DNA of 64,000 nucleotides, from positions 121,086-185,085 of the forward strand of contig JANVYQ010000004.1 of the NCBI GenBank assembly GCA_030059675.1, in the 5' to 3' direction. The notes under the pieces were generated by a model. That model ran no database searches and had not been told where the DNA came from. It saw only the letters and a list, made by a program, of their open reading frames with translations. The position numbers and the translations under genes were made by a program. This document shows, one piece after another, positions 1 to 64,000 of the stretch (positions within the stretch are counted from its first letter, which is position 1; each line of letters starts with the position of its first letter). Source of the stretch: Candidatus Pelearchaeum maunauluense. Its GTDB lineage: Archaea; Thermoproteota; Nitrososphaeria_A; Caldarchaeales; Caldarchaeaceae.

Positions 1-20
1 ATTTGACCTGGGGATGTTAG

Positions 21-953
21 TTGGCTGATAATGCGGAGATAATAGCGCGGGATAGGAAGATAGGGACGTTGCTGGTTAATGACGCGGAGATTATCAGGAT
101 ATTATCAACCAGGCGCGGCGCTAGGATAGCTAGGCTGCTCGCTGAGAGGAGTAGCTATCCTGCTGAGATAGCTCAAAAACTAGGTGTGAGCAAGCAGCTG
201 GTCTACCACTATGTAAGTAAGATGGAGAAGAGCGGCCTTATAAGGCCTGTTGACGGGATGCGTGTTAGGGGAGGGCAGGCCAAGATATACAAGATGAATG
301 TTGATGCTGTTAGTCTTGTTCTGAACCCGCGGGGGTGGAAGCCCGCCACCGCTAGGCACATACCTGAGAAGCTCGGCTCCTTCCTCTCGCCTATAGTGAG
401 CGGAGGCCGCCTCAACGGGCTTGTTGTCGTAGGCTCGCCACACCCACACGGCCCGTTTAGGGCTGTAGCCACAGACGGCCACTATGGATTCCAGCTCGGC
501 CTCTTCATAGGGCAATACGCAAAGATAGGCGACGAGTTCGCTGTACGTCTAGATGTTGATGTCAGGGCTGAGAAGCTATACGAGCAGAACATGATACTGC
601 TGGGCGGCCCTGGGACGAATATAGTGACATCCATGATGAACCCGCATCTCCCGATTAAGTTTAACGAGAGCAACTATTGGGCTGGTATAGTCTCGCCCAC
701 GCAGGTTTATACCTACGAGTCATGCGGCTTGATAGCCAAGATACCCAACCCATTCAGGGAGGGTTGTAGTGTTATCGTCTTGGCTGGTCTTAGGGCTGTG
801 GGCACGAAGGCTGCCATAATGATGCTCACAACACGCTACGAGGAGTTGTTGAGGGAGTATGATGGGGAAGATAGCTGGGCTGCTGTTGTGATGGGGATAG
901 ACCTGGACGGCGATGGACGTATAGACGAGGTTGAGCTACTAGAGACGACCTAA
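21..953 (+). CDS. ArsR-like wHTH regulator fused to an alpha/beta domain resembling S-layer C-terminal-type domains
   Basis: N-terminal HTH (SYPAEIAQKLGVSKQLVYHYVSKMEKSGLI); C-terminal ILLGGPGTN and VLAGLRAVGTKAA motifs; DLDGDG loop near the end; TTG start. Confidence 0.75.
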   Translation: MADNAEIIARDRKIGTLLVNDAEIIRILSTRRGARIARLLAERSSYPAEIAQKLGVSKQLVYHYVSKMEKSGLIRPVDGMRVRGGQAKIYKMNVDAVSLVLNPRGWKPATARHIPEKLGSFLSPIVSGGRLNGLVVVGSPHPHGPFRAVATDGHYGFQLGLFIGQYAKIGDEFAVRLDVDVRAEKLYEQNMILLGGPGTNIVTSMMNPHLPIKFNESNYWAGIVSPTQVYTYESCGLIAKIPNPFREGCSVIVLAGLRAVGTKAAIMMLTTRYEELLREYDGEDSWAAVVMGIDLDGDGRIDEVELLETT

Positions 954-1529
954 GCGGCGCTCAGCCTTCTCAAGGTCTTCAGGCGTATCTATGTCAAGTA
1001 GCTCTTCCTCACCAACCTCAATAAGCCCAGCATTATTGATGTGAGCCAGTATCACGCTCTTCGCTCCCGCGTCGCCAGCGAGTTTCATCAGCTCTGGGAA
1101 AAGTTTTCGCGAGAATATGGCTGGGTTCATCGGCTCACGCCCACGCGAAGCAGCCACAACATCATAACCACCATCTAGAAACATGGCTAAGAGCCGTCTT
1201 AGGGTATTTCCCGATACCAGCGGCTGGTCTCCCAAGAGGAGGAGAAGCCCATCAGCCATCGGCTCAGCCCACCTAGCGGCGATTCTTATTGAGGAGGAGA
1301 GTCCCTCCCATGGAGACTGGTTAACCAGCAGCGCGAAGCCCTCCAAGCTGGTGAAAAACCGTTCATAACCAGGCTTGACCACCAGAGCCTTATATCGTAT
1401 ATCTAGTGGAGACAGGCTATCTATTACCCAATCAACAACACGTTTCCCACGTAGTTTCTTGAGGAGCTTATCATCTCCAAACCTGGTTGATAAACCAGCC
1501 GCTAACACCGCAGCGGCAATGTTACGCAT
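939..1529 (-). CDS. mocA: MobA/MocA-family molybdenum cofactor nucleotidyltransferase
   Basis: VLAAGLSTRFG-DKL, LGDQP and DIDTPEDL motifs. Confidence 0.8.
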   Translation of the reverse strand: MRNIAAAVLAAGLSTRFGDDKLLKKLRGKRVVDWVIDSLSPLDIRYKALVVKPGYERFFTSLEGFALLVNQSPWEGLSSSIRIAARWAEPMADGLLLLLGDQPLVSGNTLRRLLAMFLDGGYDVVAASRGREPMNPAIFSRKLFPELMKLAGDAGAKSVILAHINNAGLIEVGEEELLDIDTPEDLEKAERRLGRL

Positions 1530-1586
1530 GCAAGGGAGTTGTTGGTGTGAGAAATATTTAAGATAAATCGCCTATTGCTTGAGGTT

Positions 1587-2000
1587 ATGCTGGGACATAT
1601 CTCAAAGACTCAGGAGCCTGCTACTTGTGTTGTATGTAAGCGCGAAGGAAGGCCTGGGGAGCAGTTTCACTACATAACCGGCCTGGGCGCCGTCTGTATG
1701 CGCTGCGGCCTAGAGCTGGTTGATTGTAGCTCATGTGGTAAGAAGGTTAAGCGAATCACGATTACCGTTTTGAGGGGGAGAGCCTTGTGTCTAACATGCT
1801 ATAAGGCCGAGCGCGAGCGTGGCGAGAAGCGTATCCTAAAAGAGGTGGTGGCGGACAGCCTAGAGGCGTTAATGAAGAAAGTTGCGGAATCAACACCAGA
1901 GGGCTTTAGGTTCGTTGGCGTCAGGCTGAAGACAAGCTCAAAAACAACATGGCAAGCCGAGTATGAACGAGAAGATATCTTTGAAATGAGATGCAGCTAG
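1587..2000 (+). CDS. Hypothetical protein with four CxxC pairs (double Zn finger)
   Basis: CVVC-x19-CMRC-x6-CSSC-x17-CLTC; start at ATG 1587 or TTG 1575. Confidence 0.7.
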   Translation: MLGHISKTQEPATCVVCKREGRPGEQFHYITGLGAVCMRCGLELVDCSSCGKKVKRITITVLRGRALCLTCYKAERERGEKRILKEVVADSLEALMKKVAESTPEGFRFVGVRLKTSSKTTWQAEYEREDIFEMRCS

Positions 2001-2114
2001 AGTATATGGCCGTGATATCTACGCTGGTATTTCCATAAGATTATGAAGCTTATGCTTTGGTTTGAAAGATATTAAATCGGAATCAGCGCAGTAGCGGCGG
2101 CGGAGAATTAAGTC

Positions 2115-2915
2115 TTGAGCGGGGGCTGGAAAAATATCTGGACGCTGTTCAGCAGGCCTGGGGAGCGCATAGAGGTAGTAGAAACAGGCTACGACATGGT
2201 AGATGACCGCGAGGAGTTCAGACTTAGGATAGAGAAATCCCTATCCCAGCTCAGAGGGCAGATTGAGCGGCTCAACAACAAGTACAGAGAACTGGCCGCG
2301 AGGAACAAGCTATATTTCGAGAAATGTATCGAGGCACTGGTAGCTAGGGACGAGGAGAGGGCTAAGATATACGCCTCCGAGATAGCTGAGATTAAGAAGC
2401 TGGCCAAGATAATAATACATAGCCAGCTTGTCCTGCTCCAGATAAGGATTAGGCTGGAGAGCATCCTAGAGCTAGGGGAGGTTCTCGTCCTAGTAAGGCC
2501 GCTCATAACCCTGCTGGAGAATGTGCGCACAGAGATAGCTGATGTAGTCCCAGAAGCTTCGGAAAACCTCCGCTCACTCGCCAACACGATAGAGAACTTC
2601 ATAACCGAGTCCGAGACGTATGTCGAGCCACCGCCCAGCCAGGCTCTTGAAGAACTCTCAGACGAAGCTAACTTCATCCTAAACGAGGCCAGGAGGATAG
2701 CCGCTGAGAAGGTGAAAGAACACTTCCCAGATATACCAACGCTCACAGAGGAGGAGAAGGCAGTATATTCCTACGTGATGTCCAACCAAAATGAGGAGCT
2801 GGACCTGGACGAGTGCGCATCGCAGCTGGGGATAAGACCCGAAAACCTACAGGAGATATTGAGGAGATTGCAGGAGAAGGGACTGATAGAGATACAGATA
2901 GGGGAGGTTAGCTAG
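2115..2915 (+). CDS. cdvB: CdvB / ESCRT-III (Snf7-like) with C-terminal winged helix
   Basis: Snf7 core (LFEKC-like YFEKCIEAL, RAKIYASEIAEIKK, QIRIRLES); MIM2-like FPDIP; C-terminal wHTH (LDECASQLGI...LRRLQEKGLI). Confidence 0.9.
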   Translation: MSGGWKNIWTLFSRPGERIEVVETGYDMVDDREEFRLRIEKSLSQLRGQIERLNNKYRELAARNKLYFEKCIEALVARDEERAKIYASEIAEIKKLAKIIIHSQLVLLQIRIRLESILELGEVLVLVRPLITLLENVRTEIADVVPEASENLRSLANTIENFITESETYVEPPPSQALEELSDEANFILNEARRIAAEKVKEHFPDIPTLTEEEKAVYSYVMSNQNEELDLDECASQLGIRPENLQEILRRLQEKGLIEIQIGEVS

Positions 2916-4023
2916 TCCCATACTTCTCCTGCCATTTCAACAGCTTCTGCATATTCTCCAGAGCTATTGATGGTCGTCTCTTCTTCAGAACTTCCAGAAA
3001 ATCATCCATGGTTATTGGTCTTGGGTTTCCGTCGCCGCTTCCAGAGGAGAAGAGCTCATTAACCACACGAAGCTGTGCCTCCATGCATACGTCATGTATA
3101 TCTGCCGCAGAATAGCCATCAGACATAACAGCGAGCTGATGTAAATCAACGCCAACATCAAGCTTCAAGCCACTCGTATACATGGTGAACAACTGCTTAC
3201 GCGCCTCCAAGTCTGGTAAGGGAACGTAGATGCGCTTCTGGAATCTCCTGATGAATGGCTCGTCCAGATACCAGGGCTTATTCGTTGCTGCTATGACGTA
3301 GATATACTCCTTCTTGCCCTTGCTCAGTATTCCATCCATCTCCTTTACGAGCTGGTTTCTTACCCTAGCTTCTCCCCCAACTTCCAGGAACCTCTCCGCC
3401 GTGAGCGAGTCAACCTCGTCTATGAAGATTATCGCTGGCTTTCCCTTGCTGGCCACCTGCCTGGCCTGGCTGAAGAGGCGTGCCACGTTTCTCTCAGACT
3501 CTCCGAGCCACTTGGACATTATCGTAGCAGCGTCAACGACGAAGTAATGCGCGTCAATCTCCTTTGCTACGGCAGCCGCGAGGAGCGTCTTACCGCATCC
3601 AGGGGGGCCGAATACCAGAATCCCACGCGGCCAACCAAGCGGAAAGAGGTCTGGCCTCCTAACAGGAAACACTATGCTCTGCCTAATCGCCTTCTTAGCC
3701 TCCTCAATATTCACTATGTCGTCCCACGATACCTGCGGCTTATGACGTAGTATAGTGTCGTTGAATGTTACTTTCTGCTGCTGTGTTACTGCTAGCTTAT
3801 GCTGCTCAGCTACCCCCAGCTTCTCAATACGCGCCTCATACTGGCTTATCTTCTCGACGAAGACCTTACGCAGCGCCTGGTCTTGAGTTAGGTTATAGAG
3901 CTTCCACAGCAGGTCTATCGCTTCGCGGTATCTCTTTACAGCCTTAGCTGTCTGTCCTATCCTGTCATAATAAACAGCCTCACGGGCCTTGTATGCTGCT
4001 ATCCTCTCCAGCTCGGCGAACAT
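2908..4023 (-). CDS. cdvC: CdvC / Vps4 AAA+ ATPase with N-terminal MIT domain
   Basis: MIT helices (AREAVYYD...YREAIDLL); Walker A GPPGCGKT; pore loop SKWLGESE; Walker B IFIDEVD; RRFQKR; SD AGGAGGTG upstream. Confidence 0.92.
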   Translation of the reverse strand: MFAELERIAAYKAREAVYYDRIGQTAKAVKRYREAIDLLWKLYNLTQDQALRKVFVEKISQYEARIEKLGVAEQHKLAVTQQQKVTFNDTILRHKPQVSWDDIVNIEEAKKAIRQSIVFPVRRPDLFPLGWPRGILVFGPPGCGKTLLAAAVAKEIDAHYFVVDAATIMSKWLGESERNVARLFSQARQVASKGKPAIIFIDEVDSLTAERFLEVGGEARVRNQLVKEMDGILSKGKKEYIYVIAATNKPWYLDEPFIRRFQKRIYVPLPDLEARKQLFTMYTSGLKLDVGVDLHQLAVMSDGYSAADIHDVCMEAQLRVVNELFSSGSGDGNPRPITMDDFLEVLKKRRPSIALENMQKLLKWQEKYGTS

Positions 4024-4147
4024 CTTTCACCTCCTTCCGCGGCCTATTCTGCTATCAGGGCTACGCCGAGAACGTTATATAGACTAGCCTCGCCCAACCA
4101 GATAGCATTATCCAGGTATTTACTGTATAATCATGATGAATCCAACC

Positions 4148-4600
4148 TCATAATTCTTCTTTCACCGCCGAGAAGGAGACGCATGTTACTGTCTTGCCCA
4201 CACCCTCTATTGAACGGAGCTTATCTATCACCAGGGAACCTATTGATTGCATGGACTCGCCGCGCACTTTCAGCAGTATGTCCCACTCTCCAGATATTAG
4301 GTGAACCTCCACAACGTCATCCATGGCTGCTATCTCTTCTGCAAGTTTCTTCTGCGATATTCCTGAGCCAGGTACGAAGGAGACTAGGATGAAGGCGGTG
4401 GTCGGCTTTCCCATCTTGGCATAATCGAGTCTTACTGTGAATTTCTTGATTATTGACTGGCTTTTGAGCCGTTTTATACGCTCTTGCACGGTTGTTCGGG
4501 GCATCTTGAGCTTTGACGCCAGCGTGGTTATGCTCTGGCTAGAATCCTGCAATAGCTCCTGCAAGATTCGTTGGTCCTTCTCATCTAATTTTGCCTGCAT
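4148..4600 (-). CDS. Lrp/AsnC family transcriptional regulator
   Basis: LDEKDQRIL...TVQERIKRL HTH and RAM domain (ISGEWDILLKV); ATG 4600 preferred over 4645. Confidence 0.9.
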   Translation of the reverse strand: MQAKLDEKDQRILQELLQDSSQSITTLASKLKMPRTTVQERIKRLKSQSIIKKFTVRLDYAKMGKPTTAFILVSFVPGSGISQKKLAEEIAAMDDVVEVHLISGEWDILLKVRGESMQSIGSLVIDKLRSIEGVGKTVTCVSFSAVKEEL

Positions 4601-4722
4601 GCTCTCGGTGTTTCTGTTCCTGGAGGTCGTTAAACTTTCTTTCATTCGTCATTCGTCTATAACGTGGAAGGCAGATAACTAAATACTTTTAAAGAATCCA
4701 CCCCCACCACAAATGAGCAACT

Positions 4723-5769
4723 ATGCCGCAGATAAGGGACGCAGCTATTCACGGTTATGGTGGCTATGTGCCGCGTCTCCGCATAAAGGCTACGGAAATT
4801 GCACGTATCTGGGGTAAGGAGAGCGGCGAGGTTCCCATTAAGGAGAAGGCGGTTGCAGCGATTGACGAAGACGCTATAACTATGGCCATAGAGGCATCTC
4901 GCTACGCTATACGTAGGGCGGGGATAGACGCGGCTAGGATTGGCGCCGTGCATGTGGGGACTGAGTCTAAGCCCTATGCCGTGAAGCCCAGTGGGACGAT
5001 AGTAGCGGAGGCGCTGGGAATAGGCTCTAACATAACCTCGGCAGACTACGAGTTCGCCTGCAAGGCTGGCACAGAGGCGATGCAGAGCATAATAGCTATG
5101 GTCTCTGCTAGGCGTATAGAGTATGGCCTCGCCATAGGCTCCGACACGGCTCAGGGGAGGCCTGGGGATGCGCTGGAATACACCGCAGCAAGCGGCGCGG
5201 CCGCTCTGGTCATAGGGAGAGAAACAAGAGACGCCATAGCGAGGTTTGAATACTCGGTAACCTATGTAACTGATACGCCAGACTTCTGGCGTAGAAGCTA
5301 TGAACGATTCCCCATGCATACTTCACGCTTTACGGGAGAGCCAGCATACTTCAAGCATACGATAACCGCGGTTAAGAATCTCCTAGCGGAAAACGGCTAC
5401 AGCATTAATGATTTTGATTATTTCATCTTTCACCAGCCTAACGTCAAGTTTCCACTAACCGCTGCCAAGATTCTCTCCATACCATTAGCGAAGGTTGAGC
5501 CTGGGATAGTTTCCGATGTTGTTGGCAACACCTACGCTGCCTGCTCCATGCTGGGGCTTGTGAAGGTTCTGGACATAGCCAAGCCTGGGCAACGTATATT
5601 GATGACCTCATTCGGCTCAGGCGCGGGGAGCGATTCCTTCGTTATAACTGTCGGGGAGGGAATAGAGGAGAAGAGGGAGAGAGCTCCTCCATTAGCGGCG
5701 TTCTTCAGCAGGAAGAAGACGATAGACTACGGAATGTATCTGAAGATGCGGGATAAGATAAGGGTGTGA
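4723..5769 (+). CDS. hmgS: Hydroxymethylglutaryl-CoA synthase (archaeal type)
   Basis: GTESKPYAVKP, catalytic EFACKAG, FHQPN, GNTY and SFGSGAGSD motifs. Confidence 0.95.
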   Translation: MPQIRDAAIHGYGGYVPRLRIKATEIARIWGKESGEVPIKEKAVAAIDEDAITMAIEASRYAIRRAGIDAARIGAVHVGTESKPYAVKPSGTIVAEALGIGSNITSADYEFACKAGTEAMQSIIAMVSARRIEYGLAIGSDTAQGRPGDALEYTAASGAAALVIGRETRDAIARFEYSVTYVTDTPDFWRRSYERFPMHTSRFTGEPAYFKHTITAVKNLLAENGYSINDFDYFIFHQPNVKFPLTAAKILSIPLAKVEPGIVSDVVGNTYAACSMLGLVKVLDIAKPGQRILMTSFGSGAGSDSFVITVGEGIEEKRERAPPLAAFFSRKKTIDYGMYLKMRDKIRV

Positions 5770-5772
5770 GAG

Positions 5773-6927
5773 TTGAAGAAGGTTCTCATAGCAGGATATG
5801 GCCTTACGAAGGTGGAGGAGCACTGGGATAGGAGCTTGGAGAACTTGATGGCTGAGAGCAGTCTCAAAGCCCTGGAGTATGCTGGCCTCTCGCGTGTTGA
5901 TGCTGTTTATGTGGCTAATGTGTATGGTGAGGTTTTGCAGGAGCAGGCCGTTCTCGGCTCTGTCTTGGCCGAGGAGCTGGGTATGAGCGGTGTGCAGGCT
6001 TACAGGATAGAGGCGGGAGCTGCATCTGGGATAGCTGCTGTGAAGATGGCTGCTAACGCGATACAGTCTGGAGAAGCCAACGTAGTCCTTGTAACTGGTG
6101 TTGAGAAGCTCTCAGACGGTACGGCAGAGGAGCACTTAGCCCTCACCGCGATGGAGGAGCGCGAAGAATACACGGGCCAGATGGGTGTTCATCAAGCTGC
6201 TAGCGCCGCGCTACTATACAGGCTCTACCTAAGTCGGTATGGTGCTAGGCAGGATGGTATAGCCCAGTTCGCCGTCATAAGCCATGAGAACGCCGTTGGT
6301 GTGTCTCACGCGCAATACCCCTTCAAGGTGGGCTTGGATACGGTTATGAAATCACCCTACCTATCGGAGCCTCTTCACAGGCTTGAGGCAACGGCGGTAG
6401 CTGACGGCTCGGCAGCCATAATACTCTGCTCAGAAGACTTCGCAGCAAAGCTTGACCCGCCCAAGGCGAGGTTGGCCGCGTGTAGCCTAGCAACCGACTA
6501 CGTTACACCATTTGACAGGGAAGACCCCCTCCACTTCCAAGCCCTGGCGCGCGCTACTCACAGCGCCCTAGAGATGGCCGGCGTCTCAAGGGAGCAGATA
6601 GGCTTTCTGGAGCTTCACGACTCCTTCTCAATAGTTGCCGCCCTCTCGCTGGAGTCGTCTGGCTTCTTCCCGCGCGGGAAGGCTGGGGAGGCGGCTCTCG
6701 CAGGAAAGCTGAGCCTCAACGGGGAGCTACCCATAAACACCTTCGGCGGCCTCAAGGCGCGCGGCCACCCTGTAGGAGCTACGGCAATCTACCAGCTCGC
6801 TGAAGCTTATCTCCAGCTAACACACCAAGCTGGGAAGAACCAGCTAGACAACGCTAAACACGCCATGGTGCAGTCGCTGGCAGGCTTGGGATGTGCGGCG
6901 GCGGTATGCATTCTTGAGGAGGCGTGA
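5773..6927 (+). CDS. Thiolase-family protein (acetoacetyl-CoA thiolase-like) lacking catalytic cysteines
   Basis: Thiolase fold motifs GVEK, DGSAA, ELHDSF, GGLKARGHPVGAT; EAGAASG in place of EAACASG. Confidence 0.85.
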   Translation: MKKVLIAGYGLTKVEEHWDRSLENLMAESSLKALEYAGLSRVDAVYVANVYGEVLQEQAVLGSVLAEELGMSGVQAYRIEAGAASGIAAVKMAANAIQSGEANVVLVTGVEKLSDGTAEEHLALTAMEEREEYTGQMGVHQAASAALLYRLYLSRYGARQDGIAQFAVISHENAVGVSHAQYPFKVGLDTVMKSPYLSEPLHRLEATAVADGSAAIILCSEDFAAKLDPPKARLAACSLATDYVTPFDREDPLHFQALARATHSALEMAGVSREQIGFLELHDSFSIVAALSLESSGFFPRGKAGEAALAGKLSLNGELPINTFGGLKARGHPVGATAIYQLAEAYLQLTHQAGKNQLDNAKHAMVQSLAGLGCAAAVCILEEA

Positions 6928-6931
6928 TACC

Positions 6932-7348
6932 ATGTTGGAGTTTGGAATCAGGATACCTAGGTATTGGCGCGGCAAGCCTTTTAGATATCGACTTGAAGGA
7001 TTTAGATGCGAGGAATGCGGCGAGTTCCACTTCTCCCCAAGGCTCGTGTGTAGAAAATGCGGTGGAAAGCGACTGCGCCGCGACAAGCTCTCCGAACGCG
7101 GGAGGCTCATATGCTATACCGTCGTAAAGTCGGCTTCACCAAGCTTTGAGGCATACACGCCCTACATAGTGGGGCTAATCCAGACGGAAGACGGAACCAT
7201 GATAGTGGGACAGCTTACAGACTGCGACCCCGAAGAACTACATGAAGGGATGGATGTTGAGGCTACGATAAGAAGGCTGCAAACCGATGGCGAGAGCAGG
7301 CTAATCGCTTATGGTTATAAGTTTAGACCCGCTATACAGCGCCCTTAA
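6932..7348 (+). CDS. DUF35 Zn-ribbon/OB-fold scaffold protein of the thiolase-HMGS complex
   Basis: CEECG...CRKCG ribbon, PYIVGLI, YGYKFRP; follows the thiolase gene. Confidence 0.9.
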   Translation: MLEFGIRIPRYWRGKPFRYRLEGFRCEECGEFHFSPRLVCRKCGGKRLRRDKLSERGRLICYTVVKSASPSFEAYTPYIVGLIQTEDGTMIVGQLTDCDPEELHEGMDVEATIRRLQTDGESRLIAYGYKFRPAIQRP

Positions 7349-8168
7349 TCTTTTTCCACAGGAGTATTATGGCGTATTCGCGTGGTATGTTGTCGCGCTC
7401 CATTAGGCGCTGCACATCCGCGGTTAGCATGGCCTCTGCTCGCGTGCCGTGAGAGAGCACGTACCTCTTCTTCACCTCCTCCAAAATCCTGTCAGCCAAC
7501 TCCCTAGAAGTGGTTACGTCGTTAATCGTACGCGGCAGCTCTGATATCTCGTGAATCTTCTCCTCAAGCTCCTTAATCCTATTCCTAAGCATGCTAAGCT
7601 CCTGCCGAAGCTGGGGAATCCTAGCCTCCAACTCTTCTTTCAGACCAACATCGCCTTTACTAGAAGCAGTCTCATCTAGTTGGAGTGTGTTAAGTTCTAG
7701 GCTTGCCCAGTAGAGGTCTACCTCAACCTTGCTGAAGCGCTCTTCTAGCTGTGCCTTAGCCTGCTCTAGGATTTCTAGGGTTCTCCGCGAGTCATTAACT
7801 ATCTTGGAGCGTAGCTCGTTTAGCCTGGTTAGTATCTCTCTAATGGCGCGTGGGGGGACGGTCTCACGTATGCATAGTTCCTGGAACTTGAAGTCCCGTT
7901 TCCTTACATTCTCTATGTCTGACTTGAGCTTTTCATAGTGATTGATTGCGCTCTCCACCAAAGCCTCTTCTGGCTCTTCCTCCGACGCTACCTCAAGCTG
8001 CGGCTCAGCCTCTTGCTGCTGTTCTTCGCGAGTCTCTACAGCCTCGCTCACAGGCTCTATGACTGGCATATCCTCGCCAGTAGGGGGCTGGCTCTCCTGC
8101 TTCTTAGCCCCCTCTCCAGAGACTCTAACGATAATCTTACGCGGCATCCGCTCCTCACCGTTTGACAA
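7332..8168 (-). CDS. Coiled-coil protein, putative CdvA-like
   Basis: N-terminal KIIVRV, acidic/Gln linker, long heptad region with VRKRxxxFxELxxxExVP; start TTG 8168 or ATG 8147 (SD GGTGAGGAG). Confidence 0.6.
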   Translation of the reverse strand: MSNGEERMPRKIIVRVSGEGAKKQESQPPTGEDMPVIEPVSEAVETREEQQQEAEPQLEVASEEEPEEALVESAINHYEKLKSDIENVRKRDFKFQELCIRETVPPRAIREILTRLNELRSKIVNDSRRTLEILEQAKAQLEERFSKVEVDLYWASLELNTLQLDETASSKGDVGLKEELEARIPQLRQELSMLRNRIKELEEKIHEISELPRTINDVTTSRELADRILEEVKKRYVLSHGTRAEAMLTADVQRLMERDNIPREYAIILLWKKIKGAV

Positions 8169-8172
8169 GCTA

Positions 8173-8886
8173 TTACTCCTCCCGCATCTTCGGATACTTC
8201 AGCAGCTTTTTAGCTCTTTCAAAGAGGCTTGTACCAGATATACGGGGAGCTGATTCCAAGACATTCACGGTATTACCTTCATCACCAACCTCCTCAGGTC
8301 TAGCTGGCCTCTGGAGACCGAGCTTGGAGAGTATGCGCTTCTTCTCAGGGCTTGAATCCACATCAACCATGTGTCGTATGTTAAGCGTGTTGAGGCCATA
8401 TATTGTGCTCTCCAGAAGCTTACCGCGCTGAATCCCTATAGAAACCCTAACCGAAACCACCCTACCATCCTTGTTAATCCTGAACACCTTAAACTTGAGG
8501 CTTGATATTTTATGCGTCTTCCCATACTCCACAGGGTCTATAACCAGAGCAACAGCCTTGGGGAACATTAGCTGGTATCTCTTCTGCGTATCTATGTCTG
8601 TTGTTGAGAGAAACACGTCAAAGCCTGGGTGTGAGTGGTACCAGCCGACTATGTAAAGCCCTGAGTTTGTCTGGTGGAGCCACTCCGCCACCTCAGCCAT
8701 AACCGCCTCATCTAGATGGACGAAGACTGGAGTACCATGCTGCTCCCCTGTTACCGCGTCCCATATCTCAAGGACCTGGCTCTGCGCTCTCCCGACGAGG
8801 AGGCCTGCGACCTCCCTGTTAAGATTCGTGAGTGAGTGCTTAACTATCTTACCCAGAGCCAGCGGATATATGCGAGCTATCATCAC
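8173..8886 (-). CDS. JAB1/MPN/Mov34 (JAMM) metalloprotease, Rpn11-like
   Basis: Intact JAMM motif: EVAGLL...GWYHSHPGFDVFLSTTD; AVALVIDP. Confidence 0.92.
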   Translation of the reverse strand: MMIARIYPLALGKIVKHSLTNLNREVAGLLVGRAQSQVLEIWDAVTGEQHGTPVFVHLDEAVMAEVAEWLHQTNSGLYIVGWYHSHPGFDVFLSTTDIDTQKRYQLMFPKAVALVIDPVEYGKTHKISSLKFKVFRINKDGRVVSVRVSIGIQRGKLLESTIYGLNTLNIRHMVDVDSSPEKKRILSKLGLQRPARPEEVGDEGNTVNVLESAPRISGTSLFERAKKLLKYPKMREE

Positions 8887-8994
8887 CCCTAGCCTAACCC
8901 CTTGCCGCAGCGCTATGTATTAAAAGTTATGCTCATGTTATAAGCTCCTGAGATGACTAGAGCGTTCAGCCTGGTGATAATCCAGCAGTATCGC

Positions 8995-9918
8995 TCAGCC
9001 CATACCGCGTGTCTTAGCCTCATCAAGTATTCGCACAGCATCTACCGGGACGGATATGGGTAGCGGGAAAGCTGCTTCACTAAGCTCAAGCGTAATCTCG
9101 CGTTTAGGCTTATCTATACGTATAACCTTACCGACCATACCCCTCAACGGCCCAGAGACAATCTCAACAACCTGGCCAGTGGTTATGATGTCTATCAGCG
9201 GCTTCTCAACCAAGTGCGCGGCTATCTCGTCAAACGTGACCGTTATGAGCGGCCTATTCTTAATATGCCTAATGCCCTGCGAGACGGCTGCGACAGCCTC
9301 CTTATTCTTGGCCTCTATTAAGACATAGCCCCGAACAGTGGGTAGAATCAATATTGATGCAACATCTATCTTCTCCCTAATCCTAAACAGGAAGTCAAAG
9401 CTCTGCTCAATCCATCCATCATCTTTCCCACCTGTGAACGCCTTTCCTTCGGCGTATGTTTTGCTGGCGGTCTTATACCACAGATAGCTTCCAGACGCGC
9501 AGTCGGGGGCTGAGAGAACCAGGGCATAGGAGACGCCTCTCCTAACATCTATCATCGGCTCTATATTGACCTCATACCAGCCAGGCTCGGAAAGGAGGAG
9601 CGGGTCATACTTAACGCCCGATATCTTGTTTTCTAGGCTCACCCCATACTCTCCCACTCGGTAGAAATCCGCGTGGAGAGGTGCTGTAAGCTCACCCTCA
9701 CGCCCTAGATACAGGTAGAGCTTGGATATCGTCGTAGTCTTGGGTGCTGTGAATGTCTGGTAAGCCCTGCTCTCCGCGTTGATGCGCCAGGCCTCAAAAG
9801 GCTCGCCAGTCGTCTCAACGAGCACCTCAGTCAAACGCGCCTCAATAATACGCGCTACATTACGCTCCTGCCCAACCGTCGTCTTAACCGCGAAGTACCT
9901 ATACCCAGCAGAAGACAT
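8995..9918 (-). CDS. spt5: Transcription elongation factor Spt5 (NusG) with large internal insertion
   Basis: NGN (FAVKTTVGQERNVA...RGYVLIEA) and KOW (GQVVEIVSGPLRG) domains; 307 aa versus about 150 aa normally; next to secE. Confidence 0.9.
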   Translation of the reverse strand: MSSAGYRYFAVKTTVGQERNVARIIEARLTEVLVETTGEPFEAWRINAESRAYQTFTAPKTTTISKLYLYLGREGELTAPLHADFYRVGEYGVSLENKISGVKYDPLLLSEPGWYEVNIEPMIDVRRGVSYALVLSAPDCASGSYLWYKTASKTYAEGKAFTGGKDDGWIEQSFDFLFRIREKIDVASILILPTVRGYVLIEAKNKEAVAAVSQGIRHIKNRPLITVTFDEIAAHLVEKPLIDIITTGQVVEIVSGPLRGMVGKVIRIDKPKREITLELSEAAFPLPISVPVDAVRILDEAKTRGMG

Positions 9919-9981
9919 CCAATAATCAGCCTACCCCAATCGTTTATTAATTATTATCCCCTGCTACGCCGCAGGCTCTAT

Positions 9982-10152
9982 TTAAACGCCTCCCAGTGCT
10001 ATCGCCAGAAACCTAATGATGAATGCTATAAGCCCTACGATGGCTACTCCCAGTAGCGTGATGCGCATCGAGATGGAGAACTCTTCCCATGTCGGCTTCT
10101 TAGCCAGCTTCAGCAGCGTGGCTGCGGACTTCAGGAAGCTCTTCAGCCCCAA
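9982..10152 (-). CDS. secE: Protein translocase SecE/Sec61-gamma (56 aa, not in ORF track)
   Basis: Hand translation MGLKSFLKSAATLLKLAKKPTWEEFSISMRITLLGVAIVGLIAFIIRFLAIALGGV; KPTWEEF motif plus one TM; canonical position upstream of spt5. Confidence 0.9.
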   Translation of the reverse strand: MGLKSFLKSAATLLKLAKKPTWEEFSISMRITLLGVAIVGLIAFIIRFLAIALGGV

Positions 10153-10268
10153 GGGTCTCCAGCCTAGTGGGCTGGCTGGTCGTATATATGGTCATCCTAG
10201 GATCGTGCCAGCTAGCGCGGCCCTACTGTAAGGCTGCCTTACTGAAGAGACGCGGAGCGCGACCGCTA

Positions 10269-11222
10269 TTACCTAAGCCTGCCCATGAGGAAGAGTAGGA
10301 GCGCCGCCTCGGTGTGCATACGGTTCTCAGCCTGGTCGTAGATTATTGAGCTAGGCCCATAAGCCACATTAGCCGTTACCTCCTCGCCTAAATGCATGGG
10401 CATGCAGTGCATGAACTTTGCATCTGGCTTAGCGTGCTTCATGAGCTCTGCGTTAACCTGGTATTTGGGTAGAAATTCTCTGAGCTTCTTCTCCCTCTCC
10501 TCTTCCTGGCCCATAGATACGAAGACATCGGTATATACGAAGTCTGCCTCTGCCACAGCCTCGGCTGGGTCGTCGGTTAATGTTATCTCCGCGCCGCTCT
10601 CCTCGGCCCATTTTAGAGCTTTGGATACCGTCTCGCTGTCTGGCTTGTAGCTTGGTGGTGTGGCGACTGAAAGCCTCAGGCCCAGCAACCCGCATATCTG
10701 AATTAGTGAGTTGCACACGTTATTCCCATCACCCACAAACGCTATCTTGCTCCTGCTTGGTTTTTTGCTATACTGCATTACCGTCATGATGTCGGCAAGC
10801 GCCTGGCATGGATGGTGCTTGTCGCTGAGAGCGTTAATTACGGGTACTGCGCTGTGGGCGGCCAGCTCTTCTACCATGCTGTGCTGGAAAACCCGCGCAA
10901 CAACAGCATCAACATATCTCGCCAATACCCGCGAGGTGTCTGAGACTGGCTCACCTCTACCCAGCTGGAGCTCTGACCAGCCCAGATACATAGAATCGCC
11001 GCCAAGCCGTGCTATAGCTGACTGGAATGAGACCCTTGTCCTTGTTGATGGTTTTTGGAATATGAGTGCCACAACCTTGTTGCGTAGCGGCTTGCTGGCG
11101 GGGTAGCCGCGTTTCCTGAACAGCAACGCGGCCTTCAGTATCTTGTTTATTTCGCGCGCTGTGTAGCCATCATAATCTAGGAAATGCTTGACTCTCTGCA
11201 TGTCGCGGCGCGCTTCCCCCAT
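10269..11222 (-). CDS. argF: Ornithine carbamoyltransferase
   Basis: KPSTRTR, HPCQALAD, GDGNNV, DVFVSMG, HCMP and QAENR motifs. Confidence 0.95.
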   Translation of the reverse strand: MGEARRDMQRVKHFLDYDGYTAREINKILKAALLFRKRGYPASKPLRNKVVALIFQKPSTRTRVSFQSAIARLGGDSMYLGWSELQLGRGEPVSDTSRVLARYVDAVVARVFQHSMVEELAAHSAVPVINALSDKHHPCQALADIMTVMQYSKKPSRSKIAFVGDGNNVCNSLIQICGLLGLRLSVATPPSYKPDSETVSKALKWAEESGAEITLTDDPAEAVAEADFVYTDVFVSMGQEEEREKKLREFLPKYQVNAELMKHAKPDAKFMHCMPMHLGEEVTANVAYGPSSIIYDQAENRMHTEAALLLFLMGRLR

Positions 11223-11419
11223 GTTGTATTAATTATTAACATTATCTTAAAACGGTTAATACTAAAAAACTATAATGAAACAACCAATATTTGATAAAAA
11301 TAATTAAAGAGAAATCAGGTATGAGCCGAATGTTCCTTAAATATGCCTACCAAAAACCCAGCCATAACCACGTATGCATAAATCTCATGCTCCCAACTCG
11401 CTGGCGCGTATGCGAATTC

Positions 11420-11427
11420 TTTAAATA
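11420..11427 (+). promoter_or_regulatory. Putative TATA box upstream of the HTH/ATP-cone gene
   Basis: TTTAAATA in the divergent intergenic region. Confidence 0.4.
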
Positions 11428-11455
11428 GTCTAGTTATGTGAGCATGGCCTTCGTA

Positions 11456-11517
11456 TTACTGGACCCCGCTACGCGAATAATCCAATAAAATAGGTGAGCA
11501 TAGCGGTTCTCCAGTAA
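11456..11517. other. Two-part stem-loop in intergenic region
   Basis: TTACTGGA(11456-63)/TCCAGTAA(11510-17) and CCGCTA(11466-71)/TAGCGG(11501-06). Confidence 0.5.
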
Positions 11518-11522
11518 GGTCT

Positions 11523-13274
11523 ATGGCTATCAGAAGCTTGGATGAGGCTGCTGTGCTAGACGCCCTAGCGTCGCCCAAGAGGCTAGCTATTCTGAGGACG
11601 CTCGCGCAGCAGCCTATGAACTATACCGAGCTTATGAAGTCTGTTGGGATGACCAAGCAGAGGGATGCGGGAAAGTTCTCCTACCACCTGAAGAAGCTCC
11701 TCTCAACAGACCTTGTCCGCGTTAATGAGAAGACTAAGCTCTATGAGCTCTCCAAGCGCGGGCACGCGGCGCTTGCCCTCATTTCAGACATGCGCAAAAA
11801 CTTGGAAGCCCTTGATATGCTGATAGTCAGGAGAACCGAGCTGACGGTGGAGCCTTTTGACAAGAACAAGATAGTTAATGTGCTGATCAACGAGGCCGGC
11901 GTCCCTCCCCGACTGGCTAACCGCGTCGCCTCCCTAGCTGAGGAGAAGCTACTAGACCTCAACGTGGAGTATCTATCAGCTCCCCTGATAAGGGAAATCG
12001 TAAACTCCATACTGATAGATATGGGGCTTGAACGCTATAGGCATAAGCTCATAAGGGTTGGTATGCCTCTCTACGATGTTTCCCGCCTCCTTAACGATTC
12101 TGTGAAGAGGCGCGATCCGTATGGTTTGATAGTTAGTACCTCGCAGGCCGTCATAAGGGAGTTTATACTCTTTGACGTATTGCCCAGAAATGTAAGCGAC
12201 GCCCATATCACGGGGAACATACATCTTGACAACATAGGTAGCTGGCCGTATGGTGAGTATGCCAAGTCATACAGCTATCATGATGAGGTCATAAACAGTA
12301 TAGTGGATGAGAGCCTCTACATAGATGCCGAAACTGGGATAGAGATTGAGCTGAAGAACAGGCGGGAGCTGGAGAAGCTGAGCAGGACAGTACAACAGCT
12401 GGATAAGATAGACATGCTGAAGAAGAAGCTGGTGTCGCTGATTATAGAGTACGACCCGGTGCTGATTCGCCATATACATGAGAAGACGGCAAACGCTAGA
12501 GTGAGCATAGTAGCCTACGCCGACAGCGACTTGAATAACGACGAGAATATGATTGATGAGCTTGTGCAGAATATTGGGCAAAGAATATCGCTATCCCTCG
12601 CTGGTGTAAAGTTCTTCGCCTCAGGATATAGCATTAACGATGGCCACCCAATCTCTGGCGTCGCGGCCATAAACCTACCACGCCTAGCCATATCCTCCGA
12701 GGGAGACGAGAACAAGCTCTGGAGCTCTTTAAGAAACTGCTTTGAGAACATAGCCCAGGCTTTCATAAAGAAGTATGAGATGCTCCGCGAGTTGCGTGGT
12801 AGGGAGGCTGGGGGATATTTCGTCGTGTCTGGCTGCGGCGTGGGTGAGGCGCTCAGAATACTTGACAACAAGTCGGAGAAGCCCAACATAGAGGTTCTCA
12901 AGGAGCTTGTCAGGAGGATGGAGAGGGAAGCTAGACGGGCTGGCCGCGATAAGGTGAGCATAGTCATCGGAAGCGTCTGCTCATATGATGCTGCGCGTAG
13001 GATGTATAGGATAGACTCTTCCGAGTTTGGTCATAAGCGGTTGTCAGAGCTCGTTTCGGGTAGGTATGAGCATTATACAACATCGGTCTATGAGCTTTTC
13101 AAGGAGATGAGCCAGCGCGAAGTGCTTGATGCTCTCGCTGAGATGCTACAGTTCTTCACTGGCGGGTTTTTGGTAGGCGTATCTGGTAGGCGCGAGGCTT
13201 GGGCTCGTCTAATCCCAGCGCTGTTTCAATGTGTTGAGGAGCGTAAGGGCAGGGTCATGATACAGCCAGCGTAG
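11523..13274 (+). CDS. wHTH + ATP-cone + degenerate class III ribonucleotide reductase (NrdD)-like domain
   Basis: ArsR-like HTH (ALASPKRLAIL...FSYHLKKL); ATP-cone (VRRTELTVEPFDKNKI...LSAPLIREIV); NrdD-like DAHITGNIHL and AINLPRLA; no RVxGY or C-terminal Zn site. Confidence 0.8.
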   Translation: MAIRSLDEAAVLDALASPKRLAILRTLAQQPMNYTELMKSVGMTKQRDAGKFSYHLKKLLSTDLVRVNEKTKLYELSKRGHAALALISDMRKNLEALDMLIVRRTELTVEPFDKNKIVNVLINEAGVPPRLANRVASLAEEKLLDLNVEYLSAPLIREIVNSILIDMGLERYRHKLIRVGMPLYDVSRLLNDSVKRRDPYGLIVSTSQAVIREFILFDVLPRNVSDAHITGNIHLDNIGSWPYGEYAKSYSYHDEVINSIVDESLYIDAETGIEIELKNRRELEKLSRTVQQLDKIDMLKKKLVSLIIEYDPVLIRHIHEKTANARVSIVAYADSDLNNDENMIDELVQNIGQRISLSLAGVKFFASGYSINDGHPISGVAAINLPRLAISSEGDENKLWSSLRNCFENIAQAFIKKYEMLRELRGREAGGYFVVSGCGVGEALRILDNKSEKPNIEVLKELVRRMEREARRAGRDKVSIVIGSVCSYDAARRMYRIDSSEFGHKRLSELVSGRYEHYTTSVYELFKEMSQREVLDALAEMLQFFTGGFLVGVSGRREAWARLIPALFQCVEERKGRVMIQPA

Positions 13275-13276
13275 CG

Positions 13277-13657
13277 CTATTTCCTAGTTTTAAGCAGTAG
13301 TATAGCCCTAGCCAGGTCGCCGCGTGCCTCTTGAAGGGCTTTACGCGCTTCTTCCTCGCTCGCGCCCGACTGGGCCATGACCAGCATCACATCATCGTCG
13401 CTGGGGGTGTATTCCTCCACCTGCTCCTCACTAGGCGCTGTAGGGGCTCTTTCCTCAGCCTCGCCGCCAACAATCTGGAATATCCTCTCCTTCTCAACCT
13501 GAAGCGCGACGACGGAGGGGCTTCGGACAACAATCTCCTTATCGTGGAATCTTATCACAACCTCTTCTGCCGTACCGAGCTCTTTTAGGTCTAATCCCAA
13601 ACTGCCCAACATGCGTGCCTGCATACGCCGGAGCTCGCGCGGACTAAGCCTCTTCAA
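13277..13657 (-). CDS. nac: Nascent polypeptide-associated complex protein
   Basis: SPRELRRM, NAC beta domain, C-terminal UBA-like DVMLVMAQSGASEEEARKAL...GDLARAIL; TTG 13657 with SD GGGGAGG. Confidence 0.92.
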   Translation of the reverse strand: MKRLSPRELRRMQARMLGSLGLDLKELGTAEEVVIRFHDKEIVVRSPSVVALQVEKERIFQIVGGEAEERAPTAPSEEQVEEYTPSDDDVMLVMAQSGASEEEARKALQEARGDLARAILLLKTRK

Positions 13658-13768
13658 GGAAATCCTCCCCTTTAGCCCATGCTCTCTCCCTAAAAACATT
13701 ATACCGCACAAAACTATATACACCCCAACGGTGAGAGAAGTATTGAAGAAGAAAGTATACGTGCTATC

Positions 13769-14314
13769 GTGGAGGTAATCGTCCCCTCGCGTAAGACTGT
13801 CCTAATCTTCCTAGGCCTATCGTTCCTCAGCATAGCGGGGGCGGTTCAGAGCTACGCTTTCGGGGATGATGTTCCATGCGTGGAGAAGCCTCCTCTCTAC
13901 GATGCCTTAAGACCTTATGGCTTCTGGTTTCCGTGGATAATCTTTACAGCTCCGCTGCATGTTGCAGCAGCTTTAATCTGCGGCTCTGGCGATTTATGCA
14001 TCCAGCTCCTCTCCAGCTTCCCATCCATGGGTGCCGTAAAGTTCCCGCTAGCCAGCGTCTTATACTCCTCCGCTGCGGCGTGCTGGGTTGTTTATAGCTG
14101 GAGACGATGGTGCGTTGCTGCACCAAGAGATACGCGCATACTACTATTGTTAGTCCCACTAGCGCCAGCGCTCTTTCTCGGCAGACCTTCCATACCAACA
14201 ATTATAGTATTTCCCCTATTTGTGGTCTCTACATTCCTCCTACTATACGGCGTCTTCATAGTATATTCTGTGGCTATTTACGGGCTATTCAGGGGCGTGC
14301 GCGCCCTCTTCTAG
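13769..14314 (+). CDS. Hypothetical membrane protein
   Basis: Several hydrophobic segments; fills the gap between nac and the PUA gene. Confidence 0.55.
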   Translation: MEVIVPSRKTVLIFLGLSFLSIAGAVQSYAFGDDVPCVEKPPLYDALRPYGFWFPWIIFTAPLHVAAALICGSGDLCIQLLSSFPSMGAVKFPLASVLYSSAAACWVVYSWRRWCVAAPRDTRILLLLVPLAPALFLGRPSIPTIIVFPLFVVSTFLLLYGVFIVYSVAIYGLFRGVRALF

Positions 14315-14770
14315 AATCCCCTGCCTGACCTTCACGGCCACGCCTCGCTTGAGCAGCCCCATCTCAAGACCAGAGATTACAGCCCTCCCCACAGCTACCA
14401 ACTCGCCGCGCAAATCTTCAACAATCACCTCCTCGCGCGGGACAATCTGAGGATCGCGCTGCACGACATGCTTTGAGAAGACGTCGCCTCCTCTCTTGAT
14501 GAACTCCACAGCCTCATCCGCAACTCTAACACGCAGCCTATCCGCGGGGAGTGCTAGACGTAGCCGCCGCGCCCCTTCTAGGGTTAGTGCCAGCATCCCG
14601 TCGGATGGTCTTAGGGTGGCTAGGAGCCTCCCGTCGTGGTAGACTCGGCGTACCCAGCCTGTTCTGCTGGACAGCTCAAAGACTACGCTGTCTGGGAAGA
14701 GTGCTGCGCCGACACCAGCCCCGAACTGGAAATCAGCTATGAGGCGGACTGTTTCCAGCTCATACCGCAT
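14285..14770 (-). CDS. PUA-domain RNA-binding protein (archaeosine TGT C-terminal-like)
   Basis: ADFQFGAG, LATLRPSDG, GGDVFSKHV and GVAVKVR motifs. Confidence 0.85.
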   Translation of the reverse strand: MRYELETVRLIADFQFGAGVGAALFPDSVVFELSSRTGWVRRVYHDGRLLATLRPSDGMLALTLEGARRLRLALPADRLRVRVADEAVEFIKRGGDVFSKHVVQRDPQIVPREEVIVEDLRGELVAVGRAVISGLEMGLLKRGVAVKVRQGILEEGAHAPE

Positions 14771-16046
14771 GGCCGTCCACCACCCTAAAGCCGCTGGCAA
14801 CCTTGCGTATCTTCTCAGCTATGTGGATGGGTGCTTCAATATCCATATCCACATGACTTCCGTCAAACTCAAGTTTTATGACGTGGCAGTTCTCCTTGAC
14901 CTCTGTGAGGAGCGGGTATATTGTTGTCCCGTTGTCTAGACGGGCTTCAACCCTTATGTAGCCGCCCATCATCTCCGCTATGCTCCTCTCCAGCTCGTCT
15001 ATGTTCATCCCACATAGGGCTGATACCGCCACATAACGCAGACCAACCCCAAGCTGCGAGATTTTCTTCTCCAGCTCATCGTTTGAGGAGAGCTTGTCAA
15101 TCTTGTTAAAGACTAGTAGTACAGGAACGTTATCAACCCCTATATCGTCAAGAACATCAAGCGAGGAGTTTATCTTATTCCCCATAACGTCTGTAGGCTC
15201 CGACGCATCAACCACCAGGAGTATGAGGTCTGCGTATATGAGCTCGCTTAGGGTTGAGTTGAACGCATCAACCAGTAGTGGGGGTAGGTTTTTGATGAAT
15301 CCTACGGTGTCTGAGAGATACGCCTTCTTCCCAGCCACCCGTACTATCCTAGTGGTTGTGGATAGTGTTGTGAAGAGCTGCGGGCTTACTGGCACTGACT
15401 CGCGGGTGAGCACGTTGAAGAGCGTTGATTTCCCAGCGTTGGTGTAGCCTGTCAGGGATACCGCTGGTATCCCATGCTCAGCCCTTCTCCTCCTGAAGAG
15501 GTTTCGCCGCCTCTTGATATCCTCCAGCTTATCAACTATCGTGGATATCCTCCTGCTGACCTCGTCGTAGTAGATGTCCGCCTCATAGGCGCCCAGGCCG
15601 TGAAAGCCTGGCTGCTCGCCCTTCTTGGCCAGCCTAACCTTCTCCTTAGCCCTGGAGAGCTCATACTTCAGCTCAGCGAGCTTAATCTGCAACTTAGCCT
15701 CGGTTGAGGCTGCGTGCTGCGTGAATATCTCAAGAATGAGCTGTGTGCGGCTTATCACAGGAACGCCGAGGCTCTTAGCCAGGTTATACTCCTGGACAGG
15801 CTTTATCTCATTCTCAAAAATAACCTTCTGAATACCCAGGTTCTTCACGGCCTTTCTAAGCTCCTCAACCTTCCCAGGGCCTATGTGGTATCTGGGATGC
15901 GGGTGCCTCACCTGGGTTATTGAATAGACAGGCTCATAGCCAGCTGTCTTGCAGAGCTCCTTCAACTCATCTAGGTTATACTCGCTTTTGCTGAGCATCC
16001 GCTGTACTACGGCAACCTTCACCCGCTCACCTGCCACCTCTAGCAT
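14760..16046 (-). CDS. hflX: GTPase HflX
   Basis: ILEIF...EAKLQIKLAEL, GEQPG, GYTNAGKST, LFTTL, DTVGFI and NKID motifs. Confidence 0.95.
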   Translation of the reverse strand: MLEVAGERVKVAVVQRMLSKSEYNLDELKELCKTAGYEPVYSITQVRHPHPRYHIGPGKVEELRKAVKNLGIQKVIFENEIKPVQEYNLAKSLGVPVISRTQLILEIFTQHAASTEAKLQIKLAELKYELSRAKEKVRLAKKGEQPGFHGLGAYEADIYYDEVSRRISTIVDKLEDIKRRRNLFRRRRAEHGIPAVSLTGYTNAGKSTLFNVLTRESVPVSPQLFTTLSTTTRIVRVAGKKAYLSDTVGFIKNLPPLLVDAFNSTLSELIYADLILLVVDASEPTDVMGNKINSSLDVLDDIGVDNVPVLLVFNKIDKLSSNDELEKKISQLGVGLRYVAVSALCGMNIDELERSIAEMMGGYIRVEARLDNGTTIYPLLTEVKENCHVIKLEFDGSHVDMDIEAPIHIAEKIRKVASGFRVVDGHAV

Positions 16047-16099
16047 GGAGAATCGCTAGGCATCGTTTAAATCTTGAGCCTGCTCTAACGTTCTAGAAG

Positions 16100-16450
16100 C
16101 TATAACGTCTGGCCGCTCTTCTTCAGAACGTCCTCCAGCGTGTATCCCGTCTGTTGGGGCTTTGAGGCTTTGGGCAGGCTTGTGGCGTATTCCTCTGGGG
16201 CTTCCTGGACTATTGTTATCTTGAGAGCCTTCTCAAGCCTGCGCGCCAGCTCTATTGGAGGGTGGAAGACGCCCTGCTCTATCTTCCTAATCACGGTAGC
16301 CTTTTCCTTGACGAGCGCGGCCAGCTCTTCCTGCGATAGGCCCATTTTCTCGCGCGCCCGCCTCACCTGCTCCCCAAAATCCTCAACATACTCATACTCC
16401 TCTGCCAGTAATCCCTTATTGCGGGGCTTTCTCCTCAAAGGCTGGGGCAT
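16100..16450 (-). CDS. mbf1: Archaeal MBF1 (Cro-like HTH) without N-terminal Zn ribbon
   Basis: EDFGEQVRRAREKMGLSQEELA...KIEQG...LEKAL and YTLED tail; conserved mbf1-hflX-PUA-nac context. Confidence 0.85.
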   Translation of the reverse strand: MPQPLRRKPRNKGLLAEEYEYVEDFGEQVRRAREKMGLSQEELAALVKEKATVIRKIEQGVFHPPIELARRLEKALKITIVQEAPEEYATSLPKASKPQQTGYTLEDVLKKSGQTL

Positions 16451-16487
16451 AATAGCAACACCACACAACTAACTATGTAATCCTACC

Positions 16488-17183
16488 TCATATTCCTTTC
16501 CCAATCATCGCAGCCTCCACGCTACATAATGTTCTGGATACCGTTATCCAGGCTTCAAGTGGAGTATCGTGTATCTTTATCTTCATGTCAGCCAGTCTTT
16601 CTGTATCTCTGGAGAAACCGCCGTGTGGGAAGCCGCCTATCAAGACCATGGGCTTCTGCGTTGATATTATCTCCAGGCCAAGTCCCCTCACATCTCTATA
16701 CTCCCCATCCTCGCTCAGCAAGTAAATCCTTGTTGGCGATAGCTCGTTGACCAGCTGCTGGATGGATGCCCGTCTAATTGCGAGTAGCACGCCACCGTCT
16801 TCAGACCTTATCTCGCCGAGCTGGTATAGCTGTTCAATAAGCCCCTTAAACCGCTCATAGACGCGCGGCAGCCTAACCCATGGTTTCACGTCTATTAAGT
16901 ATCCATCCAAGGTGGAGATATACACGCTGAGGAGTCCGCGTTTATTGAGGGGGGAGCCCAGAGCCTCTAGTAGGGAGAAATGCGCTATGTCTGGCCTGCC
17001 GCGCTTATGGGCTTGGGGCAGGTTCTTCATGGCTGCATGGTGGTAAGACCTGTCCAGCAATAGCTCGCCAGGCTTCTTCCCACGCTGCCTGGCGTAGTTA
17101 GCCACGGCAGGATGCCGCCAACACTCGCGCGGCACAAGCTCAAGAGCAGCCTCAACCAAGACTAGGGTAAGCTTCTCCAACAC
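16488..17183 (-). CDS. nep1: rRNA pseudouridine N1-methyltransferase Nep1/Emg1
   Basis: LLDRSYH, RGRPDIAH, RLPRVYERF and IGGFPHG motifs. Confidence 0.93.
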   Translation of the reverse strand: MLEKLTLVLVEAALELVPRECWRHPAVANYARQRGKKPGELLLDRSYHHAAMKNLPQAHKRGRPDIAHFSLLEALGSPLNKRGLLSVYISTLDGYLIDVKPWVRLPRVYERFKGLIEQLYQLGEIRSEDGGVLLAIRRASIQQLVNELSPTRIYLLSEDGEYRDVRGLGLEIISTQKPMVLIGGFPHGGFSRDTERLADMKIKIHDTPLEAWITVSRTLCSVEAAMIGKGI

Positions 17184-17254
17184 GCCTACCTGAGATAAGA
17201 GACCATAAAAAGGAGCCGATAACCATTAATCCGACGAAGCCACATAATATCTGG

Positions 17255-18370
17255 ATGCGGATAACGGGTATTGCAGACCTGCCACTCCACGGGGGCCATG
17301 CGCCCTCCTGGCTTGTCCGTAGGATGAAGCACCTAGCATCTGCTATAGTCCGTGTTATAGTTGATGACTATGGTGAGCGGGAGGTTTTACGCCGCTTGGG
17401 CGACCCCTTCTGGTTTCAGTCATTCGGCTGCGTGCTGGGCTTTGACTGGCACTCAAGCGGGCTCACCACGGTAGTTACAGGCGCTCTCCGCGAGGCGCTG
17501 AGCCTTGAGGAGCATGGCGTGGCGCTTGCTGGTGGTAAGGGTAGGATGAGCAGGACTGTTCACGAGCAGCTAAGCGCGGCCCAGCTAAGCGGTGGTGTGG
17601 CTGAGCAGCTTTATAGGGCGAGCAGGCTCACCGCCAAGGTGGATAACGCTGTCCTACAAGATGGATACAGCATATACCACCACGTAATAGCATACACATC
17701 CTCTGGGGAGTGGGCTGTAATCCAGCAGGGCATGAATGACGCTAACGGTTATGCGCGGAGATACCACTGGCTATGGGAGGATGTGGCGAGCTTCGTGGTA
17801 GAGCCTCATAGCGGGCTGGTCGGAGACAAGGTTGAGATGCGGGTCATCAACATGACATCTAAGGGGAGTGAGGAGGCGCGCCGTGTTTCGCTGGACATAG
17901 TTAGGGAGAGTCCCCAGAAGCTTATAAGACTCATAAACATAGCTTCATCAAGGCAGGAGACGCTAACAGCATTTACTTCATCACAGGACGAGCAGATAAA
18001 GTTGCCAGCGCATCTATCCATGCCGCGGAGGATAGACTGGGACACAGTGAGAAGAGCATATGACATGCAGCCCACCAACTACGAGGAGCTGGTGGATGTG
18101 AGGGGTATGGGGCCAGCAACGATAAGGGCACTGGCGCTTGTAGCTAGCATAATCTACGGCGCCGAAGTAGATTGGCGCGACCCAGTAAAGTATAGCTTCG
18201 CCCACGGTGGTAAGGATGGTGTTCCGTATCCCGTTGAGAGGCGGAGGATGGATAAGGTTATAGGCTTCCTCCGCGAGGCGGTTGAGGCCTCGGAAATAGA
18301 TGCGCGCGAGAAGAAGGACGCATTACGGAGGTTGCTAAGCCTTGAGAGACGTCTCTACGGTAGGGGGTGA
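17255..18370 (+). CDS. DUF763-family protein
   Basis: ADLPLHGG, WFQSFG...DWHSSG, KVDNA, QQGMN, HGGKDGVPYPV motifs. Confidence 0.9.
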   Translation: MRITGIADLPLHGGHAPSWLVRRMKHLASAIVRVIVDDYGEREVLRRLGDPFWFQSFGCVLGFDWHSSGLTTVVTGALREALSLEEHGVALAGGKGRMSRTVHEQLSAAQLSGGVAEQLYRASRLTAKVDNAVLQDGYSIYHHVIAYTSSGEWAVIQQGMNDANGYARRYHWLWEDVASFVVEPHSGLVGDKVEMRVINMTSKGSEEARRVSLDIVRESPQKLIRLINIASSRQETLTAFTSSQDEQIKLPAHLSMPRRIDWDTVRRAYDMQPTNYEELVDVRGMGPATIRALALVASIIYGAEVDWRDPVKYSFAHGGKDGVPYPVERRRMDKVIGFLREAVEASEIDAREKKDALRRLLSLERRLYGRG

Positions 18371-18376
18371 AGCGCT

Positions 18377-18688
18377 CTGCGCAGGCCTAGTAAAAAGGCT
18401 CTGAGGGAATTCGCCCTCCAGAGGATAAAGAGAGCCCTGGACTTCGCGTTTGAAATATACCCAGAATATCCTGAGTATGCCGTAAGGGCTGTGAGGCAGG
18501 CGCAGCGCCTAGCCCAGAAAGTACGGCTGAGGCTCCCTACCACGTTGAAGCGGCGTTTCTGCCGTAAGTGCGGCACGCCATTCATAGGCTCGCAGACATT
18601 CTCGGTGCGCGTAAGGCAGAACCGCGCTACGCATGTGGTTGTCCGCTGCAAGCTATGCGGCCACACGAGGCGCTTCTACGTCTCCTAG
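18377..18688 (+). CDS. rnp4: RNase P protein Rpp21 (component 4)
   Basis: KRRFCRKC...CKLCG; conserved N-terminal helices (ALQRI...) lie upstream of the ORF-track GTG, implying CTG start at 18377 after GGGGGTGA. Confidence 0.85.
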   Translation: MRRPSKKALREFALQRIKRALDFAFEIYPEYPEYAVRAVRQAQRLAQKVRLRLPTTLKRRFCRKCGTPFIGSQTFSVRVRQNRATHVVVRCKLCGHTRRFYVS

Positions 18689-18757
18689 CTGAGAAGCCTA
18701 TAAATTATTGCTTTATAGGGAGGCGGGGAGAGGAAAGAAGCTCAGCGGCGGTGTAGC

Positions 18758-19183
18758 ATGTCGCTTACAGTAATGCGGGCAGACGCGCAGAAGCTCATAG
18801 AGAGGGTAGCGGAGTATCTCAAGACAAACCAGCTGGTAAAGCCCCCACCCTGGGCTATGTTCGTAAAGACGGGCGTGCATAAGGAGAGGTCTCCCACAAA
18901 CCCTGACTGGTGGTATATACGGGCTGCAGCGGTTCTACGCAAGCTCTACGTTAAAGGCCCGCTGGGCGTCTCGCGGCTGCGCAAGATGTATGGCGGGAGG
19001 CATAGGGCCAACCAGCATCCGCCGCACTTCGCGCCAGGAAGCGGCGCAATAATAAGGAAAGTCCTACAACAGCTGGAGAATGCGAACCTGGTTACGAAGG
19101 CTGATAAGAAGGGGCGAACCGTAACCGCGAAGGGACGTAAGCTTCTGGAGGAGGCCGCCCGCGGGGTAATAGCTAGGAAGTGA
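18758..19183 (+). CDS. rps19e: 30S ribosomal protein S19e
   Basis: PPWAMFVKTG, DWWYIRAA, SGAIIRKVLQQLE motifs. Confidence 0.97.
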   Translation: MSLTVMRADAQKLIERVAEYLKTNQLVKPPPWAMFVKTGVHKERSPTNPDWWYIRAAAVLRKLYVKGPLGVSRLRKMYGGRHRANQHPPHFAPGSGAIIRKVLQQLENANLVTKADKKGRTVTAKGRKLLEEAARGVIARK

Positions 19184-19619
19184 GAGCCAGCCTCATGATG
19201 TAGGCGTCCTCCCCATCCTTATAATACCTGGGTATCTTCCCTACCTTCTCAAAACCATGCTTCTCGTAGAAGCTTATCGCAGCGCTGTTGGATACTGCCA
19301 CCTGCAGGTCTAGATACTCCACTTCCTCTGGGAGTTGTCTGATTATGCTGCGTAGCAGTAAAGCCCCTACTCCGCGCCGCCTGTGCTGGGGATGAACCGC
19401 TATAGAGAGGAGTAGGGCATTCCTCTCCTCAACCCTAGCCACAGCGTATCCCACGACCCTACCAGAATCCTCGGCTACTAGGAACAAAGAGCTGGGGCTG
19501 GCTAGTAGTGTTAGGAACACGACGAAACCATAGGGATGGTTGAAGGACTTTCGCTCAATATCATATATCGCCAGCAGGTCGTTTAACGCTGCTCTCCTAA
19601 TGGTTGTTGCCCCGCTCAA
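19173..19619 (-). CDS. rimI: RimI/Ard1-like GNAT N-acetyltransferase
   Basis: SIAVHPQHRRRGVG, NSAAISFY and YYKDGEDA motifs. Confidence 0.88.
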   Translation of the reverse strand: MSGATTIRRAALNDLLAIYDIERKSFNHPYGFVVFLTLLASPSSLFLVAEDSGRVVGYAVARVEERNALLLSIAVHPQHRRRGVGALLLRSIIRQLPEEVEYLDLQVAVSNSAAISFYEKHGFEKVGKIPRYYKDGEDAYIMRLALTS

Positions 19620-19852
19620 CTCCTCAGTGCCAAGAGTATGAGATAGATGAGGAGCAGCGCTATTATGAGTATGGGCGACGTGCCTATGAAGAAGCCATCA
19701 ACCCGCGTACCCCATACCAATAGTGGGTGAATCTTGTCAAGTCTATCAAACAGGCGCGATAGTATGGGGAGTGCTACGAGTATTATGCCAAGGATTATGA
19801 GCAGTATCCCCAGGAATGTGAATGGGGCGAAGATGCTCTGATTCTGAGCCAT
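19616..19852 (-). CDS. Small membrane protein
   Basis: Two hydrophobic segments; tightly packed in the operon. Confidence 0.6.
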   Translation of the reverse strand: MAQNQSIFAPFTFLGILLIILGIILVALPILSRLFDRLDKIHPLLVWGTRVDGFFIGTSPILIIALLLIYLILLALRS

Positions 19853-20512
19853 CTACGTACCAGCCTCCATCCGCGCTGCTGCAGCTAGTAGTTTTATCAC
19901 CTCCTCATCGCTCGTCTGCTCAAACTCTTCGTAAAACTGCCCTATGGCATAGAACTCGCTGGGTGTTTGTAGGCAGTACACCTCATCAACCTCAGCGCGT
20001 ATCTTTGCGACGGTCTCTGGCGGCGCTACTGGAACTGCGACGACTATCTTACGCGCACCTAGGCCGCGGACGTATTTTATCGCAGCCCGCATGGTGGCGC
20101 CTGTCGCTAGGCCGTCATCAACGAGGATTACCGTCTTGCCGCGTATATCCACTGGCGGCCTACCGCCGCGATAGCGTTCAACTCTCCGCTTTATCTCGCG
20201 TATCTCCATCTCCGCCGTCTCCCTGATGTATTCGTCGGACGCTCCGACGAGTTGGGCTATGTTTTCTTCAACAACCAGCGAGCCATCTTCAGCCACAGCG
20301 CCCACGGCCAGCTCAGGCTGGTATGGTGCTCCTATCTTCCTAGGAACGACCACATCCAGTGGGGCGTTTAGGGCTTTAGCCACCTCGTAGCCTACTACGA
20401 CGCCTCCCCTAGGGATAGCCAAGACCACCGCATCCCCTAACCCGGCCTCACGAAGCTTAGACGCCAATAAGCGCCCAGCATCGGTCCTACTCCTGAAAAT
20501 CATCCAAAACAT
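19853..20512 (-). CDS. Phosphoribosyltransferase-family protein
   Basis: IPRGGV, RKIGAP..PELA and VDDGLATGAT motifs. Confidence 0.9.
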   Translation of the reverse strand: MFWMIFRSRTDAGRLLASKLREAGLGDAVVLAIPRGGVVVGYEVAKALNAPLDVVVPRKIGAPYQPELAVGAVAEDGSLVVEENIAQLVGASDEYIRETAEMEIREIKRRVERYRGGRPPVDIRGKTVILVDDGLATGATMRAAIKYVRGLGARKIVVAVPVAPPETVAKIRAEVDEVYCLQTPSEFYAIGQFYEEFEQTSDEEVIKLLAAAARMEAGT

Positions 20513-20622
20513 AGCTATGGTCTATCATGCTATTAGCCTTTTCATCGGCAAAATGCTAGAACCAGCCCCTACGGAATAGCTTTATATTCTCAGACAGCAA
20601 CCACCGTTTCAGAGAGGCTGTT

Positions 20623-20826
20623 ATGAGCGAGCACGTGATGGAGGGTAAGATTCTATACCAGTGTGTAAGGTGTGGTAGGCTGTTTGAGAAGGAGAAGATG
20701 CCCAAGGTGGCTGAGACACGCTGCCCTGTGTGCGGCTATAACGTGATAAAAAAAGCCAAGGCGCCTGCTGCCAAGCTCATAAAGACCTCAGAGCTGGGCA
20801 AGGACATTGTACGGATGTCGGTATAA
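20623..20826 (+). CDS. rpoP: RNA polymerase subunit Rpo12 (RpoP)
   Basis: YQCVRCG...RCPVCGYNVIKK. Confidence 0.85.
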   Translation: MSEHVMEGKILYQCVRCGRLFEKEKMPKVAETRCPVCGYNVIKKAKAPAAKLIKTSELGKDIVRMSV

Positions 20827-20926
20827 GGCCATCCAAGCGTAGGCTGGTGGAGAATACCCGAATAATCTTCACAGAGCCGAGTCTTGTGAAGATTTAAGAT
20901 GCGCTGGGCTGGGATAAGCCTCGTAG

Positions 20927-21727
20927 ATGGCTTTAGAGCTGCCGCCCGAGCTAGTGAAAGCGGTACCGCTGCCAGCATACATAGCGGAGCCGCTGCTGGC
21001 CATAACGCTCACAGCAGTAGCCATAATAGCTGTGCGCAAAATAGCGGCACCGCTAATCGCGATAATCTCATACAGGATAAGCGGACTCGTAAAGCTGGTC
21101 GGAACAATATCCTCAATCATCATAGGCTCAGTAATGGCCCACTCAACGCTCAACCCAACATCTGGAGAGACAATAGTAATGGCCGTAGCACTAGGCGGCG
21201 CGATAGCGCTCCTCTACACACCACTAACAAACATGCTCGCCGGAGACATTCTAAGAATGACCAGAACAGTGAGAGAAGGGGATGTGATAAGCGTCTCCAA
21301 CCAGCTCTACAAAATCCAGAAAATAGGCGAGGTGCATACGCTCCTAGTAACCCCAGACCTACGCTACGAGTATCATCCAAACATGATGTTCCTCAAGGAG
21401 CGGATACTAAACTATACCAAGTCTGGAGCAGGTCTGGTAACGGTTAACGTGGTTGTTAATGGTAGGAGTGTTAATCTGAGTGATGTTAAGCTGATGATGC
21501 TCAAGGTGGGGACTGACGTTGCCAAGAGTGAGCTGGCCGCTGGGCGTGCTGCTGATGTCCGCGTTGTGTCTATAAGAGGCGACGAAGTAGAGCTTCAGCT
21601 AAGGCTCTACATACAAACGCCAACCAAGGCCGAGTCCCTGGCGTCGCTCATACTGGAGAGAATATACATGAAGCTGGCTGAATCAACCAGCAGGGCTTAT
21701 GTGGGCGCTCATACGCGGGCTACTTGA
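20927..21727 (+). CDS. MscS-family small mechanosensitive channel-like protein
   Basis: Three TM segments, NMLAG, VREGDVI beta domain, TPD...PN. Confidence 0.75.
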   Translation: MALELPPELVKAVPLPAYIAEPLLAITLTAVAIIAVRKIAAPLIAIISYRISGLVKLVGTISSIIIGSVMAHSTLNPTSGETIVMAVALGGAIALLYTPLTNMLAGDILRMTRTVREGDVISVSNQLYKIQKIGEVHTLLVTPDLRYEYHPNMMFLKERILNYTKSGAGLVTVNVVVNGRSVNLSDVKLMMLKVGTDVAKSELAAGRAADVRVVSIRGDEVELQLRLYIQTPTKAESLASLILERIYMKLAESTSRAYVGAHTRAT

Positions 21728-22403
21728 TAAGCGGAAAAACATGCTCCACAACATAGTCCATAAACTTGTCCTCAGATATTCTTGAGAAAGAGGTTACCAC
21801 GCAGTTCCTAGTAAGCCCCAGAACAGCGCTACTACCCTGAACCGTGAAGACAAGATACCAAATCTTCCCATGCATTAGATACTCCTCATACTTTCCCGTC
21901 GTCTTGAGCGAATCGCCGTAGAGGGCAACCTTATCCACGCCTGGGAAATCCAAGTTATCAAAATAAATCACCTTCGTAGCTTCTGGATTCCTCTCGTGGA
22001 AAGCCCTGAGGTTATCTGCTGGAATCTGCGCCTCCACAACCCCTCTATATGTCAGGAATAGGTGGTGCGAGAGTATAGAGGCGACAGCGTTAGCAAAATG
22101 CTTCTTCTGAAGCACGGTAAGAAATATCCTACCACCAACATCATGAAAGTAAATACGTGCTGAAGCCGTCTTCAGAGTGGGAACCACTTTCCCGCGCTGA
22201 TTTATGAAAATAATCTTATCGCGATAAAAGATGCATGTAAGTATGTTCCTCTTCGTATCAAGGTCATCAACACCCGTAATAAGCTCAAACTCATGGTCAT
22301 CAACCTTCTCGTTCTCAACTCTCCTGAAGTCGCGTAGCTTATCGGCAATCTCCTCAAGCGACGTTGGAGTCTTTACCTCAAATATCTTGGCAGCGAGAAC
22401 CAT
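21720..22403 (-). CDS. Conserved archaeal hypothetical protein
   Basis: Long ORF starting MVLAAKIFEV with normal composition; function unknown. Confidence 0.7.
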   Translation of the reverse strand: MVLAAKIFEVKTPTSLEEIADKLRDFRRVENEKVDDHEFELITGVDDLDTKRNILTCIFYRDKIIFINQRGKVVPTLKTASARIYFHDVGGRIFLTVLQKKHFANAVASILSHHLFLTYRGVVEAQIPADNLRAFHERNPEATKVIYFDNLDFPGVDKVALYGDSLKTTGKYEEYLMHGKIWYLVFTVQGSSAVLGLTRNCVVTSFSRISEDKFMDYVVEHVFPLIK

Positions 22404-23337
22404 CCATGCCCGACCCCCTTGTCTGCTGCGGAAACTCAAATAGCCATCTCTTAAGCTCGACTTTGGGCCAAAACCCCAACAGCGAAGATGCCTTATCTAT
22501 CCTAGCCGCGCTGAAGCCTATATCACCCTCTCTGGGCGGAAGCATCTCCACCATATCCAAACCCAAGCCATAGGCGTCCAGAACCAATCTGGCAAGCTCA
22601 TAGATGCTCACTGGCTTGCCTGAAGCTATGTTAAATATATCAAAACTAGAGCTGGAGCTGATATTTCTCAACGCGGCTTCAAAGCCCTGTATCACGTCTG
22701 AGATATGTACGAAATCACGGGTCTGATTGCCGCTTCCATATATCTTGAGCTTCTGCTTGTTTGACGCAGCCTTTAGAAACGCGGAGATTACGTCATCTCT
22801 AAATCTTCCATTCCTCTCAAGGCCGTAGACGTTAAAGAGGCGTAGAACGATGCATCTAAGCCCGTAGAGCCTTGAATACTCCTCAAGCACCTTCTCAGAA
22901 ACCAGCTTACTATATCCATAAAACGACACAGGCCTACATTCCTGCTCCTCTACCGCTGCGCTTCTAATATCTCCATAAACCGCCGCGGAGGAGGAGAAGA
23001 TTATCCCTTTGACACCACAAGCCAGGGAGGCTTCGGCTATGTTGTATGTGCCTACAACGTTGGAGGCGAATGCAATATCGTGATTAGCCTCACATGCGGG
23101 AACGCCTGCAACGGCAGCCAAATGAAAAACATACTCAACATCCCGCAAAACATATCCCAAGCCGTCAGGCCTTGATATGTCCAGTCTGAAGACCTTAAGA
23201 CTTGATAGGTCTCTCAGATTATCTACACTGCCCGAGGAGAAGTTATCAATAACCAATACCTCGTGACCTAAGCGTAGAAGGTGTTCGACCAAGTATGCGC
23301 CTATGAAGCCACCCCCGCCTGTTACAGCTATCCTCAT
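22378..23337 (-). CDS. NAD-dependent sugar epimerase/dehydratase (GalE-like extended SDR)
   Basis: GGGGFIG, SSAAVYG, YGYSK, RLFNVYG and QTRDFVH motifs. Confidence 0.92.
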   Translation of the reverse strand: MRIAVTGGGGFIGAYLVEHLLRLGHEVLVIDNFSSGSVDNLRDLSSLKVFRLDISRPDGLGYVLRDVEYVFHLAAVAGVPACEANHDIAFASNVVGTYNIAEASLACGVKGIIFSSSAAVYGDIRSAAVEEQECRPVSFYGYSKLVSEKVLEEYSRLYGLRCIVLRLFNVYGLERNGRFRDDVISAFLKAASNKQKLKIYGSGNQTRDFVHISDVIQGFEAALRNISSSSSFDIFNIASGKPVSIYELARLVLDAYGLGLDMVEMLPPREGDIGFSAARIDKASSLLGFWPKVELKRWLFEFPQQTRGSGMDGSRCQDI

Positions 23338-23364
23338 AATTCCACTACTGCCTTTGATGGCATT

Positions 23365-24384
23365 CTAATAAGTTAAGACCCGCTCATATAGCTCCAGATA
23401 TTTTCCAATGACCACATCCCAGCTATACTCCCGTAAGATTAGGCTATACGCTTCTTCAGCCATCCGTGATGCCAGTTCCTTGTCATCCAGCAGCGTGTTT
23501 ATCGCTTCCGCAAGCTGTTGGGGGCTGTCTGGCTCCACCAGCAGGCCTGTCTTCATGTGGCTCACCAGCTCCACGTTGCCGCCAACATTCGTAGCTACTA
23601 CTGGCGTTCGCATGGCCATGGCCTCAAGGAGTGCTGTGCTAAGCCCCTCAGCCCGCGAGGGGAGGACGAAGATGTCAGAGCCTCTAATTATTCTCTGAGC
23701 CTCCCAACGGCTCATCGCGCCCAAGAATGTCACATTATCCAGATTATGCGCAGCTCTCCGTAGCCCCTCCTCAGCGGGGCCCGAGCCCACGATTATGAAA
23801 CGCGCTCTACCAACCAGCTGCGCCGCTTTTATCAGAGTATCGACACCCTTCTCCCTTGATAGCCTACCCACGTAAGCAACCTGAGGTGCGCCCATCCTAA
23901 TGCCATCGCTGGGGAGCTTCTTTAGGTCTATCGCGTTCGGTATATGCGCTACCTCAAACCCCATCGCGCTATAAGCCTCTGCAGCCTCCCTTGAGACAAC
24001 AGTTACCGCGTCAGCCCATTTGATAGCCCTTCTCTCCAACCAGCCCGCTGCGCGGCCCACGGCCCCGCCGTGAAGCAGAATAACCTGCCGCGAGTAGATT
24101 CCATGGATGGTTAGTATCCTGCGCCCAGACGCTAGGCGCATAGGTATGGCTGACGGAATATTATGCGCATGGATAATATCGTATTTCTCACCTAACACCT
24201 TAAGCGCCGCGAATAAAGCGAAAGAGGGGTTGGCGAGCCTCCTAACACGCAGGACAAGTGTGTTATTGGATGTTACATAATAAACCTCAAACCCCCGCTC
24301 ATGAAGCTTCTCACCAAGCTCCTCTACGTGCTGGGCTATACCACCCAGCCCACCCATCGTCGGTGATATTAGCAGGATACGCAT
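23365..24384 (-). CDS. GT4-family glycosyltransferase
   Basis: GGIAQH, VGRLSREKG and EGLSTALLEAM motifs. Confidence 0.92.
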   Translation of the reverse strand: MRILLISPTMGGLGGIAQHVEELGEKLHERGFEVYYVTSNNTLVLRVRRLANPSFALFAALKVLGEKYDIIHAHNIPSAIPMRLASGRRILTIHGIYSRQVILLHGGAVGRAAGWLERRAIKWADAVTVVSREAAEAYSAMGFEVAHIPNAIDLKKLPSDGIRMGAPQVAYVGRLSREKGVDTLIKAAQLVGRARFIIVGSGPAEEGLRRAAHNLDNVTFLGAMSRWEAQRIIRGSDIFVLPSRAEGLSTALLEAMAMRTPVVATNVGGNVELVSHMKTGLLVEPDSPQQLAEAINTLLDDKELASRMAEEAYSLILREYSWDVVIGKYLELYERVLTY

Positions 24385-24488
24385 ACCACGCACCCTCAAA
24401 CACGCGGAGACCATGAGTTAAGTATATGGCGGGACTAGCAATACGTTTAAATCCACGAGCATAAAACGCGGTTCGTAGGTGATTACCG

Positions 24489-24734
24489 CTGGGCAAAGTG
24501 AGGACGCGGAAAGTAAAGACACTCGCCAAAGAAATACTCGAAACATACAGCTCCCAAGTCTCAACATCATTCGAGCAGAATAAACTACTCGTGAGACAGG
24601 TGCTTGAGGGGAGGTTCTCTAAGAGGCTTGCCAATAGGATAGCGGGCTACCTTACGACACTAGCCAAGAGGGAGGCAAAAGCTAAAGAAGCAGAAGAAGA
24701 GAGCATAGTCGAAGCCGCGCCAGAGCAAAAATAA
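24489..24734 (+). CDS. rps17e: 30S ribosomal protein S17e
   Basis: GKVRT...FEQNK...NRIAGYLT; CTG at 24489 restores the canonical MGKVRT start; SD AGGTGA 6 nt upstream. Confidence 0.93.
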   Translation: MGKVRTRKVKTLAKEILETYSSQVSTSFEQNKLLVRQVLEGRFSKRLANRIAGYLTTLAKREAKAKEAEEESIVEAAPEQK

Positions 24735-24748
24735 GGATAATACGTATG

Positions 24749-24812
24749 GTGATGAGACTGACCTGCACCGAGAGCCCAGCAGGGCTCTATGACGAGCATA
24801 CACCCTCCCTGA
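24749..24812 (+). ncRNA. Box C/D methylation-guide sRNA
   Basis: C GTGATGA 24749-55; 12-nt guide; D' CCGA 24768-71; hairpin GAGCCC-AGCA-GGGCTC; C' ATGACGA 24789-95; 13-nt guide; D CTGA 24809-12; fills the intergenic gap. Confidence 0.8.
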
Positions 24813-24815
24813 GTT

Positions 24816-25982
24816 TTAGGGAGGTGGCCTAACTCCCAGAACAACATCAACGTTAAGAATCTTATCATCCCTGCTTATCGTTAACGTAACAACATCGTTG
24901 GGGCTTGTCTTTTCTTCCAGATAGGTTAGTATGTCGTCTATTGATTTTATTGGCAATCCATTTATCGCTATGATTATGTCCCCACCAGCCAGTATTCTTA
25001 TGCCATCTACTATGATTTCTTTTTCTCCTCCCCTTATTCCAGCTTTTGCCGCTGGGCCTCCTGCTACTACGCTCTCCACGAGGAAGCCGCGCTTAACGGA
25101 TACTCCGAGGGCTTCTGCTATGAGCTGGTTCATGTTCCGGCCCGCTATGCCGAGCCAGCTATGCTCATACGTGCCCTTCTCGATTAGTGTTGGAACTACC
25201 CGCGCTACTATCGTGGAGGGTATGGCGTAGCCTATTCCGACAAACCCGCGTATGGGTGATTCTATGGCTGTCGTTACCCCAACCACCTCGCCGCGCATGT
25301 TAAGTAATGGCCCCCCAGAGTTCCCTGGGTTCACCGCCGCGTCTATCTGTATGACTCCTGGGATGGAGAAGCCGCGCTTGGTTGGGAGGAGCCTATCTTT
25401 CTGGCTAACCACGCCTGTTGTTAGCGTTCCCTCCAATCCGAATGGGTTTCCCACAACTATTATCCTCTCTCCTATTTTCAGCTCCGAGGAGTTTCCCAGC
25501 TTAAGCGGCTTCAGGCTAATCTTGCTGGCATCAACCTTGAGCACGGCCAAATCGCTATACGGGTCGCGTCCCACCAGCTCGGCCTCCAGAACAGCCCCAT
25601 CAAGAAACGATACCCTAAACACGCTACCGTCTTCAACCACGTGATTATTGGTTACTATATGCCCAAGCGTGTCGTAGACGAAGCCAGAGCCGGAGGACTC
25701 GCCGAAGGGTGTGAGAACCCTAACCATAACCACAGAATCCTTGACACGCTCATAAACACTCGCTATATCAGCTTGAGTAGCCTCTACAATCACTGTTGAT
25801 ACTATCGTCTCAGCTTGATTCGCACCGTTAATAGATTCCTTGAGGTTCTCAATAGTGAGTGCGAGCTGTTTAACGTTAGATTGGAGTTGTTGTATGTTTA
25901 ATGAAATTGAATAGAGCTGAAAACCCATTATTGCCAGGAGTGAGAAGACCGTTAAGACCGCGAGAATGCTTAGCCTTGACAT
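24816..25982 (-). CDS. htrA: HtrA/DegP-like trypsin serine protease with PDZ domain, membrane-anchored
   Basis: TNNHV, DLAVL and NPGNSGGPL triad motifs; PDZ (GPAAKAGI...GDII); N-terminal TM. Confidence 0.93.
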   Translation of the reverse strand: MSRLSILAVLTVFSLLAIMGFQLYSISLNIQQLQSNVKQLALTIENLKESINGANQAETIVSTVIVEATQADIASVYERVKDSVVMVRVLTPFGESSGSGFVYDTLGHIVTNNHVVEDGSVFRVSFLDGAVLEAELVGRDPYSDLAVLKVDASKISLKPLKLGNSSELKIGERIIVVGNPFGLEGTLTTGVVSQKDRLLPTKRGFSIPGVIQIDAAVNPGNSGGPLLNMRGEVVGVTTAIESPIRGFVGIGYAIPSTIVARVVPTLIEKGTYEHSWLGIAGRNMNQLIAEALGVSVKRGFLVESVVAGGPAAKAGIRGGEKEIIVDGIRILAGGDIIIAINGLPIKSIDDILTYLEEKTSPNDVVTLTISRDDKILNVDVVLGVRPPP

Positions 25983-26087
25983 ACGCCATGACGAGGCTCT
26001 CCGAGTACCATTTAATAAAGGTTATTCATAATTCGCAGAGATGCTGGATAAGTAGTAATATAAGCGCAGGTGTTGGTGAGGTTGTCT

Positions 26088-27386
26088 ATGTTTGAGCCGC
26101 CGCGGGGCATGGATGACCTACTGCCAGACGAGATGCGCGTCAAGAGGAGGATAGAAGAAACCATACGCGAGGTCTTCCGCCTATACGGCTATGACGAGAT
26201 AGAGACCCCCACGCTGGAGTATCGTAGCCTCTTTGAAGCCAAGTCGGGCGACGAGATACGGCATAGGATGTTCACCCTACAGGACATGCATGGTAGGGTT
26301 CTGGCGCTCAGGCCTGAGGTAACCGCCTCTGTTGCGCGTGTTGTGGCTACTAGGATGAAGTCCGCGCCCACGCCTATACGCCTTGGATACATCGCGGACT
26401 GCTATAGGTATGATGAGCCACAGTGGGGGAGGAGGAGAAGGTTCTGGCACGGCGGGTTTGAGATATTCGGAAGCACAGACCCGCTGAGCGACGCGGAGAT
26501 AATGATAGCCAGCAACGAGGTCTTCAAAAGGCTGGGACTCACCAACATAAGATTCAAAACCGGGCATGTCGGCATAATGCGAGGTATATTATCAGAGCAG
26601 GGTGTTGATGAGAGGATACAAGACTCGTTTCTAAACATGCTGGACAGAAAAATGGTTGATGAGGCTTTCAGCTTATTATCAGAACACTGCCACGACGCTA
26701 CTGTGATTGGCGCTATACGTATGCTCTCCCAACTGAGTGGTGATGAGAAGATTTTCAGCTCCGCGCGTGATGTTGTTGCTTCATGGCCAACCGCCGCGAA
26801 GGCTCTTGAGAACTTTGAAGAAATAATAGGTATAGCTAGGGATTTAATAAAAGATGAATCGCGTATAACCATAGATTTTGGATTTGCGCGTGGGCTAGAA
26901 TACTATACGGGCTTCATTTTTGAACAATATGTTGATGGTCTTGACATAGCGTTTAACGGTGGTGGGAGATATGATAAGCTTGTTGAGATATTTGGTGGGA
27001 AGCATACGCCTGGCGTGGGCTGTGCCATCGGCATAACTAGGATTCAGACATACTTGATGCAGAAGGCTGTAGGCTCTATACAACAATCAGCAAGGATTTT
27101 TGTCTCTGTACTATCCGACAAGGTGAGGAGCTACGCGTTTAAGGTTGCGCAGATAGTAAGGTCTCGCGGTATGGCTGCGGAGCTTGACGTAACGCGTAAG
27201 CGCCTCTCAGCGGCTTTTGAATACTGCGAGAAGAAGAGAATAAAATACATGCTGGTCGTAGGTGAGAAGGAGGCCGCGGAAGATAAAGCGGCTCTGCGCA
27301 ACCTTGAGACGCGGGAACAAATAGAGGTCCCGCTAAGCCAGTTGGGCGAATTCGTGGAGAATCTACTCCGTTCGGGCCTGAGTTAA
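26088..27386 (+). CDS. hisS: Histidyl-tRNA synthetase
   Basis: PRGMDD, LRPEVT, YRYDEPQWGR, RGLEYYTG and GGGRYD motifs. Confidence 0.96.
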   Translation: MFEPPRGMDDLLPDEMRVKRRIEETIREVFRLYGYDEIETPTLEYRSLFEAKSGDEIRHRMFTLQDMHGRVLALRPEVTASVARVVATRMKSAPTPIRLGYIADCYRYDEPQWGRRRRFWHGGFEIFGSTDPLSDAEIMIASNEVFKRLGLTNIRFKTGHVGIMRGILSEQGVDERIQDSFLNMLDRKMVDEAFSLLSEHCHDATVIGAIRMLSQLSGDEKIFSSARDVVASWPTAAKALENFEEIIGIARDLIKDESRITIDFGFARGLEYYTGFIFEQYVDGLDIAFNGGGRYDKLVEIFGGKHTPGVGCAIGITRIQTYLMQKAVGSIQQSARIFVSVLSDKVRSYAFKVAQIVRSRGMAAELDVTRKRLSAAFEYCEKKRIKYMLVVGEKEAAEDKAALRNLETREQIEVPLSQLGEFVENLLRSGLS

Positions 27387-27450
27387 TCCCTTTTAATAGG
27401 CAGACCAGCGGTATTGGGCTGAACAGCCTAGATGGAGGGAAGAGACTGTA

Positions 27451-28257
27451 TTGATAGATATGCTCTTTCTGGAGGCTTCTATAGTAGTTATAGCATTAAC
27501 GTTAGTAGCGTATTTTGGGAGGTTCCTAGACCTCAGGGGGGCTTTGGCAGCCACCTTGGTCGGCTATATAATCTACCTCTTCGGAGGCCGCTTCCTCTTC
27601 ATAATAATGCTGGTCTTCTTCGTTGTCGCTGGCGCTTTAACGCACTACCGCTATGTGGAGAAGTATGGTGCTGGGGGGCGCGGTGCTAGAACATGGAGCA
27701 ACGTGCTGGCTAACGGCTCTATAGCGTGTATAGTCTTGGTTATGGGGCGTCTGTATGGTGTGGGCTCTCCAGCCACTACCGCGGCCTTCCTCGGAGCAGT
27801 ATCGGCTGCCTTCTCAGACACCATGGCAACAGAGGTTGGTATGCTCAATAGGAGAAAGCCCCGCCTCATAACGAATCTAAAAACGGTAGAGACAGGAACA
27901 CCTGGGGGAGTCAGCACGTATGGCATAGCGGGAGAGCTACTAGCGATAGCGATTTTGAGCGCCGTAGCGATGATGCCTTGGCTCTCACCATCATTGAGAA
28001 TAGAACAGTGGAGAATACCTGCTATAATCGCTATAGCAGGCATCGTAGGCTCAACAGCAGACAGCATAATCGGCGGGCTCTTCCAAGCACGCTACACATG
28101 CAAAAAATGCGGCCGCGCAGTAGAGGTTAAGCAACACTGCGGAGAGAAAACCCTACACCTAGGAGGCCTACCATACATAAACAACGACATAGTAAATATA
28201 ATAGCCACAGCAATAGGCGCGCTCACAGGCTACGCAATACAAGTAAGCATCCGCTAA
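27451..28257 (+). CDS. DUF92/TMEM19 membrane protein
   Basis: NVLANG, DTMATEVG, GTPGGVS, DSIIG and NNDIVN motifs. Confidence 0.9.
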   Translation: MIDMLFLEASIVVIALTLVAYFGRFLDLRGALAATLVGYIIYLFGGRFLFIIMLVFFVVAGALTHYRYVEKYGAGGRGARTWSNVLANGSIACIVLVMGRLYGVGSPATTAAFLGAVSAAFSDTMATEVGMLNRRKPRLITNLKTVETGTPGGVSTYGIAGELLAIAILSAVAMMPWLSPSLRIEQWRIPAIIAIAGIVGSTADSIIGGLFQARYTCKKCGRAVEVKQHCGEKTLHLGGLPYINNDIVNIIATAIGALTGYAIQVSIR

Positions 28258-28327
28258 AGGGGGGAGGATATGGTTAGGAATTTAAATAGAGCTAACAGCA
28301 GCCCAAAAATGAAGAGAAACCAGCGCT

Positions 28328-28402
28328 GGGCCCGTGGCCTAGTATGGATAAGGCGGCGGCCTCCTAAGCCGCAGATCGCCGGTTCAAGTCCGGCCGGGCC
28401 CG
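28328..28402 (+). tRNA. tRNA-Arg(CCT), intron-less, CCA not encoded
   Basis: Acceptor stem GGGCCCG/CGGGCCC; anticodon arm GCGGC-CTCCTAA-GCCGC; T-loop GGTTCAAGTCC; TTTAAATA at 28281. Confidence 0.97.
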
Positions 28403-28407
28403 CATCT

Positions 28408-29739
28408 TTATAGCGCTGATTTGGTGAAGTTGGCTTCTTCCACTACTACTGCTGGTGCTAGTACTGGTGTCTCTACTTCCCACCAGCTTATCCAGTAGCG
28501 TTCGTTTCCGATGTCTCTTATTTTGGAGAATAGTTTGAGCATGTTGTCGCTTAGTCTAAGCTCTTTGAGTGATTTTTCTATGCTTCCGTGCTTTATGAGG
28601 AAGAGGCCGTCTCTGGGTATTGTGGAGAAGTCTCCTGTTCTGTGGTTTTGGTAGCGTAGATACCAGTCGTTGGTTATCCATATTCCGTTGTCTATGCTGG
28701 ATATTAGCTTGTCAAGGCTCTTGCTTCCCTGCTCCACCACTAGGTTAAATGGGTGTGGGACTATTATCCCAGCGTTAGCCGTCGTCTGCGTATTAAATTT
28801 CTTCGCGGTGGTGCTGTTATGTAGGTAGGTCTTGAGAACACCGTTCTCAATTATGGTGTTTCGCCTAGTCGGGACGCCCTCGTCGTCAAAAGCCCGCGCC
28901 CCATAGGTTTCCGCGAGCGTCGGGTCGTCTATCAGAGTGAGGTGGCTTGAAGCAACTTCCTGCCCCAGCTTCTCCGTCAAGAATGATATGCCCGCATCTA
29001 CGTGGAATGCTGAAGCCGCCTCCCCAAGCTCCTCCACCAAGTTTGCGAATGTCATAGGCCCTATCAGCGCCTCGTAAACTCCAGGCTCTCCGCTCACGGG
29101 GTTGGCCGCCATCTTAGCTATCTCACCAGCCCTATAACCAGCCTCATACGGGTTGAACAGCCGCTCCGCAGCGGCTATGGATACAAAATGCCCCGTAGCG
29201 TCATCGCTAACAAACGCGCGTGTAGATATCTCTATACCTCTGGAATGTTCTATGGCCTCAACGCCGCCAGTAGTTCTTAGATATGTTTTGTTATCGTCAT
29301 AGACTAGTGTCCCAGCTACGCGTGTTGCCCCAGCGTTGAGAGCGCCGTTTATAGTGGATTCAACATGCTTAACAAGCTCGTCAGGCTCGCCGCTGACCTC
29401 ACCAGGCTTAAGGAGCCGCTTATCATACTTATACGGCCCTCTCGGCAGCGGGGAATAAACATCCGCTGGGGGGCTGTTCTTAGCCATATAGACAGCCTTC
29501 TCAACCATCCTCTTCAAAGCTTGGCTTGACGTATCGGTTGTTGAGGCCACTGCTCTCCTCTCCTTTATGCAGACATACAACATCACACTGGTGTTGTTGA
29601 ATGTCTTCGTTACTGTTATCTCGTTGTTGGCGTACCGTATAATCCTGCGGATACCGCTATCAATCATAACCGCCGCGTCGGTGGCGCCTAGGCGCCTAGC
29701 CTCCCTAATCAGCCTGGAAGCCATCTTACGCGTCTCCAA
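28408..29739 (-). CDS. TldD/PmbA family protein (PmbA/TldE-like)
   Basis: RYANNEI, FDDEGVP, ENGVLKTYLH, GDFS motifs; no HExxH; ORF-track start 30075 overlaps the divergent gene. Confidence 0.88.
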   Translation of the reverse strand: METRKMASRLIREARRLGATDAAVMIDSGIRRIIRYANNEITVTKTFNNTSVMLYVCIKERRAVASTTDTSSQALKRMVEKAVYMAKNSPPADVYSPLPRGPYKYDKRLLKPGEVSGEPDELVKHVESTINGALNAGATRVAGTLVYDDNKTYLRTTGGVEAIEHSRGIEISTRAFVSDDATGHFVSIAAAERLFNPYEAGYRAGEIAKMAANPVSGEPGVYEALIGPMTFANLVEELGEAASAFHVDAGISFLTEKLGQEVASSHLTLIDDPTLAETYGARAFDDEGVPTRRNTIIENGVLKTYLHNSTTAKKFNTQTTANAGIIVPHPFNLVVEQGSKSLDKLISSIDNGIWITNDWYLRYQNHRTGDFSTIPRDGLFLIKHGSIEKSLKELRLSDNMLKLFSKIRDIGNERYWISWWEVETPVLAPAVVVEEANFTKSAL

Positions 29740-29818
29740 AAACGCTCCACCTAGATAGCTTGACAAACAGAGTGAGATAAGAGTTTTGTTGAAGTAAATC
29801 ATCATAACTGGGGATAGT

Positions 29819-31402
29819 ATGGAAGAGCAGCCTGCAAAACAGCTTTTAATACAGGCTCTAGAGAGCCATAACGTTTCTGATAAGCTTGTTTTAGCCTTTT
29901 TGGAGGAGCTGGGCAGAAGCCCAGAGATTTTCGCTGTCGTAAAGGATTTTGAGCCGCTGATAGACGCGTCAGAGAGCGTAGCCAACGGCCAAAAGTATAG
30001 AATAACTATGGTAGATGAGGAGGTCTTCAGACGTGATGTTGAAGAGTTTGCCCTAGCAGAGATAATGGCCAGCAAGCTACTCCTATCCTACACACCGCTA
30101 ATCAACGCAGACGAGACTGAGCGCTACGGACTAACATATAGGTCTAGGATAATCGTTGAACTTCTCAAATCGCTGGTGGCTGAGCATAAATTAGCTGCCC
30201 TCGCATTAAGGATAAAGCCAGCGTACTTTCTGTATGAGAAGTTGAAACGCTTCGCAGCGGTATTCCCGCCAGCCAGATATAGGATATGGAGGGCTCTCCG
30301 AACAAACGTGGTAAAAAACGCGATAAACCGCTTCGTTGAAGCCGCCCACACCTTGGTTGAAGCTGGAATAATGGAGCGCGACGGTGAGTTCTTTAGAATA
30401 ACCAGGCAGGGATACGACTCTCTACATGAGCATCGCCTAATAGATGTGCGGAAGCTTGAGGACACGTTGAGAAACTATCTCTCGTGGCCCTTCCTGACTA
30501 AGGCGGCTGTAAAAGTCTTCCTAGAGCAGGTCTCACAAACTATTCAGTCGTCCAAGTTTTCCGACGAGCTAAAGCTGCCCGACCCATCCTCATACATTTA
30601 CATGCAGACATCGAAGGGGTTGCAGCCCTTAAGCGAGCAGCACGATATCATGGACTTGGCTAAGTATCTCTATGGGGATTGTCGGGCTGAGATAAGCCAT
30701 ATAGGGGGAGCGCTAAACTCCACATACCTCCTGAAGGTCTATACGCAGCATGGAGAGTCAATCAAGATATTTGTGAAGAAGTATCTAAACTGGACTGATG
30801 TAAAATGGATAATCGCGAGAGTATGGACGCTTGGTGTAAAGAACTTCTCGCTAAGCTCTGGCTCGCGTATGGCTAATGAGATATACTTCATAGACCTACT
30901 GAAAAACTATGGATTCAACACTGCTGAGATACTTCACGTAAACTGGAGAAGGAGAATACTTTTCCTAAACTATGTGGAAGGCATTAACCTTCTTGATGCT
31001 TGGATAAAGTCAATAGAAGGGCGTGAGAGGTTTGCTTTTGATGTGGGTAGATGCCTTGCTGAGATACACGCGCACGACATAACCATAGGGGACTGCAAGC
31101 CCGAGGTATTCATCAAGACCAGCGGCTCGGAAATCTACATAACCGACTTGGAGCAGGCATCGTTGCACGGCGATAAAGCGTGGGACGTGATGGAGATAAT
31201 CTTCTATCCAGGTCATTACCTAGATGTTAAAGAAGCTCAGGCCGTTGCTTCTGCGATAGTTGAGGGATACCTAACTCTGGGTGATATGAAAATAATACAA
31301 GAAGCGCTTAAGGCTAAGTATATCAGGACTCTAACTCCATGGACTCCTGTGTGGGTTCAGCGTTCAATTATTGAGGCCGTCAAGCCTCTTTTAAGAGCCT
31401 GA
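29819..31402 (+). CDS. Protein with C-terminal atypical kinase-like (Kdo/Bud32/RIO-type) domain
   Basis: IGGALN..Y, VKKY, YVEG, EIH...GDCKPEV and ITDLEQA motifs. Confidence 0.7.
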   Translation: MEEQPAKQLLIQALESHNVSDKLVLAFLEELGRSPEIFAVVKDFEPLIDASESVANGQKYRITMVDEEVFRRDVEEFALAEIMASKLLLSYTPLINADETERYGLTYRSRIIVELLKSLVAEHKLAALALRIKPAYFLYEKLKRFAAVFPPARYRIWRALRTNVVKNAINRFVEAAHTLVEAGIMERDGEFFRITRQGYDSLHEHRLIDVRKLEDTLRNYLSWPFLTKAAVKVFLEQVSQTIQSSKFSDELKLPDPSSYIYMQTSKGLQPLSEQHDIMDLAKYLYGDCRAEISHIGGALNSTYLLKVYTQHGESIKIFVKKYLNWTDVKWIIARVWTLGVKNFSLSSGSRMANEIYFIDLLKNYGFNTAEILHVNWRRRILFLNYVEGINLLDAWIKSIEGRERFAFDVGRCLAEIHAHDITIGDCKPEVFIKTSGSEIYITDLEQASLHGDKAWDVMEIIFYPGHYLDVKEAQAVASAIVEGYLTLGDMKIIQEALKAKYIRTLTPWTPVWVQRSIIEAVKPLLRA

Positions 31403-32426
31403 TATACTCGCGGCCCATCGCCGCTTGTGAGCCTATTAGAATGTTGAGATACTCTTTGTCTTGACGCCTGTCTTTCACTAGTTCAATCTTGCCCAATACT
31501 TCAACAACATCTCCGGCGTGAAACAGTGAGGAGAATGTGGTATCGTAGCATGTTAGCGTCTTGATTTCAACCCGTCTCCCTCCTATCTTCTCTTCTCCCT
31601 CCACCTCATATACGGCTGGTGTAAAGCAAGAATCCTTGGAATTGATGATGGTTAGCTTGGTTTTTGCTACGCCCATGCTCTTATAGAGCTTATCCCCATA
31701 CCTCTCCGTTATCTCCTCCACAAACTTTACAGCATGTACCGAGTATAGAGTGCCGCTTACTATCCCCCTGTTCCTGAGCCGCGAAGCCAGTAGCTGAGCA
31801 TCTTCCAGCGTTAGCGGGTAGCGTTTTAGTAGAGACTTGGTAAAGGCTGAGACTATAGATTCCCTATCATGCTGGCTTTGCAGCTCGTTTATTCCCGATG
31901 CTATGCGCCAAAAGTTATCTCCACCATACACTATTAGGTCTATATCCGCGTGCGGGTTGTGGAGCCCGACTAAGAGAGAGCCCGTCAAGCCTAGGAACTC
32001 CCTTCTAACGTCTAAGCTGGATTCAAGAATGTTTGCTAACTCCCTGCATTTCGCCGAGAAATAAAAGTCGTTGTTTTCTAATATCTCGGAAAAACGTTCC
32101 TCACACCTATAATGTCTCTCAACGGCTCCGAGTGGTATGTATGTGAATGTCTCCCCTATCGTCTCGTCATAATGCACGTATCTCTGATTCACCTTCTTAA
32201 GAAGGTCTATTGAATATACGATCTCTTCCATAGTGTAGCTCTTCACAACACGCGTATAGCGCTGGCCGTCGCGCGACCATTTACCATCTCCAGGCATATA
32301 CTTGAGGAATGCCATCACCCGTCCTGGGGGGTGGTTATCAGATACTACGCAGAATATCCAGCCTTCAGGGGTTTCTATATAGTCGTGGTCGCGATACTCG
32401 TGGTCTTGGTCTCTAATGGTTGGCAT
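31380..32426 (-). CDS. Predicted Pol-beta-like nucleotidyltransferase (COG1665-like), paralog 2
   Basis: HPPGRV..FLKY; GLTGSLLVG...ADIDLIVYG; C-terminal OB-like GDVVEVLGKIE; start 32426 or 32468. Confidence 0.8.
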   Translation of the reverse strand: MPTIRDQDHEYRDHDYIETPEGWIFCVVSDNHPPGRVMAFLKYMPGDGKWSRDGQRYTRVVKSYTMEEIVYSIDLLKKVNQRYVHYDETIGETFTYIPLGAVERHYRCEERFSEILENNDFYFSAKCRELANILESSLDVRREFLGLTGSLLVGLHNPHADIDLIVYGGDNFWRIASGINELQSQHDRESIVSAFTKSLLKRYPLTLEDAQLLASRLRNRGIVSGTLYSVHAVKFVEEITERYGDKLYKSMGVAKTKLTIINSKDSCFTPAVYEVEGEEKIGGRRVEIKTLTCYDTTFSSLFHAGDVVEVLGKIELVKDRRQDKEYLNILIGSQAAMGREYIRLLKEA

Positions 32427-33426
32427 GTTTGTCGTCTCGCTCCGTGTTTTGGGGGAGAATATAGTCATGAGGCTCGTTGCCCACGAATATACGGTAGTAG
32501 TGGGTGTTTGGCAGGATTACTTTCTCAAGTCGGCCACATACCTTGATTGTCTCACCACGCCTACCCATCTCGGCGAACCTACTCCTCATAGAAATCACCT
32601 CGCGGACGTTCCATAACCCGCTCAGCCTGGAGCTGGCCGATAAAACCTCCACGCCCAGGCGGTTGGGCGTGAATACCCCGAAAGCATCGTCTAAAACCCT
32701 GAACAGCCCAACAGCTACGCCAAGGCTTATGCAACGCCTATCCCCATACCTCTCCCAATACTCACCTAGCTTGGGGACGAGCTTCATCGTGTATAGTCTC
32801 CCATTAAAATAACCTGTAAGAAGCTTCCGTCTCTCATGCTTCCTCCAATCTTCCGCTGTGAGTAGCGTATCTCTGCGGCTTGATAGTAGGCGGGGCGGCG
32901 GGCTGTTTATGGGTTTGGTCTCTCCCCTAGAGCGCATCTCCAGCAAGGCGCGCAGCACAGCACGGCTCTCTTCAACGCCATAAACCACCAAATCCATGTC
33001 TGAGCCTGCATCAGCGAGTCCTAAGAGAATGGAGCCGCTTAGCCCTAGCTCAACATGAGAGCCAGCGTAGTCGGTTATTGCTAATATGAACCGCCGCGCA
33101 TCCCTAGCAAGCCCGCGCGGCACGCTGGATGGAATCTCGGTGGATGGTCTTATGTATCTCCTGACCGCGTAAGCGGGTATTGCTGGGATTGTCTGGCCAG
33201 CATACTCGTCATAAACCAGGTAGCCAGGCCTGCGCTGCCTCATGAAGTCCATCATCTCTTGAAATCCTTCAAGCTTGACATAGCCTGCGCCGCTCCTGAC
33301 GTATTTCGGGACTGCCACAACCCTCCCAGGGGGATGCACTAAGCCCTTGACAGCATATATGTCGCCGTGCTCATCCAGTATAAAGCCGCCCTCCATGGGG
33401 GACTCTTCCAGCATCCATCGGAACAA
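32413..33426 (-). CDS. Predicted Pol-beta-like nucleotidyltransferase (COG1665-like), paralog 1
   Basis: VKGLVHPPGRV..PKY; GLSGSILLG...SDMDLVVYG; GETIKVCGRLE. Confidence 0.8.
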   Translation of the reverse strand: MFRWMLEESPMEGGFILDEHGDIYAVKGLVHPPGRVVAVPKYVRSGAGYVKLEGFQEMMDFMRQRRPGYLVYDEYAGQTIPAIPAYAVRRYIRPSTEIPSSVPRGLARDARRFILAITDYAGSHVELGLSGSILLGLADAGSDMDLVVYGVEESRAVLRALLEMRSRGETKPINSPPPRLLSSRRDTLLTAEDWRKHERRKLLTGYFNGRLYTMKLVPKLGEYWERYGDRRCISLGVAVGLFRVLDDAFGVFTPNRLGVEVLSASSRLSGLWNVREVISMRSRFAEMGRRGETIKVCGRLEKVILPNTHYYRIFVGNEPHDYILPQNTERDDKHANH

Positions 33427-33477
33427 GCGCCCAAGAGCATTAAAACCTTATAGATTCTCACTAAACCGTTAGAATAC

Positions 33478-33792
33478 ATGACGCAGGATTTCCTAACATC
33501 ATTTTTGGGGCTAATCTCGTCAGCGGATACGCTAACTCAGCAGGTCATACTATTCTTCATAGCCGTAGTTATAGGATTCTTGCTCGCTAAGGCCTTGAAG
33601 GTTTTGATAGTTGTGGGGCTCGTGATCCTTATAGGCTATTACTTCGGCTTCATAACCATAAACCGCGAGAAGCTAGAAGCCCTAGCCACCCAATACGGCT
33701 CCCAGATACTACACGGCACCCTCCTAGCTACGTCATCGGCAATACTGGTGGTAGGGCTCTTGATAGGCTTCGTGGTAGGCATGCTTAAGTGA
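33478..33792 (+). CDS. FUN14-like small membrane protein
   Basis: IGFLLAKALK...YFGFITINREKL...GLLIGF pattern. Confidence 0.6.
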   Translation: MTQDFLTSFLGLISSADTLTQQVILFFIAVVIGFLLAKALKVLIVVGLVILIGYYFGFITINREKLEALATQYGSQILHGTLLATSSAILVVGLLIGFVVGMLK

Positions 33793-33841
33793 TGGAAGAA
33801 GCTAAGAACGCTGTAGCCCCAACAGGAGGTTAAGAAGGGAG

Positions 33842-35176
33842 TTGTCCCAGCTCCAAGGCTACGCGGGCAAGGCAAAACAGTTGTTGGAGAAAGCTGGCGT
33901 AAAGATAGGCGATGAAATCAAGGTGGTGAGCGGAAAAGGGGAGATTCGCGGTATTCTAATGGCGCGCTACGAGCTCGCAGACCCAGATTATATCGTGATA
34001 AAGCTCAAGAACGGATACAACGTGGGCATAAGGGTTGTTGATGGCGTGAAGGTGGAGAAGATAGCAGACGCGGAGGCCCCAGCATTCAGGCCGCCTCCGC
34101 CGCCAGCGATGAAGCCAGACCTGCCGCGTGTGACTATAGTGAGCACAGGCGGAACAATAGCAAGCCGCGTGGATTATAGGACAGGCGGGGTTAGGGCAGC
34201 GCTCTCCGCGTCAGACCTATTAAGCATGGTCCCAGAGCTAGCAGACATAGCGCAAATCTCGGCAGAAATACTCTTCAGCGTATACAGCGAGAACCTAACC
34301 ATAAGCCACTGGAGGGCTATGGCTGAAAAGGTTAACAACCTAATACGGAGCGGGGAGGATGGTGTCGTTATAGCTCATGGCACCGACACGATGGGATACA
34401 CGGCGGCCGCGCTTAGCTTCGCCCTCCAAAACCCGCCCATACCAGTGGTTCTAGTAGGCGCCCAGCGCTCCTCGGACAGGCCGTCAAGCGACGCTGCGAC
34501 CAACCTGATAGCAGCCGTTGATACGGCCGCAAACGCGCCGTTTGGAGAGGTGGTGGTATGCATGCATAAGTGGCATTCCGACGACACCATAGCTATACAC
34601 CGAGGCGTGCGCGTGGTAAAGCTTCACACAAGCAGTAGGGACGCGTTCAAGAGCGTAAACGCCGAGCCCCTGGCTTTCAGGACAAAGGCCGGGCTTGTTC
34701 TCAACGATAGCCGCTTCAACAAGCGGGGCGGCGATAACTACCAGTTCTCCCCAACATTTGACGACCGCGCCATGCTGGTCAAATTCTACCCAGGGATGCC
34801 GCCTGAGACGCTCCAAATACTTAGGGAGAAGTTGCGGATACGTGGGTTTATACTAGAGGGAACCGGGCTTGGGCATGTAAGCTCCAGCTTCATCCCAGTA
34901 GCGCGGCAGCTGGTGGAGGAAGGAGTGTTCATAGGCATGACATCGCAGTGTAAGTTTGGGAGAGTGAATATGCACGTCTATGATAATGGCCGTGATTTGA
35001 TGCGTGCTGGGATAACACCGCTTGACGACATGCTCGCTGAGACTGCCCTCGTCAAGCTTATGTGGTCTTTGGGAAAGCTGGGCGAGAACGCTGATAGGGA
35101 AGCGGTGGAAGAGATTATGACCAAGAACCTAGTGGGCGAGATGAACAACAGGTCCCTGCCTACTGGGTGGTGTTGA
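33842..35176 (+). CDS. gatD: Glu-tRNA(Gln) amidotransferase subunit D
   Basis: KLKNGYNVG, STGGTIAS, HGTDTM and QRSSDRPSSD motifs. Confidence 0.96.
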   Translation: MSQLQGYAGKAKQLLEKAGVKIGDEIKVVSGKGEIRGILMARYELADPDYIVIKLKNGYNVGIRVVDGVKVEKIADAEAPAFRPPPPPAMKPDLPRVTIVSTGGTIASRVDYRTGGVRAALSASDLLSMVPELADIAQISAEILFSVYSENLTISHWRAMAEKVNNLIRSGEDGVVIAHGTDTMGYTAAALSFALQNPPIPVVLVGAQRSSDRPSSDAATNLIAAVDTAANAPFGEVVVCMHKWHSDDTIAIHRGVRVVKLHTSSRDAFKSVNAEPLAFRTKAGLVLNDSRFNKRGGDNYQFSPTFDDRAMLVKFYPGMPPETLQILREKLRIRGFILEGTGLGHVSSSFIPVARQLVEEGVFIGMTSQCKFGRVNMHVYDNGRDLMRAGITPLDDMLAETALVKLMWSLGKLGENADREAVEEIMTKNLVGEMNNRSLPTGWC

Positions 35177-35177
35177 T

Positions 35178-37076
35178 GTGATAGACTATAAGGAGGTTGG
35201 CTTAAAGGTCGGGCTTGAGGTCCACCGCCAGCTAGACACGTCAAAGAAGCTCTTCTGCGACTGTCCCACGGAGGCTGTGGAGGGAGGCAGGGTTATTGAG
35301 TTCCGCAGATACTTGAGGGAAGCCCAGAGCGAGCTGGGAAGGGTGGACCCAGCAGCCCTCTTTGAGGCCAAGAAGCGGAAGGAGATAATCTACCAAGCTA
35401 ACACTGGTAATGTCTGTCTTGTTGAGATGGATGAGGAGCCGCCCCACCCAATAAACAGGGAGGCTGTGGAGGTTGCTCTAATCGCAAGCCTCCTCATGGG
35501 CGCGACGCCCGTTGATGAGGTTCATGTAATGCGGAAGATTGTCATAGACGGCTCCAACACTACCGGCTTTCAGAGGACGTGCATAATAGCTGTGGGTGGT
35601 TCTGTAAGGGCTGGAGAGAAAGAGATACCCATACAGACCATCACGCTGGAGGAGGATGCTGCGCGTATAGTTGAGGCGCGGCGGAGGGAAGCTGTGTATG
35701 ACCTCTCCCGTCTAGGCGTCCCGCTCATAGAGATATCCACAGCACCCGTGATACAGTCGCCAGAGGAGGCTGTGAAGGCTGCCAAGGCGATAGGCGATAT
35801 ACTGCGGGCAACTGGGAAGGTGAAGCGGGGTCTCGGCACGGTGAGGCAAGACTTGAACATCTCAATAAGCGGTGGAGCGCTAATGGAGATTAAAGGAGTT
35901 CAGGAGCTAGACCTTATAGCGAAGGTGGTGGAGAACGAGGTTAAGCGGCAGCTCCACCTCCTAGAAATAGCCGAGGAGCTGCGGAGACGCGGGGTCAGAG
36001 AATCCGACCTGGCCTTCAACCCCGTTGATGTTACCGAGGTCTTCCGCAATACCAGCTCTAAGGTCGTCAAACGTAAGCTCGCCGAGTCTGCGCATGTCTT
36101 TGCACTACGCCTGCCAGGGTTTGCTGGCTTCCTATCGCTGGAGAAATGGCCTGGCATAAGGCTCGGCGCAGAGCTGGCTGCCCATGCGAAGGCCTGGGGA
36201 GATGTTGAGGGAATATTCCATACCGACGAGCTTCCAGCATATGGAATCTCACCCGAGGAAGTGGAAGGGGTCAAAAAAGCCCTGGAATGCGGCGGGGATG
36301 ATGCAGCCGTACTAGTGGTGAGCGACGAGCACTCGGCGATAGAGGCGCTTAGGGCTGTGCTGGAACGCGCGAAAGAGGCAATTAGAGGAGTTCCCGAAGA
36401 GACCAGAGCTGCACGCCCAGATGGGACGACAACATACATGAGACCAAGGCCAGGCGCCGCGCGTATGTATCCAGAGACGGACATACCCCCCATGACAATC
36501 ACGCAAGAATACATAGAGAGCCTACGCCGCAAACTGCCTCCAACCCTAGAAGAGACCGCGAAGAGATTACAGCAGAAATACAACCTAAGCAGGCAGTTAA
36601 TTCAGCAGCTCATAGACCAAGAGGTCAACGATATCTTTGAACATATTGTTGAGAAGTATGGTGTGCAGCCGTCGGTGGTTGCTGCTACGCTTACAGAGAC
36701 TCTAACGAGCCTACGCCGCGAGGGTGTGGCTGTTGATGAGCTGCCAACCAGCCTGTTTGATGAGCTCTTCCAACTCTTGAAGGAGGGCGTCTTCGCCAAA
36801 GAAGCTATACGGGACATACTCGCGTGGGTTGCGGCAAACCGCGGCAAGTCAGTAGTAGATGCGGTTAACGCGCTTAATGTGCGTGCCCCCTCGCGCGAAG
36901 AGCTGGAAAAGACAATAGACGAGCTTATCGCGAAGAATCAGGACATGCTTAATGATAAGAAGATAGTGAGTAGGCTTATGGGTGATTTGATGAAAGTTTA
37001 TCGGGGGCGTGTTGACGGGGCTGTTCTCAATAAGTTGTTGATGGAGCGTATAGAGGCTGCTAGAGCACGTGGCTGA
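35178..37076 (+). CDS. gatE: Glu-tRNA(Gln) amidotransferase subunit E
   Basis: GLEVHRQL, DGSNTTGFQRT, RQDLNISI and RMYPETD motifs. Confidence 0.96.
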   Translation: MIDYKEVGLKVGLEVHRQLDTSKKLFCDCPTEAVEGGRVIEFRRYLREAQSELGRVDPAALFEAKKRKEIIYQANTGNVCLVEMDEEPPHPINREAVEVALIASLLMGATPVDEVHVMRKIVIDGSNTTGFQRTCIIAVGGSVRAGEKEIPIQTITLEEDAARIVEARRREAVYDLSRLGVPLIEISTAPVIQSPEEAVKAAKAIGDILRATGKVKRGLGTVRQDLNISISGGALMEIKGVQELDLIAKVVENEVKRQLHLLEIAEELRRRGVRESDLAFNPVDVTEVFRNTSSKVVKRKLAESAHVFALRLPGFAGFLSLEKWPGIRLGAELAAHAKAWGDVEGIFHTDELPAYGISPEEVEGVKKALECGGDDAAVLVVSDEHSAIEALRAVLERAKEAIRGVPEETRAARPDGTTTYMRPRPGAARMYPETDIPPMTITQEYIESLRRKLPPTLEETAKRLQQKYNLSRQLIQQLIDQEVNDIFEHIVEKYGVQPSVVAATLTETLTSLRREGVAVDELPTSLFDELFQLLKEGVFAKEAIRDILAWVAANRGKSVVDAVNALNVRAPSREELEKTIDELIAKNQDMLNDKKIVSRLMGDLMKVYRGRVDGAVLNKLLMERIEAARARG

Positions 37077-38841
37077 GCGATTGCAGGAGCAGCTCCTCGT
37101 TATTTGGTGTCTTAAGGAAGACTGGGACGTTCTTCTGCTTAGTGGCCTTGTAGGAGACGAAGAGCCACTCACCCGTGTCAAGCTCCGTAGTTCGCTCAAC
37201 TACGCCATAGCTGAGCGAGAAAGCATCTGCTATAACCATCCTATCGTAGAAGCGCGGCAAGGTGCTTACAAAATAGCTGTGGAGCTGCTGTAGAGCATTA
37301 ACGTTAAGATGAGCAACACGCTGGGTAGCAAGCCAGCAGTGCGCCCTATACTTACGCCCCTGCCTCAAAAGAGCCTCAACCGACTTGTTGGAGCTAGCCG
37401 AGTAGTCAGCATCCTTAGCCCTATCAGGAATATACTCATGAGCCTCGTCAAGGACAACAAGCACCTTCCTCCTAGCGCCGCGCGTCTTCTTAAGAAGTAG
37501 AAGACTATCTATAAAGCGTGAAGTAGCAAGACGCGCAGTATCAGGCTCGGGAAGGTAGCATATAACGAGCTGCTCCGCCTCTCCAGAAAGAACATACTGG
37601 GCAAGCCCCTCAGGCGTCATTACCTTTCTCTCAGAACCGCCGCGAGAGGGAGCCATCTCATCAATTTTCTCTATGTAATTCAATAGTGCGGATACCTCTC
37701 CATAGAGGCTTGAACGATCATTAACGGTGTTCTTAGCCTCTCTAAGAACGTCTGCTAATATGGCGAGGTCTCTCTCCGAGAGTTCATGTAATGGAGTATT
37801 CTCGCTATAGCGATTATCGTTTAACAACTTATTCTGTATGTGATTCATTATCATAAGGGCTTGTGTTTTGCCAGATTTGCCTTCGCTCCAAATACTCTGC
37901 AGGACTTGGAGTATATGTTCTATTGTAAATATTCCCCTCCCTCTGCTTTCTTTGGTTAGAAGCTTGATTTTATCTTGTCTAAATAATGCTCTGGCTATCT
38001 GTTCCAGCTTATCATTACCTAGCTTGTCTTCAAGTGTTTCTGGTACTGTCTGGGAGTTTAGGAATCGTTCAACATCTTCTTCATAGTTTTCTGTTGAGTA
38101 AAAGACGCCGCTCTCTAGTAGGATGTCCGCTAGGTGTATAGCGTATTCGCCTGCGATATCTAGTATAACCACCCGCAGGTCTGGGATTGCCCTCCACGCC
38201 TGCCTCAGTAGGTATGATGTCAGGTTGGACTTGCCTGAACCCGTGAAGCCGAAAACCCCTGTGTGATACCTAACTAGGCTCTCCATGTCTATTGTGAGGG
38301 GCATGTTGAAGCCGAGTAAAGTGCCAGCCACAGCGCCCCCATCACGGCATAGGAACTTCCTCACAGCATAGCTTGAGAGGAGACGCGCGGGAGAGCCTAT
38401 GAGCGGGACAAGCTCAGACCTACTAAATACTGGCTCACCATCCTCGGTGAGGTCCATCCTGTACCTAGTTGGAACAGCTATGACGTCAATCCAAGTCTCG
38501 TCGCTCCCCTCCCAGCTTGAGTGAATCGTCTCCAGATACTCGCGCCTAATCACGGTTGGCATAGCAACATCCATGCCGAGCATCTGGAAGTGCATCGGCT
38601 TAACACCCACAACCTCATAAACCAGGTATGTCTTTCCATCTGTTGTTGGCCGTTCAATCGCCGCGAAACACGGCTCGTGTAGCCTGTCCAAGACATCCAG
38701 GTCAAATCTCACTTCTAGTATGGCTTCTGTGCTTAGTAGCATTACCTCGCCTTCCCTGGTTCTTGATGTCTTTGCAGATATCCTATGGTCTCTCAGCCTT
38801 GCCTGAAACTTACCATCCAAATCATCAAACACGCTGCTCAA
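37060..38841 (-). CDS. herA: HerA/FtsK-family ATPase (DUF87-like)
   Basis: HTGVFGFTGSGKS, ILDIAGEY, VLDEAHEY, RQGRKY and ATQR motifs. Confidence 0.88.
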   Translation of the reverse strand: MSSVFDDLDGKFQARLRDHRISAKTSRTREGEVMLLSTEAILEVRFDLDVLDRLHEPCFAAIERPTTDGKTYLVYEVVGVKPMHFQMLGMDVAMPTVIRREYLETIHSSWEGSDETWIDVIAVPTRYRMDLTEDGEPVFSRSELVPLIGSPARLLSSYAVRKFLCRDGGAVAGTLLGFNMPLTIDMESLVRYHTGVFGFTGSGKSNLTSYLLRQAWRAIPDLRVVILDIAGEYAIHLADILLESGVFYSTENYEEDVERFLNSQTVPETLEDKLGNDKLEQIARALFRQDKIKLLTKESRGRGIFTIEHILQVLQSIWSEGKSGKTQALMIMNHIQNKLLNDNRYSENTPLHELSERDLAILADVLREAKNTVNDRSSLYGEVSALLNYIEKIDEMAPSRGGSERKVMTPEGLAQYVLSGEAEQLVICYLPEPDTARLATSRFIDSLLLLKKTRGARRKVLVVLDEAHEYIPDRAKDADYSASSNKSVEALLRQGRKYRAHCWLATQRVAHLNVNALQQLHSYFVSTLPRFYDRMVIADAFSLSYGVVERTTELDTGEWLFVSYKATKQKNVPVFLKTPNNEELLLQSLSHVL

Positions 38842-40646
38842 TACTCACCACCACGGGCAGCCCTAATCCTAGCATACTCGGCTTCAGCTCTAATATCGCG
38901 GAAGCGGCGCACAATCAAGGGCATCCTCTCGCGCCTCACCAGCGTGCCCAGCTGGAGGTCAGCCACGCCGCGCAGGGTGGCTTTCATGGACTTTACCTCA
39001 GCCTTCACAGCCTTATCGGCCAGGTAGAGGAGCTGGTTATGGCCTAGACACTCCAGAACCTCTGGGTTATCAGTCTTAAACAGTATGTTAAGTATTAGTG
39101 AATCAAGCTCGGAAGTTCCATCAGCCTCAAAGAAAGCATCAAACGTGGATAGCTCGTTTTCCTCCCTAACGGTTATTCTGTGGAGGTGCTTAGAGTCGTA
39201 GCGCGGGTTGTATATTCTGTCGTAGGCGAAGACAAGAGACCTCATGCGCGGGTCGTTCTTAAACTCCCGCGTTTGGAAATATGCTTTTATGAATAGGCGC
39301 TCGCGTGATACCACGCGCCTAGCTGGCTTGAGAGGCCCCTCATCCCCCTGCCTCCTCACGTTCTCCACCAGCGTAAAGAAACATGCGTCATATGCTATGG
39401 TTCTCCAGGGGGTTCTTATATGGTTGGGGTTCGCTGAGCTTAGAATCGTTAGAAATGCTCTATCATTCTTCAACACTGGAATCCTAAGGCTTTTTGGTAA
39501 TCGTCCTATACTGTTCATGAAAGGTATGACAGCGCGCGTAAAATCTGTCGCGGCAGTATCCTTAGTAATACCTATCAGCAGCTTATCACGAACCCTGCTC
39601 TCGTGCATCAACTCATAGAGGAGAAAGAGGTTTATGATGTTAATCTCCTGAACTGATAGCCATCCCCTATCATCACCCAAATAGAAAGGATGCTTACCAT
39701 GGAGTAGAATGTCGTCAACCAGCCTAAGGGATAGCTCAAGAACCTTATCCCAATAATATCTAACGTCACCTTTCAACTCCACTAAGTCTCTCTCGCACTT
39801 TGAGAAGCAAGCATGCCCTCTAGCTTTGTCAAATTTTCTCAACTGCTGTAGTAGTCTGGGTATTTTCTCTTCGGGTAAGTTTAGCCTGGCCGCGAGCTCC
39901 CGTGCATTCATGGAGCCGTGCTTAATGAGTAGCTGTATGGCCGCGTATGTTCTATACCCGCGTCTAAGTGGTATATGTAGGTCTCCGGGCCCCAGCATGG
40001 CGGCTAGGTCAAGGTCTAGGACGGTAACCTTACCGCGTGATGTCTCCATTCCAACCAGGCTTGAGGTCTCTTCAGACTCCGTTACAAGATATTTGAGGAG
40101 AATTCTGGCCTCTTTGCTTAGGGGAGCGTGTGTTCCGCTGAGCGGCCTGTCCAGAAACACTATACCAACATCGTTGTTCCGCACAGCTCTGAGAGCTAGA
40201 TAGAGCTCCGCCATCGTCATCAAAGCGAAGGGTATCTTCTCCACGCTTATCCTGAACTCATGCTCAGGACTTAGTGATTGTGTTCCAGAAGCTATGTTGG
40301 ATAGGTCTTCAAGCCATAGTGGAACAGCGGCGGATGTTGAGAGTCTCTCATCGCGCTCAACTCGCTTAAGGTCAAACGAGATGTCGCCACGCTGTACTGT
40401 GAAGGGGCACCTGTATCCAGTGGCGGCGACGTAGAAGAAGAGCATCTCAAGCCTCTCGTCATAGTCCATGGAGCCGTCTATCCCAATGGCCGTGTTCCCA
40501 GGAATTCTAACACCAGTCCCGCCGCCCAAGCCGCGTGTAAGCACGGCAGCTGCTGGCTGCTCATGCAAGGACATGACACGATTATTAAACAGCCTAACAA
40601 GCTCGCGGGTCTGGCTCATGAGCGCCTTAGCAACCCTGCTTGACAA
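38838..40646 (-). CDS. nurA: NurA-like nuclease with internal HTH insertion
   Basis: IGIDGS, MAEL, FLDRPL, GITKDT, GHNQLLYLADK motifs; overlaps herA by 4 nt. Confidence 0.75.
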   Translation of the reverse strand: MSSRVAKALMSQTRELVRLFNNRVMSLHEQPAAAVLTRGLGGGTGVRIPGNTAIGIDGSMDYDERLEMLFFYVAATGYRCPFTVQRGDISFDLKRVERDERLSTSAAVPLWLEDLSNIASGTQSLSPEHEFRISVEKIPFALMTMAELYLALRAVRNNDVGIVFLDRPLSGTHAPLSKEARILLKYLVTESEETSSLVGMETSRGKVTVLDLDLAAMLGPGDLHIPLRRGYRTYAAIQLLIKHGSMNARELAARLNLPEEKIPRLLQQLRKFDKARGHACFSKCERDLVELKGDVRYYWDKVLELSLRLVDDILLHGKHPFYLGDDRGWLSVQEINIINLFLLYELMHESRVRDKLLIGITKDTAATDFTRAVIPFMNSIGRLPKSLRIPVLKNDRAFLTILSSANPNHIRTPWRTIAYDACFFTLVENVRRQGDEGPLKPARRVVSRERLFIKAYFQTREFKNDPRMRSLVFAYDRIYNPRYDSKHLHRITVREENELSTFDAFFEADGTSELDSLILNILFKTDNPEVLECLGHNQLLYLADKAVKAEVKSMKATLRGVADLQLGTLVRRERMPLIVRRFRDIRAEAEYARIRAARGGEY

Positions 40647-40755
40647 AGAAGACCCTCTAGGCTCTTAGGAGTTCGCTGGCTAAAATTAAGGATTATCCAA
40701 CGAGGTGTGGGGGAAGGGTTTAATTCCTAGGAGAAACCCCGCATAGGGGATAGTC

Positions 40756-40869
40756 ATGCCGCTTGATAGATTCATAGACCTCCTATATGGCGGCACATAT
40801 TGGCTCATAGTAGGAGCGCTAATATTGGTGGCGCTCTACACTATACATAACTCGCTGGAGAAAGGATAG
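40756..40869 (+). CDS. 37-aa single-TM microprotein (not in ORF track)
   Basis: MPLDRFIDLLYGGTYWLIVGALILVALYTIHNSLEKG; SD-like GGGGA; stop 9 nt before priS. Confidence 0.55.
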   Translation: MPLDRFIDLLYGGTYWLIVGALILVALYTIHNSLEKG

Positions 40870-40878
40870 AGGCGGGCT

Positions 40879-42147
40879 ATGAGCTTTTTAAGCCAGGATG
40901 AAGCTCTCCTCGTTCATCATCTCTTTAAAGAATACTACCGTAGCAGTAGAGGCCGTGAGATTTTTGAGCCGCGTTTTATAGAGAGGCGGGAGTTCGGCTA
41001 TATGCCGTTTGGCCAGAAGGTACTGGTGCGCCACCTCGGCTTTAAAGACATGAACGAGCTTAAGCGGGCTATAGAGCGCATCACCCCGCTCCACGTATAC
41101 CGCTCAGCAGCACTATACCACTTCCCAACAGCGCCGATGGGGGAGAAGGGCTGGATAGGGGCTGAGCTAATATTTGATATAGACGCAGACCACCTGCCAA
41201 CGAGATGCAAGAAAGAGCACGATTTTGCCTATTGCCCATCATGCGGGACTATACTGGAATATGGCTCCAAGACCTGTGCTGGATGCGGCTCTCAGGAGGT
41301 CAGGAAAGTTGAGTGGGTGTGTGAGGGCTGTATAAGTGCTGCGCGGACGGAGCTTCTAAAGCTAATGGACTTCCTAGAGAATGACTTTGACATAAAGCCT
41401 GAAGATATGGTCATAAGCTTCTCTGGAAACCGCGGCTATCACCTGGCTGTCTATAGTGATGATGTCCTGGAGCTTGATAGGGTTGCTAGACAGGAGATAG
41501 TGGAATACCTTACAGCAACCAATATGGATATCTCTTTCCACGGCTTGGCCCTGCGCTCTAAGCTCAGGGAGGCCGTGCCTGATTACACCGACTATGGATG
41601 GCGTGGTAGGCTGGCGCGCTCGGCCTATGAGGTTCTAACCCTCGTGAGGCAGGGCAACCAAGAGACGCGGGATAAGCTACTTGAGCTCCTATCCGAAGAA
41701 GACCTGAACGAGCTGGAGGAAATATCCCCTCTATGGAGTGAGCGGGCGCGGTGGGATACTCTAAAGACCAAGAAAGCTGCGCGCCACGTAAAGCAAGACC
41801 AGCTATCAGCGGTAATAAAACACGCAATAGAGAGAAGCATAGCAAATATAGACAACGTAGTCACGATGGATGTGCACAGGCTCCTCAGGCTCTCCAACAC
41901 GTTAAACGGTAAGACGGGGCTACTCGCGGCGGTAATGCCATACGACCAGCTTCAAGAGATAAATCCATTTGAATACTTTGCTGTGCTTCCAGAGGAGCCT
42001 ACCATTAATCTATGGGTTGTAAGCTCTCCCCGCTTTAGCCTTGCTGGAAACATATACGGCCCCTACAGGAACGAGAGGGTCAAACTACCCGCATACGCTG
42101 CTGCTTATCTCCTCTGTAAGGGTGTTGCCAGGCTCGCTGAACACTAG
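40879..42147 (+). CDS. priS: DNA primase small (catalytic) subunit
   Basis: RREFG, ELIFDIDADH, SGNRGYH, VTMDVHRLLRL; Cys-rich Zn insert; C-terminal YGPY domain. Confidence 0.93.
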   Translation: MSFLSQDEALLVHHLFKEYYRSSRGREIFEPRFIERREFGYMPFGQKVLVRHLGFKDMNELKRAIERITPLHVYRSAALYHFPTAPMGEKGWIGAELIFDIDADHLPTRCKKEHDFAYCPSCGTILEYGSKTCAGCGSQEVRKVEWVCEGCISAARTELLKLMDFLENDFDIKPEDMVISFSGNRGYHLAVYSDDVLELDRVARQEIVEYLTATNMDISFHGLALRSKLREAVPDYTDYGWRGRLARSAYEVLTLVRQGNQETRDKLLELLSEEDLNELEEISPLWSERARWDTLKTKKAARHVKQDQLSAVIKHAIERSIANIDNVVTMDVHRLLRLSNTLNGKTGLLAAVMPYDQLQEINPFEYFAVLPEEPTINLWVVSSPRFSLAGNIYGPYRNERVKLPAYAAAYLLCKGVARLAEH

Positions 42148-42215
42148 GGAGTGATGTGTTTAATACCCGCGTAGATGGTTAGAGGCTTCACGGTTTCAAG
42201 CCTGGTGATACGGCT

Positions 42216-42770
42216 TTGACGGCGGAGGGCATCTATACGAAAACCCTAGAACTATGGTCGCGCGAGCGATCAACAGAAGAGCTAACGGCAATTCCCAACG
42301 AGCTCGTCCAAGAGCTTGCCACATATGCTTCTGATATACGACGCCAGATAAGGCTGACAGACCGCGACTCAATAACCGCATCTCTCAAGTCAGCCGAGCT
42401 GGAAATGCTCCAACGCCTCCTAAAATCCCTGCTTGAAGTGAGGTTCAGAAAAATCCTCGCGGCGGTTCTTAAGGGAGAAGAGCCAGAGAACCTAACACCA
42501 TTTGAGAAGAGAGTCTTCCACTCCCTACAACGCACAATAGACGAGTATATGGACTCCATAGACATGACGGCGCGTCACCTGAGGATGTCCTTCATTGAGA
42601 CCGACTCAAAATATGATGTTGTGAGCTTTTTACAGCCTGTCGGCAGGTTTGTCGGCGAGGACTTGAAGAGCTACGGCCCGTTTAAACAGGGTGACATAGC
42701 TATTCTGCCAGTTGAAAATGCGCGGAGCCTAGCCAAGAGGAGCATCGTGAAGCGTATAATACTATACTAG
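42216..42770 (+). CDS. GINS subunit Gins51 (Gins15)
   Basis: Helical A domain (RFRKI, NLTPFEK) followed by B domain FVGEDLKSYGPFKQGDIAILPVENA; downstream of priS. Confidence 0.85.
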   Translation: MTAEGIYTKTLELWSRERSTEELTAIPNELVQELATYASDIRRQIRLTDRDSITASLKSAELEMLQRLLKSLLEVRFRKILAAVLKGEEPENLTPFEKRVFHSLQRTIDEYMDSIDMTARHLRMSFIETDSKYDVVSFLQPVGRFVGEDLKSYGPFKQGDIAILPVENARSLAKRSIVKRIILY

Positions 42771-43955
42771 GGCCTCGCTCTTAACGGTGAAAAGCTCGTC
42801 TCCAAAGACGTTTAGAAAGATATTCCCAAGGACAGCTTGTTTCAGCTGTACTGTAACTGGCGTGAAGAGCCGCATTACGTTGCGCTTAAGGTCCATCTCG
42901 GCCATCAGGCCTATTCCAGCATAATTGCTATTAACGTCAAACAAGTAGGTAAGTAGACCAATCCTACCCTTAAGAAAGAAGTCACCCATCTTATCAGCGT
43001 CGAGTTCAGCCTTGGAGTTGGCCTCGACATACTGCTTGACAGAGCGCCTAAAGAACTCTATAGGGCTCTGCTTATCTCCCAGGGCTTTGGCGTTTATGGT
43101 GGATAGCTCAACCCAGTTTATTGGTATCGTCCTTAATGTTGCGTTGCGTAGAAATCTGCGGTAAGCCATCTCGCGGAGCTTCTTCCTAGCATCCATGCTG
43201 CGGCGTAATGCCTTCTCAGAGCTGCGTAGAAGGGTGTGGGCTATACCCAGCTCGTTCACCTGCTCCAGCAGCTTCTCTGGAGTCTTCTCAAGGAATACCA
43301 CGTGGCTGGGCTGTGTTATGTCTAGGAGCCGCGCCTTATAATTCTCGGCCGCCTCACCCTCAATCCAGCCGTCGCAATCAACTATTAGATGACTTAGACC
43401 AGCGTCGCGTAGAATTTTCATAAGCTCGCCTGACATGCGGAGCTGATAATCAAGAACTGGCGTAGGTGATGTGGAGCCTATGGGGATGACGTAGCTGGCC
43501 TCAGCCTGAGCCAGGTCGTGAAACGGCCGCGTTATCTCGGCAGCCCCTATGGTGGTGGGAGGGGACAAATAGCTCTGGCCTGGGTCCAAATCAACTACAA
43601 CACACCGCCCAGACTCCCTTACAGATATGTTGCTCATCAACGTGGCGAGAGTGGTTTTACCAGAGTCAACGCCCCCTATCAGCGCCACGCTCTCCTCGCT
43701 ACATAGCCTCCTAGCAGCCTCAAGCCAGCTCTGGTCTATGGGGCTTCCCTCAACTACGTTGTGAGACGCCCCCTCGCCAAGCGTAAGCTCGTACTCCACA
43801 TCGGTCTCAGCGTATAGTGGGTAGCGCCGCCAAGGCCTGAGCAGGTAGCTTCTCCTAACCCTGAGGGGGCATTCAAGTATTGATGCCTCGCCGCTCATTA
43901 TCGTGAGAGAGGCTGGCCCGTCTATAATCGCCGAGGTGCCTTTCTTCAGGAACAT
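42762..43955 (-). CDS. Clp1/Grc3-family polynucleotide 5'-kinase
   Basis: GGVDSGKTT, DLDPGQ..PPTTIG, DCDGWI motifs. Confidence 0.85.
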   Translation of the reverse strand: MFLKKGTSAIIDGPASLTIMSGEASILECPLRVRRSYLLRPWRRYPLYAETDVEYELTLGEGASHNVVEGSPIDQSWLEAARRLCSEESVALIGGVDSGKTTLATLMSNISVRESGRCVVVDLDPGQSYLSPPTTIGAAEITRPFHDLAQAEASYVIPIGSTSPTPVLDYQLRMSGELMKILRDAGLSHLIVDCDGWIEGEAAENYKARLLDITQPSHVVFLEKTPEKLLEQVNELGIAHTLLRSSEKALRRSMDARKKLREMAYRRFLRNATLRTIPINWVELSTINAKALGDKQSPIEFFRRSVKQYVEANSKAELDADKMGDFFLKGRIGLLTYLFDVNSNYAGIGLMAEMDLKRNVMRLFTPVTVQLKQAVLGNIFLNVFGDELFTVKSEALV

Positions 43956-43967
43956 TATGCGTTTAAC

Positions 43968-44612
43968 CTACCCCCTGGAGATTCGTCTTAGCTTCTTGGG
44001 AAGGGCTGCGGCTGCCATCTCGTCTGCGCGTCTCCTCCCTGGAAGCCACGCAGGCCTGCGTGAAGTACCATGCTCAGGGACAAGCTTTAGGGTGGCCTGC
44101 TCAAATAGCTTGGGAAGACGTTTCCTGAGATGTTCCAGCATCTCATCGCGGTAAGGATGGGCTCCAGAGCCCGCGAGTATGAATACCCTAGCCCCAGCGT
44201 GGTTGTTGATGAAATCCTCTATACTCTGGGCTAGGTTCTCATAATCGGTGTGTGTCTCCGTTCTAATAACAGCTCCATCAACTATGAACGCCACGCCGAC
44301 GCGCTTACCAGGGTCTAGCGAGATGGTAATCTCCTTCACCTTCTCCTTCCCCGAGCACAGCTCTAGGGCTCTGTCTATTACTGCCCTGGTGGATGTGTAG
44401 TCTTCAGCGTATATTATATGGCCGTGCCCCTTCATCGGGTTATCCCTGCGTGTTGATATTATTACCTGCGTGGAGAGCGGTATCTCGTCCCATGATAGGA
44501 CGCGCTTAACCCTAACGCCCCTGCTGGCTGCTTCATCAACTATCCTGCTTGCTAGGCGTGTATCCGAGGTATAGACAGCTACGGAGCGCTGCTGCTGATG
44601 CCCGACAACCAC
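43968..44612 (-). CDS. RNase H-fold (YqgF/RuvC-like) hypothetical protein
   Basis: ISLDPGKRVGVA, VPEHGTS and ADEMAA acidic motif pattern. Confidence 0.65.
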   Translation of the reverse strand: MVVGHQQQRSVAVYTSDTRLASRIVDEAASRGVRVKRVLSWDEIPLSTQVIISTRRDNPMKGHGHIIYAEDYTSTRAVIDRALELCSGKEKVKEITISLDPGKRVGVAFIVDGAVIRTETHTDYENLAQSIEDFINNHAGARVFILAGSGAHPYRDEMLEHLRKRLPKLFEQATLKLVPEHGTSRRPAWLPGRRRADEMAAAALPKKLRRISRG

Positions 44613-44716
44613 GCTGGCGGCTTTCCCTCTCAGCCCTCAACACCCCCATCTAAGGCGGTGGATTTAAATTCCCCAACCTAGCATAAGTGTTTTCATTAGA
44701 GGAGAGGGGGACGCTT

Positions 44717-44974
44717 ATGGGTAGGAGGCGTAGGAAGATTATTAAAAAGACACCCAAAGCGCCGCCGAGCATATTCGTCTGCCCCCTATGCGGGGCGCAG
44801 GCAGTCTCGGTAGCGCATGAGCCAGAAGCAGAGGTAGCTAGGGTAACCTGCGCCTCATGCAAAGCATCAACCGAGGTCAAATGGTACCCAGCATACACGC
44901 CAGTTGACGCATACTCAGAGTGGTATGACCTAGTCACAAAGGGAGCGCGTACAGTTGAAGCCGGGGAAGGTTGA
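44717..44974 (+). CDS. elf1: Transcription elongation factor Elf1
   Basis: MGRRRRK...FVCPLC...CASC...VDAYSEWYD. Confidence 0.92.
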   Translation: MGRRRRKIIKKTPKAPPSIFVCPLCGAQAVSVAHEPEAEVARVTCASCKASTEVKWYPAYTPVDAYSEWYDLVTKGARTVEAGEG

Positions 44975-45698
44975 GCAGTACCTCATAGAGAAGATGGGGG
45001 AGAGGGGCTGCCTGCATATAGCCCTCTTAGACCCGCTTAGGACGCCGCCAGAGGAAGCCGAGAGGCAGGCTAGGTTCTGCGAGGAAAGCGGCTCAGACGC
45101 GATAATGGTAGGGGGCTCAACAGTCCATACGCAGCAGATGATGGACCACTTTATAAAATCCGTTAAAAACGCATGCAGTCTTCCTGTGATAATCTTCCCC
45201 AATAACGCTCAGTCGGTCTCAAGGTTCGCCGACGCTATATGGTTCATGAGTCTGCTTAACAGCGTTGACTGGTATTACATAATAGGTGCGCAGATGCAGG
45301 GTGCTCTTACCGTTAAGGCGTTTGGCTTGGAGGCGATACCTATGGGTTATGTAGTGTTCGGCGGTGATAGTACGGTTGCTGCTATGGGGCGTGTCTTGCC
45401 AGTGCCTCCTGAGAGGGAGGAGGTGGCGGTCTGCTATGGCCTAGCTGCGCAGTATCTAGGGATGCGCTTCCTCTACCTAGAGGCCGGCTCTGGAGCAGCT
45501 CATCCAATACCAGCCTCAACCGTGGAGGCTGTAAAGAAGATGGTCTCAATACCAATCATCGTGGGAGGCGGTATAAGGACGCCAGAAGACGCGCAGCGCA
45601 TAGCCTCGGCTGGGGCTGACATAATAGTAACGGGAACGGCTCTGGAGAGAGACTCCAGCATCCTCCCCTCGATAATACGCGCAATACATAGGAAGTAG
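44955..45698 (+). CDS. Geranylgeranylglyceryl phosphate synthase
   Basis: LLDP, MVGGST, FMSLLNS, YLEAGSGA, VGGGIR and VTGT motifs. Confidence 0.93.
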   Translation: MKPGKVEQYLIEKMGERGCLHIALLDPLRTPPEEAERQARFCEESGSDAIMVGGSTVHTQQMMDHFIKSVKNACSLPVIIFPNNAQSVSRFADAIWFMSLLNSVDWYYIIGAQMQGALTVKAFGLEAIPMGYVVFGGDSTVAAMGRVLPVPPEREEVAVCYGLAAQYLGMRFLYLEAGSGAAHPIPASTVEAVKKMVSIPIIVGGGIRTPEDAQRIASAGADIIVTGTALERDSSILPSIIRAIHRK

Positions 45699-45778
45699 AT
45701 ACAGCCCTACAGCTATGGACACGGTGCATTTAATAGGCATCCGCTCAAGGCTAGTTCAGTAAGGAGAGGAGAATAGGG

Positions 45779-46555
45779 GTGACAATCTTACAAGAGCGCG
45801 TATCAACTGGAATACCTCGTCTTGATGCGATGCTTGGAGGCGGCTTCATCACTGGGAGAACCTATCTTGTTACGGGTGAGACTGGCGTAGGTAAGACGAT
45901 AATGAGTCTCCAGTTTTTGATGAATGGCTTAATGAATAACGAGACCTGCGTGTATGTTACTATTGATGAGCGTGTTGAGGGAGTTTTGCATGGTGCTGAA
46001 TCCCTGGGATGGGATTTCTGGTCATTCATGCAGGTTGGGCGCTTCATACCGCTGGAGCTCCGCATATACGCTGCGGAGGCTAAGAAATACGGTAAAGAGA
46101 GCCGCGCTTTCGTTGACGCTATATACAACGCTGTACGCGGCCGTAGGGTCTCGCGCTTGGTTCTAGACCCTGTGTCGGCACTCGCCCAGGGGGCGCAGGA
46201 CGAGTTCTACGTCCGCGAATATCTACGTGAGATAATAATGATGATTGAGGAGCGTTTCGGCGTTACAACGCTTATGACAACCGATATACCGACAGGCGCC
46301 AACTCCCTCAGTAGGTTCGGCTTGGAGGAGTTCCTGGCTTCTGGCGTTATTGTATTGGGCGTAACGAAGGTTGGGGGCAGGCTTGTGAGGACGCTCTACG
46401 TGAGAAAGATGCGGTGGTCTAGGATGGACTCTACCGAGTATGTCTTCACCATAGAGCCTGGTAAGGGCATCGTGATTAGAGAGCCCTTTGAGAGGTATCT
46501 TGGTTCTCTGAAGGAGAGGGGGCAGGGGGATACTTCGGGGCTTCAGCCTCCATAG
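45779..46555 (+). CDS. Single-domain KaiC/RAD55-like RecA-superfamily ATPase
   Basis: STGIPRLDAMLGGG, GETGVGKT, RLVLDP and RKMR motifs. Confidence 0.88.
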   Translation: MTILQERVSTGIPRLDAMLGGGFITGRTYLVTGETGVGKTIMSLQFLMNGLMNNETCVYVTIDERVEGVLHGAESLGWDFWSFMQVGRFIPLELRIYAAEAKKYGKESRAFVDAIYNAVRGRRVSRLVLDPVSALAQGAQDEFYVREYLREIIMMIEERFGVTTLMTTDIPTGANSLSRFGLEEFLASGVIVLGVTKVGGRLVRTLYVRKMRWSRMDSTEYVFTIEPGKGIVIREPFERYLGSLKERGQGDTSGLQPP

Positions 46556-47025
46556 AACCATCCAGTATCCCTTAGGACTATAGACCTGACCTGGGCCTCC
46601 TTTAGGCCGACCTCCACGACCTCGCCCACGAATACTGTGTGGTCTCCGCGCTTCACAACATCTTTAACCAGCACCTCAAACCACGCTGGGAGGTCTATGA
46701 GTATCGGTGCGCCTGTTCGCGGGGCTGGCTCAAACTTGTAGCCGTTTATCGTCTTTCCCTCAACCTTAGAAGGGGCGAAGAACGCTTCAGCAACCTTCTT
46801 CTGGTCTTCGCGCAGTATATTCACGACGAAGCCTCTGCTCTCCTCTATCAAGTCATGCAAGCGGCTTCCAGCCTTCACGGCGGCCATTACTAGGGGAGGC
46901 TTGAAGGATGCTTGCGAAAGCCAGTTCACGGCTCCTGCCGCTATCTCGCCTTGATGCGCCGCGGTCATTATATAAAGCCCGTAGTTTATGAGCCGCAGTA
47001 CGCGTTTCTTTGTCTCTTCATCCAT
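46543..47025 (-). CDS. Flavin reductase-like protein
   Basis: YGLYIMT, QASFKPP and GDHTVFVGEV motifs. Confidence 0.9.
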   Translation of the reverse strand: MDEETKKRVLRLINYGLYIMTAAHQGEIAAGAVNWLSQASFKPPLVMAAVKAGSRLHDLIEESRGFVVNILREDQKKVAEAFFAPSKVEGKTINGYKFEPAPRTGAPILIDLPAWFEVLVKDVVKRGDHTVFVGEVVEVGLKEAQVRSIVLRDTGWFYGG

Positions 47026-47176
47026 AAGCGCCTAGCATGTTCGGGATTTTTTCTAGATTTCTCACCTACTCCCAAGCAGTGGCCAAACCCGCCGATACCG
47101 CTGCTTTAACAGCATACTGGCGCTAGCGCTTTTGTGAAGCTGATATACCCCCTGCCACCGCCGCTTACGTAAGGAC

Positions 47177-50100
47177 TTGACGCTAACGGCGCAGAATATA
47201 CCAGCTTTCCTCCACGAATACTATGAGCGGCTTCTTGACAGGCTTCAGAGGGAGTATGGGCTGGCTCTGGAGTTTAGAAGAAGGACGCGCTCACCCACGC
47301 CTGAGATTGAGAGCATCTTCGCTGACAGCATACCTGAGCGCGTGGAGCTTCTCGTGGGGCCGCGTGGAATAGCTGAGAAGATACGCGAGCTGATGAAGAG
47401 CTACTCCAGCGAGCAGCTGGCGTTCAAGCTAGCCGAAGAGATAGTCTCCACCTCGCGGGGGAAGATGAGCGATGAAGCGCTTCTCAAACAAGCCATATCA
47501 ACAGCCCTTGCGATACTCACGCCCCCATGCATAACCGCAGCACCCACCGAGGGAATCTCGCATGTGAAGATAAAGACAAACCCAGACGGCTCCAAGTATC
47601 TTGCGATATACTTCGCAGGCCCCATAAGGTCTGCTGGCGGCACGGAGCTCGCGGCCGTAGTTGTCCTCGCCGACTATGTGCGCCAACTCATGGGACTTGA
47701 TAGGTATAAGCCCACCGGGGAAGAGATTAAGCGATTCGTGGAAGAGCTGAGAACCTACGTAAGGCGCGTAAGCAGATTTCAGTACAACGTTCCAGACAGC
47801 TTGATTGAATATGCCATACGGATGACCCCTGTTGAGATTAGTGGTGTTGCTACGGATAAGATACCAACGCCGTCTTATAGAAACTTGCCACGTATAGAGA
47901 CCAACTATCTACGCGGCGGTGCTCTTCGTGTTGTTAATGATGGGATAGTCGGTAGGGCGAAGAAGGTCTTGAAGATGGTGCAGTCGCTCAACATATATGG
48001 GTGGGAGTGGATTGAAGAGATAGTCAAGCAGTCTAAGAACATTAGCGAAGGTGAGGAGGGAGGGCATCTCTCCGAGGTGATAGGCGGTAGGCCGGTCTTC
48101 TCACTCTCCGACAGCTTCGGGGGCTTCAGGATAAGGTATGGCCGCTCCTTTGCAACAGGCATGGCCGCGCTGGGCGTGCATCCCATGACCATGCGCATCC
48201 TGGACGGCTACATAGTGCTGGGAACACAGCTAAAGACAGACTATCCAGGCAAGGGCGGCGTAGTTATTCCCGTTGATGTGGAGCCTCCCGTGGTTAAGAC
48301 CTTTGACGGCGAGGTTGTGCGTATAGATTGTGAGGAGAAATACGCGCGTGTAGCTGGCCGCGTGGAGCAGATTCTCTTCTTAGGAGATGTGCTAATCTCG
48401 GCTGGGGATTGCATAGAGAATAACGTGGAGCTCAGGCCTCCTGGATACTGCGAGGAGTGGTGGGCTGCTGAGCTTGGGCAGGTACTGGCTGGGGTGGGGC
48501 TTAGGAAAGCGGCTGAGATGACGGGCCTATCAGAGACGCGGCTCAGGAGATTCGTGGAAGAGCCACTCCACAGCAAGCCCACCTTCCATGAAGCGCTCAC
48601 AATCAGCAAAACCCTAGGAACACCGCTCCACCCATCATACACCTTCTACTGGGAGAACATAACCATAGACGAGCTGGAGAGACTACGCCGCTGGCTTAGT
48701 GGTTCGTGGTCGTTAGACATGGATGGCTACGCCTCAATCAAGGCGGAAAGGGATATACACGAAATTCTGACCAGCCTACTGGTTGAGCATAGGTTTGACG
48801 GCAGCAAGATAATCATCAGCGGCGAGGTTCTTGAGATTTTGCAGGCTCTTCTCAGGCCTGGTGCGGAGACGCTCATCAGGGGTTTGGGTAGTGCGGTTGA
48901 CGCAATAGCGGCGTTGAGCGGGATTAAGGTTAGGCCGAAGTCAGGCTCATTCATCACCGCGCGGATGGGGAGGCCTGAGAAGGCTGGGCCACGTATGATG
49001 GACCCCGCTCCGCATGTTCTCTATCCAATAGGCCTCGCTGGCGGTTCTTCACGCGACCTCCATGCGGCAGCCAAGTCTGGTGGAGGCGTAGTTGTTGAGA
49101 TGGTTATGCGTAAATGCGCCAGCTGCGGCGGAGTAACGTGGAAGGAGTATTGTGACGGGTGTGGGGGCGAGACTGTAATCGTTGGTTTATGTTCCAACTG
49201 TCAGGCTGAGTGCGGCTATAGCGAGGATGCCACATGCCCAAGATGTGGTGAGCGTGTTTCATATTCGCGGAAGTATGTGTTGAATATGAAGCAGGAGCTG
49301 GAGCAGGTGTTTGCGGCTCTTCATGAAGAGCCTCCAGGGAGGATAAGTGGTGTTAAGGAGCTTACCAGCCTCTCGCGCCAGCCTGAGATGCTGGCCAAGG
49401 GTGTTTTGAGGGCGAAGTATGGGCTCTTCGTCTATAAGGACGGAACAACACGGTTTGACGCCACCAACGCCCCCCTAACGCATTTCACACCACGCCAAAT
49501 AGGGGTTACTGTGGAGCGTCTTAGAGAGCTGGGCTACACACACGACATAAACGGACTCCCGCTGGCCTCGCCAGACCAGGTATGTGAGCTAAGGATTCAG
49601 GACATAATAATCTCTAGGAAAGCCGCCGAGTATCTGCTTAAGGTGAGCCGCTTTATAGATGATCTCCTCTCCAAGGTTGCTGGGCTTGAGCGGTACTACA
49701 ACTACAAACACATAAACGACCTGATAGGCTGTCTCGTCGTCGCCCTATCACCGCATACATACGTTGGCGTCTTATGCAGGGTTATCGGCTTCGTGGATGG
49801 TGAGGTCAACTTCGCCCACCCAATACTGCACGCAGCCAAACGAAGGGACTGCGACGGAGACGAGGACAGCGTGATGCTCCTGATGGATGTATTGATGAAC
49901 TTCTCAAGACTCTACATACCCGATAGGGTAGGGGGCAAGATGGACTCGCCGCTCCTCATAACGAGGATAGTCTATCCAGAGGAGGTGGATGAGCAGGCTC
50001 ACAACGTGGATATATGCTCCCGCTACCCCCTAGCTTTCTATGAAGCAGCGTCCAAGGGTGAGAAGGCTTCTAACATAGTGGGGATTGTGGAGACGATTAA

Positions 50101-50629
50101 GGATAATCTAGCGGGGGATGGGAGGTTCGCGGGAATGCGATTCACACACCCGCAAAAGACCCTAACCATGCCCTTGATTGAATCCGCCTACAAACGGCTT
50201 GAGAGCATGCTGGACAAGGTGATGAGCCAGCTTGAGCTCACCTCAAAGCTCCGTTCTGTGAAGACCTCGGCGATAGCGGAGAAGATAGTCCAGTCTCATA
50301 TTCTTCCAGACATCCTAGGGAATATCAGGGCTTTCTTCGTCCAGAGCTTTAGATGTAAGAAGTGTGGTAAGCGGTATAGGAGGATTACGCTTACTGGTAA
50401 ATGCTCGTCGTGCCAGTCTGATTTGGTGCAGACGGTCTTCCGCGGGGCTGTGGAGAAATACGTGGAGCTGGCTGAAGACCTGGCTAAGCGCTATGTGAGA
50501 GACGAGTATCTCCATGCTAGGATTGTTAGCGCGATAGGAAATATAACCGATAGCTTCGTCCAGAATAGTAGGCTGGTGGGTGAGAGGAGGGGGGCTAGGC
50601 AGGCCTCGCTTGAGAGCTTCTTCTCGTGA
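47177..50629 (+). CDS. polC: DNA polymerase D large subunit DP2
   Basis: YFAGPIRSAGGT, GGFRIRYGR, RMGRPEKA, HAAKRRDCDGDED; Zn fingers; C-terminal PIP box QASLESFF; no intein. Confidence 0.97.
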   Translation: MTLTAQNIPAFLHEYYERLLDRLQREYGLALEFRRRTRSPTPEIESIFADSIPERVELLVGPRGIAEKIRELMKSYSSEQLAFKLAEEIVSTSRGKMSDEALLKQAISTALAILTPPCITAAPTEGISHVKIKTNPDGSKYLAIYFAGPIRSAGGTELAAVVVLADYVRQLMGLDRYKPTGEEIKRFVEELRTYVRRVSRFQYNVPDSLIEYAIRMTPVEISGVATDKIPTPSYRNLPRIETNYLRGGALRVVNDGIVGRAKKVLKMVQSLNIYGWEWIEEIVKQSKNISEGEEGGHLSEVIGGRPVFSLSDSFGGFRIRYGRSFATGMAALGVHPMTMRILDGYIVLGTQLKTDYPGKGGVVIPVDVEPPVVKTFDGEVVRIDCEEKYARVAGRVEQILFLGDVLISAGDCIENNVELRPPGYCEEWWAAELGQVLAGVGLRKAAEMTGLSETRLRRFVEEPLHSKPTFHEALTISKTLGTPLHPSYTFYWENITIDELERLRRWLSGSWSLDMDGYASIKAERDIHEILTSLLVEHRFDGSKIIISGEVLEILQALLRPGAETLIRGLGSAVDAIAALSGIKVRPKSGSFITARMGRPEKAGPRMMDPAPHVLYPIGLAGGSSRDLHAAAKSGGGVVVEMVMRKCASCGGVTWKEYCDGCGGETVIVGLCSNCQAECGYSEDATCPRCGERVSYSRKYVLNMKQELEQVFAALHEEPPGRISGVKELTSLSRQPEMLAKGVLRAKYGLFVYKDGTTRFDATNAPLTHFTPRQIGVTVERLRELGYTHDINGLPLASPDQVCELRIQDIIISRKAAEYLLKVSRFIDDLLSKVAGLERYYNYKHINDLIGCLVVALSPHTYVGVLCRVIGFVDGEVNFAHPILHAAKRRDCDGDEDSVMLLMDVLMNFSRLYIPDRVGGKMDSPLLITRIVYPEEVDEQAHNVDICSRYPLAFYEAASKGEKASNIVGIVETIKDNLAGDGRFAGMRFTHPQKTLTMPLIESAYKRLESMLDKVMSQLELTSKLRSVKTSAIAEKIVQSHILPDILGNIRAFFVQSFRCKKCGKRYRRITLTGKCSSCQSDLVQTVFRGAVEKYVELAEDLAKRYVRDEYLHARIVSAIGNITDSFVQNSRLVGERRGARQASLESFFS

Positions 50630-50635
50630 TGGGGT

Positions 50636-50911
50636 ATGGTGGAGATAGAGCCGCGCGCATTCCTGCGCAGGATGCGGAACACGCGGCGGGGTGTCTCGTC
50701 CAGAACGCGGATACTCAAAGCCGTTAGGGAGGGTGAGAAGAGCATAGACGAGATAAGCAGCCGCTCAGGGCTTAGCGTAGCCGCTGTAAGGTACCACTTG
50801 GAGAACCTTAGGCGCGAAGGCGTTGTGGAGCGGATAAAGAGCGGAAAGAGAGCCCGCTGGCGCCTCACTGGAATAGGGCAGAGAACAATAGAAGAGGCAA
50901 GCCAAGCCTAG
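50636..50911 (+). CDS. Small wHTH (ArsR-like) protein
   Basis: SIDEISSRSGLSVAAVRYHLENLRREGVV. Confidence 0.85.
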   Translation: MVEIEPRAFLRRMRNTRRGVSSRTRILKAVREGEKSIDEISSRSGLSVAAVRYHLENLRREGVVERIKSGKRARWRLTGIGQRTIEEASQA

Positions 50912-51075
50912 AGTGGGAAGAAGATACGCGCAATAGTTACGATGACTATAAGCATCGCACCAACTATTATCACGACCTCCGGCCTTATCTTGATGCCTTT
51001 AGACTCCTCCTCAAAGAACCTGAGGAGCCCGGCCGCGCTTGCTGGTAGTGGTGCCTCCTTTCTCCTCTTGCTCAT
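50908..51075 (-). CDS. secG: Preprotein translocase Sec61-beta (SecG)
   Basis: AAGLLRFFEEE...KIRPEVV plus one TM. Confidence 0.9.
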   Translation of the reverse strand: MSKRRKEAPLPASAAGLLRFFEEESKGIKIRPEVVIIVGAMLIVIVTIARIFFPL

Positions 51076-51124
51076 CCTAGCTAAGTGCTCCAACTAGCGG
51101 TATATCAATATTTCCCGCAACGTC

Positions 51125-52135
51125 TCACTCAAAGACGAGCTGCCTCATCCCGTTTATAGCTAAAGACTCCAGTGGTGTGGCGTCGTAGCCTATTCTCCGT
51201 AGGGCTGATGAGAGTGTGTTGGTGAAGCCGTGCATCACGTAGGTCTTCTTGGGGGATACTCGCTGGACAAACTCTACTAGGCCGCGGTAGTCTGCATGGC
51301 CGCTTAGTGGGAATGCGGCGTCGTAGCTCCTATATCTATAACGCACAGCCCATCCTGTAGCTACCGCCCATCTAACGCGCCTACCGAAGCTCATGGAGCC
51401 GCGCCTAACGCTATCCACATAGACATACTCCCCACCGCGCATAATCTCCCTCCCTTCCCCACTGCTGGCAGGCACGAATTCTAGGCGAACACCCGACTCA
51501 CCATAAGCGCGCGACACGGCTTCTACATACTCACCAACAACAACGGGAAGGTGAGTATATCTATTGATGAGCGCAAGTATCTCCTGGGACTTCCCCACCG
51601 AGTAAGTCTTAAACGCGGGTATGGAGCCTTCACGAATACATGAAGAAACCCACCTGACTATGTTGGAATACACGACCTCGCGGGCTGGGAAGACGTATGA
51701 AGGCTCTCCATACGTTGATTCTATCACCAGAGTGTCAGCCTCAACCTCGTCGGCGGGCTTCGTTATCAACGTCTCATACGTGTTGAGGTCTCCAGTATAG
51801 AGAAGGCTACAACTGGGCGTCTCTACATAAAACTGTGAAGAGCCCAGCACGTGGCCCGCGTTTAGGAGGCGTACTTCCACGGAGTCGTCTGGCTTTATAT
51901 TCTCGCCGAGCCGCTTCAATAATAGCTGCCCTAGTCTCTGTCTAAGAGAGCTAGCTATACGCTGGGTTTCTGGCGTCATTATCGTCTTCTCGCTATACCT
52001 GCTCGGTGCGTGGTCTGCGTGGGCGTGGCTCACGAGTCTAATAGCCCGTTCATCCACCGACCTCGCGGCGGCGTCAAAGACCAGCGTAATGCTCTGGCCA
52101 GATAGCGTCAAGCCGCCGCGAAAGCTGACATTCAC
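51125..52135 (-). CDS. Metallo-beta-lactamase/beta-CASP-type nuclease
   Basis: SHAHADH, AGHVLGS, YTGD, ESTYG and SGHAD motifs. Confidence 0.88.
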   Translation of the reverse strand: MNVSFRGGLTLSGQSITLVFDAAARSVDERAIRLVSHAHADHAPSRYSEKTIMTPETQRIASSLRQRLGQLLLKRLGENIKPDDSVEVRLLNAGHVLGSSQFYVETPSCSLLYTGDLNTYETLITKPADEVEADTLVIESTYGEPSYVFPAREVVYSNIVRWVSSCIREGSIPAFKTYSVGKSQEILALINRYTHLPVVVGEYVEAVSRAYGESGVRLEFVPASSGEGREIMRGGEYVYVDSVRRGSMSFGRRVRWAVATGWAVRYRYRSYDAAFPLSGHADYRGLVEFVQRVSPKKTYVMHGFTNTLSSALRRIGYDATPLESLAINGMRQLVFE

Positions 52136-52223
52136 GGGCCGCAGCCCCCCTTCCAGCCTCCTGGGAATATCGTTAATAAAGTGTTTTGCCGTGTCTGGCT
52201 CAGCTTAGGCGGTGGTAAGATAG

Positions 52224-53993
52224 TTGGGTAGGGAGACAGCAGGGCTTATTGCGGCAAAATACAACGCTCTACGCGGCATTACTTATGATACTAGGGCCTC
52301 GGTAATACTCATAACAATCCTCGCAGGATTTATGGGTGTAGCGGCATACTTAGTCTCAGTCAACACTATACAGGCCTTGGTAGTTTTCGCGTCTGGCCTG
52401 CTCTTCACGGTAATCCTCAACAGGGTTGTGAAGAGGATAGTCCTACGTAAGCATAGTATCCTCACCACTAGGCGGCTTGACGCTGTGGCTGCTGTTGAGA
52501 TGACGATAATAGCTCTAGGTGTGGCCATCTCCGTGATAGTTACGTTAGCGGGTGCTGGTATAGAGTGGGGCTTCCTCGTATTCGTGGCGAGCATAGCGGC
52601 AGCGTCATTCGTGGGCTACGCAGCTAGGAGAGCCATGCTAGTCCACTCAACACCAGCTTCATGCATACTCTCATCATTCTCACCATTCCTCCTCAGCATA
52701 CCGATAGGCTTCACATACACGCAGTCAATAACACGAGCCCTACTGGCTGGCTCGGAGGCATTCGCCATCGGGACAGCCTTGATGGAGATAGCGCGGACAG
52801 CGATAGACAGGTTCTGGCTCATCAAGGGTGTGAGGCCCTTCAAGCTATTCCAGGCATTTGTGCAGAGCCTGCTTGAGGGGAATAACCCCGACTTTGAGCA
52901 GGAGTTGCTGAAGCTCTCGCGCGAGGAGGAGATTGATGCCAAGCTCTTCGTAATAAGGCCGAAGGGGGCTGGCAGGCCTGCTGCGCTTGTGATAACCGAC
53001 GCCCATCCAGGGCCTTTTAGGGATGTGGGGAGCAGCGTCTTCCCCAGCATGGTTTACCGCGCCTTTGAGTCGCGTGGTATTGATGCTCTAGTCCTTAAGG
53101 GTCTCTCCAGCCATGAGAAGAACCTAACCACGCGTAGGGACACCGAGATGCTGGCTGAGCTCCTGGCGTCGGCCGCGTCCAGAAACTTGAGCAAAGACGG
53201 CTTCAGCGAGTTCTTCGCAGAGCCTAGACGAATCTCCAAGAATGGCGCATCCCTACTGTCGCTGGGCATAGCAGGAAGAAACCTGACAATACTCACTCTA
53301 CATCCAAACCCCATGGAGGACCTGCCGGCCGATGTTCTCCCCAGCAATTGGGATGGTAGGCTGGTTGCCATAGATGCTCATAACAGCTATGCGGATGGCT
53401 ACTCTGTGTTGGAGGATTCATCCCTAACCAAGCTGCGTGAATTGCTTCACGATGCTGTTGTCAAGGGTGGGGAAGCCAGGTACGGCCTTGGCCGCGTTGG
53501 GTACTCGCGTATAGTTCCCTCGCGCTTCGGGCTTGTGGATGGCATGGGGCCTGGTGGGATAGCGTGTATGGTGGTTGAGGTTAATGGTAGGAAATCCGCC
53601 ATCGTTGTTGTTGATGCCAATAATGCTGTTCCCTGGGTGAGGGAGCAGGTTAGGGAGGTTGCTTCGGAGCTGGGTGTTGAAGATGCAGAGCTATGCACGA
53701 CAGACACCCATGCTGTTAATGCTGTCAAGCTGGGTGGTAGGGGATACCACCCGTTGGGTGAGGCCTTAAGCCCAGAAAGCCTAAGACCATACTTTAGACA
53801 TGTAATCAGCGAGGCTCTTAAGAATATGTACGAGGCTGAGGCTCTCTTCTTGGAGATGCGCGTGAATGGGTTTAAGGTGTTTTCGGGCTTGCTGGAGGAG
53901 GTTGCCCGTAGCCTTATACGCGGCTCGCGTCTGCTTCTCATGTTCCTCCTGGCAGCACCGCCTCTCTCTGCGCTGCTGGCTGCGTTAATCTAA
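52224..53993 (+). CDS. DUF2070-family membrane protein
   Basis: N-terminal TMs; HPGPFRDVGSS, DAHN, DANN and TTDTH motifs. Confidence 0.85.
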   Translation: MGRETAGLIAAKYNALRGITYDTRASVILITILAGFMGVAAYLVSVNTIQALVVFASGLLFTVILNRVVKRIVLRKHSILTTRRLDAVAAVEMTIIALGVAISVIVTLAGAGIEWGFLVFVASIAAASFVGYAARRAMLVHSTPASCILSSFSPFLLSIPIGFTYTQSITRALLAGSEAFAIGTALMEIARTAIDRFWLIKGVRPFKLFQAFVQSLLEGNNPDFEQELLKLSREEEIDAKLFVIRPKGAGRPAALVITDAHPGPFRDVGSSVFPSMVYRAFESRGIDALVLKGLSSHEKNLTTRRDTEMLAELLASAASRNLSKDGFSEFFAEPRRISKNGASLLSLGIAGRNLTILTLHPNPMEDLPADVLPSNWDGRLVAIDAHNSYADGYSVLEDSSLTKLRELLHDAVVKGGEARYGLGRVGYSRIVPSRFGLVDGMGPGGIACMVVEVNGRKSAIVVVDANNAVPWVREQVREVASELGVEDAELCTTDTHAVNAVKLGGRGYHPLGEALSPESLRPYFRHVISEALKNMYEAEALFLEMRVNGFKVFSGLLEEVARSLIRGSRLLLMFLLAAPPLSALLAALI

Positions 53994-54043
53994 CACTTAA
54001 TACACTCTACAAGCACCCTATATAAAAAGCGGGTGAAGCCCTG

Positions 54044-54328
54044 TTGTCAGCCACCGCCCCGTTGCAGAATCTCGTCATAGTTGGGAGAAAGCCAACTTTC
54101 AGATACGTAACGGCGTGTATAACCTTGTTTAATAGGGGTGAGCGGGAGATAACGTTGCGGGCTAGGGGTAGGAGTATATTCAACTGCGTGGAGACTGTGG
54201 AGCTTCTTAGGAGAAGCTTCTGGCCAGACCTGAGGGTTAAGGAGATTAGGATTTGGAGCGAGGAATACGAGGCAGGGGGCAGGAGGCGTTTCATCAGCTA
54301 CATGCAGATAATGATACAGCGGTCTTAA
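54044..54328 (+). CDS. albA: Alba DNA/RNA-binding protein
   Basis: VGRKP..RYV.A, LRARGRSI...V. Confidence 0.88.
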   Translation: MSATAPLQNLVIVGRKPTFRYVTACITLFNRGEREITLRARGRSIFNCVETVELLRRSFWPDLRVKEIRIWSEEYEAGGRRRFISYMQIMIQRS

Positions 54329-54370
54329 AGCGTAATGGGTTTATTACCTCCAGCTCTCCGCGTGGTTGGT

Positions 54371-55597
54371 ATGGATTTCAGGCTCAGCGAGGATGAGCGC
54401 ATCTTTAGGGATAATGTTGCTGAGTTTTGTAGGAAGGTTATAGCTCCTAAGTGGATTGAGATAGACGAGCAGGGTAGGATTGAGCCTGAGCTTCTTAGGC
54501 GTATGGGTGAGATGGGTCTTCTGGGGCTTACGCTCTCCGAGGAGTACGGCGGCCAGGGGGGAAGGTTCCTTGAAGCTGCTATAGCTGGGGAGGAGTTGGC
54601 ATACCACGCGCCAGCCCTCTCGCTTGCCGTCCTCTACCTAATAGAATGCTCATGGCCCTATATAGTGCAGAGGTATGGTCAGGAGGAGGCTAAGTCGGAG
54701 GTTCTCCCCCATATATGTCGCGGTGAGGCTGCTCTTGGGATTGCGAGTACGGAAGCTCACGGCGGGAGTAATGTGGCTGGTGTGCTGCTCAGGGCTGAGA
54801 GGCGTGATGATGGTAGGTGGGTTCTTAATGGGGAGAAGAGTATGGTCTCGCTGCCAACCGTTATTGATAGCCTACCGTGGGGCGGTGGCTGGTTTCTTAT
54901 AAGCAGGAGTGGCGACCCAGCTCTTCAGCATAAGACAATAACCTGCTTCGTAGCGTTGATGAAGCGCGCAGGCGTCAGGGATGAGCGCATAACCTACCAG
55001 CCTTGGACGGAATTTGCGCGGCGGGGTCTTGACACCTCTGTAATCCGTTTTAATGGTGTGGAGGTTGATGATAGGTATAGGGTTGGAGAGGTTAATGGGG
55101 GCTTTAAGATAGCGATGGAGGGCTTCAACTTGGCGCGGAGCATGATAGGGGCTGTCTGCGTAGGCTGCGCGCGCTGGCTACTTGAGCAGGGGATAGAGTG
55201 GATGAAGAACCGCCGCGTATTCGGCAAACCAATAGCAACATACCAGGGAATTAATTTCAAGCTGGCCGACTTCTGGAAAGAGCTTGAGGCTGCGCGGCTC
55301 CTCTGCTACAAGGCTGCGTGGGTTGCTGATAGATACTACCGCGAGCGCGACCCTACTGTGAAGCTGGGTGACGTGGCTAAGATAAGCGCTGCTGCTAAGC
55401 TGAAGTGCGCTGGCCTCGCGGTAGATATAGGTGAGGAGGTTATGAAGTGGTTTGGAGGGGCTGCTTACTTTAAGGAGACGCCGATATTCAGGGCTTGGCT
55501 CGCCGCCTTCAGCTACGTCGTGGGCGCTGAGGGAACCGAGAACATAATGCGCTACATCATAGCACGCGAGGTATTGGGGAGGGAATTCGTAGAGTAG
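54371..55597 (+). CDS. Acyl-CoA dehydrogenase
   Basis: MDFRLSE, EYGGQG, STEAHGGS, R.VFGKPI..YQ and EGTENIMR motifs. Confidence 0.93.
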   Translation: MDFRLSEDERIFRDNVAEFCRKVIAPKWIEIDEQGRIEPELLRRMGEMGLLGLTLSEEYGGQGGRFLEAAIAGEELAYHAPALSLAVLYLIECSWPYIVQRYGQEEAKSEVLPHICRGEAALGIASTEAHGGSNVAGVLLRAERRDDGRWVLNGEKSMVSLPTVIDSLPWGGGWFLISRSGDPALQHKTITCFVALMKRAGVRDERITYQPWTEFARRGLDTSVIRFNGVEVDDRYRVGEVNGGFKIAMEGFNLARSMIGAVCVGCARWLLEQGIEWMKNRRVFGKPIATYQGINFKLADFWKELEAARLLCYKAAWVADRYYRERDPTVKLGDVAKISAAAKLKCAGLAVDIGEEVMKWFGGAAYFKETPIFRAWLAAFSYVVGAEGTENIMRYIIAREVLGREFVE

Positions 55598-55602
55598 CTT
55601 AT

Positions 55603-56013
55603 TCACTCCCCCACTACTTGGATTATAACGTGCCTGGTGCGGGGGCCGTCAAACTCGCAGAGCATTATGCTCTGCCATGTTCCGAGCTTAAGCTCTCCCC
55701 CAGCAAGGGGTATGGTTAGGAAGTGTGAGAGGAGTATTGAGCGTAGATGGGCATGGGCGTTGTCGTCAATCCTATTGTGCTTATATGGCGCTTCAAGTGG
55801 GACTAGTTTCTCAAGCATCTCGTCAAGATCCCGCCTAAGGTGTGGCTCGTCTTCGTTTATCAGCAATCCCGTAGTCGTGTGGAGGACGAAGATATTGACT
55901 AGCCCATCCCTAATCTTAGACTCGCGGATAGCTTCGCCAACCTTGCTCGTTATATTCACCAGCTCTATACGCTTTCCAGTCTTCACGGGTAGCTCGCTGG
56001 AATATACCCTCAT
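55603..56013 (-). CDS. yjbQ: YjbQ/UPF0047 family protein
   Basis: HTTTGL.INE, NAHAHL, LGTWQ and EFDGPR motifs. Confidence 0.92.
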   Translation of the reverse strand: MRVYSSELPVKTGKRIELVNITSKVGEAIRESKIRDGLVNIFVLHTTTGLLINEDEPHLRRDLDEMLEKLVPLEAPYKHNRIDDNAHAHLRSILLSHFLTIPLAGGELKLGTWQSIMLCEFDGPRTRHVIIQVVGE

Positions 56014-56047
56014 ACAAGGGTGCAGTAGGCGCTGGTGTATATGACCT

Positions 56048-56842
56048 TTACCGCCTGAACGATGGTAGTACCTCCTCGGCCAGCGTCTTGATGCTGGGCA
56101 TGTCCCGCTCAAGGTCGCGGAGTATGACGAGTGATATTCCCATCTCCTCTAGTCTTTCCAGTGTTGTGATTATCGTGTCCACGCTGCCGTGTAGGAGCAT
56201 GTATGTTCGGCGGCGGAATTCGTCAAAGCTACCCAGCTCAGTTCCAAGCGTTCTGAGCTTCTCCCGGAACTGCTGTCCTCCATATGCTAAAACACTAGTG
56301 AAGACCGATTTCCTTATCCTGCCTGGCTCTATCCCCCTCGCTTCGCATATTGAGCTGAACGTCTCCAGAGATTGGGTGAGCTCTTCCAGGTCTTCGCAGT
56401 ATAGGTTGAGGCCTTCTCCTATCTCCGCGGCTACCTCCAGCATCTTCCCCCTTCTGGCTCCTATCCAGATTGGTGGATGGGGCTTCTGTATGGGTGGGTT
56501 GTTGCAGGCCGCTTCCCTCAGCACATAGTAGCTGCCCTCGTAGCTCACTCTCCCGTTGCAGCTCAGTAGTAGGCGGACAACATCCACATATTCGCGGAAC
56601 TGTCTTATCCTCTCGCTGGCTGGGAGGAAAGGTATCCCAAGGGCTGCGTGCTCCTCATCCTGCTGCTCTGAGCCAGCTCCAAGACCAAGCTCCAGACGCC
56701 CCCCGCTGAAGTGGTCCAGCGTCGCAGCCATCTTATCTAGAACCGCTGGGTGTCGGTAGCTGTAGCACAGGACCACGCTCCCAAGGCGTATGCGGTTGGT
56801 TATGACAGCCATGGCTGATAGCACAGTCCATGCCTCCAGCGA
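56048..56842 (-). pseudogene. 5'-truncated LLM-class flavin-dependent oxidoreductase
   Basis: Frame begins SLEAWTVLSAMA...RIRLG, RHPAVL, GRLELGLGAG, PPIWIG; N-terminal region including the DH motif is absent. Confidence 0.65.
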
Positions 56843-57087
56843 GGTGCTGCCCCGCCTATGAAGAAGCCGAGAAGACCGATTATCGCTACCGAGACTCCCT
56901 TAACATAGAGCGAGGCAAACGTGGCAGCCAACGCTGCGGTAGCAAAGCCTGCGACCAAGAAGATTAGCGCCTTGACTATATTCTTACCCGCGAAAATCAA
57001 AGCCAGGGGGAGGATGAGCACCAGGATTACGGTAAGCTGCATCATCTGCGGCGGGAGAATCGCCTGGAGTATGTTTAGGAAGTCCAT
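56800..57087 (-). pseudogene. 3'-truncated polytopic membrane protein (DUF4203-like N-terminus)
   Basis: Three TMs (LIFAGKNIVKALIFLVAGF), then runs out of frame into LLM sequence at about 56845. Confidence 0.5.
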
Positions 57088-57089
57088 CG

Positions 57090-59588
57090 TCAAACGCCCT
57101 TCACCTCATACCGCGCAATCCGCTCAGCAAGCCTCCTATTCTCCTCTCTTATTTTCTCCAGCTCCTCACGGAGCTGCTTATACTCAACCCCCTTCTCCAT
57201 CTGCTCCCTTATCTTCCGCGCAGTCTCCCGCGCTATCCTCTTTACCCGCTCATTAAGGTCGTTGCTGGCCATGTAGTCCAGCATGGGTAGTAGCTTGGGG
57301 TCCAGCATCTCGCGCGCAGCCCTGACTACGGCCATCCTCACCCTCTCATACTCGTCGCGCGCCAGCTCCCACAGGCGGTCATAAACCTCCTTCCTGCCAG
57401 GGAATTTAGCTAGAGCGATTGTGGCGGAAATCCTCACGGGAGTTGGCTTGCCCAGCCGCGTATAATCAAGTATCGTCCTCAAGGCCTCGTCGGTGGATAG
57501 CTCAGCCAAGCCGTGTAGAGCGCCTGAGGTTATCACGTCATTATGCGACGGCGTCCCAAGCGCTTTGAGCAGCGTCTCCTGATTCTCCACCAGCTTTATC
57601 TTTCCCAGACTCGTGGCGGTCTGCGCCCTGACATAGTAGGACTCGTCCCCCTTCTCAAGCACCCTCTTTAATGCTTCCGCAACCTCCTTATCTTCCCTGA
57701 AGTTTCCCAGAGCCTCTACTATGGCGTTCCTCACCTTGGGGTGCTTTACCTCGTTTAGGCATCTCAGCAGGGCGTCGCGGGCTTCCCTGCCCATAACCTC
57801 GCCCAAGGCGCGGGCTGCCGCGGCTGAGACGCCCCAAAACTTATCATGCTTAACAGCGTCCTCCAACGCCTCCACAGCCCTGAAGCCGCCCACCTTCCCC
57901 AAAGCCCTAGCAGCATCAAGCCTACAATACACATACTCACAACGCCTCAAAGCCTGGATAAGCTCCTCAAGCGGCCTATCAACCTCCAACGCCTTAAAGA
58001 CCTTAAACTCAGGGTCTATGCAGACATGCCAGGGCTTTGACTCGCATGGTAGGTAGAGCAGCACATCCCTCTCGCGTATGCTTATGGTGTGTTTAACGGT
58101 CTTGTCTTCTAGGTTTAGGGCTACGTCCAGCGTAAGATTATATACGCTTGGAGAATCATCCCCCTGCGTCTGCTTGAGCGAGAGCTTGAGAGCCCTTGAC
58201 TGCTCATCCCAGGAGTAGCTGGCCTTCAGCGCTGGATGGCCTGCCGAGTATATGAACTGCTCAAAGAACCACTCAAGATTCTTCCCCGAAGCCTCCTCCA
58301 TAGCTTTCCTGAAGTCCTCGGTATCAGCGTTGGAGAACGCGAAACGCTCCAAGAAGAGCTTAACACCACGCCTAAAGCTCTCCTCACCCACCAAGTTCTT
58401 TAAAGTATGCAGAACAAGACCGCCCTTAGGATATGCATGTCCATCAAACAGCTCCTCAGGATACTTATACACCCGCATCACAATAGGCCGCGAATACCGC
58501 TTACTATATTCGTCAAGATACATCTGCAAGTCGCGGTGTAGCTCGTAGGTGAACTCATCAACCCCCTTATCCTTCAGCAGGTAGAGGTTCTCAAAATACG
58601 TGGCGAACGACTCGTTGAGCCATATATGCGACCAGTCGCGCATCGTAACCATGTCGCCGAACCACTGGTGAGCCAGCTCATGCGCTACCAGCGGGTCGCT
58701 ACTATAGTCCTGATGCGCCAGCTCGTCGTGTAGCGTCATCTCAGTTAATGTTGTTGCCGTGGTGTTCTCCATCCCGCCTACTATGAACTCGGTTACACAG
58801 ACCTGGGAGTAGCGACTGAACGGGTATTTGACGCCAGTATATTCTTCAAAGAATCTGAGCATGTCTCCAGTCTTTCCGAAGCTCCTCTTCACGTCATCCT
58901 CCCTGCCGCGCGGGACGTAGTAAGCAAGCTCCACATCCCCGACGCGCTCTTTAAACTCCGAGAAAAGTCCAGCTGCTATGCTAATCAAGTAGGTGGAGTG
59001 GGGCTTGTCTAGGCGCCAGTGCCACCGCCTAAGCTCCCCAAGCTCCTCAACAGAAACCAGAACACCATTAGAGACAACCACAAAATCGCGGGGGAGAGTG
59101 GCTATTATCTCTGATGTGCATTTATTGTTGGGGTAATCATATATCGGGAGCCAGTACCTGTTATACTCTGGCTCTCCCTGGCTCCATATAGTTGCAACCC
59201 TGTTGGGGTAATGCTCGTCTGGCAGGACAAAATGCAGGCCTAGCCGCGGTTTTGTGTAGTATTTTACGCTGACTGTAATCTCGTTCTCCAACTTCTGGGG
59301 AAGCTTCACCAGCAGCTTAGCGCCGTCATAACTATATTCCAAGGCTTTCCCATCAGCTTCCACGCCGTCTATCCTCATATCAACAGCATCAAGCTCTAAT
59401 GTACCGCCCCTACCTGCGAGCGGCGTAATGGTGAGAGAAGCAACACCGCTTATGCTCCTCTCACCGACGTTAATGGTAAGCTCAAGCCTATAGTGCTTGA
59501 GCCTGTAAGAGGGGTCGCGGGGGTAGCGCGGCTCGTATTCGGGAAACGTGAAGTCCCGCCCCAGCTTAAGATAGTGCTGCTCAACCAT
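57090..59588 (-). CDS. M1-family aminopeptidase with C-terminal HEAT repeats and coiled coil
   Basis: GGMEN, HELAHQWFG-x-WLNESFA, YPKG; HEAT-like AARALG repeats; start ATG 59588. Confidence 0.92.
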   Translation of the reverse strand: MVEQHYLKLGRDFTFPEYEPRYPRDPSYRLKHYRLELTINVGERSISGVASLTITPLAGRGGTLELDAVDMRIDGVEADGKALEYSYDGAKLLVKLPQKLENEITVSVKYYTKPRLGLHFVLPDEHYPNRVATIWSQGEPEYNRYWLPIYDYPNNKCTSEIIATLPRDFVVVSNGVLVSVEELGELRRWHWRLDKPHSTYLISIAAGLFSEFKERVGDVELAYYVPRGREDDVKRSFGKTGDMLRFFEEYTGVKYPFSRYSQVCVTEFIVGGMENTTATTLTEMTLHDELAHQDYSSDPLVAHELAHQWFGDMVTMRDWSHIWLNESFATYFENLYLLKDKGVDEFTYELHRDLQMYLDEYSKRYSRPIVMRVYKYPEELFDGHAYPKGGLVLHTLKNLVGEESFRRGVKLFLERFAFSNADTEDFRKAMEEASGKNLEWFFEQFIYSAGHPALKASYSWDEQSRALKLSLKQTQGDDSPSVYNLTLDVALNLEDKTVKHTISIRERDVLLYLPCESKPWHVCIDPEFKVFKALEVDRPLEELIQALRRCEYVYCRLDAARALGKVGGFRAVEALEDAVKHDKFWGVSAAAARALGEVMGREARDALLRCLNEVKHPKVRNAIVEALGNFREDKEVAEALKRVLEKGDESYYVRAQTATSLGKIKLVENQETLLKALGTPSHNDVITSGALHGLAELSTDEALRTILDYTRLGKPTPVRISATIALAKFPGRKEVYDRLWELARDEYERVRMAVVRAAREMLDPKLLPMLDYMASNDLNERVKRIARETARKIREQMEKGVEYKQLREELEKIREENRRLAERIARYEVKGV

Positions 59589-59655
59589 AACTCGGCATAA
59601 CAATCTCATATAAATAAACCTACATACAACACCTAGACGGAGGGCAGTCCCTCCC

Positions 59656-59877
59656 TTGACGACAGGAGACGAAGAACCATACGTTAAGCACGCGATAGAG
59701 TATCTCAAGAAGAAATACGGCGATGTAGAGGTGGAGGTTGAGGAAGTCTTCAAATATGCGGCTGGAATTATAGAGGTATCAGGAACCATGCGTAGGAAGG
59801 GCGAGAAGACCAGGAGAAGATTTACGGTCAAGTTAGAGTCAAATAGTATGCGTGTGCTCGGTTTTGGGTTGAGGTAA
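59656..59877 (+). CDS. Small hypothetical protein, PepSY-like pattern
   Basis: Helix (AIEYLKKKYG) followed by beta strands ending FTVKLESNSMRVL. Confidence 0.55.
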   Translation: MTTGDEEPYVKHAIEYLKKKYGDVEVEVEEVFKYAAGIIEVSGTMRRKGEKTRRRFTVKLESNSMRVLGFGLR

Positions 59878-59900
59878 GACCGAGGAGGGGTGTCTGCTGC

Positions 59901-60191
59901 ATGTCTGATGAGGAGTTTAAGGCAACGCTGGCCGAGAAGCTGGAGCAGCTATACTCATACGTCAATAAGCGTAGGTTCTACGAGCTGTTGGGCGACCTTG
60001 AGGCTGAGAAGGTCAGGCAGCTAAGCGACGAGGCGGCGAAGCTGGCTAAGGAGCTAAAGCTAACAGGTGAGGAGGTGGAGCAGATGGTCGACGAGCTGGA
60101 CGACTACTACGTCTCTGGAACATCATCGCGCGGCGAGGAGTCTCCTTTAGATTATTGGGTTGAGGTCGTGGCTTCCCGCTTCAAACACTAG
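59901..60191 (+). CDS. Hypothetical acidic helical protein
   Basis: ATG with upstream GAGGAGGGG; 96 aa. Confidence 0.65.
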   Translation: MSDEEFKATLAEKLEQLYSYVNKRRFYELLGDLEAEKVRQLSDEAAKLAKELKLTGEEVEQMVDELDDYYVSGTSSRGEESPLDYWVEVVASRFKH

Positions 60192-61315
60192 GAGCGCGTG
60201 GCTATGCGGAGTATCTTATCATCACCCTCGCGCGGAACGCCGCGGCCATCACGATTACTCGTAAGAACATACAACGCGCCATCAGGGCCTTCAACAACAT
60301 CCCTAAGCCTGCCAAACTCCCCCTCACACAGCTTCTCATGCGAAACAACCACATCAGGTTCATCTCCTATCCTAACCATGTGCAGCGCGGCGCCGCGCAG
60401 GGCTGCGAAGAAAAACACGTTCCTCCACTCAGGTATTAGTCTCCCACTGTAGAAGGAGGCGCCAGCGGGAGCCCATGTCTCTAGCCCGCTGTGCAGTATC
60501 GGGTCAACGAACTCGCTTCTCCCAGCAGCTCCTATGACCTCTGGCCAGCCGTAGTTCTTCCCAGCCATCACCAGGTTGACCTCGTCGTGGGCGAACCACC
60601 CATTCTCCCCTGAGGGGCCGTGCTCAGTTGAGTAGAGGAGCCGCGTCTCTGGATGCCAGTCAATCCCCTGAGGATTCCTATGTCCATAGCTGTATATTGG
60701 CGAGCCTTTGAACGGGTTGTCAGATGGCACCGTGCCGTCTGGAGCTATGCGTAGTATCTTCCCAGCCAGGGAGTCAAGCCTCTGCGAGAGCTCCATCATA
60801 CGCGCGTCGCCTGTGGTTATGTACAACATCCCATCTGGACCAAACCTTATGCGGCCACCATCATGAATTGCCGCGCCTGGAATCCCGTTAACGAGTATCT
60901 CTGGGTCTGCCAGCCCGCCCTCATCAAGATAGCGGACAACCCTGTTCCAGAGTTTTCCCGCGGAGTCGCGATACGCGTGGTAGATGTAGATTCTAGTTCT
61001 ACTGTTCTTTAGGCTCTCAATGCCCAGGAGGCCTCCCTCTCCTACGGCTGCCACTTCAATACTGCCCCACTCCTCAACGCGCCCGCTGGAGAGGTCAAGG
61101 CGCTTAACCAGCCCTCCGCGTTCGGTGAAGAGCGCCTCGTCGCTGGAGATGAAGGTGATGGACCAGGGAATCCTGAGGTTTGTGGCGACAGGCTCCACAA
61201 CAACTTCACGACTCTCTTCAGGCCTCCTGCCGATGGGGCTGGAGAACATTAAGCCCAGCCCAACAATAGCCAAGCCTGCGCCGCCATAGATTAGGAACTG
61301 CCTCCTGCTCAGCAT
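60188..61315 (-). CDS. PQQ-dependent glucose/sorbosone dehydrogenase with Tat signal
   Basis: SRRQFL twin-arginine; GEGGLLG, HDGGRI.FGPDG, GHRNPQG and GRLRDV motifs. Confidence 0.92.
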   Translation of the reverse strand: MLSRRQFLIYGGAGLAIVGLGLMFSSPIGRRPEESREVVVEPVATNLRIPWSITFISSDEALFTERGGLVKRLDLSSGRVEEWGSIEVAAVGEGGLLGIESLKNSRTRIYIYHAYRDSAGKLWNRVVRYLDEGGLADPEILVNGIPGAAIHDGGRIRFGPDGMLYITTGDARMMELSQRLDSLAGKILRIAPDGTVPSDNPFKGSPIYSYGHRNPQGIDWHPETRLLYSTEHGPSGENGWFAHDEVNLVMAGKNYGWPEVIGAAGRSEFVDPILHSGLETWAPAGASFYSGRLIPEWRNVFFFAALRGAALHMVRIGDEPDVVVSHEKLCEGEFGRLRDVVEGPDGALYVLTSNRDGRGVPREGDDKILRIATRS

Positions 61316-61391
61316 ACTAGGCCAGAACAGCCAGCCCCTGCTTCAACTCAAATAGTTTGACCAAAATCGATAGATACGCGGGTTTGCGGCC

Positions 61392-62054
61392 TTGAGGGAG
61401 CTGAAGACGGTTAGAGAAGTCTCTGAAGCGCTCAAGCTACACTATGGCGTGGATGAGCGTTGGTGGCCTGGGGAGAGCAGGCTGGAGATAGCCCTGGGCG
61501 CTATACTAGTACAGAACACATCTTGGAAGAACGCAGCCCTAGCCATAAAGGCTCTCAAAGAAAGAAACCTTATAGCAGTAGAATCTTTACTCCAAATAGA
61601 TGCCCGCTCATTAAGCAGGGTTATCAGGCCTGCGGGCTTCCCCGAGAGGAAGGCCAGAACAATAAAACGCTTCATCCGCTTCCTTCATGAATATTGCGGC
61701 GGAGATACACGTTCCCTAGCACGCATAAAAGATGCTAGGGAGCTTCTGTTAGCTATAGAGGGTGTGGGTGAGGAAACGGCGGACACGATACTACTATTCG
61801 CCGCGGATTATCCAACCTTCCCAGCGTCGGCGTATCTCGTGAGAGTATTAGCCCGTGTGGGTCTAGCCAAGAGACCATACGGAGCCTGGCGTTCTCTCGT
61901 TATGGAGGCGTTGGGAAACGATGCTGGAGCGCTCAAGATATTTCACGCAGCTGTTGTAAGCCATGCCAAGAGCACATGCCTTAAAGAACCCAGATGCGGC
62001 GACTGCCCAATCATAGACCTCTGTAAATATGGGCGCGGAAAGCTGCGTAGCTAG
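61392..62054 (+). CDS. Endonuclease III-related HhH-GPD protein with 4Fe-4S motif
   Basis: GAILVQNTSW, GVGEETAD, C-terminal CLKEPRCGDCPIIDLC. Confidence 0.88.
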   Translation: MRELKTVREVSEALKLHYGVDERWWPGESRLEIALGAILVQNTSWKNAALAIKALKERNLIAVESLLQIDARSLSRVIRPAGFPERKARTIKRFIRFLHEYCGGDTRSLARIKDARELLLAIEGVGEETADTILLFAADYPTFPASAYLVRVLARVGLAKRPYGAWRSLVMEALGNDAGALKIFHAAVVSHAKSTCLKEPRCGDCPIIDLCKYGRGKLRS

Positions 62055-62188
62055 TCGGCCTGACCTCCACAAGCACAGTAGCCAAACTCATCAATACGGC
62101 TATTGCAGACGGCGCATATATCATCCGAATATACCACATCTTCAGCCTTCTTACCGAAGTTCCTGATATGCGAATTCTCTTCCACCAT
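62051..62188 (-). CDS. 45-aa Cys-rich microprotein (not in ORF track)
   Basis: MVEENSHIRNFGKKAEDVVYSDDICAVCNSRIDEFGYCACGGQAD; CxxC-x9-CxC. Confidence 0.65.
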   Translation of the reverse strand: MVEENSHIRNFGKKAEDVVYSDDICAVCNSRIDEFGYCACGGQAD

Positions 62189-62266
62189 GAAATAACGTGA
62201 GTAAACATATCCCATATGTAATGAGCCTTTCTTATCTACGCTATAACTGGGTTTACCGCCGTACTA

Positions 62267-62800
62267 CTATATCTTGAAGTCCCACATCCCTATCCATCTA
62301 CTCGTGAGCCTGCTCATTATGCCGCTCTCTAGAACGTCTAGTAGGTTTTTCACCTTCTCGTGCTCGGTCAAGACGTATCTAACATACCCGTTCTCCGTCC
62401 TTTCTTTTGAGATTATGCGCATGGATTCTAGGCGTTTTAGATACCATGCAACCGTTGAGGGTGATAGGTTTAGAACCTTCACCAGCTCGTTGAATGTTGC
62501 TTCGTGATTCATCACCAGAAATCTTAGAATCTTCTTGATGTTGGGCTGGCGTAGTATTCCTATTACTTTAGCATCGTCAGGTATTATCTCCGATGGGTAG
62601 AAACGGGTATATCCGAGTATGTGATGCCTCTTCACGAGGCCCTCGTCCTCAAGCCTCTCAAGATGATACTGCAACGTACCGTTGGGAACACCTAACACGC
62701 GTTGAATACCCTTGAAGTGTAGGCCAGGTATGCTGATTATCAGGCCAAGTATCCTTTCTTTAAGGCTATTATTCTCAAACTCTCCTGAGCCTCTCATCAT
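62267..62800 (-). CDS. Double wHTH transcriptional regulator
   Basis: PGLHF...GTLQYHLERL and SPSTVAWYLKRL helices. Confidence 0.85.
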   Translation of the reverse strand: MMRGSGEFENNSLKERILGLIISIPGLHFKGIQRVLGVPNGTLQYHLERLEDEGLVKRHHILGYTRFYPSEIIPDDAKVIGILRQPNIKKILRFLVMNHEATFNELVKVLNLSPSTVAWYLKRLESMRIISKERTENGYVRYVLTEHEKVKNLLDVLESGIMSRLTSRWIGMWDFKI

Positions 62801-63200
62801 CCCCCTCCCTCACCAAAAGCCCGCCTATCAGCAGGCTTATCATAAGAACATCCAGCCAGTGACTTATCGGGTCGTTTATGACGGGAATCATGGGCTCGCG
62901 GAGGAGCATGTATGAGGAGCTTAGGAATGTAAGCGCCTGGTTGGCGGCCAAGACCCCGAAGGCCGTCATTAAGAAGAAGAACTGCCGCCTCCCGTCTTGC
63001 AGGTATGCGTGAATAGCTACCACTAGGAGAAATATGGAAAAGACTAGCGAGAGAAGATGAACGGCGTCATGAAATGATACCACAAGCGCCCGCGAGCCGA
63101 ATACGCCGAGAACTAACGGCATTAAAGCGTAGAGCGATACCGCGCCATTTCGGACTTTAATCATGAAAGCCCGACAGCTAAATAGTCTGCATCTCCTCAT
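62775..63200 (-). CDS. Small membrane protein upstream of the double-wHTH gene (start uncertain)
   Basis: Three to four TMs with AY...RQFFFLMTAF and HWLD. Confidence 0.55.
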   Translation of the reverse strand: MRRCRLFSCRAFMIKVRNGAVSLYALMPLVLGVFGSRALVVSFHDAVHLLSLVFSIFLLVVAIHAYLQDGRRQFFFLMTAFGVLAANQALTFLSSSYMLLREPMIPVINDPISHWLDVLMISLLIGGLLVREGDDERLRRV

Positions 63201-63332
63201 TTAAGGATAACGGTACAATTATCAAAATAAACCTAAGACAGCTTACAATAACACGGCTTAACCAGCACGCCGCTATAACCCGCCAAATCCAAAGATAGAG
63301 TTTATAGCGGCTACTACCATAAGCTATGGCCG

Positions 63333-64000
63333 TTGGGCAAAATACTGCTGGGCACCTCTGGTTGGAGCTATGAAGAATGGGTAGGGCCATTCTACACGAG
63401 CAAATCTGAGCCGAAGCTCCAGCGCTATAGCAGCATATTCGACACTGTGGAGATAGACTCGACTTTCTACTCCTATCCGACTGAGAAGGCTGTGCTTGTT
63501 ATGGTTAAGGCTGGGCCTCCAGGCTTCGTGTTTGCAGCTAAGGTTCCGCGCGAGATTACGCATAGACGCGCTCTTGATGTCAAGTATGGTGCTGCCGAGG
63601 CTATGGATAGGTTCGTGAAGTTGATGAAACCGATGGGCGACGCTGGGATGCTGGGCTGCCTCCTCATACAGCTCCCACCAAGCGTGCGCTACAACCCAGA
63701 GAGGCTGGAGAGCTTTCTAGAACGTATAGACCGGAGTTTTAGGATAGCGGTTGAGTTCAGGCATCCGAGCTGGATGAATGATGAGGTATTCACGCTCCTG
63801 CGGCGGCTTGATGTAGCATATACAATCGTTGACGAGCCCCTGCTCTCCTCTCGCGTGGAGGCTACGGCAGACTTCGCATACGTCAGGTGGCATGGAAGGG
63901 GTAAGAGGCCGTGGTATAACTATCACTACACGGAGGCCGAGCTTAGGGGGTGGGCTGACAGACTCAGCAGCATCCAAGGCTCGGTCAGGCGCGTCTACGG
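63333..64000 (+). CDS. DUF72-family protein (runs off the window end)
   Basis: TTG-GKILLGTSGWSYEEW.GPFY, VEIDSTFY, LIQLPP, VEFRHPSW and YVRWHG motifs. Confidence 0.9.
   Translation, partial: MGKILLGTSGWSYEEWVGPFYTSKSEPKLQRYSSIFDTVEIDSTFYSYPTEKAVLVMVKAGPPGFVFAAKVPREITHRRALDVKYGAAEAMDRFVKLMKPMGDAGMLGCLLIQLPPSVRYNPERLESFLERIDRSFRIAVEFRHPSWMNDEVFTLLRRLDVAYTIVDEPLLSSRVEATADFAYVRWHGRGKRPWYNYHYTEAELRGWADRLSSIQGSVRRVY

Follow-up and report, generated by a model that had tools for sequence, protein, structure and literature searches.

Why should a gene for a JAMM protease and one for a helical protein lie close to cdvB and cdvC in the archaeon Candidatus Pelearchaeum maunauluense? A preliminary description of the window (the whole stretch of 64,000 nucleotides that was analysed) had seen there a possible route from deubiquitination to ESCRT membrane remodelling. 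That interpretation finds support in part. The reading that we favour as reasonably probable is a different one: the JAMM enzyme and its neighbour, named CC278 here, would form, within the Caldiarchaeum-type ubiquitin system, the deubiquitinase arm, with a JAMM that works at the membrane, and their closeness to the Cdv genes would be the remnant of an ancestral supercluster.

Genes and start sites at the locus

The ORF list and the Pfam and NCBIfam profile searches returned the gene layout as it was first described, with a zinc-finger gene, cdvB, a convergent cdvC and the JAMM gene with its helical neighbour all in place:

1575-2000, + strand: zinc-finger protein, 141 aa, double CxxC (four CxxC pairs and an alpha/beta C-terminal domain), upstream of cdvB
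2115-2915, + strand: CdvB, ESCRT-III core and C-terminal winged helix (NCBIfam, TrmB match)
2908-4023, - strand: CdvC/Vps4, MIT, AAA and Vps4_C domains (Pfam; NCBIfam CdvC 491.6 bits)
4148-4645, - strand: Lrp/AsnC (Pfam)
4723-5769, + strand: HMG-CoA synthase, HMGS (Pfam)
5773-6927, + strand: thiolase (Pfam)
6893-7348, + strand: DUF35/ChsH2-type protein (Pfam)
7332-8168, - strand: CC278, helical, 278-aa ORF, downstream of the JAMM gene
8173-8886, - strand: JAMM (MPN+), Rpn11-type, 237 aa (Pfam JAB 69.9 bits)
8194-8229, - strand: predicted basic amphipathic C-terminal helix of the JAMM protein, S220-Y231, SLFERAKKLLKY, formerly described as a MIM1 motif
8918-8925, - strand: candidate TATA-box-like element TTTTAATA, read from the sequence 32-39 nt upstream of the JAMM ATG
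8995-9918, - strand: Spt5 (Pfam/NCBIfam)
9982-10152, - strand: SecE (Pfam/NCBIfam)

The cdvB and cdvC ORFs overlap by 8 nt at their convergent ends, and the four unrelated genes said to separate them from the JAMM pair are indeed there (Lrp/AsnC, HMG-CoA synthase, thiolase and DUF35/ChsH2). The 4-nt gap described between JAMM and CC278 holds if CC278 starts at the TTG at 8168, but widens to 25 nt with the ATG at 8147. The latter is probably the true start: it is preceded by GGTGAGGAG, matches the orthologue start MP[KR][KR] and would give a protein of 271 aa. For JAMM, the ATG at 8883 is the more likely start.

CdvB matches the NCBIfam models CdvB1/B2 (E 2e-37) and CdvB (E 8e-32), in both cases under the equivalog cut-off, and its C-terminal winged helix is of the TrmB type (28.7 bits). 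The same winged-helix segment recurs in 73 of 76 genomes, while a recognisable CdvA was found in none of the 15 Caldarchaeales sampled, nor by a profile search of the present genome (see also PMC3082918 and PMC6053391). Since Caldarchaeales keep the winged helix without a recognisable CdvA, it has no known ligand. The zinc-finger gene adjoins cdvB in genera g1, g2 and g3 only. Its product has seven homologue clusters and an AF2 model with a pLDDT of 83.6, for which the best Foldseek matches, of the LIM/FYVE type, are not significant (E 0.03-0.3).

The JAMM enzyme and its ubiquitin system

The JAMM protein is a close orthologue of the already characterised Rpn11-like deubiquitinase of Caldiarchaeum. 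Residues 2-187 match the N11-like protein of PDB 6FJU with an E value of 5.1e-78. The likeness to Rpn11, CSN5 and AMSH motifs noticed earlier was borne out in that order, with E values of about 2e-21 for yeast and human Rpn11, 1.5e-14 for CSN5 and 3e-9 for AMSH. The enzyme had been called intact, and all of its catalytic residues (E25, H84, H86, S94 and D97) are present and invariant among 31 aligned orthologues. An assignment to the SAMP-specific JAMM1 type was rejected: the desampylase model gives only 27.8 bits where its cut-off is 130, and the Pfam JAB score exceeds that of Prok-JAB (42.1 bits). A second JAMM gene in the genome, adjoining a cysteine synthase gene, scores higher with Prok-JAB (86 bits) than with Pfam JAB. 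Profile searches of the contigs returned no other Rpn11-like gene; the genome's ubiquitin operon holds no separate Rpn11, and the JAMM gene at this locus is the only one of its kind.

Matches to ubiquitin, E1 and E2 profiles fall on contigs C12, C2, C17 and C20, in agreement with the earlier statement that the window carries none of these genes. The eukaryote-type system that had been expected is encoded on contig C12 as a Ub-E2-E1-RING operon divergent from L11, and its ubiquitin carries seven more residues after the GG. The second RING E3 of the cluster (RING2; C16:269-958) has a C-terminal RING domain, and from its position we infer that contigs C12 and C16 abut.

In most relatives, JAMM and CC278 are divergent from Ub-E2-E1-RING, and Ub directly adjoins JAMM at 37 of 40 related loci, the three exceptions being a locus of the same genus, G021 and a 3-kb contig too short to judge. 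Passages in Nunoura et al. (2011; PMC3082918) likewise place RPN11l next to the ubiquitin operon on the reverse strand. Here, JAMM adjoins Spt5-SecE instead, and the reciprocal junction, L11 beside Ub, lies on contig C12. A rearrangement within the genus thus appears to have split JAMM from Ub-E2-E1-RING, with Spt5-SecE marking the junction; it would have brought Spt5-SecE beside JAMM and L11-L1-L10 beside Ub.

The closest known system is that of CsRpn11 (CSUB_C1473; PDB 6FJU/6FJV) from Candidatus Caldiarchaeum subterraneum (Fuchs et al. 2018; Nunoura et al. 2011; Hennell James et al. 2017). The two have in common the JAMM sequence and catalytic residues, a ubiquitin with a C-terminal extension, E2, E1, a small RING, a second RING in the genome and a CC278-family gene downstream of JAMM. 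They differ in the neighbour of JAMM (Spt5-SecE here, the ubiquitin operon there) and in the linker before the C-terminal helix, which is ~35 residues longer here (237 versus 202 aa). In vitro, the C. subterraneum orthologue both trims pro-ubiquitin and removes ubiquitin from conjugates. Passages of Fuchs et al. (2018; PMC6043591) report that CsRpn11 cuts pro-ubiquitin after GG, that its residues 174-202, H5 among them, are unresolved in the structure, and that the C-terminal helices are dispensable for catalysis. The words "membrane" and "coiled" do not occur in the text of that paper and occur only in unrelated contexts in PMC5654768; the passages of both that deal with this system do not discuss the tail helix, a CC278 partner or a membrane character of the second RING.

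Gene order across the Caldarchaeales

Synteny was compared across four families (f1 to f4) and 15 genera. The order CC278-DUF35-thiolase-HMGS-Lrp-CdvC-CdvB is kept in families f1 and f4, and its DUF35-to-CdvB part in f2; the linkage to the Cdv genes is therefore not unique to this genome, as the preliminary description had allowed that it might be. CC278 and CdvC are on one contig in 28 genomes, and 16 of these, from 5 of 15 genera and 2 of 4 families, have them less than 5 kb apart; the distance is 3.3 kb in five genera and 9.4 kb in one genus of a third family. Among 22 genomes with JAMM and CdvC on one contig, 10 have the two less than 20 kb apart. In the others, the two are mostly 28-184 kb apart, and once 419 kb, which is what would be expected from the decay of an old linkage. 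The position of JAMM and CC278 near cdvB and cdvC thus appears to be an old, order-wide arrangement, and the Cdv linkage looks like a decaying ancestral supercluster.

This supercluster would have read ZnF-CdvB-CdvC-Lrp-HMGS-thiolase-DUF35-CC278-JAMM, followed divergently by Ub-E2-E1-RING-CC107-CC240-RING2, and different lineages would have broken it at different points. The full order is observed in genome G014. The outer flanks of the CC278-to-CdvB block (ZnF, MobA, Spt5 and SecE) are not kept across families; that the seven-gene block has outlasted them could reflect selection rather than inertia. Genus g13, where CdvC lies 1.6 kb from E1-RING after a different break, also counts against our reading.

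The JAMM tail, CC278 and the Cdv proteins

The JAMM protein ends in SLFERAKKLLKYPKMREE, identical to the tail first quoted. Phe is abundant in the JAMM tails, which are strongly basic, and all 41 orthologues carry a net positive charge over their last 25 residues. The hydrophobic moment of the C-terminal helix is 0.68, compared with 0.54 for the 95th percentile of core 11-mers; the best 11-mer reaches at least 0.54 in 29 of the 41 tails, a comparison inflated by taking the best of 20 windows per tail. What is conserved is a basic amphipathic C-terminal helix, and its composition makes membrane targeting its probable role. In family f3, all four JAMM proteins have a TM helix at the C-terminal end (Kyte-Doolittle 19-mer above 3.0), which points to the membrane and not to the MIT domain of CdvC. 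Since a basic amphipathic stretch is retained ahead of it, this helix has been added to that stretch and does not simply take its place. A membrane tether also fits better because RING2 has four membrane helices, and three to five hydrophobic segments are found in RING2 from 25 of 41 sources, the present genome included. Membrane-targeting amphipathic helices at the C-terminus are known from proteins of the MinD/FtsA type, whose general layout the JAMM protein shares, in that its extreme C-terminus is a short helix, basic and amphipathic, that follows a flexible linker; the JAMM helix, a putative membrane binder, could equally be a protein-docking element.

Docking is the essence of the earlier proposal, in which the tail, as a MIM1-type helix, would bind the CdvC (Vps4) MIT domain and thereby recruit deubiquitination to ESCRT. 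CdvC is indeed the only MIT-domain protein above cut-off in the genome, JAMM and CdvC are close in the 10 of 22 genomes counted above, and tails in genera g1, g3 and g4 carry LFERAKK[LI]L, which has the LxxR-x-x-x-L pattern. Comparison across families shows rough conservation at phi(0), basic(3), small or hydrophobic(4) and phi(7/8), but these positions are common to any amphipathic helix. The MIM1 reading itself found no support in the comparison, the strict consensus being found in none of 41 orthologue tails and a loose pattern in six; the Arg is replaced by Gly or Lys in g2 and by Ser or Lys in g14. The proposal would also reverse the arrangement in known ESCRT-linked JAMM enzymes such as AMSH, which binds the MIMs of ESCRT-III through an N-terminal MIT domain of its own. 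As in the AMSH/STAMBP system, ESCRT-III and Vps4 occur in one organism with a JAMM deubiquitinase, to which AMSH is a detectable relative, but the present JAMM has no MIT domain (Pfam), and its nearest eukaryotic relatives are Rpn11 and CSN5. With the basic, Phe-rich tails and the TM helix of f3 also against it, docking on CdvC is very improbable.

The other two alternatives concern CC278, which is found in 71 of 76 genomes and for which a search of 1.84 billion proteins gave only 14 representatives at E<=1e-30. Profile searches found no Pfam family or recognisable domain in it, and its AF2 model (pTM 0.66) consists of a disordered stretch (residues 1-62) and a confident bundle (64-277). It might be unrelated to both JAMM and Cdv, the three units being merely physically close, and the spacing of about 10-17 kb between CC278 and JAMM in g11, g12 and g15, with separate contigs in g13, would agree with this. 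Such an accident is nevertheless improbable, given that 46 of the 55 genomes with both genes on one contig, from 11 of 15 genera and all four families, have CC278 less than 1.5 kb from JAMM, on the same strand and with short gaps, and that the CC278 family is confined to the lineage with the Caldiarchaeum-type ubiquitin system. CC278 is a lineage-restricted family and a conserved neighbour of JAMM. It could also be a CdvA-type adaptor lacking the PRC barrel, whose N-terminal strand would pair with the winged helix of CdvB in the manner of CdvA's E3B peptide and whose bundle would hold JAMM, tying ubiquitin to ESCRT-III. The CdvA of Sulfolobales and Nitrososphaeria consists of a PRC barrel, a three-helix coiled coil, a linker and a C-terminal E3B peptide (PDB 9s9g, PMC12818579). 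Two structure searches list this coiled coil among the nearest folds of CC278. VIA-align pairs model residues 72-212 with the S. islandicus CdvA filament 9s9g_A over 130 residues (Z 10.1, rmsd 3.3), but the tool warns that values below about 13 are unspecific for helical bundles, and many unrelated helical hairpins reach the same Z. In the ESM Atlas, the first structural neighbour is a CdvA (PF18822) cluster (TM 0.57/0.53, 156 residues), the other rows being generic coiled coils (TM 0.48-0.62). Similarly, hhalign sets CC278 73-192 and CdvA 81-195 in the same register, but with probabilities of 19% and 26%; hmmsearch scores do not exceed 10.6 bits in either direction, and a profile search with PF18822 and NF041007 gives no match. 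An acidic flexible linker and a conserved terminal strand, MP[KR][KR][IV][IV][IVL][KR], mirror the linker and E3B of CdvA, and on an E3B matrix the N-terminus of CC278 comes 23rd among 2767 ORF N-termini. However, at most 2% of shuffles reach the score in only 2 of 34 CC278 members, both from the studied genus, the strand is N-terminal where the E3B of CdvA is C-terminal, and the two elements that define CdvA, the PRC barrel and the C-terminal E3B peptide, are missing. The absence of CdvA beside a retained winged helix and the nearness of CC278 to cdvB and cdvC in several genera favour the adaptor; unlike CdvA, CC278 is encoded with a deubiquitinase. On balance we regard the adaptor role as unlikely.

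In the membrane-working deubiquitinase arm that we favour, the JAMM enzyme would, by orthology, trim the C-terminal extension of pro-ubiquitin and remove ubiquitin from conjugates. It would act at the membrane through its flexible linker and basic amphipathic helix, as the TM helix of f3 and the four-TM RING E3 of the cluster suggest, with CC278 as a conserved partner or adaptor. A functional coupling of ubiquitin to ESCRT in these archaea is possible.

The JAMM gene and its surroundings

ORF listing and Pfam/NCBIfam family scans of the window bear out the gene layout of the preliminary description, in which a JAMM enzyme and a coiled-coil protein (hereafter CC278) lie near cdvB and cdvC:

1575-2000 (+), zinc-finger protein of 141 aa with four CxxC pairs
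2115-2915 (+), CdvB, an ESCRT-III core with a C-terminal TrmB-type winged helix
2908-4023 (-), CdvC/Vps4, with MIT, AAA and Vps4_C domains
between CdvC and the following trio, an Lrp/AsnC regulator
between Lrp/AsnC and CC278, the archaeal trio HMG-CoA synthase, thiolase and DUF35
7332-8168 (-), CC278, a helical protein of 278 aa without assigned family
8173-8886 (-), JAMM, 237 aa, Pfam JAB
right of JAMM (-), Spt5 and SecE, on the strand shared with JAMM

The spacing of JAMM and CC278 has to be corrected: they are separated by 25 nt rather than by 4 nt with the probable ATG start of CC278 at 8147, which is preceded by GGTGAGGAG and agrees with the MP[KR][KR] start of all orthologues. CdvB is matched by the NCBIfam models CdvB1/B2 (128.7 bits) and CdvB (110.9 bits), an assignment at the family level only since both scores are below the equivalog cut-offs, and by a TrmB-type winged helix (28.7 bits). 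CdvC scores 35.6 bits for MIT, 124.6 for AAA and 32 for Vps4_C in Pfam, and 491.6 bits in NCBIfam against an equivalog cut-off of 650. The zinc-finger protein is limited to the family of the window genome (f1), where it adjoins cdvB wherever seen (genera g1, g2 and g3) and carries an invariant C-terminus, …AEYEREDI..RCS. Its one Pfam match, DUF7685, reaches 17 bits and is below cut-off; its structure is predicted with confidence, and the weak, LIM/FYVE-like Foldseek rows (E 0.03-0.3) allowed no known fold to be assigned. On the other flank, Spt5 (8995-9918, -, 307 aa) has an insertion of about 150 residues that divides its NGN domain, so that Pfam NGN matches in two stretches and TIGR00405 covers residues 182-301 only. 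This insertion is kept in all 13 genomes of the family that were searched (matches span residues 1 to about 300) and is missing from the three remaining families (28 genomes), where the matches comprise residues 182-305 plus 2-34.

By search scores, the JAMM is nearer the Rpn11/CSN5 clade than the prokaryotic JAB or desampylase enzymes. Among solved structures the best matches are the 'N11-like protein' entries 6FJU and 6FJV (E 5e-78 and 9e-68), followed by yeast and human Rpn11 (about 2e-21), CSN5 (1.5e-14), AMSH (3e-9) and BRCC36; the ranking is headed by CsRpn11. The Pfam JAB model (69.9 bits) outscores Prok-JAB (42.1 bits), and the haloarchaeal desampylase model gives 27.8 bits against a cut-off of 130, which argues against a SAMP-type enzyme. 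The E...HxH...S..D motif is present, and the residues E25, H84, H86, S94 and D97 show no variation among 31 orthologues.

The genome does encode a ubiquitin system. Contig C12 carries a eukaryote-type set made up of ubiquitin, E2, E1, a small RING protein and two coiled-coil genes, and its ubiquitin ends in GG plus seven extra residues. The preliminary description had asked whether there is a separate Rpn11 in such an operon: the C12 operon is without a JAMM, and the JAMM of the window in turn is without an adjoining Ub-E2-E1-RING set. Just one other JAB gene was found in the genome, of 141 aa and beside cysteine synthase (L013:4555-4980, that is C16:15555-15980, -), and it is of prokaryotic type, Prok-JAB scoring 86 bits against 43 for JAB. 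Thus, the window JAMM is taken to be the Rpn11 of the C12 ubiquitin system. The position of the 141-aa gene directly downstream of a cysteine-synthase-like gene is the layout expected for a sulfur-carrier or SAMP-type system. According to excerpts of two studies (PMC6043591, PMC5654768), the C. subterraneum orthologue of the window enzyme processes pro-ubiquitin and deconjugates ubiquitin in vitro, and cleavage of pro-ubiquitin and ubiquitin conjugates can be predicted for the window enzyme by orthology. The JAMM adds a member to a known enzyme family that has already been characterised, and its locus has been rearranged.

Gene order across Caldarchaeales

The comparison set consisted of 76 genomes from 15 genera and 4 families, all of the same order, and gene order was read from 20-kb stretches around JAMM in 40 genomes. 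Matches to JAMM were found in 73 of the 76 genomes, to CdvC in 72, to CC278 in 71 and to the CdvB winged helix in 73; because all four are near-universal in the order, their phyletic patterns are uninformative. Gene order is more telling. A divergent Ub-E2-E1-RING set adjoins JAMM in 37 of the 40 loci, the exceptions being a genome of the same genus, a 3-kb contig that is not assessable, and G021. This makes the separation of JAMM from ubiquitin in the window genus a secondary event. In 29 of the 40 loci CC278 is the next gene after JAMM and reads in the same direction, and it lies at most 1.5 kb from JAMM in 46 of the 55 genomes in which they share a contig (11 of the 15 genera). Among genomes with both genes on one contig, the distance to CdvC is below 5 kb for CC278 in 16 of 28 and below 20 kb for JAMM in 10 of 22. 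One genome, G014, retains the full order: ZnF-CdvB-CdvC-Lrp-HMGS-thiolase-DUF35-CC278-JAMM, then, divergently, Ub-E2-E1-RING-CC107-CC240-RING2. With these counts and the G014 arrangement, the linkage of JAMM and CC278 to the cdv genes is not confined to the window genome. The three genes at the far end of the ubiquitin arm are as follows:

L012:6368-6691 (+), CC107, a coiled-coil protein without family
L012:6705-7427 (-), CC240, a coiled-coil protein without family
C16:269-958 in the window genome and L051:13780-14532, RING2, a second RING E3 with about four hydrophobic helices and a zf-RING_2 domain (38 bits)

CC107 and CC240 follow the small RING gene in most loci of f1, f3 and f4; together with CC278, three helical proteins accompany the ubiquitin genes. 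From the location of RING2 it seems that contig C12 borders on the start of C16; the ubiquitin operon would then be about 129 kb from JAMM.

The block has come apart at different points in different lineages. In the window genus the break falls between JAMM and ubiquitin and has left reciprocal junctions, JAMM next to Spt5 in the window and L11 next to ubiquitin on C12; SecE-Spt5-L11-L1-L10 is the canonical archaeal gene order. In genus g2 the break lies between Lrp and CdvC, which is found 68-154 kb off. In g11, g12 and g15 the stretch CC278-DUF35-thiolase-HMGS-Lrp-CdvC-CdvB is intact and the JAMM-ubiquitin arm is 10-17 kb distant; in g13, CdvC lies 1.6 kb from E1-RING. A g13 genome, G049, has a split ubiquitin cluster (L097:9824-13732), with JAMM-Ub-E2 on one contig and E1-RING-CC240-RING2 near an isolated CdvC, a HypD-like ORF lying in between. 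The gene order makes a decaying ancestral supercluster the best reading of the cdv-ubiquitin linkage. Genes flanking the block (the zinc-finger gene, MobA and Spt5) vary between families, so that selection on the block itself may play a part.

CC278 and its relation to CdvA

The preliminary description had called CC278 CdvA-like. No Pfam or NCBIfam family matches it (34 members were searched with Pfam), and the family is narrow, with 19 clusters in a 90% database and, in a profile search of 1.84 billion proteins, 14 representatives at E<=1e-30. The other 8 of the 22 profile matches were set aside as short stretches, coiled-coil parts of long proteins or a 40-aa fragment. In an AF2 model built from 34 sequences, residues 1-62 are disordered and residues 64-277 form a confident helical bundle (pTM 0.66). 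Three elements are conserved: a strand-like N-terminus, MP[KR][KR][IV][IV][IVL][KR]; an acidic linker, often with IEPV; and a C-terminal helix, IPREYAxILLWK. In g1, g4 and the majority of f4 members the linker (residues ~20-43; window 8040-8110, -) holds a short conserved motif, [IV]-[IE]-P-[VE] (PVIEPV, for instance), possibly a second element for docking.

Two structural comparisons hint weakly at CdvA. The first row of an ESM Atlas structure search is a CdvA (PF18822) cluster, at TM 0.57/0.53, generic coiled coils having similar TM values. VIA-align superposes CC278 on the S. islandicus CdvA filament (9s9g_A) over 130 residues with Z 10.1 and rmsd 3.3, in the generic range of helical bundles; many helical hairpins, among them PspA, Vta1 and CHMP4B, are tied at Z ~10. 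Profile-profile comparison by hhalign with CdvA alignments of 17 and 29 sequences gave probabilities of 19% and 26%, the second run aligning CC278 73-192 with CdvA 81-195 in the register of the structural alignments. Foldseek against the PDB returned nothing at E<=0.001, and hmmsearch between CC278 and CdvA stayed at or below 10.6 bits whichever of the two served as query. Pfam found neither PRC nor CdvA in the 34 members, and the disordered N-terminal region of the model holds no PRC barrel. Nor does CC278 end in the C-terminal E3B peptide of CdvA, its C-terminus being the conserved helix. E3B peptides, of the form P-phi-x-phi-basic-phi, do bear a loose likeness to the N-terminal strand of CC278: an E3B matrix places its best match within residues 1-50 for 25 of 34 members, exceeds shuffled sequences in only two, both of the window genus, and ranks the CC278 N-terminus 23rd of the 2767 ORF N-termini of the genome. 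CdvA itself is not recognisable in the window genome, where the best match to NF041007 scores 15.8 bits and is not at the CC278 locus, and its model matches none of 15 Caldarchaeales sampled, against 76 of 121 genomes of a phylum sample; this absence is consistent with the excerpts of Nunoura 2011 (PMC3082918) and Hua 2018 (PMC6053391). 'CdvA-like' is therefore a reasonable lead and not a finding.

Predicted membrane features and the proposed ubiquitin-ESCRT coupling

The extreme C-terminus of the JAMM, after a flexible linker, is a basic amphipathic helix. The last 25 residues of the protein carry a net positive charge in all 41 orthologues, and the best 11-mer of the tail has a hydrophobic moment of at least 0.54, the 95th percentile among 11-mers of the catalytic cores, in 29 of them. 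In all four f3 proteins the C-terminal end is formed by a transmembrane helix (Kyte-Doolittle 19-mer >3.0), with a basic amphipathic stretch ahead of it. These f3 orthologues (L059-L062) are 260-266 aa long and, with their strongly hydrophobic final 19-mer, tail-anchored in appearance. Excerpts of Fuchs et al. (PMC6043591) describe residues 174-202, including H5, as unresolved in the crystal and the C-terminal helices as dispensable for catalysis. Taken with the properties of the tail, this suggests that it is probably a membrane tether.

The tail had previously been likened to a MIM1 motif, whose consensus is (D/E)xxLxxRLxxL(K/R). None of the 41 orthologue tails fits this consensus; a loose pattern, L..R[LIVMA]..[LIVM][LIVMKR], occurs in six, and the LxxR...L pattern originally noticed is limited to g1, g3 and g4, besides two chance matches. 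Docking of the MIM1 type is unlikely. A membrane location also emerges for RING2, which in 25 of 41 sources examined has a RING domain at the C-terminus after 3-5 hydrophobic segments; 11 were without a match in the stretch examined and 5 were not scorable, owing to ORF bounds or to the small RING being matched instead. RING2 is kept in f1, f3 and f4, with no copy within the stretches examined at the eight f2 loci, and this second E3 is by its hydrophobic segments a predicted membrane protein.

The preliminary description had gone on to suggest a coupling of deubiquitination to ESCRT. Judged on points that it had itself proposed (linkage beyond one genome, the type of the JAMM, the presence of ubiquitin), this coupling is neither refuted nor positively supported. 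One could imagine a membrane-centred link in Caldarchaeales that runs through the RING E3, JAMM, CC278 and CdvB. The four-TM RING E3 would mark membrane proteins and the membrane-tethered, Rpn11-like JAMM would take the mark off; CC278, as a diverged, PRC-less relative or an analogue of CdvA, would hold the deubiquitinase and dock its N-terminal strand on the otherwise ligand-less CdvB winged helix, and the coupling would have left its genomic trace in the ancestral Cdv-mevalonate-ubiquitin supercluster. As a whole we consider this scheme improbable. In the absence of coupling, the locus would be unremarkable, a known system whose genes have been rearranged.

To our knowledge, the Caldiarchaeum-type ubiquitin enzymes have been reconstituted in vitro only, on artificial substrates. 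To this system the present analysis adds several order-wide features: a conserved gene for a helical partner of the Rpn11-like JAMM, a tether that probably holds this enzyme at the membrane, a predicted membrane-embedded RING E3 and an apparent ancestral arrangement placing all of these beside cdvB/cdvC. Compared with the excerpts of PMC6043591, PMC5654768, PMC3082918 and PMC6053391, the CC278 partner, the probable tether, the membrane RING E3 and the supercluster are new, as leads. Caldarchaeales are not Asgard archaea. If the coupling is true, the connection between ubiquitin and ESCRT would reach beyond the Asgard archaea, and the winged helix of CdvB, whose ligand is missing in archaea devoid of CdvA, would have a candidate partner in CC278.

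What the first reader, a model, noticed from the sequence alone, without database searches (positions are those of the whole stretch)
7332..8168. Cryptic, rearranged CdvA-like protein
Seen: extreme N-terminal (M)PRKIIVRV strand, a ~55-aa Glu/Gln/Pro linker, a long coiled coil starting IENVRKRDFKFQELCIRETVPPRAIREILTRL, and a tail DVQRLMERDNIPREYAIILL resembling the UBA-like end of NAC in this window (DVMLVMAQSGASEEEARKAL). Recalled, not searched: the crenarchaeal CdvA coil begins IRKRxxxLEELxxKxEIP, and CdvA runs PRC barrel, coil, low-complexity linker, C-terminal IxVxV strand that binds the CdvB wH. Here the strand and linker come before the coil and the PRC barrel is missing. Ca. Caldarchaeum was reported to have CdvB/C without CdvA. 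Inference: this is the missing CdvA equivalent, possibly ubiquitin-binding.
Basis: partly seen in the sequence, partly recalled or inferred. Interest (0 to 1): 0.85.

Follow-up and report, generated by a model that had tools for sequence, protein, structure and literature searches.

The report
Tethered-strand coiled-coil partner of archaeal Rpn11
A protein found only in Caldarchaeales archaea carries a conserved short strand on a floppy acidic tether ahead of a helical body that loosely resembles the cell-division protein CdvA, and its gene usually follows a deubiquitinase gene, so it may link ubiquitin signalling to the ESCRT membrane-cutting machinery.

Summary
The ORF is real, and its likely start is the ATG at 8147 (271 aa). 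It was found in 41 of 41 Caldarchaeales genomes searched. Only 16 clusters match it among 1.84 billion protein representatives. The N-terminal motif MP[KR][KR][IV][IV][IVL][KR] is present in 52 of 54 distinct members. It is followed by a variable acidic, disordered linker and a confidently folded helical body.

The CdvA reading is only partly supported. Pfam CdvA gives no hit. Profile-profile probability against CdvA is 48%, against at most 21% for unrelated helical pairs. The solved CdvA filament is the top structural match of 48,161 chains (Z 11.6), but Z below about 13 can be generic for helical proteins. The UBA-like tail is not supported.

A different protein elsewhere in the genome, with a Zn ribbon, a linker and a coil, is the clear sequence relative of CdvA (96.6%).

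The gene sits directly downstream of the orthologue of the characterised CsRpn11 deubiquitinase in 38 of 41 genomes. Ancestrally it lay between the Ub-E2-E1-RING operon and Vps4-CdvB.

Best reading (0.38): a CdvA-like adaptor whose tethered strand docks on the broken winged helix of CdvB. Binding is untested.

The parts
7332..8147 (-). Coding sequence of the target protein (271 aa from the ATG at 8147; stop at 7332-7334). The TTG at 8168 proposed by the ORF list is probably not the start.
   Evidence: Shine-Dalgarno sequence before the ATG; orthologues start MPKK/MPRK
8151..8159 (-). Shine-Dalgarno-like GGTGAGGAG, 3 nt upstream of the ATG, inside the 25-nt gap after the JAB stop codon
   Evidence: read directly from the sequence
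8121..8147 (-). N-terminal short linear motif MPRKIIVRV (family consensus MP[KR][KR][IV][IV][IVL][KR]); proposed beta-augmentation strand
   Evidence: conserved in 20/20, 12/14 and 52/54 members; top-residue frequency 0.67 against 0.30 in the linker; pLDDT about 45, so not docked on the body
7977..8120 (-). Acidic, Pro/Gln-rich disordered linker (residues 10-57). It holds a second, less conserved motif PVIEPV (residues 28-33)
   Evidence: pLDDT < 50 for residues 7-57; variable in length and sequence; P[VITLA][IVL][EDQ]P in 22 of 54 members
7533..7976 (-). Three long helices (60-94, 99-158, 165-202) forming the CdvA-like three-helix coiled-coil region
   Evidence: AF2 blockwise pLDDT mostly > 90, with a dip to 74-86 around residues 151-170; top structural hit 9s9g_A CdvA, Z 11.6, rmsd 3.3, 130 residues, model 65-205 against chain 68-197; hhalign 48.1% over 126 columns against CdvA 74-199
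7335..7532 (-). C-terminal helices (204-212, 216-252, 256-270), absent from CdvA. They include the near-invariant IPREYAIILLWK (residues 254-265, nt 7353-7388)
   Evidence: top-residue frequency 0.65 for residues 251-271; no UBA similarity
8173..8886 (-). Upstream gene on the same strand: Rpn11-like JAMM/MPN+ deubiquitinase, orthologue of CsRpn11, with a conserved amphipathic C-terminal tail
   Evidence: Pfam JAB 2.1e-19; PDB 6fju 5.1e-78; adjacent to the target in 20/20 loci and 38/41 genomes; tail alignment
2115..2915 (+). CdvB (ESCRT-III) with the MIM2-like FPDIP and a C-terminal winged helix ending ...KGLIEIQIGEVS; the proposed docking target
   Evidence: PDB CdvB2 2.3e-25; winged-helix region best PDB hit 2xvc_A, E 0.15; Pfam TrmB wH 210-262; alignment
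2908..4023 (-). Vps4/CdvC (MIT + AAA + Vps4_C)

Best explanation
The gene encodes a protein specific to Caldarchaeales (Aigarchaeota) and found in every genome of the order that was searched. The protein has four parts:
1. A basic beta-strand-type short motif at the extreme N-terminus.
2. A disordered acidic tether of about 50 residues.
3. A three-helix coiled coil that resembles the coiled-coil domain of CdvA more than any other solved structure.
4. Extra C-terminal helices ending in IPREYAxILLWK.

Proposed mechanism: the protein is a CdvA-like adaptor without a PRC barrel. Its tethered N-terminal strand does what the C-terminal E3B strand of CdvA does in Sulfolobus: it adds the missing strand to the 'broken' winged helix at the C-terminus of CdvB, and so recruits or stabilises that ESCRT-III protein. 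The helical body oligomerises or binds partners. In most lineages the protein is co-expressed with the Rpn11-like deubiquitinase, which probably works with it.

Shown: existence, conservation, architecture, gene context, absence of canonical CdvA, and presence of a winged-helix-bearing CdvB.

Inferred: homology of the coil to CdvA (my estimate about 0.5), docking of the strand on the winged helix (about 0.3), and partnership with Rpn11 (about 0.6).
For: Conservation:
- Found in 41 of 41 genomes of the order.
- Only 16 clusters at E <= 0.001 among 1,835,955,588 representatives. Fourteen of them are 197-274 aa; the other two are a 40-aa fragment and a 622-aa protein at 5e-5.
- All named records are Caldarchaeales/Aigarchaeota, except one 4-kb contig labelled Caldimicrobium.

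Motif:
- Present in 52 of 54 members.
- It sits on a tether with pLDDT < 50, as E3B sits on a flexible linker in CdvA (Drobnic et al. bioRxiv 10.1101/2025.09.15.676241, passages read).
- Its core I-[IV]-[IVL]-[KR]-[IV] matches the core of canonical CdvA tails such as LVVKL, LVVRL, LILRL, LVIKI, IPVKV and INVKV. These are examples taken from the 36 CdvA sequences listed.

Need for a partner:
- PF18822 found in 0 of 76 genomes of the class.
- A CdvB covered through its winged helix was found in 40 of 41 genomes.
- That domain ends right after the GLIE[IV] strand, and its best PDB match is the Sulfolobus broken winged helix 2xvc.

Coil:
- 9s9g_A (S. islandicus CdvA) is rank 1 of 48,161 chains: Z 11.6, rmsd 3.3 A, 130 residues.
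- The Zn-ribbon protein, a demonstrable sequence relative of CdvA, scores only Z 9.3 against the same chain.
- hhalign gives 28.0%, rising to 48.1% over 126 columns with larger alignments, in the same register as the structural match.
- Reversed-sequence controls give 3-8%. Twelve pairs of presumably unrelated helical families give 0.4-21%.

Context:
- Vps4 and CdvB lie within about 5 kb downstream in 14 of 36 loci. These include HR01-like and Wolframiiraptor-like lineages, so at least two families.
- The terminal-strand-plus-acidic-linker architecture is unique among 1754 ORFs of the genome.
- The alternative E3B-like motif in the Zn-ribbon protein is modelled as a packed loop at pLDDT > 90, not a free strand.
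Against: - Pfam CdvA does not hit the protein at E <= 1. NCBIfam gives only coiled-coil noise.
- hhalign probability stays below 50%. An alternative alignment (A1) gave 14.9% in another register.
- Z 11.6 is only 1.0 above the next, unrelated, hit. It is below the roughly 13 that the tool gives as possibly generic for helical proteins.
- Foldseek found nothing at E <= 0.001.
- The motif is short. Its Pro lies at -3 rather than at -1 or -2 as in CdvA tails. In Wolframiiraptor-like members the last position is Asp.
- The linkage to Vps4-CdvB crosses four genes. Three of them form a convergent mevalonate operon that is itself the most persistent neighbour, so the proximity may be inherited gene order only. 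It is absent in Caldarchaeum and in families f2 and f3.
- The tight operon partner is Rpn11, not a cdv gene.
- A clearer CdvA relative exists elsewhere in the genome.
- The genome also has FtsZ, so a CdvA-type ring organiser may not be needed.
Confidence: 0.38

Rival explanations
1. An accessory of the ubiquitin system with no ESCRT role. The protein would be the partner or regulator of the Rpn11-like deubiquitinase. For example, its helical body could bind the dispensable C-terminal helices of Rpn11. Its N-terminal hydrophobic strand with an acidic flank would pair with the beta-sheet of the archaeal ubiquitin, like a SUMO- or Atg8-interacting motif (resemblance recalled), or with the Ins-1 region of Rpn11. 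On this reading the CdvA likeness is just generic coiled coil.
For: - The Rpn11-like gene lies directly upstream on the same strand in 20 of 20 loci and in 38 of 41 genomes (coordinates). The gap in the window is 25 nt with its own Shine-Dalgarno sequence.
- The upstream protein is the orthologue of CsRpn11 (6fju, 5.1e-78), which processes pro-Ub and Ub conjugates (PMC6043591, passages read).
- The Ub-E2-E1-RING operon is divergent from the Rpn11-target pair: Ub in 15 of 36 loci, and E2 plus E1 in 14 of them.
- In the window's genus the Ub operon moved away, but the Rpn11-target pair stayed together.
- The C-terminal helices of CsRpn11 are not needed for catalysis, and residues 174-202 are unresolved, so they are free to bind a partner.
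- Members such as MPKRIIIKDSDLEE look like a hydrophobic core plus acidic flank.
Against: - In 20 of the 36 loci (Wolframiiraptor-like and kin) Rpn11 is not next to the target. The upstream genes were read in 13 loci, 11 of them without Rpn11, and they differ.
- In genus g10 Rpn11 stays beside E2 on other contigs, while the target keeps its N-terminal motif.
- This reading does not explain why CdvA is the top structural hit, or why a CdvA-less lineage keeps a broken winged helix on CdvB.
- E2 (75 of 76 genomes) and Rpn11 (73 of 76) are near-universal in the order, so presence and absence cannot separate the readings.
Confidence: 0.3
2. The functional CdvA of this lineage is the Zn-ribbon coiled-coil protein (G000:C3:108960-109814, outside the window). 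Its NPFN[IL][RK]L segment would complete the CdvB winged helix. The target would then be a more distant paralogue or partner with another task.
For: - hhalign against CdvA gives 94.6% and 96.6% (E 5.9e-10, 98 columns), with reversed controls of 1-2%.
- Pfam CdvA hits 18 of 18 members at E <= 1 (best 8.3e-6); the window genome's own member scores 20.8 bits, below the 30-bit cut-off.
- Found in 76 of 76 genomes of the order.
- Fold hits are the ESCRT-I core (Z 9.7) and CdvA (Z 9.3, rank 5).
- The motif P-F-N-I-R-L has the same spacing as CdvA tails such as PFTVRL and PINVKV.
- The motif is absent from the three out-of-order homologues examined, and those genomes have canonical CdvA.
Against: - Full-length homologues coexist with canonical CdvA in other families of the phylum (f19, f8). 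The family is therefore an extra paralogue rather than a replacement.
- The NPFNIRL segment is internal and is modelled as a packed inter-helix loop (pLDDT blocks 94-96), unlike a tethered E3B.
- The gene is not in the cdv locus. It lies about 12 kb from CdvB in Caldarchaeum genomes, and on another contig in this genome.
Confidence: 0.2
3. A lineage-specific coiled-coil protein unrelated to both the ESCRT and ubiquitin systems, for example a structural or scaffolding protein. Its neighbours would reflect inherited gene order only.
For: - Only generic coiled-coil families appear in Pfam and NCBIfam.
- No significant Foldseek hit.
- The most persistent neighbour is an unrelated mevalonate operon.
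Against: - Same-strand spacing to Rpn11 is tight across four families.
- The two terminal motifs are conserved more strongly than the helical body.
- CdvA ranks first among 48,161 chains.
Confidence: 0.1

Closest known systems
CdvA of Sulfolobales and other Thermoproteota (Pfam PF18822; PDB 9s9g)
   Same: - A three-helix coiled-coil region of similar size. CdvA is the best structural match: Z 11.6, 130 residues, rmsd 3.3.
- Weak profile similarity in the same register (48%).
- A short h-h-h-[KR]-h strand motif on a flexible linker at one terminus.
- The organism has CdvB with a winged helix and Vps4.
   Different: - No PRC barrel.
- The strand and linker are N-terminal rather than C-terminal.
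- About 65 extra C-terminal helical residues.
- No Pfam CdvA hit.
- The gene is paired with Rpn11, not with cdvB/cdvC.
- Filament formation, membrane binding and CdvB binding are all untested.
Zn-ribbon plus Glu/Pro-rich linker plus CdvA-like coil proteins. Makarova et al. 2024, bioRxiv 10.1101/2024.02.06.579148, describe arCOG03733 of Thermoproteales and bathyarchaeal CdvA-like proteins fused to a Glu-rich sequence (passages read). The member in this genome is at G000:C3:108960-109814.
   Same: - Overall plan: a small N-terminal element, a disordered acidic linker of about 40-50 residues, three long helices, then more helices.
- Found in every genome of the order searched: 41 of 41 for the target, 76 of 76 for the Zn-ribbon protein.
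- Weak mutual profile similarity: 27.5-42.8% with two alignments, but only 2.6% with alignment A2, which is no better than the reversed controls.
   Different: - The target has a beta-strand motif instead of a Zn ribbon.
- It lacks the [HY]xIGE[IL]xxxxY signatures.
- It has no Pfam CdvA signal, against 18 of 18 members for the Zn-ribbon family.
- I assign this genome's protein to the published arCOGs by resemblance only. The supplements that would settle it are closed.
Recruitment of JAMM deubiquitinases to ESCRT-III in eukaryotes (AMSH/STAMBP with STAM and CHMP proteins). Recalled from general knowledge, not from a call.
   Same: A JAMM deubiquitinase encoded with a helical adaptor near ESCRT-III and Vps4 genes. 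The window's JAB protein matches AMSH-like proteases at about 4e-9 and Rpn11 at about 2e-21.
   Different: - No MIT domain in the Rpn11-like protein or in the target.
- The proposed docking is strand addition to a winged helix, not MIT-MIM binding.
- No interaction has been shown.
CsRpn11 of Ca. Caldiarchaeum subterraneum (PDB 6fju/6fjv; Fuchs et al. 2018, PMC6043591)
   Same: The upstream gene is its orthologue (5.1e-78). In C. subterraneum-like loci the target's orthologue follows it directly.
   Different: In the passages I read, the published work treats Rpn11 alone. The term 'downstream' has 0 occurrences in PMC6043591. The legend of Fig. [quoted passage not shown]

Membership tests
CdvA (PF18822 and canonical architecture) | Match to the Pfam CdvA coiled-coil profile at or above the 30-bit gathering score | tested here: not met
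   No PF18822 match at E <= 1 for the window protein. The whole-genome scan with PF18822 does not hit this ORF; the best hit, 19.2 bits, is a different gene. The family is not among the 25 families matched by most of the 24 members.
CdvA (PF18822 and canonical architecture) | Three-helix coiled-coil domain homologous to that of CdvA | tested here: inconclusive
   Structure: 9s9g_A ranks 1 of 48,161 chains, Z 11.6, rmsd 3.3, 130 residues. The next hit has Z 10.6, and Z below about 13 may be generic for helical proteins. Sequence: hhalign 28.0-48.1% (one alignment gave 14.9%), against reversed controls of 3-8% and unrelated pairs of at most 21%.
CdvA (PF18822 and canonical architecture) | N-terminal PRC barrel | tested here: not met
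   Residues 1-57 are a 9-residue motif plus a disordered linker, with no strands in the model. PF05239 gave no match in the genome at E <= 0.01. This search is weak, because the control did not ring in Sulfolobus either.
CdvA (PF18822 and canonical architecture) | C-terminal E3B strand after a flexible linker | tested here: not met
   The C-terminus is helical (IPREYAIILLWK). A similar strand-plus-linker module sits at the N-terminus instead, so the feature is present only in inverted order.
CdvA (PF18822 and canonical architecture) | Binds the broken winged helix of CdvB | not testable with these tools
   Needs peptide binding or a structure; see Tried and rejected for the one computational attempt. 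The winged helix itself is present, and its best PDB match is 2xvc.
CdvA (PF18822 and canonical architecture) | Gene in or beside the cdvB/cdvC locus | tested here: inconclusive
   Vps4 and CdvB lie within about 5 kb in 14 of 36 loci, always behind four intervening genes. In the 41 near relatives, only 3 have CdvB within 6 kb (coordinates).
CdvA (PF18822 and canonical architecture) | Forms filaments and binds membrane | not testable with these tools
   No computation here addresses it.
   No UBA family is listed among the matches at E <= 1, whereas the window's NAC does hit UBA_HYPK at 1.1e-5. BLASTP of the tail against NAC gives E 2.6-3.3. The model shows one 37-residue helix plus one 15-residue helix.
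Partner of the Rpn11-like deubiquitinase (operational grouping, not a curated family) | Conserved same-strand adjacency to the CsRpn11 orthologue | tested here: met
   20 of 20 loci and 38 of 41 genomes, but only 16 of 36 loci in the species-wide pattern scan.
Partner of the Rpn11-like deubiquitinase (operational grouping, not a curated family) | Physical interaction with Rpn11 or Ub | not tested

The most novel reading that the evidence does not exclude
Caldarchaeales would couple a eukaryote-like ubiquitin system to ESCRT-III through this protein. It would be a CdvA-derived adaptor in which the PRC barrel is lost and the ESCRT-III-binding strand has moved to the N-terminus. It would hold the membrane-associated Rpn11-like deubiquitinase on the winged helix of CdvB. 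Ubiquitylation and deubiquitylation would then control CdvB stability or cargo handling. This would be a ubiquitin-ESCRT link outside Asgard archaea and eukaryotes.
Probability: 0.18. Interest if true: 0.85.

Novelty: new variant of a known kind. Interest (0 to 1): 0.6.

Why it matters
Aigarchaeota/Caldarchaeales are the textbook case of archaea with CdvB and CdvC but 'no CdvA' (PMC3082918, PMC6053391). They also have the best-studied archaeal E1/E2/RING/Rpn11 ubiquitin system outside Asgard.

This work shows two things about the lineage. First, it does hold CdvA-like coiled-coil proteins without a PRC barrel. Second, one of them carries a conserved tethered strand and is encoded with Rpn11, between the ubiquitin operon and Vps4-CdvB.

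That gives a concrete candidate, testable with peptides, for what completes the broken winged helix of CdvB. In Sulfolobus that domain controls proteasomal turnover of CdvB (PMC12909875). It also gives a candidate for a pre-Asgard link between ubiquitin and ESCRT.

If the strand binds Ub or Rpn11 instead, the protein would be the first candidate partner of CsRpn11 that I know of. The Rpn11 passages I read treat the enzyme alone, and my literature searches turned up no description of this gene.

Tried and rejected
**Complex prediction.** I co-folded the CdvB winged helix (residues 200-266, 22-row alignment A4) with the target N-terminus (residues 1-40, 24-row alignment A5). Scores were 0.16 and 0.16 against a mark of 0.32. 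The verdict was 'no answer', the controls were not run, and the partner's own fold was uncertain. This is neither for nor against binding. It used the only job, so Rpn11, Ub and the Zn-ribbon peptide could not be tried.

**Foldseek against PDB.** Nothing at E <= 0.001, only generic helical bundles (AhlC, ClyA, STAT coiled coils).

**PDB sequence search with profile A1.** Only coiled-coil noise (best E 0.0019, a DH-domain protein). CdvA was not listed.

**ESM Atlas, residues 58-271.** No usable hit.

**NCBIfam.** Noise only.

**PRC barrel search in the genome.** No hit, but the control did not ring in Sulfolobus, so the search is uninformative.

**Promoter/terminator scan.** Counts were near the shuffled expectation. 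It also models bacterial signals, so I did not use it.

**MIM2 reading of the linker motif PVIEPV.** Rejected. By the consensus as I recall it, MIM2 has one residue between its two prolines (PxΦP), as in CdvB's own FP[DE][IVA]P, whereas PVIEPV has three.

**CUE/UBA readings of IPREYAxILLWK.** Rejected.

**Natural fusions of the target to a PRC barrel, JAB or Zn ribbon.** None appeared among the 16 clusters, a search that has no length limit.

**Covariation between strand variants and the last strand of the winged helix.** Considered, but there are too few independent lineages.

I therefore made no call to the search for homologous proteins, which uses the same collection, and I have no database names for the family.
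- Supplementary tables of Makarova et al. 2024 may already list arCOGs for these Caldarchaeales proteins. Supplements are closed, so I could not check.

**Novelty searches.** The statement that the gene is undescribed rests on searches, and on passages read.


Full report
**The object.** Window 7332-8168 (-) is an open frame of 278 codons from a TTG. The likely start is the ATG at 8147. It lies 3 nt after GGTGAGGAG and 25 nt after the stop of the upstream gene, and orthologues begin MPKK/MPRK. The 271-aa product starts MPRKIIVRV.

**Conservation and range.**
- The protein was found in 41 of 41 genomes of its order (4 families, 10 genera; E from 1e-13 to 1e-172).
- In this taxonomy the class holds only that order (76 genomes).
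- A profile search of 1.84 billion cluster representatives returned only 16 proteins at E <= 0.001. Fourteen are 197-274 aa; the other two are a 40-aa fragment and a 622-aa protein at 5e-5. There are therefore no fused or longer forms.
- Named records carrying it are Ca. Pelearchaeum (89% identical), archaeon HR01, Ca. Caldarchaeum, Ca. Wolframiiraptor, Ca. Benthortus and 'Aigarchaeota'. The one exception is a 4-kb contig labelled Caldimicrobium.

**Anatomy.**
- The alignments show a near-invariant N-terminal motif MP[KR][KR][IV][IV][IVL][KR], present in 52 of 54 distinct sequences.
- A linker of about 40-60 residues follows. It is rich in Glu, Pro and Gln and varies in length and sequence. 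In 22 of 54 members it holds a second motif, P[VI][IV]EP[VI].
- Then comes a conserved helical body ending in IPREYAxILLWK.
- Top-residue frequency is 0.67 for residues 1-9, 0.30 for the linker, 0.46-0.55 for the helices up to residue 250, and 0.65 for residues 251-271.
- AlphaFold2 (mean pLDDT 81.6, pTM 0.67) leaves residues 7-57 below pLDDT 50. It places helices at 60-94, 99-158, 165-202, 204-212, 216-252 and 256-270, with blockwise pLDDT mostly above 90.

**Is it CdvA-like?**
- Pfam and NCBIfam list only sub-threshold coiled-coil families and no CdvA.
- The order lacks canonical CdvA: PF18822 found 0 of 76 genomes at E <= 1e-5, against 38 of 61 sampled genomes of the phylum over the cut-off. 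This agrees with Nunoura et al. 2010 and Hua et al. 2018 (passages).
- I built a CdvA alignment from phylum genomes. Profile-profile comparison with the target gave 28.0% over 77 columns. With 54 target sequences against 36 CdvA sequences it gave 48.1% over 126 columns (target 81-218 against CdvA 74-199).
- Reversed controls gave 3-8%. A smaller alignment gave 14.9% in another register.
- Foldseek found nothing significant.
- The Foldseek-independent scan of 48,161 chains put the S. islandicus CdvA filament 9s9g_A first: Z 11.6, rmsd 3.3 A, 130 residues, model 65-205 against chain 68-197. The next hit has Z 10.6. [quoted passage not shown] (passages), and it agrees with the hhalign register.
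- The tool warns that Z below about 13 can be generic for helical proteins.
- I rate homology of the coil at about even odds.

**A stronger CdvA relative elsewhere.**
- The best PF18822 hit in the genome (19.2 bits) is a different gene, G000:C3:108960-109814. It has a Zn ribbon, an acidic linker and a coil with [HY]xIGE[IL]xxxxY signatures.
- It is present in 76 of 76 genomes of the order.
- It matches CdvA at 94.6-96.6% by hhalign.
- It hits Pfam CdvA at E <= 1 in 18 of 18 members; the window genome's own member scores 20.8 bits, below the 30-bit cut-off.
- Its model has the same overall plan as the target. Its best fold hits are the ESCRT-I core (Z 9.7) and CdvA (Z 9.3, rank 5). A proven sequence relative of CdvA therefore scores lower against the CdvA structure than the target does.
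- Full-length homologues also occur in other families of the phylum that do have canonical CdvA. The family is thus an additional paralogue. By resemblance only, it is probably the kind Makarova et al. 2024 describe (passages).
- Its Caldarchaeales members carry NPFN[IL][RK]L, spaced like CdvA tails. That segment is internal and is modelled as a packed loop at pLDDT > 90.

**The strand and the winged helix.**
- Canonical CdvA tails from 36 sequences include IPVKV, LVVKL, LVVRL, LILRL, LVIKI, INVKV and FTVRL. Thaumarchaeal CdvAs end differently, in DDWLARMEAQ.
- The target's core I-[IV]-[IVL]-[KR]-[IV] fits this pattern, and like E3B it sits on a flexible tether.
- Each genome has three CdvB paralogues. 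One has a C-terminal winged helix; in 40 of 41 genomes the match runs through it.
- The domain ends a few residues after the GLIE[IV] strand. Its best PDB sequence match is the Sulfolobus broken winged helix 2xvc (E 0.15, aligned end to end).
- In Sulfolobus this domain binds E3B and controls CdvB turnover (PMC12909875, passages).
- Among 1754 crude ORFs of the genome, only the target combines a terminal strand motif with an acidic 40-residue flank (the pattern was chosen post hoc).

**Gene context.**
- The upstream gene on the same strand is a JAMM/MPN+ protein (Pfam JAB 2.1e-19). It is the orthologue of the characterised CsRpn11 (6fju, 5.1e-78).
- It precedes the target in 20 of 20 loci and in 38 of 41 genomes by coordinates.
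- In the species-wide pattern scan it precedes the target in only 16 of 36 loci. I read the upstream genes in 13 loci, 11 of them among the 20 without Rpn11, and found various other genes there. In genus g10 the Rpn11 gene stays beside E2 on other contigs.
- Larger loci reveal a recurrent block: cc220 | cc107-RING-E1-E2-Ub (minus strand) | Rpn11-target (plus strand) | DUF35-thiolase-HMG-CoA synthase (minus strand) | Lrp-Vps4 (plus strand) | CdvB (minus strand).
- Ub lies divergent from Rpn11 in 15 of 36 loci. Vps4 and CdvB lie within about 5 kb of the target in 14 of 36.
- Different lineages broke the block at different points. In the window's genus the Ub operon moved to another contig, but Rpn11-target and Vps4-CdvB stayed.
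- The most persistent neighbour is the unrelated mevalonate operon, so some of this order may be inheritance rather than function.
- E2 (75 of 76 genomes) and Rpn11 (73 of 76) are near-universal in the order, so presence and absence cannot discriminate.

**The Rpn11-like protein.**
- Its C-terminus ends in a conserved amphipathic tail, [SG]LL[GE]KAKKLF[GS], in 18 of 20 loci. It resembles the MinD membrane-targeting helix (resemblance recalled).
- In family f3 the tail is replaced by a hydrophobic stretch of more than 20 residues. This suggests membrane association.
- Fuchs et al. report that the C-terminal helices are dispensable for catalysis and that residues 174-202 are unresolved.

**Verdict.**
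- The protein is not a member of the CdvA family by the curated profile or by architecture. It may still be a divergent or convergent CdvA-like adaptor with the strand-linker module at the opposite end.
- The UBA idea fails.
- The best-supported mechanism (0.38) is docking of the tethered strand on the CdvB winged helix, with Rpn11 as a co-expressed partner.
- The main rival (0.30) is a pure ubiquitin/Rpn11 accessory whose strand pairs with Ub or Rpn11.
- No binding has been shown. The one complex prediction gave no verdict and is reported only under Tried and rejected.
- The organism also has FtsZ, so the Cdv proteins here may serve vesicle formation or other membrane remodelling rather than division.

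Noticed in passing
G000:C3:108960-109814 (-), outside the window (L001:1150-2007, L047:1498-2355): A protein with a Zn ribbon, an acidic linker and a coil is the clear CdvA-like relative in this 'CdvA-less' order. hhalign against CdvA gives 96.6%. Pfam CdvA hits 18 of 18 members at E <= 1. It is present in 76 of 76 genomes. Its best fold hits are the ESCRT-I core and CdvA. It carries a Caldarchaeales-specific NPFN[IL][RK]L motif.
   Followed up: yes
window 8173-8886 (-): The Rpn11-like deubiquitinase ends in a conserved amphipathic tail (SLFERAKKLLKY here; GLLGKAKKLFG in Caldarchaeum). In family f3 loci (L025, L026, L114, L115) a hydrophobic transmembrane-like stretch replaces it. This suggests the enzyme is membrane-associated.
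   Followed up: partly
L158:725-3880 (G000 contig C12) and loci L102-L115: The Ub-E2-E1-RING operon is followed by two conserved coiled-coil genes: a 107-aa one on the same strand and a 220-aa one on the opposite strand. Both are found in 13 of the 36 loci, and their function is unknown. The Ub ORF here reads on past the Gly-Gly (VGG-CGGGGLC) and would need processing.
   Followed up: partly
window 8995-9918 (-): The Spt5/NusG homologue is 307 aa. Its NGN domain matches in two stretches (best 181-234) and the KOW domain at 248-272, which implies an insertion of about 150 residues near the start of NGN.
   Followed up: no
window 8049-8066 (-), residues 28-33 of the target: A second short motif, PVIEPV, sits in the acidic linker. 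Its strict form is present in 22 of 54 members across several families, with looser variants such as PEVEALP in Caldarchaeum. It could pair with the basic first strand or be a second docking site.
   Followed up: partly
window 2115-2915 (+), residues 204-208: CdvB carries an invariant F-P-x-x-P (FPDIP here) between the ESCRT-III core and the winged helix. It fits the MIM2 pattern (recalled) for binding the Vps4 MIT domain.
   Followed up: no
G000:C16:98882-99361 (+), about 22 kb upstream of the window: FtsZ is present (Pfam Tubulin 157.6 bits) alongside three CdvB paralogues and Vps4.
   Followed up: no
G000:C16:15689-15973 (-) (L160:1366-1791): A second, small JAMM protein (141 aa) is encoded in the genome, distinct from the Rpn11-like one.
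   Followed up: no
window 4723-7348 (+): The HMG-CoA synthase, thiolase and DUF35/OB-fold genes (mevalonate pathway) lie convergent to the target. They are its most persistent neighbours across the order, present in about 32 of 36 loci.
   Followed up: partly

Follow-up and report, generated by a model that had tools for sequence, protein, structure and literature searches.

The spt5 locus

The spt5 gene lies at 8995..9918 (-) of the window, the whole 64,000-nt stretch of DNA that was analysed, and its ORF translates to 307 aa. The TIGR00405 model for Spt5 scored 117.6 bits against a cut-off of 69.95 (E 4.3e-34), which identifies the product as an archaeal Spt5. Pfam Spt5-NGN (PF03439; 58.6 bits, E 6.2e-16) was split over two stretches, the better of them pairing aa 181-234 with positions 29-82 of the 84-position profile. 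KOW (PF00467) was found at aa 248-272, with 23.2 bits against a cut-off of 22.3. The layout is thus that of Spt5, with one KOW after the NGN domain. When the whole genome was searched with Pfam NGN, spt5 came back as the lone NGN-bearing gene, again matched as two pieces. Directly upstream is secE (9982..10152 (-); Pfam SecE, E 1.1e-6), and the conserved gene order secE-spt5 is kept. The earlier note's statement that the flanking NGN and KOW motifs and this gene order are intact is borne out by the Pfam matches. Judged from its sequence, the gene encodes an Spt5, NGN plus KOW, that is interrupted by a jelly-roll domain.

The conventional parts of the protein could be delimited individually. 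The N-terminal piece of the NGN domain, comprising strand 1 and helix 1, spans aa 6-30 (9829..9903 (-)) and includes A10, as placed by Pfam, the structural model and the alignment with Methanocaldococcus jannaschii Spt5. The C-terminal NGN piece, aa 183-237 (9208..9372 (-); Pfam and alignments), contains L200 together with the invariant residues G197, Y198 and E202. The KOW domain occupies aa 245-297 (9028..9186 (-); Pfam and model).

The interruption of the NGN domain falls after helix 1 and before strand 2. In an alignment with M. jannaschii Spt5 (4zn1_A), aa 8-29 paired with residues 2-23 and aa 181-301 with residues 25-145; about 151 residues in the Caldarchaeaceae protein replace one residue of the M. 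jannaschii protein. The earlier note had claimed an in-frame domain of about 150 aa inside NGN and had taken archaeal Spt5 to be about 150 aa long. Both claims agree with the M. jannaschii alignment, and the domain is in-frame in 17/17 other genomes of the family. The interval that it gave for the insert, 9373..9828, corresponds to aa 31-182, and every string that it quoted (VARIIEARL, YQTFTAP, KLYLYL, GWYEVNI, YALVLSA, YLWY, YAEGKAF, DDGW, DFLFRI and IDVASILIL) is present in the 307-aa translation.

Comparison with closer relatives narrows the insertion. Short Spt5 proteins of sister families, 168-169 aa in length, already have a small hairpin that links helix 1 to strand 2. Because the short forms own this hairpin and the long forms add a domain at its tip, the strict insertion in an alignment of long and short forms is the 137-aa segment aa 39-175. 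The outgoing strand of the connecting hairpin, common to the short sister-family proteins, is aa 31-38 (9805..9828 (-)), with a modelled strand E32-35; the returning strand is aa 176-182 (9373..9393 (-)), with a modelled strand E178-182. Both were placed by alignment and model. Between them, at 9394..9804 (-), sits an acidic jelly-roll beta-sandwich, a divergent choice-of-anchor R / DUF4082 / Cwp84-lectin-like domain recognised by the alignment, by AF2 and by structure and profile matches.

Eight positions are invariant in 17/17 inserts, among them K60, D105, P106, L107, W114 and R127. Three of these belong to a DPLLL motif (aa 105-109; 9592..9606 (-), located in the insert alignment and the DNA) whose D, P and first L are invariant in 17/17. 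The motif is without a counterpart in the consensus of the surface-protein homologues described below, and is therefore a candidate Spt5-specific contact loop. Insert length is 149-156 aa, the exception being one genus with 170-172 aa. In that genus (L003:1588-2106 (+); P0003-P0005) there is an extra acidic loop, and the insert is 14-23 residues longer than in other genera. Another genus (L008:1576-2037 (+) and L013:1846-2304 (-)) has an Asp-box-like stretch near the C-terminal strands, with weak BNR matches (E 0.034 and 0.2).

The usual gene order, with ribosomal-protein genes after spt5, is not seen in the window. After spt5 come a gene for a JAB/MPN-domain protein (8173..8886 (-); Pfam E 2.1e-19) and then one for a Glu-rich protein of 278 aa (7332..8168 (-)), for which no Pfam match was found. 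About 4 kb beyond the latter is a gene for a Vps4-like AAA ATPase that carries a MIT domain (2908..4023 (-)). Three genes adjoin one another at 4723..7348 (+): one is a frame of 348 aa that contains the C-terminal domain of beta-ketoacyl synthase III, another encodes a thiolase, and the third a zinc-ribbon/OB-fold protein of ChsH2-like type. The set resembles the HMG-CoA synthase trio in the mevalonate pathway of archaea. On the other side of spt5, a 583-aa frame (11523..13274 (+)) joins N-terminal winged-helix domains (DUF7347, HTH_20 and ArsR-type) to a partial match, at aa 316-448, to NrdD, the anaerobic ribonucleotide reductase; this combination is an unusual fusion.

Fold, relatives and distribution of the inserted domain

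AF2 modelled the whole protein with pLDDT 89.0 and pTM 0.66, and the insert alone with pLDDT 89.9 and pTM 0.87. The insert is predicted with confidence to be a jelly-roll, an all-beta sandwich whose first and last strands are modelled adjacent to each other. When the insert model was compared with 48,161 chains by VIA-align, the top match was the baseplate of phage phi812 (9euf_0; Z 17.7, with 151 of 156 residues aligned at rmsd 2.2), followed by the capsid protein of the giant virus PBCV-1 (8h2i_bG; Z 15.8) and the Bxb1 tail tip (Z 15.0). The lectin-like domain of Cwp84 (4ci7_A) has the same fold, with Z 14.2 and rmsd 2.8 over 146 residues, and PHR domains (Z ~11) and carbohydrate-binding modules (Z ~7-9) scored lower. 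Foldseek matched 51 viral models with E<=1e-3, and many of these bear the name of a minor tail protein or a tail protein. The earlier note had suggested structure prediction with a Foldseek search, and these returned a confident jelly roll with 9eui_Q at TM 0.81. Its guess at a jelly-roll or carbohydrate-binding-like fold thus proved sound, the phage baseplate and tail, capsid, Cwp84, PHR and carbohydrate-binding structures all being matched.

Relationship at the level of sequence was seen with profiles. An insert-only profile was built from 17 insert sequences, and hhalign of this profile against one of 43 non-Spt5 domains gave a probability of 99.8% and E 2.1e-27 over 146 columns, which marks the two as homologous. 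The profile for choice-of-anchor R (NF041539) was passed by 6/6 non-Spt5 homologues tested. The inserts themselves score below every curated cut-off (best scores: NF041539, 19.5 against 30 bits; PF18560, 22.2 against 27; PF13313 (DUF4082), 21.5 against 28.4), and collinear matches beneath threshold were found to DUF4082 in 9/17 inserts, to the Cwp84-type lectin-like domain in 7/17 and to PHR in 2/17. The window's own insert had no Pfam match at E<=1, and among NCBIfam models only a chance match to SRP54 (E 0.09); when the insert profile was run against the sequences of PDB chains, the sole match was at chance level (E 1.4). The insert is a divergent relative of the choice-of-anchor R / DUF4082 / Cwp84-lectin-like modules of surface proteins and of phage tail and baseplate proteins.

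The contexts of these relatives were examined in a library of 1.84 billion proteins, where hmmsearch with the insert profile gave 173 matches at E<=1e-3. In the best 150 of the 173, three carry the Spt5 core and two are Spt5 fragments; the non-Spt5 homologues in the same 150 are mostly of ~500-1,800 aa, and many have multiple copies of the domain. Their partner modules include DUF2341, beta-helix, cohesin, Ig-like and phage Gp37-like domains. Three close relatives of the top non-Spt5 match, itself included, belong to Chloroflexota according to NCBI. An origin from proteins of secreted or viral type, also put forward in the earlier note, agrees with these findings, the sequence homologues being repeated domains of large proteins, either secreted or on the surface, and of phage-tail-like proteins. 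One library representative, P0033 (235 aa), starts as an insert-bearing Spt5 and continues past ~residue 163 as unrelated basic sequence, most likely because of a frameshift in that record.

Within the order, 40 relatives were searched. The insert was in-frame in 17/17 other Caldarchaeaceae genomes, which represent four genera and include one-contig and four-contig genomes, and was not found in 23/23 genomes of three sister families; the latter matched only aa ~182-305 of the query, with a short N-terminal piece added in 11/23. The survey of spt5 lengths in Caldarchaeales that had been suggested thus separates Caldarchaeaceae, with long genes, from the 23 sister-family genomes. A large protein collection yielded 21 long forms (281-324 aa, query included) and 10 short forms (168-169 aa), several of the long forms being labelled by their sources as Spt5 of Aigarchaeota or Candidatus Caldarchaeum. 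When genomes of the order were searched with the profile, exactly one copy of the domain was found per Caldarchaeaceae genome, always within Spt5, and none in the sister families; no further copy was found in the 18 Caldarchaeaceae genomes, the window's own included. In a phylum sample of 401 genomes, the domain occurred in an Spt5-sized frame only in Caldarchaeaceae (16/16 members and the window's own genome), and eight other genomes gave weaker profile matches in frames of 383-1,502 aa.

The simplest history is a single capture in the ancestor of Caldarchaeaceae, a family of archaea from hot springs, with retention since then. Taken jointly, the anatomy, homology and lineage distribution of the insert as set out here are very nearly certain. 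No description of an insert in the Spt5 of this lineage was found in the portions of main texts covered by a literature search; an alignment with the insert could stand in Fig. S1 of PMC7593976. The family-wide Spt5 architecture is apparently unreported.

Reality, core functions and possible role of the insert

If the insert were absent from the mature protein, it would be an assembly artefact, an intein or a removed intron. Its in-frame presence in 17/17 other genomes of the family indicates that it is no assembly artefact. An intein was rejected: the protein lacks any His-Asn dipeptide, its only Cys is at aa 140, and the jelly roll is not a HINT fold. An intron was rejected as well, since codon-level purifying selection is not expected of one. 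Over eight unsaturated pairs, the insert had a dN/dS of 0.06-0.27 and the core one of 0.02-0.09. The insert is under purifying selection, and by dN/dS it evolves 2-4 times faster than the core. Between genera, insert identity is 24-38%; core identity was 72-78% in the two inter-genus pairs measured. Composition gave no sign of recent transfer: against a GC of 0.52 for the window, the insert has 0.54 and the core 0.50. Given 18 independent genomes with the insert in-frame, the window's own included, and given the codon-level selection, the lack of His-Asn, the single Cys, the jelly-roll fold and the unremarkable GC, loss of the insert before the protein is mature is scarcely conceivable.

The rest of the protein retains the clamp-binding and Spt4-contacting residues of Spt5. 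A10, Y198, L200 and E202 align with M. jannaschii A4, Y42, L44 and E46, and Y198 and E202 are invariant in a 25-sequence alignment. A10, Y198 and L200 are thus the counterparts of the clamp-binding cavity residues A4, Y42 and L44 of M. jannaschii, whose mutation abolishes or weakens RNA polymerase (RNAP) binding, according to excerpts of PMC2896526. In the same excerpted text, M. jannaschii Spt5 E46 contacts Spt4, the Spt4 and Spt5 beta-sheets meet edge to edge, and NGN helices 1 and 3 also touch Spt4 (PMC2896526). The Spt4 gene was present in 41/41 genomes, on another contig in the window's genome, and no family-specific indel in Spt4 was seen in 28 aligned sequences from 30 loci. Spt4 is therefore probably still the partner of this Spt5, to go by its presence and by the conserved contact Glu. 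Because the insert departs from the chain immediately behind helix 1, which touches Spt4, its base should adjoin the Spt4 site; this placement follows from the linear insertion site and the published NGN-Spt4 contacts.

Charge distinguishes the two parts of the protein. The insert is acidic in 17/17 by a bulk charge measure (pI 4.6-6.4, net charge -1 to -12), and the core is basic in every member, with a pI of about 9.5. Aromatic residues make up 15-22 of the ~154 residues of the insert. The acidic charge argues only against nucleic-acid binding. Since the insert is acidic, unlike the nucleic-acid-binding DII domain of bacterial NusG, a role in protein contact is favoured.

We propose that the domain would project from NGN beside the Spt4 contact, formed by helix 1 and the sheet edge, and away from the clamp-binding cavity. 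In that position it may work as an outrigger for protein contacts, perhaps by means of the conserved, Spt5-specific DPLLL loop; its task would be either to stabilise the elongation complex of Spt4/5 with RNA polymerase or to dock a partner specific to the lineage, and not to clamp nucleic acid. Taken by itself, this role in docking or stabilisation is tentative, and we hold it to be somewhat less probable than its opposite. The best explanation overall blends the anatomy with this role, and we give it a probability of about 0.5. A simple argument from heat adaptation is weak, because the sister families without the insert share similar habitats. A bolder version of the docking proposal, which we consider rather unlikely, is that the domain may be a regulatory receiver on a universal factor, placed beside Spt4 at the upstream face and docking a lineage-specific partner. 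Such a partner could be a chromatin protein or a hijacking viral protein, or else the ribosome or the termination nuclease FttA/aCPSF1. If this were true, elongation would be switchable in these archaea, which would have a one-gene counterpart of the specialised bacterial NusG paralogues, built from a domain class that phage tails and cell surfaces otherwise use for gripping other molecules.

The faster evolution of the insert counts against a docking or stabilising role, since a rate 2-4 times that of the core also fits a tolerated passenger, that is, a domain that landed in a permissive hairpin tip and was kept solely since its removal or unfolding would harm Spt5, and that has no specific activity. 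Such a history would suit the site, a surface hairpin already extended in the sister families, and the modelled adjacency of the insert's terminal strands, as expected for insertion in a loop. The divergence between genera (24-38% identity for the insert; 72-78% for the core in the pairs measured), the higher dN/dS and the lack of a matching change in Spt4 point the same way. We nevertheless judge a mere passenger unlikely: the domain persists in all four genera (17/17 other genomes), neither lost nor decayed, its dN/dS is well below 1, and its acidic charge is consistent in 17/17. Further, the invariant K60, D105, P106, L107 and R127 are absent from the surface-homologue consensus, which suggests a new conserved surface.

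Two more specific activities were considered besides docking or stabilisation. By analogy, the insert might be an acidic regulatory module that, while Spt4/5 is free, masks the basic surfaces with which NGN or KOW faces DNA or RNAP (autoinhibition), or that handles basic chromatin proteins at upstream DNA. The opposed charges of insert (pI 4.6-6.4) and core (about 9.5) in every member would allow this, and there are precedents in the autoinhibition of Thermotoga maritima NusG via domain-domain contacts (excerpts of PMC5224480 and PMC7819879) and in the N-terminal acidic region of eukaryotic Spt5 (PMC7819879, in excerpt). The T. maritima autoinhibition runs between NGN and KOW, not through DII (PMC5224480, in excerpt), the role with chromatin proteins is pure analogy, and the whole-protein pTM of 0.66 does not tell on insert-core contact; such a module is distinctly unlikely. 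Still less probable is a ligand sensor, the boldest idea in the earlier note, which had named a possible ligand sensor or docking module. On that idea, a sandwich like those of lectins and carbohydrate-binding modules would bind a sugar, nucleotide-sugar or other small ligand and so tune elongation. The fold class does include lectin-like domains and many carbohydrate-binding modules (Z about 7-9), and the aromatic content is high (15-22 of about 154 residues), but the closest structures are not carbohydrate-binding modules; they are phage tail and baseplate proteins, capsid proteins and PHR domains that mediate protein contacts. Moreover, no Spt5 or NusG is known to have a cytoplasmic glycan ligand.

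Comparison with known systems

Spt5/NusG is the only transcription factor known to be common to all life. The topology of the NGN domain is, in the usual description, the same everywhere (PMC7819879, in excerpt). Canonical archaeal Spt5 proteins (TIGR00405; M. jannaschii 4ZN1 and 3LPE, Pyrococcus furiosus 3P8B and 3QQC, Thermococcus kodakarensis 9BCT) and those of Caldarchaeaceae are alike in NGN plus KOW, in the clamp-cavity residues, in the Spt4-contact Glu, in the secE-spt5 order and in being single copy. The difference is one of length: the solved archaeal proteins are of 147-152 aa (163 for the 3QQC construct) with a one-residue link, where the Caldarchaeaceae protein has ~151 residues.

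The DII domain of Thermotoga maritima and Aquifex aeolicus NusG, the sole kind of NGN insertion so far described, is likewise an extra globular domain within the NGN of a thermophile's elongation factor. According to excerpts of PMC5224480, T. maritima DII binds dsDNA at 0.04 uM through a positive patch and also binds RNAP, and the authors proposed that DII stabilises the factor-polymerase complex at high temperature. The bacterial DII replaces the NGN beta-hairpin, and Spt5 is stated, at review level, to be without insertions there since Spt4 binds (PMC7593976, in excerpt). That bacterial inserts occupy a different loop, as the earlier note had stated, is supported by the excerpted texts of both papers (PMC5224480, PMC7593976). 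DII thus takes the beta-hairpin's place, whereas the Caldarchaeaceae insert lies between helix 1 and strand 2; DII binds nucleic acid through a basic surface, whereas the Caldarchaeaceae insert is acidic in bulk charge. The NusG structures 2XHC and 1M1G were not among the listed fold matches of the insert-only model.

The relatives in surface and phage proteins, namely choice-of-anchor R (NF041539), DUF4082 (PF13313), the Cwp84 lectin-like domain (PF18560), the phi812 baseplate and the mycobacteriophage tail tip, have the fold in common with the insert (Z 14-17.7). The insert and the surface-homologue consensus also have in common the motifs Q-x-F, G-W, Y-A-[IL]-V-L and Y-x-W, and a final D-x-x-F-[KR] strand. 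The surface and phage domains are often tandem repeats, in large proteins with signal or sorting sequences or with phage tail modules; in Caldarchaeaceae, by contrast, a single copy is embedded in the cytoplasmic Spt5, away from any extracellular or virion context. Unlike the surface homologues, the Caldarchaeaceae insert has invariant residues of its own, including the DPL of DPLLL. In sum, a complete additional domain can be accommodated in an archaeal Spt5, at a site neighbouring the bacterial one and with Spt4 kept; an adhesin-type module was brought into the cytoplasm, and Caldarchaeaceae offer a natural experiment on adding accessory surfaces to the elongation complex.
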